Virus record (IMG/VR): IMGVR_UViG_2859827302_000009
Length of the DNA: 6,599 nucleotides
Strand: one strand, 5' to 3'
Source of the DNA: a virus
Taxonomy: Duplodnaviria > Heunggongvirae > Uroviricota > Caudoviricetes
Shown here: in pieces, positions 1 to 6,599 of the stretch
How the letters are laid out: each line of letters begins with the position of its first letter
Position numbering within the stretch: position 1 is the stretch's first letter
Notes under the pieces: generated by a model
The model's input: only the letters and a program-made list of their open reading frames with translations
Told to the model about the DNA's origin: nothing
Databases searched by the model: none
Translations under genes and position numbers: made by a program

Positions 1-921
1 TCATGCTTTCCCCCAATCTTTACGTGGATCAAAAGACGACTGGGCGTCTGCCAGTTGCTGCCACAGCGCGGCAGTGTTTTCATCCGGTTTCGGCGGCATC
101 ACGATTTTCAGTACCGCATACAGATCGCCGGTCTGTTTTTTGCTCACCAGACCTTTGCCTTTAACGCGCAATCGTTGCCCGGCCTGGCTGCCTGGCGGGA
201 TAGTCAGCAAAATGCTTTCTTTCAGTGTTGGAACGGTGACTTTAGCACCCAGCGCCGCTTCCCACGGGCTAACCGGCACCACAATTTCCAGATCCTGGCC
301 GACAATATCGAACAGCGGATGTGGCGCAATATGAATCACCAGCCACAAATCGCCATTTGGACCACCGTTTTCGCCCGGCGTCCCCTGGCCTTTCAGACGG
401 ATGCGTTGACCATTGCCGACGCCCGCCGGGATCTTCACATTCAGCGTTTTCGGGATTTCCTGTTCGATCATGCCAAAGGCGTTATAAACCGGCAGGTTAT
501 AGCTGATGGTACGCTTATGCTCAGTCAGCGTTTCTTCGAGGAATACCGCCACTTCGATTTCAATATCGTGGCCGCGTGCGGCGGGGCGTTGACGGCTCTG
601 GCGGGCATGCTGACCGAAAATTGACGAGAAGATATCGTCAAAATCTTCGGCATTAAAACTCTGACCGTCGCCATGATGGAACTGACGGTTAAATTGCGGA
701 TCGTTGCGATGTTGCCACATCTGATCATACTCAGCGCGACGTTGTTCATCACTTAACACTTCCCAGGCTTCAGCGACCTCTTTGAAGCGGGCTTCGGCAT
801 CCGGTTCTTTGCTGACATCAGGATGGTATTTACGGGCCAGTCGACGATAGGCGGTCTTGATTGTCTTGAGATCGTCCGTCGGTTTCACGCCCATGATGGC
901 GTAATAATCCTTTAATTCCAT
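1..921 (-). CDS. cbpA: Curved DNA-binding protein CbpA (DnaJ-like co-chaperone), complete 306 aa; stop at 1..3, ATG at 919..921
   Basis: Full-length ORF whose translation ([53 protein letters not shown]...) matches my recollection of E. coli CbpA, with a J-domain HPD motif near the N-terminus. GC-rich, typical of core E. coli coding sequence. Confidence 0.95.
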
Positions 922-1100
922 AGCGTTATCTCGCGTAAATCAACACAAATTGAAGGAACCCCTGTAAGGTAACTCCTATAAGTGTAGGGTAATCCTCAAA
1001 ATTTCATATGCCAACACAGAATATGTTATTGAAATCATCGTGGAGAGGAGGTCGCCATCAATATGGGTTGCTGAACATATTTTAAACAGGTGAAAAAGGG
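922..1100 (-). promoter_or_regulatory. cbpA upstream regulatory region; candidate stationary-phase-type -10 element CTACACT on the minus strand at 981..987
   Basis: Sits directly upstream of the cbpA ATG. The hexamer-like CTACACT resembles the sigma-S -10 consensus CTATACT. cbpA is known to be stationary-phase induced. The exact transcription start cannot be determined from sequence. Confidence 0.35.
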
Positions 1101-1307
1101 TGAGCGATTTTTGATAGTTGAACTAGGCACTTTAAGTTTAACTAGGGCGTCATTATTTATTAAATTTTATAGACGCTATATATGGGTAGTAATATACATG
1201 GAATTAGTTGCACTGCAAATAATTATTTGAAATAGGCCTGGAACGATATAAAAAATGAGTACGAAAAAAATCAAACATATTCAATCACGCTTTTTGAAAA
1301 CACACTG

Positions 1308-1472
1308 GTGTGTTTTATGCGGTTATACAATGAACTCAGACGTAAAGTAAATGAAGAGGATACTCCATGTCTGGAATGTGAATCACTAGAAAAAGAATTT
1401 GAGGAAATGCAGAATGATAATGATCTATCATTATTTATGAGAACATTGCGTACTAATGATACACAAATTTAT
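1308..1472 (+). pseudogene. 5' fragment of an unidentified ORF (55 codons from GTG 1308, 52 from ATG 1317), cut off exactly at the IS1 end
   Basis: ORF-track frame reads MCFMRLYNELRRKVNEEDTPCLECESLEKEFEEMQNDNDLSLFMRTLRTNDTQIY and then continues into IS1 terminal sequence. AT-rich with a weak ribosome-binding site. It occupies the position of the gene between cbpA and agp (yccE in K-12), but I cannot confirm identity from memory. Confidence 0.3.
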
Positions 1473-1487
1473 GGTAATGACTCCAAC

Positions 1488-1865
1488 TTATTGATAGTGT
1501 TTTATGTTCAGATAATGCCCGATGACCTTGTCATGCAGCTCCACCGATTTTGAGAACGACAGCGACTTCCGTCCCAGCCGTGCCAGGTGCTGCCTCAGAT
1601 TCAGGTTATGCCGCTCAATTCGCTGCGTATATCGCTTGCTGATTACGTGCAGCTTTCCCTTCAGGCGGGATTCATACAGTGGCCAGCCATCCGTCATCCA
1701 TATCACCACGTCAAAGGGTGACAGCAAGCTCATAAGACGCCCCAGCGTCGCCATAGTGCGTTCACCGAATACGTGCGCAACAACCGTCTTCCGGAGCCTG
1801 TCATACGCGTAAAACAGCCAGCGCTGGCGCGATTTAGCCCCGACGTATCCCCACTGTTCGTCCAT
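1488..1865 (-). CDS. insB: IS1 InsB frame (expressed as the InsAB' fusion by -1 frameshift); ORF shown from first Met
   Basis: Translation [44 protein letters not shown]... matches IS1 InsB. The frame continues upstream to the frameshift site. Confidence 0.85.
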
Positions 1866-1909
1866 TTCCGCGCAGACGATGACGTCACTGCCCGGCTGTA
1901 TGCGCGAGG

Positions 1910-2185
1910 TTACCGACTGCGGCCTGAGTTTTTTAAGTGACGTAAAATCGTGTTGAGGCTAACGCCCATAATGCGTGCAGTTGCCCGGCATCCAACGCCA
2001 TTCATGGCCATATCAATAATTTTCTGGTGCGTACCGGGTTGAGAAGCGGTGTAAGTGAACTGCAGTTGCCATGTTTTACGGCAGTGAGAGCAGAGATAGC
2101 GCTGATGTCCGGCAGTGCTTTTGCCGTTACGCACCACCCCGTCAGTAGCTGAACAGGAGGGACAGCTGATAGAAACAGAAGCCAC
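1910..2185 (-). CDS. insA: IS1 InsA (transposition inhibitor / N-terminal part of the InsAB' transposase), 91 aa, GTG start
   Basis: Translation [39 protein letters not shown]... is the canonical IS1 InsA with its zinc-finger CxxC...CxxC motif. The A6C -1 frameshift heptamer (reverse complement of gtttttt) lies at 1928..1934. Confidence 0.9.
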
Positions 2186-2240
2186 TGGAGCACCTCAAAA
2201 ACACCATCATACACTAAATCAGTAAGTTGGCAGCATCACC

Positions 2241-2357
2241 AACACTGGCAATCATTATGATGTTTACCTCCCTCCTGAACTTTTTGCTCAGGCTTATAAG
2301 TTAAAAAATAAGGAAATGAATGCGCAACTCGACTATTTAAATCGTTATGCAATTTAA
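2241..2357 (+). pseudogene. Possible 3' fragment (38 codons to TAA at 2355..2357) of the same disrupted gene as 1308..1472
   Basis: A stop-free frame starts exactly at the IS1 boundary and reads NTGNHYDVYLPPELFAQAYKLKNKEMNAQLDYLNRYAI*. It is on the same strand as the 5' fragment. An open frame of this length can arise by chance in AT-rich DNA, so this is weak. Confidence 0.15.
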
Positions 2358-2649
2358 TGGCAAAGGCATATGCTAAAAACCATTGTTATTAGTCTCACAC
2401 TTTTTTATTGGTAAATATTGTCTCTGTATTGGTAACGCCGCAGATATTCTGTTTAGCCACAGGTGCAATTATCAGCGGCGTACGCGAGGCAGGGGCTAAT
2501 CAGGCATAGTTTGCGTCAAACCTTGCCTGTTTTTGAAGATGTATATAGAAAAACAGGCGTTCAACAAGCCATTTTGCGAACCTGTTCCCGGAAAAAAGTC
2601 ATATTTCTGTCACACTCTTTAGTGATTGATAACAAAAGAGGTGCCAGGA

Positions 2650-2760
2650 ATGAACAAAACGCTAATCGCCGCAGCTGTGGCAGGGATAGTTTTACTCGCT
2701 TCAAACGCTCAGGCACAAACCGTACCGGAAGGCTATCAGCTACAGCAAGTGCTCATGATG
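2650..2760 (+). pseudogene. agp: agp (periplasmic glucose-1-phosphatase) 5' fragment: codons 1..37 only, interrupted by IS911
   Basis: [37 protein letters not shown] matches my recollection of the Agp signal peptide and N-terminus. A Shine-Dalgarno-like aggaa precedes the ATG at 2650. The frame then runs into the IS911 terminal repeat and stops 23 codons later at 2832. The junction is ambiguous within 2759..2762 because of tga microhomology. Confidence 0.8.
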
Positions 2761-2766
2761 AAGTGG

Positions 2767-3935
<1,169 letters not shown>

Positions 3936-4007
3936 TGGAGCACCTGTGTTGTTCTGAGGTGAGCATATCACCTCTGTTCAGGTGGCCAAATTCAGTGTGC
4001 CACTTCA

Positions 4008-4184
4008 AAGCAGCCAGATTTCTGGTGCGGTTAATAAATGAGGCTGAGCTGGGTTCAGCTTGTTCCGCAGAATCTGCACATTCATGCCTGCACGTTCTGC
4101 CAGTTGCACCAGATTGTGGCGCAGTGCAAATGCACGACAGGCTTCATCAAAATATGGATGTTTGGAAACTTGGTAATCAAACAT
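4008..4184 (-). pseudogene. Phage CII-like regulatory protein (186 CII family), N-terminal 59 codons; truncated by IS911, whose terminal TGA supplies the stop
   Basis: [59 protein letters not shown] resembles the N-terminus of coliphage 186 CII as I recall it. The likely true start is ATG 4184 (the ORF track begins at TTG 4190). An agagg Shine-Dalgarno lies upstream. Confidence 0.6.
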
Positions 4185-4216
4185 GGTCAATGCCTCTGAT
4201 GTATTTCAGAATCGAA

Positions 4217-4438
4217 CTAATTAAGGTTTAGATTGCATTCTGAAAGCGCATCAACGGTCATTGCTGCTATGTTGATCATCACTTTTTCGCGTTTTTTATC
4301 TTTGCGCAGACGGTGACGGATAAGGCGTCCATCAGCCAACATGTCATTGATGGTATCGATGGATAGCCCTGTCAGCTCGCTATAGCGTTCAATAGTCACA
4401 TGAGGCGTGGTAAGAGTGATTGAAATGTTAGGTCTCAT
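4217..4438 (-). CDS. Small HTH protein in the Apl/Cox position of a P2/186-type switch (putative excisionase / lytic-promoter regulator), 73 aa
   Basis: It is the first gene of the transcript divergent from the cI-like gene and sits directly upstream of the CII-like gene. The motif [27 protein letters not shown] resembles the Cox-type HTH. ATG at 4438 is preceded by a GAGGA-like Shine-Dalgarno. Confidence 0.5.
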
Positions 4439-4563
4439 GATGCAACATTCCTCGTTTAATGATGATTAATCAGGACGAATACGGATCGTTTGTATTTTGT
4501 GAACACCATAAGCATACGATCGCACAGTGAAATCATCAAGATAAAAGTTCACTTGGAGTGACC
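4439..4563. promoter_or_regulatory. Divergent promoter/operator region of the immunity switch (between the Apl/Cox-like and CI-like genes)
   Basis: A 125-bp AT-rich gap between divergently oriented genes. Contains a perfect 10-bp palindrome TGATTAATCA (4463..4472), an ACGATCG-type palindromic core near 4516..4522, and GTGAA(C/A) motifs at 4499..4504 and 4527..4532 with an inverted copy at 4547..4553. Confidence 0.4.
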
Positions 4564-5133
4564 ATGAATTTGGAGAAAGGCGGACGAGGCGCCATAGAGC
4601 GCATGGTAGAAGCTTATGGATTCAAGACTCGACAGGCGTTGTGCGATCATTTAGGAATCTCTAAAAGTACACTCGCCACACGCTACATGCGTGACTCATT
4701 CCCAGCAGAATGGGTAATCCAGTGCGCCCTTGAAACGGGCACCTCGCTTAATTGGCTCACAACCGGACATGGTTCAAAGCAAACTTCAGGTAATACAAAT
4801 ACTATGGAAGTTGCTAAATATGTATTATCTGATGGTGCCTTGCGTGAAGACGGTTTTTATATTTTTGATAAGGGATTTCTACCCTCTACGTTTAAAAAAC
4901 CTTTTGTCATCACAGATAACAATTCTGAATTTATTTGTGATAAAGAATTTGATGACATACGTGATGGTAAATGGGTAATAAGTATTGATGGCGAAGTAAC
5001 GATCCGTGACATTACTCGTTTACCCGGTGGAAGAATCTTCGTCGAGGGTGGAAACAGAGCCTTCGACTGTAAGATAGAAGACATTGAAATAATTGGTAAA
5101 ATTATAAGTTTAACAGTTAAATATGTTAGATGA
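4564..5133 (+). CDS. Phage CI-type repressor (coliphage 186 CI family: N-terminal CI HTH domain plus C-terminal oligomerisation domain), 189 aa from ATG 4564
   Basis: ggag Shine-Dalgarno 5 nt before ATG 4564 (the ORF track starts at GTG 4558). N-terminal IERMVEAYGFKTRQALCDHLGISKSTLATRYMR...CALETGTSLNWLTTG and C-terminal ITRLPGGRIFVEGGNRAFDCKIEDIEIIG resemble 186 CI as I remember it. Length and position (divergent from apl/cII, same strand as int) fit. Confidence 0.7.
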   Translation: MNLEKGGRGAIERMVEAYGFKTRQALCDHLGISKSTLATRYMRDSFPAEWVIQCALETGTSLNWLTTGHGSKQTSGNTNTMEVAKYVLSDGALREDGFYIFDKGFLPSTFKKPFVITDNNSEFICDKEFDDIRDGKWVISIDGEVTIRDITRLPGGRIFVEGGNRAFDCKIEDIEIIGKIISLTVKYVR

Positions 5134-5148
5134 TACCGGGAGGAAACT

Positions 5149-5352
5149 ATGCTTGGTAAAGTATTTTTTGTGGTTTTATCATGCTCTTTATCATGCTCTT
5201 TGTTATTAAGCCCACTAACTACCTATGCTAAAAATTATCCTTGTTCTGGGAAAAAGGGAGGTGTCTCTCACTGTACCTCCGATGGAAAATTTGTTTGCAA
5301 TGATGGAACTATTAGTAAATCCAAAAAAATCTGTACTAAAAACTCACGATAA
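5149..5352 (+). CDS. Small secreted cysteine-rich basic peptide, 67 aa precursor (predicted Sec signal peptide, mature form about 41 aa with 4 Cys); function unknown
   Basis: Strong Shine-Dalgarno ggagg 7 to 8 nt before ATG 5149, which lies 15 bp after the cI-like stop. The N-terminus [27 protein letters not shown] has the charged, hydrophobic and A-x-A-like cleavage parts of a signal peptide. Mature part is [41 protein letters not shown] do not recognise a homolog. Confidence 0.5.
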
Positions 5353-5528
5353 CTTTTGCTTTTATATCTGCGTCTAAAATAAAAATGAGCCGCAGGTTAA
5401 CCGCAAAAGTTACATGCTCACATAGCAAAAAGAATAGCCAACTTCATTATGGCTTCAGTGAGATGTATGGTCGGGTGATGCTGCCAACTTACTGATTTAG
5501 TGTATGATGGTGTTTTTGAGGTGCTCCA

Positions 5529-5804
5529 GTGGCTTCTGTTTCTATCAGCTGTCCCTCCTGTTCAGCTACTGACGGGGTGGTGCGTAACGGCAAAAGCACT
5601 GCCGGACATCAGCGCTATCTCTGCTCTCACTGCCGTAAAACATGGCAACTGCAGTTCACTTACACCGCTTCTCAACCCGGTACGCACCAGAAAATTATTG
5701 ATATGGCCATGAATGGCGTTGGATGCCGGGCAACTGCACGCATTATGGGCGTTAGCCTCAACACGATTTTACGTCACTTAAAAAACTCAGGCCGCAGTCG
5801 GTAA
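5529..5804 (+). CDS. insA: IS1 InsA, 91 aa, GTG start
   Basis: Protein identical to the copy 1 InsA. The A6C frameshift heptamer A AAA AAC lies at 5780..5786. Confidence 0.9.
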
Positions 5805-5848
5805 CCTCGCGCATACAGCCGGGCAGTGACGTCATCGTCTGCGCGGAA

Positions 5849-6226
5849 ATGGACGAACAGTGGGGATACGTCGGGGCTAAATCGCGCCAGCGCTGGCTGT
5901 TTTACGCGTATGACAGGCTCCGGAAGACGGTTGTTGCGCACGTATTCGGTGAACGCACTATGGCGACGCTGGGGCGTCTTATGAGCTTGCTGTCACCCTT
6001 TGACGTGGTGATATGGATGACGGATGGCTGGCCACTGTATGAATCCCGCCTGAAGGGAAAGCTGCACGTAATCAGCAAGCGATATACGCAGCGAATTGAG
6101 CGGCATAACCTGAATCTGAGGCAGCACCTGGCACGGCTGGGACGGAAGTCGCTGTCGTTCTCAAAATCGGTGGAGCTGCATGACAAAGTCATCGGGCATT
6201 ATCTGAACATAAAACACTATCAATAA
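5849..6226 (+). CDS. insB: IS1 InsB frame (InsAB' transposase by -1 frameshift); ORF shown from first Met
   Basis: Protein identical to the copy 1 InsB ORF. Confidence 0.85.
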
Positions 6227-6241
6227 GTTGGAGTCATTACC

Positions 6242-6599
6242 GAAAAACAGAAGCATCCCTATCAGTAAAGAGCTTTACGAAGAGATCATGGCGCTTGATG
6301 GGTTCAATTTCTTCACAGACTGCTATTTTCAATTTTTATCCGTGATGGAAAAAACGTCTATCGTGCTCCCTCGCGGTCAACTCACACACGTTCTGCGCCA
6401 TACGTTTGCGGCGCACTTCATGATGTCGGGTGGAAACATTCTGGCCTTACAAAAAATTCTCGGACACCACGATATAAAAATGACTATGCGTTACGCACAT
6501 CTGGCACCGGATCATCTGGAAACGGCGCTCCGTTTCAATCCTCTGGCAACGCTGCCAAGTGGCGACAAAGTGGCGGCAGCGGTTGGCATTACCCCGTAA
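6242..6599 (+). pseudogene. int: Tyrosine recombinase / phage integrase (P2 Int family), C-terminal fragment of about 118 codons; 5' two-thirds missing at the IS1 junction
   Basis: LTHVLRHTFAAHFMMSGGNILALQKILGHHDIKMTMRYAHLAPDHLETALRFNPL matches the catalytic C-terminus of P2-type integrases (conserved Arg/His box and the Tyr in RYAH). The frame is open from the IS1 end and stops with TAA at 6597..6599. No integrase N-terminus is present upstream of IS1. Confidence 0.8.

Follow-up and report, generated by a model that had tools for sequence, protein, structure and literature searches.

The control of cbpA transcription has been described in detail in Escherichia coli K-12, where overlapping promoters for E-sigma-70 and E-sigma-38 have been found (Singh et al., 2011; PMC3130263). 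The numbering used for this region starts from the sigma-70 start, the longer of the two transcripts being the product of E-sigma-70 (Singh et al., 2011; PMC3130263). Of the two promoters, that of sigma-38 dominates, and its transcript is shorter by 5 nt (Chintakayala et al., 2013; PMC3547828). In Figure S2 of the same paper, the two −10 hexamers are drawn with a 1-bp overlap, the mutant fragment reading ...gattGccctGGact..., and a TA to GG mutation in the −10 hexamer has been shown to abolish the promoter (PMC3547828). Further upstream, the nucleoid protein Fis forms three complexes with the cbpA region of K-12, where only one canonical site has been found, and in growing cells it blocks the transcription initiated at the P6 promoter from reaching cbpA (PMC3547828). 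Another layer of regulation has been described for the divergent gene yccE in Shigella flexneri. In this bacterium, yccE is silenced by H-NS and carries a MxiE box 81 bp upstream of its start (Table S2 of PMC9769918), and its MxiE-dependent expression is abolished by mutation of the box (G6C/T10A). In the promoters that carry them, MxiE boxes overlap with the −35 region (PMC9769918).

The DNA compared here with these systems is a stretch of 6,599 nucleotides, referred to below as the window. Its positions 922–1300 are, with high confidence, the native cbpA–yccE control region, including the published sigma-38/sigma-70, Fis, P6 and MxiE elements and a pair of AACTAGG words that resemble each other by chance. 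The identity with K-12 at every mapped element, the positions, the conservation and the population frequencies come from the present analysis; the sigma-factor dependence, the Fis footprint, P6 and the function of the MxiE box come from published experiments in K-12 and S. flexneri. According to this reading, cbpA would be transcribed from two overlapping core promoters, a dominant sigma-38 promoter (start at about 974) and a weak sigma-70 promoter (start at 979). In growing cells, Fis bound to some 55 bp (1069–1124) would block the read-in from the strong P6 and the weak P4 promoters. On the other strand, the MxiE box would let MxiE/IpgC overcome the H-NS silencing of the AT-rich yccE in Shigella, and the AACTAGG words of the yccE promoter would owe their perfect likeness, itself fortuitous, to a rare C-to-T change at 1124. 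From the match in sequence, we infer that the mapped elements would work in the same way in this strain.

The cbpA–yccE locus and its decayed surroundings

The control region is flanked by one intact and one decayed gene, the latter cut by an insertion sequence:

1–921, minus strand: cbpA coding sequence, for the curved DNA-binding protein / DnaJ-like co-chaperone of 306 aa (open reading frame; annotation of the matches; 99% identical to K-12)
1182–1472, plus strand: 5′ fragment of the yccE pseudogene, with its ATG at 1182 and TAG at 1233–1235 for the CAG of K-12 (codon 18), cut by IS1
1473–2240, minus strand: IS1 copy of 768 bp that replaces 849 bp of yccE (terminal repeats; gap in K-12 homology; match annotated as IS1A)

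Positions 922–1300 thus comprise the divergent cbpA–yccE intergenic region (922–1181) and the 5′ end of the dead yccE. The original prediction that this is the native, AT-rich upstream region of cbpA is borne out. Identity to E. coli K-12 is 99.05% over positions 3–1472, from cbpA through the 5′ end of yccE, and the neighbouring annotation under the matches reads cbpA, then yccE. The GC content is 0.338 over 922–1300 and 0.362 over 922–1181, against 0.531 in cbpA, and the yccE region is itself AT-rich (about 31% GC). Alignment to the K-12 cbpA promoter, which had been proposed as a check, shows the window to be identical over 922–1040, and three single bases (1041 C>T, 1062 G>T and 1124 C>T) account for the differences from K-12 in the control region. 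Both −10 elements, the sigma-70 −35, the primary Fis site, the −10 of P4 and the −35 and −10 of P6 are identical to those of the K-12 cbpA region (PMC3130263, PMC3547828), and the order and spacing of the elements are the same; unlike K-12, the window has a yccE inactivated by a nonsense codon and by an IS1-associated 849-bp deletion. An Rfam scan of 800–2700 at a permissive threshold returned no RNA family. To judge from the sequence, the home of this divergent control region is the E. coli/Shigella chromosome, and the IS1 load together with the broken-up yccE points to a Shigella-like genome.

The published coordinates were converted to those of the window by setting +1 (sigma-70) at position 979. 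With this setting, all the published mutated bases have the required identity:

−11: A required, in TACCCT; matches at +1 = 979
−7 and −6: T and A required, the first two bases of TACACT; match at +1 = 979
−94: C required, in the primary Fis site; matches at +1 = 979
−108: G required, in the primary Fis site; matches at +1 = 979
−217 and −216: T and A required, in the P6 −10; match at +1 = 979

Downstream of the control region, the homology with K-12 ends at 1472 and resumes at 2241–2761, a segment with the 3′ end of yccE, the intergenic spacer and the 5′ end of agp. What remains of the yccE coding sequence after IS1 is its last 107 bp or so (pseudogene span 1182–2347). No target-site duplication was found at the ends of this IS1 (1473–2240), which is consistent with an IS1-associated deletion. 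The next gene, agp (glucose-1-phosphatase; 2650–2761), keeps only its first 37 codons approximately, and K-12 homology stops at 2761. An IS3-family element starts at about 2759–2761 and extends to about 4000, with transposase open reading frames at 2767–3606 and 3633–3971 (minus strand); its OrfA presumably resembles that of IS911. Positions from about 4005 to 5352 are a P2/186-like prophage remnant that contains a CP76-like open reading frame (4005–4190, minus strand), a small one (4217–4438, minus strand), a CI repressor (4564–5133; Pfam Phage_CI_repr and Phage_CI_C) and a YdcA-like small lipoprotein (5149–5352). In other chromosomes the same prophage block adjoins phage GpA and IS66 genes, not cbpA; the CI repressor lies in several chromosomes beside the same insertion sequence and prophage remnant, with the cbpA side in none of the six places shown. 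The join at 2759–2761 is therefore read as a rearrangement. A second IS1 copy (5474–6241) has disrupted a gene for a phage integrase, of which 6242–6599 encode the C-terminal part. The two IS1 copies are in inverted orientation, bracket a 3.2-kb segment, and are both 99.9–100% identical to the same IS1 of other genomes.

The Fis insulator and the MxiE box

Upstream of the core promoters, the converted coordinates, a consensus scan and comparison with S. flexneri place the following elements:

1069–1124, no strand: region of 55 bp protected by Fis from DNase I (published as −90 to −145) and called the 'insulator' (published footprint converted to window coordinates)
1073–1087, no strand: primary canonical Fis site GAACATATTTTAAAC, with G1 and C15, published as −108 to −94 (published mutations; the bases match)
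1079–1084, minus strand: TAAAAT, −10 of the weak P4 promoter, inside the primary Fis site (published map)
1191–1219, minus strand: P6, an intragenic sigma-70 promoter in yccE directed toward cbpA (consensus scan; the published −217G −216G changes hit T1196 and A1195)
1101–1117, plus strand: MxiE box of yccE, TGAGCGATTTTTGATAG, identical to the functional box of S. flexneri 2457T and 81 bp upstream of the ATG at 1182

The 15 bp at 1073–1087 are AT-rich, have G1 and C15 and lie within the DNase I footprint, as a Fis site should. P6 consists of a −35 TTTGCA (1219..1214), a spacer of 17 bp and a −10 TATATT (1196..1191), and its published start at −204 corresponds to 1183. This promoter was also recovered independently, as the sole good minus-strand consensus match at that position.

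Regarding the other strand, the 17 bp at 1101–1117 match GTATCGTTTTTTTANAG, and the mutational proof obtained in S. flexneri indicates that they would act as a MxiE box. The yccE promoter of S. flexneri 2457T (PMC9769918) has the identical 17-bp box at the same 81-bp distance from an AT-rich yccE; it differs in having AACCAGG directly after the box, whereas the window has AACTAGG, and in the window the regulated gene is a pseudogene. E. coli K-12, which is without MxiE, keeps near-identical box-like sequences (GAGCGTTTTTTGATA) upstream of yfdF, yjgL and yccE, those of yfdF and yjgL being at about 7940 and 5365 in the K-12 loci L090 and L091, respectively. The possibility that the AACTAGG repeats belong to an architecture shared by these three chromosomal MxiE-box genes was discarded, as only the box aligns among yccE, yfdF and yjgL. 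Comparison of the YccE and YfdF proteins gave no detectable relationship.

The MxiE box (1101–1117) falls wholly inside the region of the Fis footprint (1069–1124). The published MxiE and Fis studies of the cbpA–yccE region do not appear to connect the box with the insulator: cbpA is absent from the main text of the MxiE paper (PMC9769918), and the Fis paper predates the finding of the MxiE box. A competition between MxiE/IpgC and Fis in Shigella can be imagined from this overlap, an idea to which we give a low probability. If it were true, either the activity of type 3 secretion would de-insulate cbpA from P6, or Fis would gate the activation by MxiE according to growth phase, and the rare T1124, at the edge of the footprint, might tune the competition between both proteins.

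The AACTAGG pair upstream of yccE

Two similar 12-mers lie at the distal end of the footprint region and beyond it:

1116–1127, plus strand: repeat copy 1, AGTTGAACTAGG, in which AACTAGG is perfect thanks to a rare T at position 1124, where K-12 has C
1135–1146, plus strand: repeat copy 2, AGTTTAACTAGG, located where the −10 of the yccE MxiE-box promoter would be expected

The original prediction placed the first AACTAGG at 1119–1125 and took the two copies to be 21 bp apart, that is, two helical turns. The first copy is actually at 1121–1127, 2 bp away from that position, and the second at 1140–1146, so that the start-to-start spacing is 19 bp and the idea of two helical turns fails, 19 bp not being a multiple of 10.5 bp. 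The frequency of such a pair by chance was estimated with dinucleotide-preserving shuffles, in which an exact local 7-mer direct repeat at 8–40 bp spacing was looked for. A repeat of this kind arises in 40% of the shuffles of the intergenic region and in 66% of those of 922–1300. The 12-mers AGTTGAACTAGG and AGTTTAACTAGG differ at one base, and an 11/12 match is mildly unusual, arising in 1.9% and 4.6% of the shuffles of the same two regions, respectively. Other inverted and direct repeats in 900–1500 are of 9–14 nt, AT-rich and widely separated, and were taken as chance.

A lack of conservation of the repeats in related strains had been named as a refutation of the original prediction, and this is what is observed. 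Among nine aligned E. coli-type sequences, window included, five have AACCAGG as copy 1, two have AAACAGG, and the remaining two, the window and LF3-1, have AACTAGG; as copy 2, four have AACTAGG, three AACTGGG and two TACTAGT. Both copies are AACTAGG only in the window and LF3-1 (2/9). In K-12, as in S. flexneri 2457T (from a primer sequence), copy 1 is AACCAGG. Many of the variable intergenic columns of this alignment fall in or around the two repeats; the segment 1073–1117 (Fis core and MxiE box) is invariant and 922–1040 (core promoters and leader) almost so. At the population level, the exact 61-mer 1100–1160 is present in 4 of 5,426 complete E. coli genomes, and with one mismatch (the K-12 type) in a further 1,646 of them. 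About 1,200 genomes keep cbpA and lose the homology beyond about 1084, because yccE has been deleted, and are without either AACTAGG copy. Among the species-level loci, the segment 1085–1472 was found in those of E. coli only (L001, L003 and L004), and one Escherichia sp. locus has a 105-bp match of 77% identity inside the coding part of yccE. The strain and population data thus indicate that the perfect repeat is due to a single base (T1124), a rare and derived allele of an AT-rich segment that is specific to a lineage.

Two functional explanations of the pair have been considered. In the first, the repeated words would be the core of the yccE promoter, with a −35-like TTGAAC in copy 1 and the −10 region in copy 2, their mutual similarity being incidental. 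The geometry is suggestive: copy 1 begins with the last two bases of the MxiE box, the box ends at 1117, TTGAAC occupies 1118–1123 and copy 2 follows 18–29 bp further, at the expected −10, in agreement with the overlap between MxiE boxes and the −35 region of their promoters. However, no hexamer of copy 2 has both A at position 2 and T at position 6, the consensus scan finds no plus-strand promoter upstream of 1182, no published yccE transcription start was found in the papers examined, and the box promoters of yfdF and yjgL have unrelated sequence at this place. This explanation is accordingly considered unlikely.

In the second, the two 12-mers would be real protein sites, either the second and third sites for Fis, of non-canonical sequence, or points of H-NS nucleation, forming part of an insulating array. 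The view of the region as a nucleoid-protein binding array is right in spirit, as Fis occupies 1069–1124 and yccE is silenced by H-NS, and mistaken in placement, as the footprint touches the 5′ part of copy 1 only. Copy 1 overlaps the distal 9 bp of the footprint, with T1124 at its distal edge. The three Fis complexes set against one canonical site would leave room for additional ones, and the deletion delta-60, in which both copies are gone, begins to relieve the repression by Fis, while delta-30, which keeps both, does not (PMC3547828); in addition, an 11/12 match occurs in only 2–5% of the shuffles. Against this, copy 2 (1135–1146) is wholly outside the footprint, neither copy contains a G1/C15 Fis frame when read from the sequence, a spacing of 19 bp leaves the copies out of helical phase, no part of the region varies more than the repeat positions, the footprint core 1073–1117 being invariant, and the perfect repeat is limited to 4/5,426 genomes, the segment itself being missing from about 1,200. 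Protein sites at the 12-mers are therefore very improbable, and there is a similarly slim chance that copy 1 makes a minor contribution to the distal binding of Fis. The AACTAGG pair is a chance similarity and not a phased array, and the claim should be dropped.

The overlapping sigma-38 and sigma-70 promoters of cbpA

The core promoter elements of cbpA, all on the minus strand, are as follows:

981–987, minus strand: CTACACT, in which −13C is followed by TACACT, the −10 hexamer of the cbpA promoter that depends on sigma-38 (position; Fig. S2 of PMC3547828; conservation in 81/81 loci)
986–991, minus strand: TACCCT, the −10 of the cbpA promoter that depends on sigma-70, the weaker of the two (A990 is the base changed in the published −11G mutant)
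1009–1014, minus strand: TTGGCA, the sigma-70 −35, separated by 17 bp from TACCCT (the '−35' label stands there in Fig. S2)
922–974, minus strand: 5′ untranslated leader of cbpA, between the ATG and the sigma-38 start at about 974

Since every published mutated base is right at +1 = 979, transcription from the sigma-70 promoter, which consists of TTGGCA (1014..1009), a 17-bp spacer and TACCCT (991..986), starts at 979; the exact choice of TTGGCA as −35 hexamer is suggested by the 17-bp spacing to TACCCT. In the same fit, the sigma-38 promoter has TACACT (986..981) preceded by C987 at −13, and its start is at about 974. The sigma-70 start is then 5 nt upstream of the sigma-38 start, and the two hexamers share 1 bp (position 986). 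A C at −13 directly before a TAYRCT hexamer (987..981, minus strand) is what is found in RpoS-type promoters. With the sigma-S extended −10 consensus KCTAYRCTTAA (Weber et al., 2005, quoted in PMC5650638), the window shares the C at −13, TAYRCT as TACACT, and T and A at −6 and −5, and departs from it in having C at −14 (K = T/G) and T at −4 (A in the consensus). A mapped start and mutations of the hexamer are available for the window through its identity to K-12 over 922–1040, the experiments being those of K-12.

The promoter labels used in the literature deserve a comment. In PMC3547828, the sigma-38 promoter is P2 in the Introduction and the Discussion, but the Results assign −11G to P2 and −7G−6G to P1; by the numbering, −11G falls in TACCCT, the sigma-70 hexamer. 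Because these P1/P2 labels are inconsistent, TACACT has been assigned to sigma-38 on the basis of transcript length, numbering and consensus. A generic scan for promoters and terminators left the cbpA core promoters unflagged and returned only P6 and two other weak matches, no more than in shuffles; the core promoters were missed because TACCCT and TACACT match TATAAT at only three of six positions.

The conservation of the element was examined in cbpA loci from 80 species-level genomes, from Escherichia to Proteus, which together with the window make 81, by aligning the 120 bp that precede the ATG. All four specified bases of CTAnnnT (C, T, A and the last T) are invariant at the same aligned position in 81/81 loci, at about 65–68 nt from the cbpA ATG in most of them; the three inner positions vary, and the flanks do so freely. 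The most frequent form is CTACACT (36 loci), followed by CTAAGCT (11), CTAAACT (10), CTACGCT (8) and CTATACT (7), and the rarer ones are CTATAAT (6), CTAAGAT (2) and CTACAAT (1). This conservation means that the element is more than chance. A fortuitous CTACACT, with the stationary-phase start of cbpA elsewhere, deserves almost no credence: although the bare 7-mer is expected 0.43 times in a window of this length and occurs at least once in 68 of 200 shuffles, here it coincides with the published, mutationally tested −10, keeps the same position in all 81 loci, and in K-12 its chance origin has already been disproved by the primer extension and mutagenesis on record. By position and conservation, CTACACT is thus the sigma-S-type −10 of cbpA, the downstream one of the two published overlapping hexamers, and the stationary-phase −10 originally predicted on the minus strand at 981–987 is the published sigma-38 element.

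The cbpA–yccE control region is ordinary, has already been published in detail and is of low interest in itself. Its recognition anchors the window firmly to the native cbpA–yccE locus, with a significance that goes little beyond annotation. In this strain, the control elements of cbpA have remained intact although insertion sequences destroyed the neighbouring yccE and agp. At the level of the family, the published promoter is cleanly confirmed by comparison, CTAnnnT being invariant upstream of cbpA.

Follow-up and report, generated by a model that had tools for sequence, protein, structure and literature searches.

Loss of the central part of yccE beside an IS1 element in a Shigella chromosome

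Results

Positions 1182–2357 of the window, by which we mean the whole 6,599-nt stretch of DNA analysed here, are a dead remnant of the gene yccE that holds one intact IS1 element and has lost its central 848–849 bp. The gene is non-functional three times over, with a nonsense mutation at codon 18, the loss of codons 98–380 and an IS1 insertion between the parts that remain; 135 of its 418 codons are left, and an intact frame of ~418 codons is absent.

The window occurs as an exact substring of the chromosome CP026828.1 (assembly GCA_002950015.1; positions 8685–15283 of our locus L007), which belongs to a lineage that takes in Shigella boydii ATCC 8700 (CP026731.1) and S. flexneri serotype 6 (strain 64-5500, CP026811.1). 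It opens with cbpA (1–921, minus strand) and a 260-bp spacer, followed by the 5′ fragment of yccE (1182–1472, plus strand; codons 1–97, nt 1–291), a first IS1 copy (1473–2240, minus strand; 768 bp, antisense to yccE), the 3′ fragment of yccE (2241–2357, plus strand; codons 381–418 and TAA, nt 1141–1257) and a 5′ fragment of agp (2650–2761, plus strand). This last comprises the first 37 codons of agp, truncated by an IS911 element (2762–4007): the sequence follows the reference collinearly as far as 2761 and continues as the IS911 end, a joint also present in 10 related Shigella chromosomes. The neighbour of yccE is likewise destroyed. An immunity region of a P2/186-like prophage (cII, cox/apl, cI) lies between IS911 and a second IS1 copy (5474–6241), which is inverted relative to the first and has the 3′ end of a phage integrase gene to its right.

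The two stubs share strand and reading frame and correspond to the N- and C-terminal ends of one protein, YccE. Translation of the 5′ stub gives residues 1–97 of the E. coli YccE references, apart from the change of Q18 to a stop: codon 18 is TAG in the window (1233–1235) and CAG in all 12 of the other alleles readable there. The 3′ stub, translated as NTGNHYDVYLPPELFAQAYKLKNKEMNAQLDYLNRYAI and then a stop, is the C-terminus of reference YccE; its alignment starts at reference nt 1141, at 1 mismatch per 100 nt, and it retains the conserved N-H-Y-D-V motif. Both flanks of IS1 keep their native order and orientation, with cbpA on one side and agp on the other, and the assignment to yccE made in the first-pass annotation is borne out. 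Aligned to the reference allele of locus L002, the left flank stops after nt 291 and the right flank resumes at nt 1141. Missing relative to intact E. coli alleles are 849 bp (nt 292–1140, codons 98–380), and relative to the nearest IS-free Shigella alleles, whose alignment had been proposed as a measure of the loss, 848 bp; no base is common to the two joints, and the size of the deletion is unambiguous. A query made of the joined flanks found matches in 5,419 of 5,426 complete E. coli genomes, and in the best of these the two halves lay 848–849 bp further apart, over genes annotated yccE and agp. A full-length allele (locus L006) matches the NCBIfam model NF007304, ‘YccE family protein’, at 939 bits against a cutoff of 812. 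With both stubs matching one protein and a gene of 1256–1257 bp in all IS-free relatives, a native short allele of ~280 bp was rejected.

The first reading, of an IS1 sitting inside a gene whose middle has been deleted, stands as regards the two yccE flanks and the 849 bp missing between them, but it misplaced the start of the left stub. It had drawn a left ORF of 55 codons from 1308; the GTG at that position encodes the internal residue Val43 and is merely the first start-type codon downstream of the TAG at codon 18, whereas the true ATG lies at 1182 and the stub holds 97 codons. Nor does the left frame end exactly at the IS1 boundary, as had been thought: it reads 27 codons into IS1, to a stop at 1551–1553. 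The right frame is as first described, with 38 codons and TAA running on the same strand from the exact IS1 boundary (2241–2357). The open frame across the left joint (1317–1553, plus strand; 78 aa from its ATG, 81 aa from the GTG at 1308) is a junction artefact in which yccE codons are fused to antisense IS1, and not a gene; in a collection of 15 billion proteins, the 78-aa chimera is a called gene on one contig only, CP026828.1.

The first IS1 copy fits the description of its family (~768 bp, with imperfect terminal inverted repeats of ~23 bp), with IRR, GGTAATGACTCCAACTTATTGAT, at its left end and IRL, GGTGATGCTGCCAACTTACTGAT, at its right end. Its identity to E. coli copies annotated as IS1A, IS1B and IS1SD is 98.7–99.3%, and it differs from the inverted second copy by one base, at 1527. 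Its insA (1910–2185) is a frame of 91 aa; an A6C frameshift motif, AAAAAAC, lies at IS1 position 307, where a −1 frameshift would join insA and insB′, and the fused InsAB′ frame is open over 232 aa. Pfam families PF03811, PF12759 and PF03400 match its called genes. Judged by these features the element is structurally intact, and so could have caused the deletion.

The 9 bp at the sides of this copy, CAAATTTAT on the left and AACACTGGC on the right, differ, and a scripted comparison of the flanks found no 9-bp target duplication at this element, in agreement with the first-pass annotation; the two 9-mers are unrelated. Run as a positive control on related loci, the same script found six simple IS1 insertions, each with a perfect 9-bp duplication, and the missing duplication is therefore real and not an error of counting. 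Such an absence is expected if deletion or recombination came after insertion, and it leaves the identification of the element as IS1 unaffected. The two joints read ATACACAAATTTAT/GGTAATGACTCC and GCAGCATCACC/AACACTGGCAATC.

A short ORF in which agp runs into IS911 served as a marker of the lineage; it is found on 52 contig blocks, whose source names include Shigella sp. FC1764, and ten chromosomes carrying it were compared with the window. These relatives hardly differ from the window in cbpA, in the flanks or at the agp::IS911 joint, and the state of yccE is variable. IS1 is absent from the gene in five of the ten; it lies at nt 717–726, in opposite orientation, in one; a divergent IS1 stands just 5′ of the ATG in two; and two (L008 and L010) carry three copies, at nt −88, 11–20 and 1322–1332, within 3.7 kb. 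The closest IS-free relatives, L009 (CP026807.1) and L015 (CP026823.1), have 848 bp between the junction points. The window is identical to both over the 3′ flank (2241–2761, 521 bp) and shows a single mismatch over the 5′ flank (922–1472, 551 bp), consistent with a C>T change at 1233, where both relatives read CAG at codon 18. On the strength of these near-identical flanks the match to yccE is no chance effect, and the two alleles can effectively be taken as the empty site.

All ten relatives carry a 1-bp deletion, and with it a frameshift, at nt 295 of yccE, four bases past the left joint of the window and inside the missing DNA. Because this frameshift is common to all ten, the IS1 event probably struck a yccE that was already dead, and it would then have come without functional cost. 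We infer, assuming that the window genome nests among these relatives, that the frameshift arose in their common ancestor and was followed by IS1, and that the DNA actually lost amounts to 848 bp.

The GC content of yccE is 31–37%, against 50–57% in its neighbours. IS1 prefers AT-rich targets, and the AT-rich composition of yccE makes it a preferred target of the element. Across loci, IS1 sites were found at nt −88, −18, 8–16, 11–20, 717–726, ~960 and 1322–1332, and the copies in these loci that are without a duplication all go with missing or rearranged DNA. E. coli MB22 (CP073974.1) carries yccE::IS1 with an internal deletion of 596 bp (nt 321–916) and no duplication. MB22 and the window share the orientation of IS1, the loss of internal yccE DNA and the lack of a duplication, but the junctions differ (320/917 in MB22, 291/1141 in the window) and the host of the former is an unrelated E. 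coli; the MB22 deletion is an independent event and not a matter of common ancestry. In ML35 (H48), an IS1-bounded deletion reaches csgB. That ML35 might share the right junction of the window was considered and rejected: its yccE holds an IS3-family element, and its IS1 lies beyond the gene.

The promoter region of the remnant was examined for the site that governs yccE in S. flexneri, where the type 3 secretion regulator MxiE acts on a 17-bp box to activate the gene and H-NS silences it (Hall et al. 2022, PMC9769918); MxiE-dependent transcription of yccE has been demonstrated in S. flexneri 2457T only (PMC9769918). The window holds the box TGAGCGATTTTTGATAG at 1101–1117 on the plus strand, 81 nt upstream of the ATG, identical at 17 of 17 positions to the S. 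flexneri yccE box (Table S2, PMC9769918) and at the same 81-nt distance. A predicted MxiE box is preserved here in front of a gene now unable to yield its product. A search of the window with the canonical MxiE box consensus, GTATCGTTTTTTTANAG, gave no match within 3 mismatches, and in a scan of positions 900–2700 the counts of promoters and terminators were not above those in shuffled sequence.

Discussion

How the centre of yccE was lost can be read from the joints in more than one way. We favour, with somewhat better than even confidence, an IS1-mediated adjacent deletion, because it needs fewer rare events than its main rival. A simple IS1 insertion would have taken place at one of the two present junctions; the transposase would then have linked the opposite IS1 end to another target in yccE, ~0.85 kb off on the same molecule; and the intervening DNA would have been removed together with one copy of the duplication, leaving a single IS1 at the new flank. 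The features of such a product are all present: one IS kept, the duplication lost and a contiguous loss from an exact IS end. The first-pass annotation had proposed the same course, and the product is as it predicted; the mechanism is less firm, as recombination between two IS1 copies gives the same product. Such recombination, which we hold to be a real contender though the less probable of the two, would have begun with two same-orientation insertions, duplicating nt 283–291 and nt 1141–1149, and gone on to RecA-dependent recombination between the 768-bp copies, which predicts exactly what is seen: one IS1, unrelated 9-mers and nt 292–1140 missing. The locus has attracted IS1 repeatedly, in at least 10 events over ~1.6 kb across the genomes examined, and a Shigella chromosome carries hundreds of IS copies (PMC7373316); moreover, L008 and L010 carry three IS1 copies at the locus together, two of them directly oriented, and a two-insertion intermediate is therefore realistic. 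Recombination nevertheless calls for two rare insertions within 0.85 kb and a recombination event, where an adjacent deletion calls for one insertion and one transposase step; neither a single nor a double insertion intermediate was found in the genomes searched, and the first IS1 copy is without any sign of being a chimera, though its one difference from the second copy is uninformative on this point. No single-piece match across either joint was found in the 5,426 complete E. coli genomes, an exact-protein look-up of the junction ORF returned no contig other than CP026828.1, and the exact junction patterns were absent from the GTDB representative genomes and from JGI metagenomes. With no other sequence searched carrying either junction, adjacent deletion is therefore inseparable from recombination between IS1 copies.

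Two further explanations are far less probable than either of these. IS1 is a high-copy repeat in such genomes and assemblies are known to fail by collapsing repeats, so that a collapse of two IS1 copies, or of an IS1 and intact sequence, might fake a deletion, and the allele is present in one assembly only, CP026828.1. That assembly, however, is a finished 4.64-Mb chromosome, as many as three IS1 copies are resolved at this locus in its sister assemblies, and the joints are clean and fall at exact IS1 ends; we consider an artefact very improbable. We think it slighter still that a larger rearrangement, the inversion or transposition of a 3.2-kb segment between inverted IS1 copies, made the junctions. 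Near-identical inverted copies do bracket 2241–5473, both without a duplication, and beyond IS911 the sequence is rearranged in comparison with the relatives; yet the 3′ end of yccE, the spacer and the 5′ end of agp are in native order and orientation and identical to the relatives, and cross-pairing the four flanking 9-mers gives no match. Inversion between the two IS1 copies was rejected, as there is no cross-paired duplication and the orientation to the right of the first copy is native.

The finding has consequences chiefly for annotation: 1182–1472 and 2241–2357 should be treated as one yccE pseudogene split by IS1, and no gene should be called for the ORF of 78 or 81 aa that begins in yccE and runs on into IS1. 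It teaches nothing new on how IS1 works. The gene yccE is absent or fragmented in Shigella species other than S. flexneri (PMC9769918), and the locus had already been reported as decayed. The window does offer a compact example of genome erosion, in which a frameshift (in the relatives), a nonsense codon, an IS1 with its deletion and an IS911-truncated agp lie within 3 kb.

A lead on the protein concerns YccE generally and not the allele of the window. The product of the chromosomal MxiE-regulated gene of S. flexneri, YccE is a near-orphan: among 1.84 billion cluster representatives we found YccE fragments and one distant protein, P0154, which occupies the slot between cbpA and agp in another E. 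coli; there is one further relative, P0155. The motifs VDGDGYCLLRAIL (with C212) and NHYDV (with H385 and D387) are invariant in YccE, and across YccE and the very divergent P0154 and P0155, DGYC-x-x-RAIL and NHY-x-V (D, H or N at His+2) are invariant. Taking as the mark of OTU proteases (Pfam PF02338) a Cys loop of D-G-x-C-x-x-R-A and a His loop of H-x-D/N, the YccE motifs resemble these two loops at the level of sequence. In hhalign comparisons of YccE with a small OTUD1/3/5/Otu2 profile the Cys loop only was aligned, at a probability of 73–80% and P ~1e-5. Searches with YccE gave no Pfam or PDB sequence match past threshold and returned only its own NCBIfam model; two AlphaFold2 models have a mean pLDDT of ~40, too low for a fold search, and the family is too narrow for a deep alignment. 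We put forward, as a doubtful proposal, that YccE and the divergent alleles between cbpA and agp may form a candidate OTU-type cysteine protease, possibly deubiquitinase-like and MxiE-induced, whose loss would be lineage-specific and not neutral alone. The destruction of yccE in the boydii/dysenteriae/flexneri-6 cluster was repeated and independent, by frameshift, nonsense codon and many IS1 insertions, and, were the proposal true, it would amount to the loss of a host-interaction factor. The deletion in the window removes the candidate catalytic Cys212, and the His385 loop stays in the 3′ stub.

Compared with yccE of S. flexneri and E. coli K-12, the window shows the same locus, the same MxiE box in the promoter and the same protein ends; it differs in the nonsense codon 18, the loss of codons 98–380 and the presence of IS1. 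IS1 reportedly produces adjacent deletions (Reif and Saedler 1975), and the window resembles the classical case at the gal locus of E. coli in its single IS1, exact ends, lost duplication and contiguous loss; it departs from that case in that the mechanism here is read from sequence, and the product equals that of recombination between IS1 copies. Set beside the IS-driven decay of Shigella at large, where the expansion of IS1, IS2, IS4, IS600 and IS911 causes pseudogenes and IS1 and IS911 have expanded in all Shigella (PMC7373316), nothing of substance differs, the present allele being found in one assembly only: IS1 and IS911 here break the adjacent genes yccE and agp within 1.5 kb, and, as elsewhere, the positions of IS elements at the locus vary from strain to strain. 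The event is a single step in the erosion of a Shigella genome by IS elements, and an ordinary case of a known process.

Lesions and rearrangements around yccE

The yccE remnant of the window carries a point lesion as well as its IS1 element (copy 1). A C-to-T change at position 1233 makes codon 18 (window 1233-1235) TAG instead of the CAG found in 12 of the 12 other readable yccE alleles from E. coli and Shigella, TAG occurring in none of those compared. This premature stop is a second inactivating lesion of the gene, separate from the IS1 event. At yccE nt 295 (numbered from the ATG; about position 4747 of L009, for instance), one base of a GGGG run has been lost, leaving GGG, in each of the ten related Shigella chromosomes that share the window's agp::IS911 joint (L008-L017). 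The deletion site lies four bases to the right of where IS1 copy 1 starts and, in the window, falls within the missing yccE DNA; the frameshift is probably earlier than the IS1 event. An E. coli locus (L005, strain MB22, CP073974.1) likewise contains an IS1 within yccE (1403-2170), orientated as in the window and without a duplication, with 596 bp of the gene missing (nt 321-916), and this combination of IS1 and deletion is a parallel, independent event. Simple IS1 insertions with duplications were found at nt 8-16 in E. coli MB57 and around nt 960 in E. coli 30COLEC.

Downstream, the start of agp (from window 2650) is cut after codon 37 by IS911 (2762-4007). In the ten relatives (L008-L017, region 6001-7358) the agp-side joint is the same, but the far side differs. 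Beyond IS911 the relatives have a gene for a TetR-type regulator (Pfam TetR_C_3), presumably rutR, and then putA. A prophage cII gene takes this place in the window, whose genome has thus undergone an additional rearrangement at this IS911. The prophage DNA (4008-5473 and 6242-6599) is the remnant of a P2/186-like element, comprising the minus-strand genes cII (4005-4190) and cox/apl (4217-4438), a CI repressor (4558-5133), a YdcA-like ORF of 67 aa (5149-5352) and only the final ~118 codons of the integrase; its best hits among phages reach about 84% identity and are limited to cox-cII. IS1 copy 2 (5474-6241), identical to copy 1 except for a single synonymous base, is flanked by GTATGGTCG on the left and GAAAAACAG on the right, without a 9-bp duplication. 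As it adjoins the truncated integrase gene, copy 2, too, marks a deletion or rearrangement.

Apparent features at the joints of IS1 copy 1

A chimeric ORF (1317-1553) joins yccE codons to antisense IS1 and overlaps insB on the opposite strand; called as a 78-aa protein in a public gene set for CP026828.1, the source chromosome, it is a false gene. Crossing the right joint, a weak promoter-like match (2227-2255; TTGGCA, 17-nt spacer, AATCAT) reads in the direction of agp and the 3' stub of yccE. A scan over 900-2700 returned five such sites compared with about four expected in shuffled sequence, and the match therefore carries no weight.

Distribution, regulation and possible relationships of yccE

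The gene has been stated to be absent in S. boydii (PMC9769918); S. boydii ATCC 8700 (L011, region 3666-6112; CP026731.1) contains a full-length, frameshifted yccE, ahead of which a divergent IS1 lies at nt -18 and the upstream DNA is rearranged, and the reported absence is probably an effect of pseudogene annotation. Elsewhere, in E. coli GCA_016671825.1 (L018, 6001-6903), the cbpA-agp slot is occupied by a 300-aa protein (P0154) only 21-28% identical to YccE. With this occupant, which has a 389-aa relative (P0155), the locus thus carries extremely divergent alleles, and these may account for reports of yccE being 'absent' in some phylogroups.

Upstream of the dead gene, by 81 nt, window 1101-1117 (TGAGCGATTTTTGATAG) exactly matches the MxiE box of S. 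flexneri yccE, which has been validated by experiment (PMC9769918); in L008 and L010, two of the relatives, the stretch directly upstream of this box is occupied by a divergent IS1, inserted at nt -88.

A link between YccE and OTU proteases was looked for in the literature searched and none was found, and structure models of YccE were too poor for use. At profile level, the match to OTU was restricted to the Cys loop (hhalign, 73-80%). Two motifs, VDGDGYCLLRAIL at YccE residues 203-216 and GNHYDVY at residues 383-389 (window 2247-2267), are kept in the divergent alleles, and by sequence they resemble the Cys and His loops of OTU proteases.

Follow-up and report, generated by a model that had tools for sequence, protein, structure and literature searches.

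Positions 4008-6599 of the window (the whole 6,599-nucleotide stretch of DNA that was analyzed) correspond, with a probability that we put at roughly 0.88, to the int-proximal end of a 186-type prophage (P2 family, Peduoviridae), and comprise a remnant of its lysis-lysogeny switch together with the marks of its decay. In order, this region contains a cII stub, a Cox/Apl-type gene, a 125-bp switch region, cI, a ydcA-like gene, IS1, and a 3′ fragment of int. A reading made from the sequence alone had proposed a 186-type prophage immunity remnant here, and each element that it named was found in its place with matches far beyond chance; the proposed gene order of truncated cII, cox-like gene, cI, and int fragment was borne out by comparisons with Pfam, PHROG, PDB entry 2FJR, and phage 186. 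The region is ordinary, and routine annotation has already named it.

Identity and chromosomal setting of the remnant

The closest relatives of the CI-like, Cox-like, and Int pieces, as well as of CII, all belonged to the P2/186 family rather than to non-phage families. BLAST comparisons gave 98.7 to 98.8% DNA identity between positions 4008-5473 and intact Escherichia coli prophages, and 100% identity between positions 6242-6599 and ECCWS199. The first block (98.7% identity) corresponds to the int-proximal end of the complete SF-468 prophage. At least 627 of 5,426 complete E. coli genomes carry most of the remnant region. Only 1.8 kb of prophage DNA is retained in the window copy.

The usual site of this prophage is between ybjL and rcdA (ybjK). 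In the SF-468 relative, a 26-bp att core was present at both ends. The window is an exact substring of NCBI CP026828.1, in which rcdA lies ~100 bp past the int stop codon and is followed by ybjJ and ybjI. The host is probably Shigella, judging from the CP0267xx-CP0268xx accession series and the load of IS elements and pseudogenes. The piece of prophage in the window is dead, as had been claimed; however, further pieces survive elsewhere in sister chromosomes, including dam′, A′, a dinI/tum-like gene, and a candidate defense ATPase.

Base composition was less informative than had been supposed. The remnant is indeed more AT-rich than cbpA (40.5% G+C, or 42.0% when the int piece is included, versus 53.1%), but this is weak evidence for the foreign origin that the sequence-only reading had argued from it, because the neighboring chromosomal yccE has only 33% G+C and is thus more AT-rich than the remnant; AT-richness alone is not diagnostic here. 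Rfam and tRNA scans recovered no RNA genes in the window.

The lysis-lysogeny switch

The cI gene (4564-5133, plus strand) is intact and encodes a 189-aa protein with the Pfam domains Phage_CI_repr (E = 2.8e-33) and Phage_CI_C (E = 2.7e-29), which matched the solved structure of 186 CI (2FJR, 8.1e-31) as well as a second 186 CI entry (2FKD). Its identity is 99.5% to an E. coli prophage CI, only 56% to the closest CI of a sequenced phage, and 31% to 186 CI across the full length (over 175 aa), the last of which implies a different immunity specificity. Downstream, a ydcA-like gene (5149-5352, plus strand) that the sequence-only reading had missed lies between cI and int. The gene encodes 67 aa, is named YdcA family protein in RefSeq (PF27300, YdcA), and matched PHROG 6000 (unknown function; 9.7e-31); the product has a hydrophobic N terminus, is Cys-rich, and carries a 12-bp tandem duplication in its gene (SCSL SCSL) relative to the E. 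coli prophages. In PADLOC, neither CI nor the ydcA-like protein matched a defense family.

The first gene of the lytic operon, on the opposite strand (4217-4438, minus), encodes a 73-aa protein assigned to PHROG 575, "Cox-like excisionase and repressor" (6.1e-31), and we infer that this Cox/Apl-type product would act as both excisionase and switch repressor. By tblastn, it is 85% identical to sequences of Klebsiella P2-like phages and 37% identical to the cox product of Haemophilus phage HP2 (E = 7e-4); homologues are annotated as Cox in P2-like phages, and the protein bears only a marginal resemblance to 186 Apl (40% over 20 aa). No Pfam match was detected for this protein. A PDB match to 8VD6, a de novo designed repeat protein (PMC12339374), was rejected as spurious because the repeats each matched only weakly, with a per-domain E of about 0.5.

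Between and partly within these genes, two promoters were predicted by homology, through an alignment that crosses a poorly conserved stretch. The putative lysogenic promoter pL (4420-4448, plus strand; TTGAAA-17-CAACAT) has its -35 hexamer inside the cox/apl-like gene, points at cI, and lines up position by position with the hexamers annotated for 186 pL (TTGCGA-17-CATGAT). The putative lytic promoter pR (4511-4539, minus strand; TTGATG-17-TATGCT) points at the cox/apl-like gene and aligns with the annotated 186 pR (TTTACT-17-TATATT). Fit to the consensus is weak, with 8 of 12 matches in the window pR and CAACAT as the pL -10. A consensus scan, which gave no enrichment over shuffled sequences, flagged pR in the SF-468 prophage (TTGACG-17-TATGTT), whereas the window pR fell below its threshold. 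As placed, pR would face pL with start points about 50 bp apart. P2-like phages as a rule have promoters that face each other in this way (PMC7498355). The genes do diverge, but the predicted promoters, whose hexamers align with those annotated in 186, would not be the "divergent promoters" proposed earlier. By analogy with 186, CI operators would be expected over pR.

An inverted repeat, ATGTTTG-N13-CAAACAT (4158-4184), lies over the cII start and is the counterpart of the 186 CII binding site that activates pE, for which the 186 annotation gives a CII protein_bind feature at 23435-23462. Both 7-bp arms are invariant in an alignment of the window, the SF-468 prophage, phage vB_EcoM-813R9, and 186. 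A different inverted repeat, TTTCAGAAT-N24-ATTCTGAAA (4204-4245), was considered as an FR-like CI site or a terminator and set aside, as it has no second copy and no other support.

The family had been given as "P2/186-type", of which the 186 half stands, on the large two-domain CI together with CII, and the P2 half does not. The designations cI and cII, like that of a Cox-like first lytic gene, are also used for P2-type (C/Cox) and lambdoid (CI/Cro/CII) immunity regions, and HP1/HP2 cox is a closer relative of the Cox-like protein than 186 Apl. An identity of either kind is nevertheless extremely improbable. CI carries both 186-specific Pfam domains and has a match in the crystal structure of 186 CI, the CII stub belongs to the family of 186 CII (Phage_CP76), and both the gene order and the regulatory DNA align with 186; P2, moreover, has a small C repressor and no CII. 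Taken together, the CI and CII families, the 186 alignment, and the PDB match refute a P2-type or lambdoid identity and leave the region as a 186-type switch.

IS911 and the truncated cII

On the cII side, the remnant ends at an insertion sequence of 1,249 bp (2759-4007, minus strand) that shares 99.8% identity with annotated IS3-like IS911 elements and carries the Pfam domains HTH_Tnp_1 and rve. As this match spans 2759-4007, position 4008 is the exact boundary of the element. The cII stub that adjoins it (4008-4184, minus strand) comprises codons 1-59 of 169, with matches to Phage_CP76 (E = 1.5e-17) and the CII-like PHROG 35458 (E = 2.8e-43); the terminal TGA of IS911 (4005-4007) serves as its stop codon. 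The stub is 78% identical to residues 1-59 of 186 CII and 98% identical to the CII of an intact E. coli prophage, and the identical 59-aa product is recorded in 207 blocks of the assembly collection. The helix-turn-helix region is kept and everything after residue 59 is gone. The shortest CII truncation reported to be active is CII145 (PMC7708051), and since only 59 codons remain here, function has presumably been lost.

IS911 has agp′ and cII′ as its two neighbors, without a target duplication (TGA/AAG). A ~274-kb inversion between two IS911 copies in opposite orientation best accounts for the agp′-IS911-cII′ junction. This inversion is inferred because a single sister genome, CP026807.1, holds both parental junctions, cII′::IS911-dam′ and agp′::IS911-rutR, ~274 kb apart and with their IS911 copies inverted relative to each other. 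A crossover between the copy in cII and the inverted one in agp would have made cbpA-yccE-agp′ and the cII stub neighbors. When species-representative genomes were scanned for exact matches to the IS911/cII junction, none was found, probably because Shigella lacks a separate entry among them.

IS1 and the integrase fragment

The remnant had been described as clipped by insertion sequences at both ends. This is correct for the cII side, where IS911 forms the border; on the int side, IS1 (5474-6241, plus strand, 768 bp) lies inside the remnant, and int resumes beyond it and runs to its natural stop codon, which coincides with the end of the window at 6599. The element contains the Pfam domains InsA and DDE_Tnp_IS1 (2.9e-74) and is annotated as IS1A/IS1B in matching E. 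coli records. BLAST breakpoints against intact relatives showed that it replaces 762 bp, namely the int promoter region and int nucleotides 1 to 695. The remaining int 3′ fragment (6242-6599, plus strand; Pfam Phage_integrase, E = 1.2e-11) consists of codons 233-350 plus the stop, that is, 118 codons, and is 100% identical to the C terminus of an intact E. coli prophage Int and 67% identical to residues 229-329 of 186 Int. The int gene of the window is non-functional, and in all six sister genomes examined int already had a W208* stop. A 123-aa int ORF with a TTG start was not on record when looked up; CP026828.1 was located through an ORF that fuses yccE and IS1. The cII′, int′, and agp′ sequences here are pseudogene fragments and not novel genes.

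A second IS1 copy lies at 1473-2240, inverted relative to the first, about 3.2 kb away, and differing from it at 1 of 768 bases. This pair raises the notion of a composite transposon, or of an inverted segment, with the immunity region as mobile cargo. We give it next to no credence. The flanks of the IS1 copies share no 9-bp duplications (those of the copy at 5474-6241 are GTATGGTCG and GAAAAACAG) and lack the swapped pattern expected after inversion, the DNA on both sides of each copy is collinear with yccE and the prophage, respectively, and the IS1-bounded arrangement was found in one contig only. A composite transposon or inversion was rejected on the flank sequences and collinearity; instead, given the collinear flanks, each IS1 has a simple deletion beside it, of 848 bp in yccE and 762 bp in the prophage.

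Decay and possible function

Genome comparison shows a decay in which IS911 entered cII at codon 59 in an ancestor and int acquired W208*; the 762-bp deletion associated with IS1 then followed in CP026828.1. The sequence-only reading held that the regulatory core survives. This is so for cI, the cox-like gene, pL/pR, and the pE/CII-site DNA, with cII itself being cut to 59 codons, and the intact remainder would amount to the maintenance half of a 186 switch, that is, pL-cI, a facing pR-cox/apl-like gene, and the pE/CII-site DNA. Following the 186 paradigm, predicted pL would drive cI, and probably ydcA too, and the facing pR would drive the cox/apl-like gene; CI made from pL would bind operators over pR and shut it, which would also relieve interference on pL. 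The cell would then be immune to superinfecting phages of the same immunity type, because CI from pL would shut pR. The element would be unable to establish lysogeny for lack of a functional CII, to excise for lack of Int, or to grow lytically for lack of linked genes for replication and structure.

Whether this module is retained for a reason can be weighed against the variation among sister remnants. IS911-truncated sister remnants are 99.0 to 99.9% identical, with six single nucleotide polymorphisms (SNPs) in 1,466 bp, and intact cI and cox may reflect nothing more than recent decay. In keeping with this, an inert relic, in which the module is silent or useless and cI and cox persist through short time and small target size, is a real possibility, if one that we lean against. 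IS elements are destroying everything around cI and cox, ydcA carries a substitution at window position 5274 and no gene call in one sister (L025), and an IS3-family element interrupts ydcA in two others. Against it, all 17 sister contexts retrieved had an uninterrupted cI (189 aa) and an uninterrupted cox-like gene (73 aa), although two of the retrievals overlap in genomes and one of these was a look-up by exact CI sequence, which selects for intact CI. Furthermore, E. coli prophages often have this immunity type, as given by the count of genomes above, and immunity would therefore have a target to act against.

The predicted pR -35 hexamer, whose ancestral allele is TTGACG, contains two of the six SNPs, at neighboring bases. 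TTGATG occurs in the window and in L020, L026, and L027, and TTGGCG in five genomes. This apparent parallel change in a predicted promoter is only a mildly interesting lead. It could be read, although we consider this unlikely, as the mark of a cI/pL-pR/cox (plus ydcA) immunity module that has been domesticated and kept under selection in Shigella-type lineages, with its lytic promoter/operator repeatedly altered. It is similarly doubtful that pR was weakened at least twice independently by the adjacent substitutions TTGACG to TTGATG and TTGACG to TTGGCG. At rather long odds, the benefit would be that SOS-triggered transcription from pR no longer reads through the cII stub to the IS911 transposase genes, which share its orientation, or, with as little likelihood, that relief of convergent interference raises CI and YdcA expression. 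In addition to the adjacent SNPs, domestication would fit with the presence of TTGATG on both ydcA duplication-plus and duplication-minus backgrounds, with the lack of any exact match to the window's 91-bp allele in 5,426 E. coli genomes, and with the location of IS911 orfA and orfB on the same strand as pR. However, the observation is post hoc and comes from a small sample of phylogenetically related genomes, and slippage can remove the 12-bp ydcA duplication. What any selection would act on is also ambiguous, because both -35 sites lie in the cI 5′ leader and the expected CI operator as well.

If it is still active, the intact CI would make the strain immune to a type of 186-like phage that more than a tenth of sequenced E. 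coli carry. Such immunity would be relevant to phage typing and phage therapy, although the concept is unremarkable. The region illustrates, in textbook fashion, how IS elements erode a prophage and, probably, invert part of the chromosome in a Shigella-type genome, with little significance beyond correct annotation.

Comparison with known systems

The remnant most resembles the switch of coliphage 186 (Eganvirus ev186), int-cI/pL-pR/apl-cII, which it matches in gene order and orientation, in its two-domain CI (the 2FJR match), in its CII family (78% over 59 aa), and in Int (67%). The predicted pL/pR hexamers and the inverted repeat of the CII site likewise fall at homologous positions, with the promoters apparently face-to-face. 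Unlike in 186, the first lytic gene is a 73-aa Cox-like gene of PHROG 575 that only marginally resembles Apl, the predicted promoters are separated by 14 bp less, and a ydcA-like gene separates cI from int, which abut in 186. Integration also differs, being at the ybjL terminator/rcdA site rather than at the tRNA gene ileY, and cII and int are truncated in the window.

The closest intact relative, that of SF-468 (NZ_CP012625.1), is a complete P2/186-like prophage of about 34.6 kb between ybjL and rcdA, bounded at both ends by the 26-bp att core. It encodes P2-type head, tail, and lysis genes, A, dam, fil, cII, a cox-like gene, cI, ydcA, and an int adjoining rcdA; a DinI-like (Tum-type) gene was found in relatives, outside the window. 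In addition to the DNA identity of 98.7% over 4008-5473, the window shares with it an identical Cox-like protein, a CI of 99.5% identity, the ydcA-like gene, and the int 3′ end. The window copy differs in being broken by IS911 and IS1 and in its predicted pR hexamers (TTGATG/TATGCT versus TTGACG/TATGTT).

The P2 immunity region (C, Cox, Pc/Pe) has face-to-face promoters, as predicted here, and likewise a first lytic gene of the Cox type, a dual excisionase and repressor (PMC7498355), and the intact SF-468 relative has P2-type structural genes. Unlike P2, the remnant encodes a 189-aa repressor with 186 CI domains and contains a CII gene. Cox of Haemophilus phages HP1/HP2 falls in the same PHROG annotation class as the 73-aa protein (the HP2 cox product is 37% identical), but the relation is distant (E = 7e-4), the host is another one, and the rest of the switch differs. 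Finally, nothing sets the remnant apart from other E. coli and Shigella prophages, cryptic or defective, in which a repressor persists and where erosion by IS elements has left an immunity gene without lytic functions.

Gene content of the remnant

ORF listing and Pfam scans of the window mapped cbpA (1-921, minus strand), remnants of yccE (922-1472 and from 2241, split by an IS1 at 1473-2240), the agp upstream region to 2649, the first 37 codons of agp (2650-2758, plus) and IS911 (2759-4007, transposase on the minus strand), which was 99.8% identical to elements annotated as IS911. The IS911 boundary coincided exactly with the remnant start at 4008. The remnant consisted of a cII stub (4008-4184, minus), a 73-codon cox/apl-like gene (4217-4438, minus), a 125-bp intergenic switch region (4439-4563), cI (4564-5133, plus), a 67-codon ydcA-like gene (5149-5352, plus; PHROG 6000), another IS1 (5474-6241, plus) and the 3'-terminal 118 codons of a tyrosine integrase gene (6242-6599, plus). 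The remnant was AT-rich relative to cbpA (40.5% versus 53.1% G+C), as the sequence-only reading had observed, but chromosomal yccE has only 33% G+C, so base composition alone is little proof of foreign origin. yccE itself was a pseudogene (1182-2249) with an in-frame TAG after 17 codons; its IS1 lacked a target duplication and lay alongside an 848-bp deletion, and IS1 occupied other yccE positions in other sister genomes (L009, L011).

The protein domains, the order of the genes and the homology of the regulatory DNA place the remnant switch in the 186-type family. CI carried two 186-specific Pfam domains (Phage_CI_repr, 2.8e-33; Phage_CI_C, 2.7e-29) and matched the 186 CI crystal structure (2FJR, 8e-31), and the cII stub matched Phage_CP76 (1.5e-17). 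The 73-aa Cox/Apl-like protein had no match in the Pfam scan and matched PHROG 575, 'Cox-like excisionase and repressor' (6e-31); tblastn related it to the first lytic gene in P2-like phages infecting Klebsiella, Escherichia, Yersinia, Pasteurella, and Haemophilus, with 37% identity to HP2 cox. Identity to 186 was 78% for CII (59 aa retained), 67% for the C-terminal Int fragment, 31% for CI (over 175 aa), and marginal for Apl (40% over 20 aa). Every gene and gene fragment in the order first proposed was strongly supported, and the top relatives of the CI-, Cox-like, CII, and Int pieces all belonged to phage families; the original interpretation holds, with the corrections given below. In hundreds of genomes these genes already carry names from routine RefSeq annotation, and the finding is ordinary.

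Regulatory DNA of the switch

Annotated 186 elements were mapped onto the window through an alignment of four sequences: the window, the complete prophage of E. coli SF-468, phage vB_EcoM-813R9, and 186. The predicted lysogenic promoter pL (4420-4448, plus; TTGAAA-17-CAACAT versus TTGCGA-17-CATGAT in 186) has its -35 inside the cox-like gene, and the predicted lytic promoter pR lies at 4539-4511 (minus; TTGATG-17-TATGCT versus TTTACT-17-TATATT). They are face-to-face, with predicted starts ~50 bp apart; this layout is described for 186 and P2-like phages, where the repressor operators overlap the lytic promoter and the Cox/Apl sites are located between the two promoters (PMC7498355). The description of these promoters as divergent was therefore inaccurate, since it is the genes that diverge, and the predicted promoters converge. 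In a consensus scan the SF-468 pR (TTGACG-17-TATGTT) passed and the window pR did not. Both arms of a predicted CII site (4158-4184, ATGTTTG-N13-CAAACAT; 186 annotation 23435-23462) were invariant in all four sequences. At 4204-4245, TTTCAGAAT-N24-ATTCTGAAA forms a perfect inverted repeat with 9-bp arms that extends across the stop codon of the cox-like gene and the spacer between cox and cII, approximately where 186 has its FR CI site and the CII-activated promoter pE.

Intact relatives and the integrase end

Positions 4008-5473 were 98.8%, and 6242-6599 100%, identical to a prophage of E. coli ECCWS199. Matches occurred in 1151 of 5426 complete E. coli genomes, 627 of which covered at least 80% of the query. 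In SF-468 the complete element (~34.6 kb, between ybjL and rcdA) has a 26-bp direct repeat, ATGGGTTTTTTGTTGCCTGAAATTTA, at its two ends and encodes, in order, ogr, P2-type tail, baseplate, lysis, head and terminase genes, cargo, a DinI/Tum-like gene, A, dam, a traR-like gene, DUF2732, DUF5347, fil, cII, cox-like, cI, ydcA-like, and int. This immunity type was absent from the sequenced phages of the phage collection, where the best DNA match covered 53% of the query at 76% identity and the closest CI was 56% identical. The ECCWS199 copy, the best match in E. coli, is partly deleted (L014 26376-33677), most tail and head genes being missing, so members of this prophage family decay in E. coli too; its cargo hotspot holds an AIPR-family gene.

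A yccE/IS1 fusion ORF found only in the window pointed to NCBI CP026828.1, which contains the window sequence without any difference. There the int stop is followed by ~100 bp holding a diverged att-core-like sequence and then by rcdA, ybjJ, ybjI, ybjH, and mdfA. The natural right end of the prophage therefore lies just outside the window. A look beyond the window on this side, as had been suggested, recovered the att-core-like sequence and no further phage genes; the supposed clipping of this end by an insertion sequence did not hold, as int reaches its natural stop at 6599, the window's last base.

Decay and proposed rearrangement

In the assembly collection, 207 blocks contained the 59-aa cII stub, whose stop codon is the terminal TGA of IS911. 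Every sister genome inspected had IS911 at cII and, beyond it, dam and A in truncated form, IS66, a DinI-like gene, and an ATPase; because they are shared, the IS911 insertion and the accompanying loss (cII codons 60-169 and onward into dam) are ancestral. Outside the window, in the far part of the same remnant in sister genomes (L004 18517-20166, in CP026807.1), a 549-aa AAA_15/AAA_21 ATPase matching PADLOC candidate defence family PDC-M01A (3e-55) is followed by a 293-aa gene; the ATPase adjoins the DinI/Tum-like gene, in a slot with different, non-homologous genes in the three genomes compared.

All six sister genomes examined (L019, L020, L022, L023, L025, L026) shared a nonsense change in int, W208* (TGG-to-TAG, int nt 623), within the conserved ...TGARW... 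motif, so the gene was already dead when the IS1-associated deletion occurred. In CP026828.1, IS1 stands in place of 762 bp, of which 67 bp lay upstream of int and the rest were int nt 1-695; the flanks of this IS1 (5474-6241) showed no target duplication. The first claim that the prophage is dead holds for this piece, int being already interrupted in sister genomes.

IS911 cuts agp after codon 37, next to rutR in sister genomes and to the cII stub in the window; in sister genomes the loss beside IS911 takes in the remainder of agp and extends through the rut region. CP026807.1 holds agp'::IS911-rutR at ~1.76 Mb (L010/L013) and cII'::IS911-dam' at ~2.04 Mb (L004), with the two IS911 copies inverted relative to each other. 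From these sequences we infer that recombination between the two IS911 copies inverted ~274 kb and so created the agp'-IS911-cII' junction. Such recombination would yield exactly the order and strands of the window, cbpA(-), agp'(+), IS911, cII'(-), cox(-), cI(+), int(+), rcdA(-), and the missing target duplication at the window IS911 (TGA / AAG) is expected for a recombinant copy.

Variation at pR and the ydcA-like gene

Across 12 loci with IS911-truncated remnants (~7 distinct haplotypes), six SNPs occurred in 1466 bp, two of them at adjacent bases (4535, 4536) of the predicted pR -35 hexamer (4534-4539). The ancestral TTGACG was found in E. coli prophages, L023, and L025; TTGATG in the window (L017), L020, L026, and L027; and TTGGCG in L018, L019, L021, L022, and L024. 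TTGATG occurred with and without a ydcA duplication, and the window's exact 91-bp allele was absent from complete E. coli genomes. As a lead only, two adjacent, independent substitutions may have hit the predicted pR -35. Because pR is directed across the cII stub toward the IS911 transposase genes, which have the same orientation, a weaker pR could be advantageous; however, both sites also fall in the cI leader and expected operator region, which leaves the target of any selection ambiguous, and the observation is post hoc, from a small sample of related genomes.

The ydcA-family protein (5149-5352) has a hydrophobic N-terminus and is Cys-rich, and its gene occupies a moron-like position between cI and int. 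In the window this gene carries a 12-bp tandem duplication (SCSL SCSL) absent from E. coli prophages and some sister genomes. Phage vB_EcoM-813R9 has a 558-aa ATPase-like gene in this slot, which therefore looks like a variable cargo position.

Proposed working and comparison with known systems

By analogy with the 186 paradigm, pL would transcribe cI and probably ydcA, and CI would repress pR, relieving convergent interference on pL. The CI-repressed state would be self-maintaining and would make the cell immune to homoimmune phages, a type common in E. coli. Establishment of lysogeny is presumably lost, because 59 of 169 CII residues remain and the shortest CII truncation reported active is CII145 (PMC7708051); excision would be lost because there is no Int, and replication and morphogenesis would be lost as well.

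Compared with P2, the immunity region is 186-type and not P2-type, which removes the P2 half of the original label. Compared with 186, the remnant is predicted to be heteroimmune, with an HP1-like Cox in place of Apl.

What the first reader, a model, noticed from the sequence alone, without database searches (positions are those of the whole stretch)
4439..4563. Candidate operator architecture in the divergent switch region
The 125-bp gap has a perfect 10-bp palindrome TGATTAATCA (4463..4472), a second palindromic core around ACGATCG (about 4516..4522), and GTGAA(C/A) half-site-like motifs in direct and inverted orientation near the cI-like start. If the repressor is functional, these are the likely sites where it binds to repress the Apl/CII-side promoter and autoregulate.
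Basis: seen in the sequence. Interest (0 to 1): 0.35.

Follow-up and report, generated by a model that had tools for sequence, protein, structure and literature searches.

The report
186-type phage switch in dead prophage
The 125-bp gap is the control region of a coliphage-186-like lysis/lysogeny switch inside an IS-wrecked prophage; some of the flagged motifs fall in likely repressor sites, others belong to the lytic promoter or to probable excisionase (Cox/Apl) sites, so it is an ordinary, uncharacterised member of a known switch type.

Summary
On composition alone they are not above chance: a perfect palindrome of 10 bp or more appears in 17% of shuffles.

Comparative data show a 186-type switch with face-to-face promoters, not back-to-back ones.
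- pL: TTGAAA 4420-4425 / CAACAT 4443-4448, on the + strand.
- pR: TTGATG 4539-4534 / TATGCT 4516-4511, on the - strand.

How each motif fares:
- **GTGAAC and GTTCAC.** They lie in the two best-supported CI operator candidates. O3 (4488-4504) recurs as an exact inverted 17-mer inside cI of a relative with the same CI DNA-binding domain. O1 (4547-4563) is the only match in the window to the 186 FL/FR operator type.
- **ACGATCG.** It is really a GATC that abuts the pR -10 and is invariant across the sub-family. The flanking G is not conserved.
- **GTGAAA.** Its first G sits in a hypervariable patch.
- **TGATTAATCA.** It lies between the two start sites. Only TGATTA is conserved, and it tracks the Cox-like protein type rather than CI. 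It is most likely the first of three 10-bp-phased Cox/Apl boxes.

The prophage is dead: cII is cut by IS3, int by IS1, and the pR -35 is mutated. Verdict: a new member of a known kind, of low to moderate interest.

The parts
4217..4438 (-). apl/cox-like gene (73 aa), the first gene of the lytic (pR) transcript
   Evidence: It is an ORF. It matches PHROG 575 'Cox-like excisionase and repressor' at E = 6e-31. It is 84-92% identical to the homologues in L002 and L005-L009.
4420..4425 (+). pL -35 hexamer TTGAAA (inside apl codons)
   Evidence: It aligns with the annotated 186 pL -35 TTGCGA. TTGAAA-17-CA(A/G)(C/T)AT recurs at this position in the diverse relatives.
4443..4448 (+). pL -10 hexamer CAACAT (predicted start about 4455)
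   Evidence: It is positionally homologous to the 186 pL -10 CATGAT. The stretch 4414-4503 is invariant in 53 distinct close relatives.
4463..4488 (+). Three 10-bp-phased hexamers: TGATTA 4463, GGACGA 4473, GGATCG 4483. They are candidate Cox/Apl-type boxes between the two start sites.
   Evidence: In L006/L007 the three hexamers read TGATTA / GGATGA / TGATCG. TGATTA is present in 4 of 5 clusters that encode the 73-aa Cox-like protein and in 0 of 22 clusters with the 80-aa Apl-like protein. The position matches that of the Apl sites in 186 (PMC7498355).
4488..4504 (-). It covers about +1 to +17 of pR.
   Evidence: The exact 17-mer recurs as a reverse complement inside cI (+220..+236) of L006, and as 14/17 in L007. 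Both encode the same CI N-terminal domain. Its centre is 14.5 nt downstream of the pR -10, as for the inverted-repeat operators of other clades.
4511..4516 (-). pR -10 hexamer TATGCT (TATGTT in relatives)
   Evidence: It is the top-scoring minus-strand promoter here, at the position homologous to the annotated 186 pR.
4518..4521 (.). GATC (Dam site) one base upstream of the pR -10.
   Evidence: GATC-N-TAnnnT was flagged in 28 of the 29 TTGACG-type clusters and is present in the 29th (L007) by eye. It is absent from the true 186-type clusters. The flanking G4522 is A in L006/L007.
4516..4536 (.). O2, an inferred central operator: ACGAT-N11-ATCGT in relatives (ATCAT in this window). It is centred at 4526 in the pR spacer.
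   Evidence: It sits at the same place as the central 186 operator, in the spacer. The arms are conserved in L003, L006 and L007 and the centre is variable. It shares its centre with the GTGAAC/GTTCAC pair.
4522..4527 (.).
   Evidence: It shows 13 haplotypes among 53 distinct close relatives, against a median of 2 and a maximum of 6 elsewhere. Position 4526 is A43/G6/C1/T3 and 4527 is G39/A12/T2.
4534..4539 (-). pR -35 hexamer TTGATG (TTGACG in nearly all relatives; G-to-A change at 4535 in this window)
4547..4563 (.).
   Evidence: It is the only match (1 mismatch or fewer) to TTCAC-N5-GTGAA in the 6.6-kb window, where 0.29 are expected, or about 0.006 in 125 bp. The 186 FL and FR sites read ATTCACATWAAGTGAAK. 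It is conserved in L006 and L007.
4564..5133 (+). cI repressor gene (189 aa, intact)
   Evidence: It has Pfam Phage_CI_repr and Phage_CI_C. It is 31% identical to 186 CI and matches PDB 2FJR and 2FKD.
4784..4800 (+). Degenerate FL-equivalent inside the cI linker codons: CTTCAGGTAATACAAAT (12/17 to the reverse complement of O3)
   Evidence: It occupies the position of the perfect 17-mer in L006.
4005..4190 (-). cII, truncated after 61 codons by IS3 (homology with intact prophages stops at 4008)

Best explanation
The gap 4439-4563 is the control region of a coliphage-186-type lysis/lysogeny switch that belongs to a heteroimmune, uncharacterised immunity group.

**Promoters (inferred).** The lysogenic promoter pL fires rightwards from about 4455, through the whole gap, into cI. 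Its -35 lies inside apl and its -10 is at 4443-4448. The lytic promoter pR fires leftwards from about 4504 into apl-cII. Its -35 is at 4539-4534 and its -10 at 4516-4511. The two promoters therefore face each other.

**CI sites (inferred).** CI most likely binds a set of sites over and around pR:
- O3 at 4488-4504, over the pR start, which contains GTGAAC;
- O2, centred at 4526 in the pR spacer, with arms ACGAT and ATCGT;
- O1 at 4547-4563, upstream of the -35, which is a TTCAC-N5-GTGAC site like 186 FL/FR.
Binding would occlude pR. By analogy with 186, relief of convergent transcription would then favour pL.

**Cox/Apl boxes (inferred).** The stretch between the two start sites (about 4453-4488) most likely carries direct-repeat boxes for the Cox/Apl-like protein. 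TGATTA is the best conserved of them. The 10-bp palindrome would then be a by-product of box 1 and its flank.

**ACGATCG.** Its conserved element is a GATC fixed against the pR -10, a promoter-level feature of the whole sub-family.

**Shown versus inferred.**
- Shown: gene identities, positional homology of the promoters, the conservation patterns, the 17-mer duplication in L006 and the uniqueness of the B-type match.
- Inferred: which protein binds where, and all regulatory consequences.

**State of this copy.** The switch is a relic. cII is truncated by IS3, int is cut by IS1, and the pR -35 has a down mutation. At most CI expression and immunity could survive.
For: **Family.** CI has both 186-CI domains and matches the 186 CI structures. 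The neighbours are a Cox-like protein and a CII-like protein.

**Promoters.**
- Window pL aligns base for base with the annotated 186 pL.
- TTGAAA-17-CAnnAT on the + strand and TTGAC(G/A)-17-TAnnnT on the - strand recur at the same places across the diverse clusters.

**Constraint.** The gap is 88-89% identical to L006/L007, whereas third codon positions in apl and cI are 43-55% identical. The stretch 4414-4503 is invariant in 53 distinct relatives.

**O3.**
- Its 17-mer is duplicated exactly, in inverted orientation, in the cI linker of L006, where about 3e-5 such matches are expected. L007 has 14/17 at the same place. Both share the window's CI N-terminal domain.
- 186 has its FL operator inside cI as well.
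- The centre of O3 sits 14.5 nt from the pR -10, as do the inverted-repeat operators of other clades.

**O1.** It is the single window-wide match to the 186 FL/FR pattern.

**O2.** It lies in the spacer like the central 186 operator. Its arms are conserved and its centre is variable.

**Cox boxes.**
- TGATTA occurs in 4 of 5 Cox575-type clusters and in 0 of 22 Apl80-type clusters. The Apl80-type clusters carry CGTTTTA direct repeats at the same place instead.
- L006/L007 show TGATTA / GGATGA / TGATCG at exact 10-bp phasing.
- RDF sites in 186 are 6-bp direct repeats one helical turn apart, located between pR and pL (PMC7498355).
Against: - No binding data exist for this immunity group.
- O3 has only weak internal dyad symmetry (4 of 8 pairs). 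The window's own FL-equivalent is degenerate (12/17), and no FR-like site was found.
- The candidate operator centres are 29-30 bp apart, not the two helical turns reported for the three 186 pR operators (PMC3675496).
- A family-wide k-mer test for FL-type duplications was only marginal: mean longest match 8.3 versus 7.8 in the control window.
- The Cox-box consensus is loose. A search of the att-proximal DNA in L003 gave only AGATTA- and GGTTAA-like matches.
- The conserved GATC could itself be part of a CI half-site, since most clades have GTGATC.
- Palindromes in the gap are not enriched over shuffles.
Confidence: 0.6

Rival explanations
1. All the motifs, including the palindrome TGATTAATCA, are CI operators. 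CI would bind a regular array of dyads across the gap, centred at 4467.5, 4496, 4526 and 4555, and would repress both promoters by wrapping, as the weak pL-side sites do in 186.
For: - TGATTAATCAGG is fully conserved in L006 and L007, which share the CI N-terminal domain.
- L006 carries a second copy, the 12-bp perfect palindrome CTGATTAATCAG, inside cII about 520 bp away. This is reminiscent of a distal FR-type site.
- The symmetry centres are spaced regularly, at 28.5-30 bp (and sequence).
- 186 CI footprints extend over pL through poorly defined weak sites (PMC3675496).
Against: - The right half of the palindrome is not conserved in L005, L008 or L009, and TGATTA follows the Cox-like protein type rather than CI relatedness.
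- The half-site orientation and spacing (TGATT|AATCA, 5 bp centre to centre) do not fit the TTCAC-N5-GTGAA geometry.
- The L006 cII copy is absent from L007 and degenerate in L003.
- A 10-bp palindrome occurs in 17% of shuffles.
Confidence: 0.2
2. The ACGATCG element works through Dam methylation rather than as an operator. A GATC held against the pR -10 would make lytic-promoter activity, or repressor/SeqA binding, sensitive to the methylation state. The phage-encoded Dam, made from the same operon, would feed back on it.
For: - GATC-N-(-10) is invariant in all 29 TTGACG-type clusters (28 flagged, L007 by eye). Both flanks and all operators vary, and the true 186-type clusters lack it.
- The three sub-family genomes examined carry a DNA adenine methylase gene in the pR operon: L003, 813R9 and ST11-VIM1phi8.4. 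Phage 186 has none.
Against: - The correlation rests on 3 genomes against 1.
- Most clades read GTGATC, so the GATC may be retained as part of a GTGAT/GTGAA-type CI half-site.
- No published evidence was found.
- The idea is not exclusive of the main model.
Confidence: 0.25
3. The motifs are chance features of an AT-rich relic and have no present function in this strain. The prophage is dead and the region is decaying.
For: - Shuffles reproduce such palindromes.
- cII is truncated by IS3, int is cut by IS1 and the pR -35 is mutated.
Against: - The gap is far more conserved than synonymous sites across genera.
- cI is intact and identical to copies on other contigs.
- pL and the candidate operators are unchanged, apart from 4512 and 4535.
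Confidence: 0.1
4. The inverted repeats act at the RNA level, in the 109-nt cI leader. For example, the TCACU-UGG-AGUGA hairpin would mask the cI ribosome-binding site.
For: The minimum-free-energy fold pairs 4484-4521 and places the ribosome-binding-site region in a hairpin.
Against: The fold energies are not better than shuffles: z = -1.09 for the pL leader and +0.85 for the pR 5' end. There is no Rfam match.
Confidence: 0.05

Closest known systems
Coliphage 186 CI / Apl / CII switch (pR-pL, FL, FR)
   Same: - The CI has two domains of the same Pfam families and hits the 186 CI structures.
- The gene order is cII-apl / cI-(orf)-int.
- pL aligns with 186 pL, with its -35 inside apl.
- pR lies next to the cI start, so the promoters face each other.
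- A TTCAC-N5-GTGAC site resembles 186 FL/FR.
- There is an operator-like duplicate inside cI (perfect in relative L006).
- The CII half-sites ATGTTTG-N13-CAAACAT lie upstream of the apl-cII junction.
   Different: - CI is only 31% identical to 186 CI, and the Apl counterpart is a different 73-aa Cox-like family (PHROG 575).
- pR is TTGACG-type with an invariant GATC next to the -10. The 186-type pR is TTTACT with the operator filling the spacer.
- The best-supported operator lies downstream of the -10.
- The candidate sites are about 29-30 bp apart rather than about 21 bp.
- No FR was found.
- This copy is an IS-disrupted remnant.
P2 Pe-Pc switch with Cox boxes
   Same: The lytic and lysogenic promoters face each other. 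The first lytic gene encodes a small protein that is both excisionase and repressor, and its direct-repeat sites lie between or over the promoters (PMC7498355, PMC1904263).
   Different: The repressor here is 186-CI type, not the small P2 C protein that binds direct repeats. The box sequence differs: TGATTA-like here, against the P2 TTAAAGNCA, which I recall from memory.
Lambda OR (PR/PRM)
   Same: A CI repressor and a lytic regulator are encoded divergently, and operators overlap the lytic promoter.
   Different: Lambda promoters are back to back, and CI and Cro share the operators. Here the promoters converge and the two regulators appear to have separate sites.

Membership tests
186-type CI/Apl lysis-lysogeny switch | Repressor with the 186-CI N-terminal HTH domain and the C-terminal oligomerisation domain | tested here: met
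   Pfam PF07022 at 2.7e-33 and PF16452 at 2.7e-29. PDB 2FJR at 8e-31 and 2FKD at 6e-14.
186-type CI/Apl lysis-lysogeny switch | Divergent cI versus apl-cII genes, with int downstream of cI | tested here: met
   The neighbours match PHROG Cox-like and CII-like families. The intact relative L003 has cII-cox / cI-orf-int.
186-type CI/Apl lysis-lysogeny switch | Face-to-face pR and pL with overlapping transcripts | tested here: met
   This is sequence-level evidence only. The hexamers are homologous to the annotated 186 pR and pL and are conserved across about 50 clusters. The predicted overlap is about 4455-4504. The start sites have not been mapped.
186-type CI/Apl lysis-lysogeny switch | Three CI operators over pR, spaced two helical turns apart | tested here: inconclusive
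   There are three candidate sites, centred at 4496, 4526 and 4555, but they are 29-30 bp apart. Only O3 and O1 have independent support.
186-type CI/Apl lysis-lysogeny switch | Distal flanking operators (FL in cI, FR near apl-cII) about 300 bp away | tested here: inconclusive
   The FL-type duplicate is perfect in L006, 14/17 in L007 and only 12/17 in this window at 4784-4800. No FR candidate was found.
186-type CI/Apl lysis-lysogeny switch | Helically phased direct-repeat sites for the excisionase/repressor, between the start sites and at att | tested here: inconclusive
   There are three 10-bp-phased hexamers, and TGATTA tracks the Cox-like type. The att side is absent from the window and gave only weak matches in L003.
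186-type CI/Apl lysis-lysogeny switch | A CII-activated establishment promoter with inverted CII half-sites at the cII start | tested here: met
   ATGTTTG at 4158-4164 and CAAACAT at 4178-4184 have the same sequence and N13 spacing as the annotated 186 CII site. This is sequence-level evidence only.
186-type CI/Apl lysis-lysogeny switch | CI binding to and repression of pR; CI 14-mer wheel | not testable with these tools
   This needs EMSA or footprinting, reporters and SEC-MALS.
Lambda-type back-to-back switch with shared CI/Cro operators | Divergent (back-to-back) promoters within the intergenic gap | tested here: not met
   The pL -35 lies inside apl and pR points towards apl from the cI side. 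The built-in consensus scan found no promoter-like site at all in 4150-4700.
P2-type C repressor switch | A small C repressor that binds two direct repeats over Pe | tested here: not met
   The repressor is a 189-aa 186-CI-type protein.

The most novel reading that the evidence does not exclude
In the TTGACG-pR sub-family to which this switch belongs, the lytic promoter may be wired to DNA methylation. A Dam site is held immovably one base from the -10, and the operon it drives encodes a Dam methylase. Next to that site lies a two-base hotspot that has mutated repeatedly among otherwise identical switches, which may tune promoter strength or repressor affinity. This would be an epigenetic input and a rapidly evolving 'dial' on a 186-type switch. 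Neither has been described.
Probability: 0.2. Interest if true: 0.6.

Novelty: new member of a known kind. Interest (0 to 1): 0.27.

Why it matters
This prophage family is common. About 590 of 5426 complete E. coli genomes carry most of this cI-apl-cII module, yet its immunity group has no mapped operators.

A concrete site map (O1, O2, O3, the Cox boxes, pR and pL) makes footprinting and reporter tests straightforward. It would also show how 186-type repressors change specificity while keeping an almost identical recognition helix.

In this particular strain the element is a dead remnant. The practical question is only whether the orphan CI still confers superinfection immunity.

Tried and rejected
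1. **Built-in promoter/terminator scan of 4150-4700.** It found nothing. The promoters score only 8/12 here and were identified by homology instead.
2. **Shuffle tests for palindromes and inverted repeats.** Neither was enriched, so the motifs cannot be argued from statistics alone.
3. **ACGATCCGT inside cI (4999-5007).** This is the reverse complement of 4481-4489, and with it comes an ACGAT-N11-CTCGT match. I considered it as an FL-type site. I rejected it because L006 and L007 have no counterpart and a comparable hit occurs in cbpA.
4. **Inverted repeat TTTCAGAAT / ATTCTGAAA at 4205 and 4238.** I considered it as an FR candidate, but it is not conserved in L006 or L007.
5. **Family-wide k-mer test for FL duplicates.** It was marginal. 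Only the positional clustering at cI +220..+239 and the L006 17-mer remain.
6. **Cox boxes at the att side of intact prophage L003.** Only loose matches turned up.
7. **RNA-structure explanation.** The z-scores are not significant, and there are no Rfam hits.
8. **Host transcription-factor sites for TGATTAATCA.** I compared it by eye, from memory, with the Fur, IHF, Fis, ArcA, CRP and LexA consensus sequences. None matched convincingly, and no tool test was run.
9. **Literature on Dam control of P2/186-like lytic promoters.** Nothing relevant was found.
10. **Source strain.** The IS3/cII junction at 4008 is absent from all complete E. coli genomes searched. The source is probably a Shigella-like, IS-rich genome, but it was not identified.

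Full report
**Context.** The window is an IS-rich chromosomal stretch.
- cbpA lies at 1-921.
- Two identical IS1 copies sit in inverted orientation at 1468-2240 and 5474-6246.
- An IS3-family element runs up to about 4007.
- Between them is a fragment of a P2/186-like (Peduoviridae) prophage. It holds cII truncated to 61 codons (4005-4190, - strand), a 73-aa apl/cox-like gene (4217-4438, - strand), an intact 189-aa cI (4564-5133, + strand), a small ORF (5149-5352) and, beyond the second IS1, the C-terminal third of int.
- Homology with intact E. coli prophages begins at 4008. The IS3 junction is found in none of 5426 complete E. coli genomes.

CI has both Pfam domains of the 186 repressor. It is 31% identical to 186 CI and hits the 186 CI structures 2FJR and 2FKD. 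The small divergent gene belongs to PHROG 575, 'Cox-like excisionase and repressor'.

**Observation.** Every motif is at the stated coordinates. On composition alone they are unremarkable.
- 16.8% of dinucleotide shuffles of the 125 bp contain a perfect palindrome of 10 bp or more.
- Short inverted repeats are not enriched.

Any case for function has to come from comparison.

**The region as a whole is functional.** Two relatives from other genera, L006 (Enterobacter) and L007 (Klebsiella), encode a CI whose first 60 residues are essentially identical to the window's. Their linkers and C-terminal domains differ.
- Against them, third codon positions of apl and of cI codons 1-60 are only 43-55% identical.
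- The 125-bp gap is 88-89% identical.
- Among 53 distinct close relatives, 4414-4503 is completely invariant.

**Promoters.** The 186 GenBank record annotates pR next to the cI start and pL with its -35 inside apl. The two are face to face. PMC7498355 and PMC3675496 describe the same arrangement.
- Window 4420-4448 aligns base for base with 186 pL: TTGAAA-17-CAACAT against TTGCGA-17-CATGAT.
- On the minus strand, TTGAC(G/A)-17-TAnnnT is the top-scoring promoter at the homologous place in almost all diverse relatives.
- The window reads TTGATG-17-TATGCT (4539-4534 and 4516-4511). It carries a G-to-A change at 4535 that is present in only 2 of 53 relatives.
- The predicted starts are about 4455 for pL and about 4504 for pR, so the transcripts converge and overlap by about 50 bp.

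The genes are divergent, but the switch is not a back-to-back one.

**CI operator candidates.**

- In L006 this exact 17-mer recurs as a reverse complement inside cI at +220..+236, in the variable linker codons. About 3e-5 such matches are expected by chance.
- L007 has 14/17 at the same place. The window has only 12/17, at 4784-4800.
- This mirrors the 186 FL operator, which also lies inside cI.
- The centre of O3 is 14.5 nt downstream of the pR -10. The clear inverted-repeat operators of other clades have the same offset, for example ATTCCC-N5-GGGAAT, TCAAT-N-ATTGA and GTACCCAATTGGGTAC.

- The 186 FL and FR sites read ATTCACATTAAGTGAAG and ATTCACATAAAGTGAAT.
- The pattern TTCAC-N5-GTGAA, allowing one mismatch, occurs once in the whole window, at this spot. 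The expectation is 0.29 per window, or about 0.006 for the gap.
- O1 lies just upstream of the pR -35 and overlaps the cI ribosome-binding site. This is the position of the cI-proximal operator in 186.

*O2 (centre 4526).* In the relatives the pR spacer holds ACGATCGCA-CAG-TGAAATCGT.
- The arms are conserved and the centre is variable.
- It is placed like the central 186 operator.
- It shares its centre with the GTGAAC/GTTCAC pair.
- The window's 4535 mutation damages its right arm as well as the -35.
- O2 is inferred only.

The three centres are 29-30 bp apart, unlike the two-turn spacing reported for 186 (PMC3675496). No FR-like site was found. A family-wide test for FL-type duplicates was only marginal.

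**ACGATCG.** I clustered 178 distinct switch regions from about 270 loci into 53 clusters, which fall into two sub-families.
- True 186-type switches have TTTAC(T/A)-17-TATATT, with the operator filling the spacer and no GATC.
- The window's sub-family has TTGACG-type pR promoters. A GATC sits exactly one base upstream of the -10 in all 29 clusters (28 flagged, L007 by eye), whatever the flanking bases or operators.

The last G of ACGATCG is A in L006 and L007. The conserved unit is therefore GATC, not the palindrome CGATCG. It may be a Dam-dependent promoter feature, or part of a GTGAT-type half-site, since most clades read GTGATC. The three genomes of this sub-family that I inspected carry a DNA adenine methylase gene in the pR operon, and 186 does not.

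**GTGAAA.** Its first G (4527) and the preceding base form a mutational hotspot.
- There are 13 haplotypes at 4522-4527 among 53 relatives, against a median of 2 elsewhere.
- Three or four alleles occur at single positions.

It is not a conserved half-site.

**TGATTAATCA.** It lies at +8..+18 of pL and +32..+41 of pR. That is the stretch where 186 has its seven Apl sites and where P2-like phages place their Cox sites (PMC7498355).
- Only TGATTA is conserved beyond the closest clade: L008 has TGATTAGAAG, L005 TGATTAGTAG and L009 TGATTACAAG.
- The Cox-like proteins of these phages are 84-92% identical, while their CI N-terminal domains and pR operators differ.
- TGATTA occurs in the inter-start zone in 4 of 5 clusters with the 73-aa Cox-like protein, and in 0 of 22 with the 80-aa Apl-like protein.
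- The 80-aa type clusters instead have conserved CGTTTTA direct repeats 10-11 bp apart at the same place.
- In L006 and L007 the hexamers at 4463, 4473 and 4483 read TGATTA, GGATGA and TGATCG. The window has TGATTA, GGACGA and GGATCG.

The best reading is three 10-bp-phased Cox/Apl-type boxes, with the palindrome incidental. A CI role is not excluded. The 12-bp sequence is conserved in the same-CI group, and L006 has a second perfect copy inside cII.

**Other explanations.** RNA folding of the cI leader and of the pR 5' end is no better than shuffles. Rfam finds nothing.

**Verdict.** This is a heteroimmune, uncharacterised member of the known 186-type switch, sitting in a dead prophage.
GTGAAC and GTTCAC are plausible CI contacts.
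- It is wrong about the promoter geometry.
- It is probably wrong about the palindrome, and about ACGATCG and GTGAAA as operator cores.

Two side observations are the most interesting by-products and were only partly followed up: the invariant GATC next to the pR -10, together with phage dam, and the hypervariable dinucleotide in the spacer.

Noticed in passing
window 4518-4521; loci L002, L004-L022, L103-L171: A GATC sits exactly one base upstream of the pR -10 in all 29 clusters of the TTGACG-pR sub-family (28 flagged, L007 by eye) and is absent from true 186-type switches. Three inspected genomes of the sub-family carry a DNA adenine methylase gene in the pR operon, and 186 has none.
   Followed up: partly
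window 4522-4527: This is a hypervariable patch in the pR spacer. It has 13 haplotypes among 53 otherwise near-identical switch regions, and positions 4526 and 4527 show 4 and 3 alleles. The neighbouring 90 bp are invariant. The cause is unexplained: diversifying selection or a mutational hotspot.
   Followed up: partly
window 4535 and 4512: Two changes are specific to this window. G-to-A at 4535 turns the pR -35 TTGACG into TTGATG and breaks the ATCGT arm of O2. A-to-G at 4512 lies in the -10. Only L024 shares the exact switch sequence.
   Followed up: partly
L006 cI +220..+236 and L006 -627..-614 (inside cII): L006 carries an exact inverted copy of the 17-bp O3 sequence in its cI linker. It also has a 12-bp perfect palindrome, CTGATTAATCAG, inside cII. 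L003 has the degenerate CCTCATTAATCGGT at the homologous place.
   Followed up: partly
window 4158-4164 and 4178-4184: ATGTTTG-N13-CAAACAT has the same half-sites and spacing as the annotated CII binding site of the 186 pE promoter. It is retained here even though cII itself is truncated by IS3 at 4008.
   Followed up: no
window 4999-5019: ACGATCCGT inside cI is the exact reverse complement of 4481-4489, and ACGATCCGTGACATTACTCGT matches ACGAT-N11-ATCGT with one mismatch. It has no counterpart in L006 or L007, so it is probably a coincidence.
   Followed up: yes
window 1468-2240 and 5474-6246: Two 773-bp, 100% identical IS1 copies lie in inverted orientation around the IS3 element and the prophage remnant. 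The second copy replaces the 5' two-thirds of int. The arrangement could invert or delete the enclosed 3.2 kb.
   Followed up: no
window 5149-5352: A small ORF of 67 aa lies between cI and int. It has an N-terminal hydrophobic stretch and is cysteine-rich. It matches PHROG 6000 (unknown function) and is annotated as a YdcA family protein in some E. coli genomes. It is likely a lysogeny-expressed accessory gene on the pL transcript.
   Followed up: no
L010-L022, L103-L171, inter-start zone: Relatives that encode the 80-aa 186-like Apl share a highly conserved array, CTCTTAGTTTGGTTTCGTTTTATCTCGTTTTAT, with CGTTTTA repeats 10-11 bp apart. The adjacent operators vary freely. This gives a clean candidate Apl-box consensus for that group.
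   Followed up: no

What the first reader, a model, noticed from the sequence alone, without database searches (positions are those of the whole stretch)
4564..5133. Apparently intact orphan CI repressor retained in a decayed prophage
Everything around it is truncated, but the cI-like gene has a good Shine-Dalgarno, full length and no disruptions. Retention of a repressor alone is a known route to phage immunity without prophage cost, so this gene may be under selection as a defense determinant against homoimmune 186-like phages.
Basis: inference. Interest (0 to 1): 0.55.

Follow-up and report, generated by a model that had tools for sequence, protein, structure and literature searches.

The report
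Intact phage repressor in prophage remnant
This is an ordinary, already annotated phage-186-type CI immunity repressor gene that survives intact inside a young, IS-shredded P2/186-like prophage remnant of Shigella; it probably still works, but its survival gives no evidence that it is being selected.

Summary
Bases 4564-5133 encode an undisrupted 189-aa protein with both 186-CI domains at full length. It aligns end to end with the 186 CI crystal structure. The identical protein is already annotated as 'phage repressor protein CI [Shigella dysenteriae]'.

It is not a lone gene. The 1.47-kb block 4008-5473 keeps a whole switch module: cII cut at codon 61 by IS911, an intact Cox/Apl-like gene, the 125-bp promoter region, cI, and an intact small YdcA-family gene. 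IS1 replaced 762 bp of int.

The parent is a P2/186-like prophage inserted between ybjL and rcdA (the 'Rybb' element of E. coli B, W and Crooks). About 10% of complete E. coli genomes carry the same immunity region, some as apparently complete prophages. Immunity against such phages is therefore plausible by homology.

Selection cannot be shown. Ten remnant-bearing genomes differ by only ~1 SNP/kb. Among them cI has one synonymous and one stop-to-stop change, and the neighbouring int pseudogene has changed at about the same rate. The one lineage-specific residue (E168D) occurs in 29% of homologues.

Verdict: known kind, low interest. A variable patch in the lytic promoter and operator region was noticed in passing.

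The parts
2759..4007 (-). IS911 copy. Its left end cuts cII, and its transposase genes point the same way as transcription from the predicted lytic promoter pR.
   Evidence: Boundaries come from blastn against sister loci and E. coli. The end sequence TGAAGTGG... is read on the minus strand from 4007. The element name is from my own knowledge of the OrfA sequence.
4008..4190 (-). cII' : the first 61 codons of the 169-aa 186-type CII activator. The stop codon is supplied by the IS911 end (ORF 4005-4190).
   Evidence: Pfam PF06892 Phage_CP76 E=1.5e-17, profile 2-53 of 146. PHROG CII-like. Full-length 169-aa copies occur in E. coli.
4217..4438 (-). Intact 73-aa Cox/Apl-like excisionase and lytic-side repressor gene, the first gene of the former lytic operon.
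   Evidence: PHROG 575 'Cox-like excisionase and repressor' E=6e-31, full length. No differences from E. coli ECCWS199. The identical protein is listed in 49,648 blocks of the collection.
4439..4563 (.). 125-bp switch region between the divergent cox/apl-like and cI genes. It holds the predicted face-to-face promoters and presumably the CI operators.
   Evidence: Same size and layout as the 129-bp cI-apl region of phage 186. Operators were not identified with confidence.
4420..4448 (+). Predicted lysogenic promoter pL that would drive cI: -35 TTGAAA (4420-4425), 17-nt spacer, -10 CAACAT (4443-4448).
   Evidence: The hexamers lie at exactly the same offsets from the apl start codon as the annotated 186 pL (-10 is 5-10 nt outside, -35 is 13-18 nt inside). 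This is an inference. It scores 8 of 12 to consensus and was not reported by the promoter scan.
4511..4539 (-). Predicted lytic promoter pR: -35 TTGATG (4539-4534), 17-nt spacer, -10 TATGCT (4516-4511). The common E. coli form is TTGACG / TATGTT.
   Evidence: My own reading of the sequence. It lies 10 bp further from the cI ATG than the 186 pR. It was not reported by the scan at its threshold. All three intergenic differences from the E. coli consensus fall in these hexamers.
4547..4563 (.). Palindrome GTTCAC-N5-GTGACC over the cI ribosome-binding site. It resembles the 186 B-type CI sites (ATTCAC-N5-GTGAAT) and is a candidate CI site.
   Evidence: It is the only match in the window and in four related prophage loci. 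The same scan recovers pB, FL and FR in phage 186. A match at this stringency turned up by chance in 50 of 200 shuffles, so it is only a lead.
4564..5133 (+). cI: intact 189-aa phage-186-type immunity repressor (N-terminal HTH domain plus C-terminal oligomerisation domain).
5149..5352 (+). Intact 67-aa YdcA-family gene, 15 bp after cI and probably co-transcribed with it. It reads as a small signal-peptide-like, cysteine-containing protein. It carries a 12-bp tandem duplication at 5175-5198.
   Evidence: PF27300 YdcA. NCBIfam NF007463 at 103.8 bits against a cut-off of 93. PHROG 6000, function unknown. Duplication seen.
5474..6241 (+). IS1 copy that replaced 762 bp, namely the ydcA-int spacer and the N-terminal part of int. 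An inverted twin lies at 1473-2240.
   Evidence: blastn boundaries.
6242..6599 (+). int' : the last 358 bp of the tyrosine integrase gene, 100% identical to E. coli ECCWS199.
   Evidence: Pfam PF00589..

Best explanation
The gene is the immunity repressor of a P2/186-like (Peduoviridae) prophage that integrated between ybjL and rcdA. This is the 'Rybb' P2-like element known from E. coli B, W and Crooks. In a Shigella lineage the prophage was broken up recently. int acquired a nonsense mutation (W208*). IS911 landed in cII. In this genome IS911- and IS1-mediated rearrangements then carried away everything else. What remains is cII'-cox/apl-promoters-cI-ydcA-IS1-int'. By homology with phage 186, CI would be made from the weak promoter pL. 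It would assemble through its C-terminal domain into higher oligomers (a 14-mer wheel in 186). It would bind operators over the convergent lytic promoter pR and shut it off. Shutting pR off relieves transcriptional interference on pL, so CI sustains its own expression. CI acts in trans, so a cell making it should also repress pR of any incoming phage with the same operators, which is classical superinfection immunity. Shown here: gene identity, intactness, remnant architecture, its youth, and the abundance of prophages with the same immunity region. Inferred: promoters, operators, expression and immunity. The gene's survival needs no special explanation, because too little time has passed for a 570-bp gene to be hit.
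For: Identity and intactness. The exact protein is already named CI in Shigella dysenteriae and 'MULTISPECIES Shigella' records, on 145 contigs. The window is identical to CP026828.1 positions covered by L011. Shared ancestry of the decay: all ten loci carry the same IS911 cut in cII, and the four sister loci checked (L003, L005, L008, L009) carry int W208*. Native site and relatives: and PMC3032704 for the 'Rybb' P2-like elements. 186-like layout: divergent genes 125 bp apart against 129 bp in 186, with predicted pL hexamers at the same offsets from the apl ATG as in 186. 186 mechanism: PMC3675496 and the annotation of NC_001317. Youth and lack of power: flank divergence 0.94-1.39 SNP/kb, cI with one synonymous and one stop-to-stop change, int pseudogene with four polymorphic sites including at least two non-synonymous. 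The only lineage-specific residue, E168D, has D in 33 of 115 homologues. Possible targets exist: 495-593 of 5426 E. coli genomes, with a complete-looking prophage in strain 2c3.
Against: No expression data are available. The promoter scan reported nothing in the intergenic region at its threshold. The operators could not be identified. Residue 168 is E in all 12 other sequences of the first alignment, including 186 CI, so a subtle effect of E168D is not excluded. The remnant lineage carries changes in the predicted pR hexamers whose effect on the switch is unknown. No isolated phage in the phage collection has a CI more than 56% identical, so homoimmune phages are known only as prophages.
Confidence: 0.7

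Rival explanations
1. One reading: the repressor is actively maintained by selection as a cost-free defence determinant against homoimmune P2/186-like phages.
For: The gene is intact and homoimmune prophages are common. Independently decayed copies in E. coli B (cII and A truncated) and in L030 (shortened cII joined to a tail-fibre gene) also keep cI at 189 aa. Four separate IS events lie within about 1.5 kb in the ten sister loci, and none hits cox/apl, the promoters or cI. Variation in the family's intergenic region is concentrated in the pR and operator core, as expected if repressor-operator interaction is under pressure. From my own recollection, P2-type phages plate on Shigella dysenteriae.
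Against: The test has no statistical power. There is one synonymous and no non-synonymous change in a lineage with ~1 SNP/kb, and the int pseudogene evolves at a similar rate. The small neighbours cox/apl and ydcA are equally intact, so intactness is not specific to cI. The IS-free target is only about 0.9 kb. No defence-system model matches.
Confidence: 0.2
2. The repressor is kept because it silences the remnant's own lytic promoter. Unrepressed pR would transcribe cox/apl, the cII fragment and then, in the sense direction, the IS911 transposase genes. This would resemble the way other cryptic-prophage repressors are needed to silence harmful neighbours (RacR and DicA, from my own recollection).
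For: Geometry: predicted pR (minus strand, about 4504 downwards) reads through 4438-4008 straight into the IS911 left end at 4007 and orfA/orfB on the same strand. Only a weak 5-bp terminator-like hairpin intervenes. Two different substitutions in the predicted pR -35 (TTGACG to TTGATG or TTGGCG) are present in 9 of 10 remnant loci. Each is in only 1 E. coli genome as an exact 51-mer, against 281 for the common form. That pattern fits pressure to weaken pR.
Against: The same two -35 variants also occur in complete-looking E. coli prophages, so they may be ordinary polymorphisms. In several sister loci IS911 is itself broken by IS1. There is no evidence that Apl, the CII fragment or extra IS911 transposase is harmful. 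The promoters are predictions only.
Confidence: 0.07
3. The gene is intact but silent or functionally dead, a pseudogene in waiting. Possible causes are loss of distal sites needed to activate pL (FL/FR-type looping in 186), loss of the CII-dependent establishment promoter, or the E168D change.
For: cII is truncated, so any pE-type establishment promoter cannot be activated. No FL/FR-like sites were found. Predicted pL is weak (3 of 6 in the -10). E168 is otherwise invariant among close relatives and in 186.
Against: In 186, maintenance expression from pL does not need CII (annotation; PMC3675496). D at position 168 is common in the wider family. The region from 4008 to 5473 is 98.8% identical to an E. 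coli prophage copy with an intact early region (ECCWS199), and its intergenic region differs from that copy at two bases.
Confidence: 0.1

Closest known systems
Phage 186 CI immunity repressor (NC_001317 cI; PDB 2FJR, 2FKD)
   Same: Same two Pfam domains at full length. The alignment covers residues 10-183. It has the same position in a cII-apl-(pR/pL)-cI-int module with divergent genes about 125 bp apart. The family also has a LexA-box plus DinI-like (Tum-type) SOS module, as 186 does.
   Different: Only 31% identical overall, so it is heteroimmune. The 186 operator sequences are absent, and only one B-type-like palindrome was found. A YdcA-family gene sits between cI and int. The attachment site is ybjL/rcdA rather than tRNA-Ile (ileY).
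'Rybb' P2-like prophages of E. coli B, W and Crooks, and the same element in about 10% of complete E. coli genomes
   Same: Same insertion site. cI plus the intergenic region is 95-99.6% identical. The cox/apl-like protein is identical. The gene order is the same (PMC3032704).
   Different: The window copy is reduced to under 2 kb by IS911 and IS1. It has E168D in CI, three base changes in the predicted pR hexamers, and a 12-bp duplication in ydcA.
Repressors retained in cryptic prophages (RacR of Rac, DicA of Qin, lambda-type CI remnants); my own recollection, not tested here
   Same: A repressor outlives the lytic genes of its prophage. It can keep residual promoters silent and can act in trans on related phages.
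   Different: For those cases, function or essentiality has been shown experimentally. Here nothing beyond sequence is available, and the remnant is too young to argue for retention.
P2 C repressor and Cox switch
   Same: Face-to-face promoter logic, and a Cox-like protein on the lytic side (PHROG 575).
   Different: P2 C is a small unrelated repressor. This gene is the 186 type, with an added oligomerisation domain (PMC3448106, for the two switch types).

Membership tests
Phage 186-type CI repressor (Pfam PF07022 + PF16452) | N-terminal CI-type helix-turn-helix domain | tested here: met
   PF07022 E=2.7e-33, 114.5 bits against a cut-off of 22, profile 1-64 of 65.
Phage 186-type CI repressor (Pfam PF07022 + PF16452) | C-terminal CI oligomerisation domain, complete | tested here: met
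   PF16452 E=2.7e-29, 101.8 bits against a cut-off of 27, profile 2-100 of 101. Aligns to the 2FKD/2FJR C-terminal domain.
Phage 186-type CI repressor (Pfam PF07022 + PF16452) | Not a LexA-like self-cleaving repressor; induction through a Tum-type antirepressor | tested here: inconclusive
   Peptidase_S24 reaches only 16.8 bits, below its 23.3 cut-off. Relatives carry a LexA box (CTGTGAATATAAACAG) followed by a 62-aa ORF and a DinI-like ORF that is 41% identical to the Tum C-terminus. This module is not in the window or within 10 kb of it.
Phage 186-type CI repressor (Pfam PF07022 + PF16452) | Assembly into a wheel of seven dimers | not testable with these tools
   Homology to the domain that forms the wheel in 2FKD is the only evidence (PMC3675496).
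186-type lysis-lysogeny switch | cI and an apl/cox-like gene placed divergently, followed by cII on the lytic side and int on the lysogenic side | tested here: met
   Compared with the 186 annotation.
186-type lysis-lysogeny switch | Face-to-face pR and pL promoters in the intergenic region | tested here: inconclusive
   Hexamers are readable at 186-like positions. They score 8 of 12 to consensus, and the scan tool reported none there.
186-type lysis-lysogeny switch | Three CI operators over pR spaced two helical turns apart, plus distal FL/FR sites about 300 bp away | tested here: inconclusive
   One palindrome at 4547-4563 and an imperfect 38-bp dyad at 4484-4521 were found. No distal sites were found, although the same scan finds them in 186.
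Orphan repressor acting as an immunity (defence) determinant | Repressor intact while lytic functions are gone | tested here: met
   The cox/apl-like and ydcA genes also survive.
Orphan repressor acting as an immunity (defence) determinant | Phages with matching operators exist | tested here: met
   The 51-bp pR region is present in 495 E. coli genomes, 281 of them exact to the common form. A complete-looking prophage is in strain 2c3. No isolated phage is known.
Orphan repressor acting as an immunity (defence) determinant | Repressor is expressed and lowers plating of homoimmune phage | not testable with these tools
   Needs RNA or protein data and plaque assays.
Orphan repressor acting as an immunity (defence) determinant | Signature of selection for retention in the remnant lineage | tested here: inconclusive
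   No non-synonymous and one synonymous change among ten loci, one non-synonymous change (E168D) on the stem, and a lineage divergence of ~1 SNP/kb. There is no power.

The most novel reading that the evidence does not exclude
The surviving cox/apl-promoter-cI block is a domesticated immunity module in Shigella. Repressor-operator interaction is an active battleground in this very common prophage family. Two observations hint at this: a multi-allelic patch in the pR and operator core (4524-4527, 4535-4536), and two different pR -35 changes in 9 of 10 remnant loci that are almost absent from E. coli. If true, orphan repressors would be shaping operator evolution in circulating P2/186-like phages.
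Probability: 0.12. Interest if true: 0.45.

Novelty: already known. Interest (0 to 1): 0.15.

Why it matters
It matters little as it stands. The gene is a textbook-type repressor that annotation pipelines already name correctly, and the idea that a leftover repressor can give immunity is established. The useful outcome is negative: in IS-ridden, recently diverged genomes such as Shigella, an intact gene inside a wrecked prophage is the default expectation and should not be read as evidence of selection. If the immunity function were shown, it would add one more defence determinant against a prophage family carried by about a tenth of complete E. coli genomes.

Tried and rejected
1. Operator hunt. 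Inverted and direct repeat search, a 186-B-type palindrome scan of the window and four prophage loci, a 10-mer shared between 4481 and 4998 (weak), and a dyad scan gave one candidate site and no convincing operator set.

2. Promoter scan. Nothing was reported in the intergenic region. The promoters I give are positional predictions by analogy with 186.

3. Truncated CI clusters (P0127, 115 aa; P0134) looked like naturally truncated cI genes. They are genes cut by contig ends, so they say nothing about loss of cI.

5. E168D as an inactivating change is rejected, because D occurs in 33 of 115 homologues.

6. PADLOC found no match for CI, Cox/Apl-like or YdcA-like proteins. NCBIfam found no match for CI, Cox/Apl-like or the cII fragment.

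7. Rfam and tRNA scans of the window found nothing.

8. Literature look-up by accession only found the record in a data list. A 2026 preprint that mentions the BL21 P2-like cryptic prophage could not be opened.

9. I considered whether ydcA is the selected cargo and cI merely its promoter-proximal passenger. This is weakened because an IS interrupts ydcA in two sister loci.

Full report
**What is in the window**

- The 6599-base window is identical to part of CP026828.1, assembly GCA_002950015.1 (locus L011).
- The proteins it encodes are named in public records as Shigella dysenteriae or 'MULTISPECIES Shigella'.
- Reading left to right:
  - cbpA, 1-921, minus strand
  - an AT-rich stretch
  - IS1, 1473-2240
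  - the first codons of agp
  - IS911, 2759-4007
  - a prophage block, 4008-5473
  - a second, inverted IS1, 5474-6241
  - the last 358 bp of a phage integrase gene, 6242-6599
- The names yccE, agp and IS911 come from my own recognition of the sequences. The rest comes from tools.

**The observation**

- The ORF at 4564-5133 starts with ATG, five bases after a GGAG. It runs 189 codons to a TGA stop.
- It matches both halves of the phage-186 CI repressor at essentially full profile length:
  - PF07022, E=2.7e-33
  - PF16452, E=2.7e-29
- Residues 10-183 align to residues 10-184 of the 186 CI crystal structure 2FJR (E=8e-31).
- PHROGs calls it a transcriptional repressor.
- The exact protein is in the public collection on 145 contigs, already named 'phage repressor protein CI'.
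- The gene is real, is at the stated coordinates and is undisrupted.

**Its surroundings**

- On the opposite strand, 125 bp away, is an intact 73-aa gene of the 'Cox-like excisionase and repressor' family (PHROG 575, E=6e-31).
- Next comes the first 61 codons of a 186-type cII gene, which ends where IS911 begins.
- Fifteen bases after cI is an intact 67-aa YdcA-family gene.
- IS1 has then replaced 762 bp, including the N-terminal part of int.
What survives is a whole switch module: cox/apl, promoter region, cI and a small passenger gene.

**Where it came from**

- Ten genomes carrying the identical CI protein share the same IS911 cut in cII. All four sister loci I checked also share a nonsense mutation in int, W208*. 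The decay therefore began once, in a common ancestor.
- In eight of the other nine loci (all but L002 and L006) the remnant still adjoins DNA-methylase, replication-gene and DinI-like remains on the left. In all nine it adjoins rcdA on the right.
- In the window genome the DNA left of IS911 is agp instead. An IS911-mediated rearrangement has therefore removed the rest.
- The parent element is a P2/186-like prophage inserted between ybjL and rcdA.
  - E. coli ECCWS199 has a 98.8% identical copy there, decayed in its late genes.
  - E. coli B has a 95% identical copy, decayed differently and carrying a retron.
  - Strain 2c3 has a complete-looking 34-kb prophage with every P2-type structural gene and no pseudogene flags.
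- The E. coli W genome paper calls the P2-like elements at this site 'Rybb' in strains B, Crooks and W (PMC3032704).
- The immunity region is common:
  - 593 of 5426 complete E. coli genomes cover at least 80% of the 1.5-kb block.
  - 530 cover the intergenic region plus cI.
  - 495 carry the 51-bp pR segment.
- No isolated phage in the phage collection has a CI more than 56% identical.

**Is the protein likely to work?**

- Compared with close E. coli copies, the only change specific to the Shigella protein is E168D.
- That residue is E in all 12 other sequences of a first alignment, including 186 CI.
- In a wider set of 115 homologues it is E in 79 and D in 33. The query never departs from a column that is at least 90% conserved.
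- I see no inactivating change.

**How it most likely works (inference from phage 186)**

- In 186, CI is transcribed from the weak promoter pL. pL faces the strong lytic promoter pR.
- CI wheels of seven dimers bind three operators over pR and repress it. This relieves transcriptional interference on pL (PMC3675496; record annotation).
- The window has the same geometry.
  - Hexamers TTGAAA and CAACAT sit at exactly the offsets from the apl-like start codon that pL occupies in 186.
  - TTGATG and TATGCT on the other strand are a plausible pR.
- These are predictions. They score 8 of 12 to consensus, and the scan tool reported nothing there.
- I could not define the operators.
  - One palindrome resembling the 186 B-type sites lies over the cI ribosome-binding site (4547-4563).
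  - There is an imperfect 38-bp dyad at 4484-4521.
  - No distal FL/FR-like sites turned up, although the same scan recovers them in 186.
- If CI is made, it should repress pR of any incoming phage with the same operators.
- The family also has a 186-like SOS module: a LexA box, a 62-aa ORF and a DinI-like ORF 41% identical to the Tum C-terminus. It is present in sister loci but not within 10 kb of cI in the window genome.

**Is it under selection?**

- The ten remnant-bearing genomes differ by 0.94-1.39 SNP/kb over 7-8.5 kb of flanking chromosomal DNA.
- Within the remnant, cI shows one synonymous change (one locus) and a TAA-to-TGA stop change (window only). It shows no non-synonymous change.
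- The int pseudogene shows four polymorphic sites in 1053 bp, at least two of them non-synonymous. The rate per base is about the same.
- With fewer than one expected difference per pairwise comparison in cI, nothing can be concluded.
- Family-wide, cI has dN/dS of about 0.10 (0.035 in the DNA-binding domain, 0.098 in the C-terminal domain). The cox/apl-like gene has 0.015. This mainly reflects copies in prophages with an intact early region.
- Independent decayed copies (E. coli B; L030) also keep cI. That is suggestive but anecdotal.
- Apparent truncated CI clusters in the protein database turned out to be contig-end artefacts.

**A side observation**

- All three intergenic differences between the remnant lineage and the common E. 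coli sequence fall in the predicted pR hexamers:
  - 4512, in the -10
  - 4535 or 4536, in the -35
- The -35 is TTGACG in E. coli (281 genomes with the exact 51-mer). It is TTGATG in the window and one sister locus, and TTGGCG in seven others. Each variant is exact in only one E. coli genome.
- Both variants do occur in complete-looking prophages.
- In 26 copies of the region there are 14 intergenic haplotypes.
  - Nine of the ten variable positions lie between 4487 and 4536; the tenth is 4554.
  - A multi-allelic patch sits at 4524-4527.
  - None of the 48 bases next to the apl-like gene varies.
- The density in the pR core (9 of 53) is close to that of third codon positions in the adjacent cI N-terminal domain (10 of 80). 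It may therefore be neutral variation beside a constrained stretch.
- The clustering of multi-base alleles could instead reflect pressure on repressor-operator binding. I leave this open.

**Rivals**

- Active selection for immunity is possible but undemonstrated.
- A second idea is that CI is useful because it silences pR. Otherwise pR would read through cox/apl and the cII stub directly into the IS911 transposase genes on the same strand.
  - The pR -35 changes would fit this.
  - There is no evidence of harm, though, and IS911 is itself broken in several sister loci.
- A third idea is that the gene is silent or subtly defective. The sequence gives little support to this.

**Comparison with the known, and verdict**

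- This is a member of the 186-type CI family by every sequence criterion tested. It sits in a remnant of a named, widespread P2-like prophage and is already annotated as such.
- The concept of a leftover repressor conferring immunity is established. It is mentioned generally in the review PMC6379469, and specific cryptic-prophage repressor cases are from my own recollection.
- Nothing here is new in kind.
- The finding is accurate as an observation and reasonable as a hypothesis, but its evidential step ('intact, therefore selected') does not hold for so young a remnant.
- Interest is low.

Noticed in passing
window 4487-4536 (predicted pR core), especially 4524-4527 and 4535-4536: Across 26 copies of this immunity region there are 14 intergenic haplotypes. 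Nine of the ten variable positions lie in this 50-bp stretch (the tenth is 4554). There is a multi-allelic 4-bp patch, and the 48 bp next to the apl-like gene are invariant. The remnant lineage carries two different changes in the predicted pR -35 (TTGACG to TTGATG or TTGGCG) that are each exact in only 1 of about 495 E. coli copies. This could be operator or promoter tuning, or just neutral variation beside a constrained segment.
   Followed up: partly
window 5175-5198 (ydcA-like gene): There is a perfect 12-bp tandem duplication (TTTATCATGCTC x2) that adds four residues to the signal-peptide-like N-terminus. It is present in nine of the ten remnant loci (all but L008) and absent from the E. 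coli copies L001 and L013. Two sister loci (L002, L006) instead have an IS inserted near window position 5268.
   Followed up: partly
window 1473-2240, 2759-4007, 5474-6241: Two IS1 copies in inverted orientation (one mismatch in 760 aligned bases) bracket the region. IS911 joins the start of agp directly to the cII stub. The remnant has therefore been moved next to cbpA/agp by IS-mediated rearrangement, while its right end still leads to rcdA.
   Followed up: partly
L003, L005, L008, L009 int gene (for example L003 10978-12030): All four sister loci checked share a nonsense mutation W208* (TGG to TAG) beside the conserved GAR motif of the integrase. The prophage was therefore probably locked in before the IS1 deletion seen in the window.
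   Followed up: yes
L014 14272-14860 and sister loci L003, L005, L008, L010: The prophage family carries a 186-like SOS module. It consists of a LexA-box-like CTGTGAATATAAACAG, a 62-aa ORF and a DinI-like ORF 41% identical to the C-terminus of the 186 Tum antirepressor. It is not within 10 kb of cI in the window genome.
   Followed up: partly
L013 14667-16715; L014 8981-14127; L015 10787-13830; L001 10550-14284: In relatives, the slot between the portal gene and the DinI-like gene holds different cargo in each genome. Examples are a retron St85-family RT plus effector in E. coli B, SIR2 plus an ATP-binding protein and HipA/HIRAN in 2c3, TIR and restriction-endonuclease genes in Z1323CEC0015, and an AIPR protein in ECCWS199. 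It looks like a defence-gene hotspot of P2-like prophages.
   Followed up: no
L026 1446-2085 (E. coli E2348/69): In this more distant relative (89.6% identity) a second, longer gene annotated as 'phage repressor protein CI' follows cI directly, where ydcA sits elsewhere. Longer (290-326 aa) CI homologues also appear in the protein search.
   Followed up: no
window 4205-4213 and 4236-4244: There is a perfect 9-bp inverted repeat, TTTCAGAAT ... ATTCTGAAA, 22 bp apart. It spans the stop of the cox/apl-like gene and the spacer before cII, roughly where 186 has its FR site and the CII-activated promoter. Its function is unknown.
   Followed up: no
window 4484-4487 and 4518-4521: Two GATC (Dam) sites flank the predicted pR -10 and start region, and the parent prophage encodes its own DNA adenine methylase. 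One E. coli copy (L015) has lost the first site.
   Followed up: no

Follow-up and report, generated by a model that had tools for sequence, protein, structure and literature searches.

The window, that is, the whole stretch of 6,599 nucleotides that was analysed, is a decayed 186-like prophage in Shigella which has been rearranged by IS elements. The prophage remnant has been relocated beside agp/cbpA. Its cI repressor gene (plus strand, 4564-5133) is of the 186 type and is intact; the product matches the Pfam models Phage_CI_repr (2.8e-33) and Phage_CI_C (2.7e-29) and corresponds to the annotated 189-aa CI of its relatives. An apl/cox-like gene, recognized by synteny with 186 and relatives and by a weak excisionase-domain match, runs divergently from cI on the minus strand (4217-4438). 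It should mark the switch region, where the lysogenic promoter would be expected to fire. On the same strand, cII (4005-4190) is truncated to 61 of about 169 codons; the Pfam model Phage_CP76 is matched at profile positions 2-53 of 146, and the full cII has 169 aa in the intact E. coli prophage L001. The gene is cut by an IS3-family element situated at about 2767-3971.

Downstream of cI lies a ydcA-like gene (plus strand, 5149-5352), which is the subject of this analysis. It is followed on the same strand by a spacer (5353-5473) that precedes int in intact prophages and is conserved, being the same as in the intact prophage up to position 5473. A hairpin in this spacer (5390-5406) has no T-tail on the plus strand and a terminator-like score on the minus strand. 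The similarity to the intact prophage ends at 5473, where the terminal repeat GGTGATGCTGCCAACTTACTGAT of an IS1 element begins. This element (plus strand, 5474-6241) is 768 bp long, contains the InsA and InsB ORFs, and replaces the 5' two-thirds of int together with about 49 nt of the spacer. A second, identical copy of IS1 lies in inverted orientation at ~1473-2240. What remains of the integrase gene is a 3' fragment consisting of the last 358 nt (plus strand, 6242-6599), which matches Pfam Phage_integrase at profile positions 129-170 only. In prophage L001, cI occupies positions 5557-6126, the YdcA gene 6142-6333 and int, encoding a 350-aa integrase, 6522-7574. The position between repressor and integrase given in the preliminary description is thus correct for the native prophage, whereas in the window IS1 follows and int is broken. 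The reading frame is not a degenerate piece of the 5' region of int: in intact prophages int does not begin until 188 nt further downstream, and the ORF has a family of its own.

The gene begins with an ATG at 5149 and ends with a TAA at 5350-5352, giving 67 codons and a stop in the ORF list. A Shine-Dalgarno sequence, GGGAGG (plus strand, 5138-5143), was found by reading the sequence 5 nt before the ATG and is unchanged in the intact E. coli prophage. The cI stop codon is at 5131-5133, leaving a gap of 15 nt between the two genes. The GC content of the gene is 33.8%, as opposed to 40-49% in the flanking phage genes. An Rfam scan of the whole window matched no family.

The first 27 residues of the product (MLGK...TTYA, encoded on the plus strand at 5149-5229) are predicted from hydropathy and an A-x-A-type end to be a signal peptide of the signal peptidase I type. 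By inspection, they comprise a lysine in the n-region, a hydrophobic core with a mean Kyte-Doolittle value of 1.5-2.2, and T-Y-A before K28. Across the family alignment the signal peptides vary in sequence while keeping their character, and all end in A-x-A. The hydrophobic core of the Shigella allele contains a 12-bp tandem duplication (plus strand, 5176-5199), in which TTATCATGCTCT occurs twice. The copy in the intact E. coli prophage encodes 63 aa, and alignment with it shows that the duplication adds SCSL in frame, inside a part of the core that tolerates change; the 67-aa form is named from Shigella only. The Shigella allele has two extra cysteines, C12 and C16, within the signal peptide. 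The sole signal-peptide cysteine of the 63-aa allele is at position 12, and most family members have no cysteine at the end of the signal peptide. The possibility that the product is a lipoprotein was rejected, as C12 and C16 are both within the hydrophobic core and are not part of a proper lipobox ([LVI][ASTVI][GAS]C).

The predicted mature peptide (encoded on the plus strand at 5230-5349) constitutes the YdcA module. It contains C32, C42, C50 and C62 and the invariant H41, as seen in family alignments A2, A3 and A6, and has a pI of 9.6 and a net charge of +6.8. The signal peptide followed by a basic, four-cysteine peptide had been recognized in the preliminary description; the mature length is 40 aa instead of the approximately 41 aa given there. 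In the AlphaFold2 model of the product (pLDDT 79.6) there are two short hairpins.

The product had also been described as unassigned, which is not the case: as judged from profile matches, it is an already catalogued member of the YdcA family, whose entries PF27300, NF007463 and phrog_6000 are annotated as of unknown function. The NCBIfam model NF007463 is matched with 103.8 bits, above its curated cut-off of 93, by residues 6-67 at profile positions 2-58 of 58. The K-12 sub-model NF007462 gives 61.9 bits against a cut-off of 118, so that the product falls below this cut-off. The match to phrog_6000 (E=9.7e-31) covers residues 3-63 and the complete profile, positions 1-56 of 56; the same profile is matched by the copies in HP2, Mcat15 and Ab11510-phi. 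The exact 67-aa protein is on record in Shigella, with a precomputed Pfam assignment to PF27300:YdcA. PF27300 is absent from the local copy of Pfam, which predates it, and the ORF accordingly had no match there. A possible relation to the DUF3761 or Excalibur motifs was supported by no scan. The NCBIfam lpg1681 family matched the ORF weakly (E=0.076). By inspection, the product has the features of its family, namely a Sec-type N terminus, a TYA/K site and a small single module (about 55-65 aa), and it shows both family motifs, PCSGxKGG(V/I)SHC and CNDGxxSxSKKxC.

Homologues of the product number 183 at E<=1e-3; an exhaustive search gave 446 cluster representatives, and relatives occur in at least 380 species genomes. 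A DNA search of the phage collection gave no match to the gene, the phage homologues having come from the protein search only. The pattern C-x9-C-x5-8-C-x11-C is kept in all of the 86 copies compared, among which pS is 0.87 and pN 0.21, with a median dN/dS of about 0.15. Residues P31, C32, S33, G37, G38, H41, C42, C50, G53, S56, K59 and C62 are invariant in the family alignment. Between Escherichia on one side and Moraxella and Comamonas on the other, about 70-80% of the mature sequence is identical, and the family is very highly conserved across three proteobacterial classes. The strong ribosome-binding site, the homologues, the cysteine pattern and the low dN/dS show that the ORF is a true YdcA-family gene kept under selection, confirming the preliminary description insofar as it spoke of a genuine gene for a small, cysteine-rich, cationic peptide with predicted export. 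Taken for the window by itself, this is an ordinary result: a cargo gene of a known family in a decayed prophage. The family, in turn, is widespread, strongly constrained and borne by many mobile elements.

[quoted passage not shown] Deletion of its gene has given sensitivity to 3-hydroxypropionate as the sole phenotype (PMC7642389). The K-12 protein (b1419) resembles the prophage product in having a signal peptide and a module of about 36 aa, with both motifs present in both proteins, and the prophage product is about 57% identical to the chromosomal E. coli and Shigella copies (L072, L073). The two differ in setting, K-12 ydcA being a single-copy core gene at the cybB-rydC-ydcA locus and the present gene being prophage cargo in the slot between cI and int. 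They differ also in that the prophage product has a longer C-terminal tail (TKNSR) and, in its Shigella form, the four-residue duplication in the signal peptide.

The gene order in intact prophages is cI, YdcA gene, int. In phage 186, cI and int abut, as had been noted earlier, and the junction is empty; the pL operon of this phage consists of cI-int-orf69 followed by a terminator. The sister phage vB_EcoM-813R9 has the defence gene PD-Lambda-1 at the junction, and in Haemophilus phage HP2 it is occupied by a YdcA gene that lacks annotation and by the gene for an OB-fold 'Sie-like' protein. The cI-int junction is therefore a cargo slot within the lysogenic operon. A YdcA gene is found at this junction also in prophages of Yersinia, Spirabiliibacterium and Buttiauxella. 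The lead that emerges is that the junction in 186-like and HP1-like phages holds a YdcA gene or a known defence gene.

The old, tin and fun genes of P2 are examples of the cargo ('moron') or defence genes of P2/186-like prophages. The present gene shares their general character, being extra with respect to 186, AT-rich and placed for expression in the lysogen; it is replaced by PD-Lambda-1 in 813R9, and its GC content deviates from that of its neighbours. It occupies the same physical slot as PD-Lambda-1 but has no sequence relation to catalogued defence proteins, and its product is a predicted periplasmic peptide of 40 aa and not a cytoplasmic ATPase or nuclease. A conversion gene expressed in the lysogen, as was proposed in the preliminary description, is a reasonable reading because the slot holds PD-Lambda-1 in the sister phage.

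Several features bear out the suggestion that the gene is placed for co-transcription with cI. The gap is short, no plus-strand terminator was found between cI and the ORF, int is part of the same operon as cI in 186, and in HP2 the ATG of the YdcA homologue overlaps the cI stop codon. A scan for consensus promoters gave no convincing lysogenic promoter, and neither a promoter nor a plus-strand terminator belonging to the ORF itself was found; co-transcription with cI therefore rests on synteny. The study of P2-like regulatory regions by Nilsson et al. (2011; PMC3448106) makes no mention of an ORF in the cI-int slot. The idea that the homologues might always be next to cI did not hold, for a CI repressor is upstream in about 5 of 77 species loci and an integrase downstream in 7 of 76; the other loci vary widely, the core cybB-ydcA locus being one of them.

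The top profile match in the PDB is Dis2 (Lpg0823) of the Legionella Dot/Icm system, with E=1.5e-6, or 1.5e-3 without the signal peptide. The profile matches both lobes of Dis2, and three of the four cysteine positions align. When the AlphaFold2 model was compared with the PDB using Foldseek, Dis2 ranked first and second (TM 0.60, 1.8 Å over 35 columns, 43% identity; E-values 0.13-0.34). A search with a 47-aa fragment for the full Legionella Dis2 sequence returned two truncated homologues only, and a Dis2 homologue fragment carries PF27300. Dis2 is situated near the outer membrane, with five disulfides visible in the cryoEM density (PMC8486379). It contacts DotK, DotC and DotD, and its deletion has subtle effects only (PMC12716638). 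It has been treated as specific to Legionellales (PMC8486379, PMC12716638).

The lobes of Dis2 read C-x-x-x-GG-(V/I)-x-x-C ... G-x-x-V-C-N-(D/N)-G-x-x-S, as in the YdcA module, and Dis2 also has a signal peptide. Dis2 seems to consist of two YdcA modules in tandem. It has two lobes and five disulfides, where the present product has one module with four cysteines in the mature part; it is not basic, and it has a tyrosine at the position of the invariant YdcA histidine. Dis2 furthermore belongs to a secretion machine, whereas the genes of the window and of related prophage loci are all phage, IS or housekeeping genes, with none for a type IV secretion system (T4SS). The relationship, as suggested by the profile and by the model, would be one of domain-level similarity only and is of modest significance. 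In other bacteria the module occurs as tandem repeats and in fusions to SNase, Endonuclease_NS (twice), PLDc_2 and VasL. The nuclease fusions are secreted and belong to three unrelated folds; of the 150 members listed, about 20 are long and 4 of these are nuclease fusions, and fusion to a nuclease is not a general rule. Followed further, these leads could reveal at one stroke what both an orphan E. coli gene and a T4SS subunit do.

Among the roles that can be envisaged for the prophage product, that of a periplasmic binding module in lysogens seems most likely, exclusion of phage or DNA possible, and a toxin unlikely. We favour, with a confidence slightly better than even, the reading that the gene is cargo of the YdcA family which provides such a module. 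In lysogens the gene would be co-transcribed with cI, starting at the lysogenic promoter, since it is located 15 nt past cI, within the equivalent of the cI-int operon of phage 186. The precursor, to judge from its sequence and family, would be exported by the Sec pathway and cut after T-Y-A, releasing a strongly basic peptide of 40 residues into the periplasm. There the four invariant cysteines would form two disulfides, giving a compact fold with two small hairpins. The relatives of the module, including Dis2 on the outer-membrane lipoproteins DotC, DotD and DotK, suggest that it would serve beneath the outer membrane as a small unit for binding or docking, and be neither an enzyme nor a toxin. 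The conserved lysines point to an anionic ligand common to many bacteria, for example an envelope component or a nucleic acid. The net effect would be that the lysogen gains an extra envelope-located factor of the YdcA type. As to the payoff, fitness of the envelope or under stress is perhaps the best guess, though at rather less than an even chance; exclusion of incoming phage or DNA and something else altogether would be roughly equal to each other and each somewhat less probable than that.

The preliminary description had suggested receptor masking, superinfection exclusion or a toxin, and for none of these was direct support obtained. The exclusion reading, in which the periplasmic peptide would block incoming phage or plasmid DNA, or mask an envelope component required by phages, and so protect the lysogen as well as the small plasmids that bear homologues, is improbable but has a real chance of being correct. 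It is consistent with the location of the gene in the lysogenic operon, in the slot taken by PD-Lambda-1 in 813R9, and genes similar to PD-Lambda-1 lie downstream of YdcA paralogues in three enterobacterial species. In HP2 and in Moraxella caviae, the next gene encodes a secreted OB-fold protein which matches phrog_8545, 'superinfection exclusion Sie-like' (8.6e-9 and 5.8e-31); this label is, however, the annotation of a neighbouring gene, and phrog_6000 itself is in the category 'unknown function'. A homologue is among the approximately five genes on Moraxellaceae plasmids of 3.9-5.4 kb. Links to DNA are provided by the polycationic nature of the peptide, by the members fused to nucleases and by Dis2 as part of a conduit for DNA and protein. 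On the other hand, neither the ORF nor three homologues gave a PADLOC match (E<=0.1 for the ORF), and the family includes the core chromosomal cybB-ydcA locus and many loci off mobile elements. Masking of a host-specific receptor fits poorly with the 70-80% identity of the mature sequence between Escherichia and Moraxella or Comamonas.

T4 Spackle, T5 Llp and phi80 Cor are periplasmic or envelope proteins that act in superinfection exclusion. The present product is similar to them in being a small phage-encoded protein with predicted export to the envelope of the lysogen. It differs from these three and from phrog_8545 in that no homology was found, in that it is not a lipoprotein, and in that its family has chromosomal members as well and varies little between hosts. 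A search for a single conserved partner gene gave two that recur downstream of YdcA genes, in elements of Moraxellaceae and Pasteurellaceae; neither is present in this prophage.

It is rather unlikely that the gene is, in the present genome, a functionless leftover, an ORF of a dead prophage that has survived by chance and is neither expressed nor useful. The decay of the prophage is heavy, with cII and int truncated, IS1 and IS3-family insertions and the remnant moved beside agp/cbpA; small genes are small targets for disruption, and the allele bears the 12-bp duplication. Against this, the duplication is in frame and falls where changes are tolerated. The intact pair of cI and the YdcA gene has been kept in five Shigella genomes in which cII, int and gene A are broken, and the exact 67-aa protein is found on 143 contigs. 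Moreover, cI and the upstream switch region are intact, and therefore the operon may still fire. The gene may nevertheless have ceased to matter in this genome, because the prophage is defunct and the signal peptide carries the four-residue duplication.

A more far-reaching proposal, in our estimation an unlikely one, is that the YdcA module might be a periplasmic, disulfide-stapled polycationic domain that binds DNA or a DNA-entry conduit near the outer membrane. Prophages, from their lysogenic operon, and small plasmids would then deploy the free module as a novel type of factor for exclusion of entry or superinfection; the module would also direct secreted nucleases to their substrate and, as Dis2, decorate the Dot/Icm channel.

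The four cysteines and H41 are invariant, and might in principle chelate zinc or copper, making the product a periplasmic metal-binding peptide for buffering or delivery. PepSY_TM and DUF2946 proteins are frequent in loci concerned with metals or redox, and the chromosomal homologue is beside genes for cytochrome b561, PepSY_TM and DUF2946 in some Enterobacterales. This signal comes from three loci in closely related genera, however, and the predicted export would bring the peptide into the oxidising periplasm. In the presumably homologous lobes of Dis2, the cysteines are disulfide-bonded in the cryoEM density (PMC8486379) and the histidine position is a tyrosine. Metal binding is quite improbable.

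That the lysogen might use the product against competitors, as a secreted cationic toxin or an antimicrobial peptide of the bacteriocin type, would agree with its being small, cationic, cysteine-rich and predicted to be secreted, and with its carriage by mobile elements, but is very improbable. The peptide has a Sec signal and no double-glycine leader, and its gene lies next to cI and int in the prophage, where no gene for immunity, transport or modification is close by. Bacteriocins diversify, while YdcA is very highly conserved over three proteobacterial classes and belongs to the single-copy core genes of E. coli. The module is also found at the N terminus of larger enzymes and as a structural component of a secretion machine.

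The name 'Conjugal transfer protein', attached in UniRef to one cluster member, found no support when plasmids were checked: the two small plasmids that were examined have no T4SS beside the gene, and the E. coli 'plasmid' match examined (H96) is the end of the same prophage with chromosomal neighbours. The prophage copy is present in 632 of 5426 complete E. coli genomes (about 12%), one BL21-lineage strain among them.

The ydcA-like gene is an open reading frame of 67 codons on the plus strand, starting with the ATG at 5149 and ending with a stop codon at 5350-5352. A ribosome-binding site, GGGAGG, is situated at 5138-5143 on the same strand and ends 5 nt upstream of the ATG. The stop codon of cI is at 5131-5133 (plus strand), so that 15 nt separate the two genes. 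Residues 1-27 of the precursor begin with a lysine-containing segment, continue with a hydrophobic core and finish in T-Y-A; the other 40 residues, the predicted mature peptide, have a pI of 9.6, a net charge of about +7 and four cysteines. The preliminary description was thus accurate as to the reading frame, the signal-like N-terminus and the basic four-cysteine peptide. At 33.8% GC, the gene has the highest AT content in the prophage remnant (GC of cI, 40%; of cII and int, 47-49%). The Shigella allele encodes 67 residues and the E. coli allele 63, the difference being an in-frame 12-bp tandem duplication at 5176-5199, where TTATCATGCTCT occurs twice, extending the signal peptide's hydrophobic core with SCSL. 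The exact 67-residue protein was found in 143 contigs and is on record from Shigella only.

The gene had been considered unassigned. However, its product matches the NCBIfam family NF007463 with 103.8 bits, above the curated cut-off of 93, matches phrog_6000 at 1e-30 and has a precomputed Pfam assignment to PF27300, named YdcA. The gene therefore belongs to the YdcA family, which is itself without known function. A local Pfam scan of the reading frame gave no match because the Pfam copy scanned has no PF27300 model. RefSeq names the same E. coli gene either "YdcA family protein" or "hypothetical protein". The family being known already, the finding is ordinary for the window alone; what is added is a prophage-carried member. 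[quoted passage not shown] Deletion of ydcA makes E. coli W sensitive to 300 mM 3-hydroxypropionate, and acid is said to induce the gene under YdcI (PMC7642389). A binding site for the sigma-S holoenzyme lies between rydC and ydcA (PMC5493296), and in a pnp mutant ydcA is increased 10.7-fold (PMC9927094).

Homologues at E<=1e-3 numbered 183 in a word-indexed search, and an exhaustive profile search gave 446 cluster representatives, of which 274 have E<=1e-10. When one genome per species was scanned, relatives were present in 380 species of alpha-, beta- and gamma-proteobacteria. In the alignments the signal peptides vary freely in sequence; the mature part shows 70-80% identity across Escherichia, Moraxella and Comamonas, and P31, C32, S33, G37, G38, H41, C42, C50, G53, S56, K59 and C62 are invariant. 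The pattern C-x9-C-x5-8-C-x11-C is kept in all 86 copies compared. Synonymous substitution is saturated (pS 0.87) and nonsynonymous substitution is low (pN 0.21); the median dN/dS of unsaturated pairs is 0.15. The reading frame is a real gene under constraint.

The family profile matches one solved structure, chain AN of PDB entries 7MUC and 7MUD, with E=1.5e-6, or 1.5e-3 once the profile is stripped of its signal peptide. This chain is Dis2 (Lpg0823), a subunit of the Legionella Dot/Icm type IVB secretion system. Both halves of the chain are matched, with alignment at three of the four cysteine positions. A truncated Dis2 homologue (P0278) also bears the PF27300 assignment. AlphaFold predicts two short hairpins for the mature peptide (pLDDT 79.6). 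The first two Foldseek matches of this model are to Dis2, with E values of only 0.13-0.34, the better superimposing with a TM-score of 0.60 and 1.8 Å over 35 columns at 43% identity. The two lobes of Dis2 are alike in sequence and structure and are pinned by five disulfides, whereas the ydcA-like product is a single four-cysteine peptide. Dis2 seems to consist of two YdcA-type modules in tandem. It is in contact with the lipoproteins DotK, DotC and DotD, and its deletion leaves the machine intact and only slightly changes the translocation of some substrates; its authors regard it as Legionellales-specific and do not mention YdcA (PMC12716638). That an orphan E. coli family is probably linked to a type IV secretion subunit thought to be without homologues is a modestly interesting, testable lead.

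Longer family members include tandem arrays of two, three or as many as 19 modules, the 19-copy array being part of a 2134-residue protein. Among these longer members the module, preceded by a signal peptide, also stands ahead of a staphylococcal-type nuclease (SNase), a DNA/RNA non-specific endonuclease (Endonuclease_NS; two cases), a PLD-type domain and a VasL domain (fusions and arrays: P0178, P0234, P0250, P0256, P0158, P0135, P0184). Some members have an added PBCV basic adaptor domain. The fused nucleases are secreted and have three unrelated folds (SNase, Endonuclease_NS and PLD-like), a further lead of modest interest that can be tested. The fusions and repeats show that the module is portable and works outside the cytoplasm.

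In phage 186, cI directly adjoins int, confirming the premise that these genes are neighbors in 186-type phages; the lysogenic operon consists of cI, int and orf69, is driven by pL and pE and is closed by a terminator. In the related phage vB_EcoM-813R9 (locus L092, 3091-4767) the junction holds a 558-residue protein, annotated as a "chromosome segregation ATPase", that matches the defence system PD-Lambda-1 at 3e-120. Haemophilus phages HP2 and S2 carry a 60-codon YdcA gene that is absent from the record annotation (in HP2, minus strand, L002 3420-3602, equivalent to 2486-2668 of NC_003315). Its start overlaps the last base of the cI stop codon, and orf1(S) and then int come next. The orf1(S) product, a secreted protein with an OB fold (PF12869), matches phrog_8545, which bears the label "superinfection exclusion Sie-like". 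Three Yersinia species share the arrangement cI, YdcA gene, int, with a cI only 38% identical to that of the window. In Spirabiliibacterium and Buttiauxella an additional reading frame separates cI from the YdcA gene, and in Buttiauxella no int was found after the YdcA gene. These junctions show that the site between cI and int is a cargo slot in the lysogenic operon, with the ydcA-like gene among its cargoes, and the PD-Lambda-1 match makes it a cargo or defence slot in 186-like phages. Both the slot common to this gene and a defence gene and the copies missing from the HP2 and S2 annotation are modestly interesting leads open to testing. No terminator was found on the plus strand between cI and the ydcA-like gene, and a crude promoter scan of the window did not find the lysogenic promoter.

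Homologues are not always next to cI, a point on which the preliminary description had proposed a check. With one locus per species, 5 of 77 loci have a CI-type repressor gene directly upstream and 7 of 76 have an integrase gene directly downstream. Other neighbors are cytochrome b561 (the core cybB-ydcA locus), baseplate, Mu Gam, Rha and T6SS genes. Homologues occur in the late regions of Moraxella Mcat phages, without annotation in Acinetobacter Vieuvirus phages, in one Pseudomonas phage and on 58 plasmids, including Moraxellaceae plasmids of 3.9-5.4 kb with about five genes. The downstream partner in four independent Moraxellaceae elements is a membrane-anchored protein (phrog_23546/21802): A. 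pittii plasmid pApiMCR53a (3.9 kb; L093, 728-1697), Psychrobacter plasmid pA40P1 (5.4 kb; L094, 2932-4091), phage Mcat15 (L003, 3938-4764) and an A. chengduensis contig (L038). A longer paralogue of 132-136 residues has a 414-residue protein directly after it in Salmonella enterica subsp. arizonae, Enterobacteriaceae bacterium 89 and Enterobacter sp. kpr-6 (L056, L063, L075; the pair at about 5920-7720); this neighbor shares 38-46% identity with the C-terminal T5orf172 part of PD-Lambda-1.

The intact E. coli prophage has the order cII, apl-like gene, cI (5557-6126), YdcA gene (6142-6333), int (6522-7574) and then the host gene rcdA. Of 5426 complete E. coli genomes, 632 carry the YdcA gene with its downstream spacer, among them a BL21-lineage strain. 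Five Shigella chromosomes (L086-L090) have the prophage at its native site, rcdA/ybjJ. At 8857-11445 of these loci cI (189 residues), the apl-like gene and the YdcA gene remain whole, while an IS element interrupts cII, int is split and gene A is disrupted. The methylase gene is also among the truncated, split or interrupted genes. The survival of repressor and cargo could reflect selection or merely small gene size.

The ydcA-like gene would be expressed with cI in lysogens, and its precursor would be exported by Sec and cleaved after TYA. The analogy with Dis2 and the oxidizing periplasm suggest that the cysteines form two disulfides. The mature peptide may then act as a small binding or docking module beneath the outer membrane, and this general reading, a periplasmic module expressed in lysogens, is somewhat favored. 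Taken with the very high cross-host conservation, the conserved lysines K35, K36, K47, K59 and K60 suggest an anionic ligand shared by many bacteria, which could be an envelope component or nucleic acid rather than a host-specific protein. The lysogen might benefit through a fitness or stress effect, of the kind reported for ydcA, about as probably as through exclusion of incoming phage or DNA. That the product is specifically a superinfection or entry exclusion factor has support only from the gene's location and neighbors, but it matches no defence model and the family has core chromosomal members, making this unlikely. That the gene is a functionless leftover in the window's genome is rather improbable, given that it and cI remain intact across Shigella genomes, and it is quite doubtful that the module represents a new periplasmic DNA-entry exclusion module. 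Metal binding would account for the invariant histidine but conflicts with the disulfides of Dis2, and is very unlikely. The toxin proposed earlier, or a bacteriocin, is hardly credible: the signal is of the Sec type, immunity and export genes are absent, conservation is extreme and the module serves as a domain of larger proteins.

The gene had been placed between repressor and integrase, which is correct for the intact E. coli prophage but not for the window, where an IS1 follows it and int is a 3' fragment. Similarity to the intact prophage ends at 5473. The IS1 starts there (5474-6241) and replaces the 5' two-thirds of int, of which the last 358 nt remain 3' of the element. A second, identical IS1 lies inverted at about 1473-2240, and the pair flanks a 3.2-kb segment that recombination between the copies could flip. 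Within 1-4004 the remnant is joined via an IS3-family element (orfB 2767-3606; orfA 3633-3971), which we take to resemble IS911, to the cbpA-yccE-agp locus, where IS1 divides yccE and the IS3-family element interrupts agp after its first codons. In E. coli NZ_CP148400.1 (L095), the 55-kb "plasmid" pZ1323HEC0009-3 carries the prophage end followed by chromosomal rcdA, ybjJ and ybjI, and is probably chromosomal DNA filed as a plasmid.
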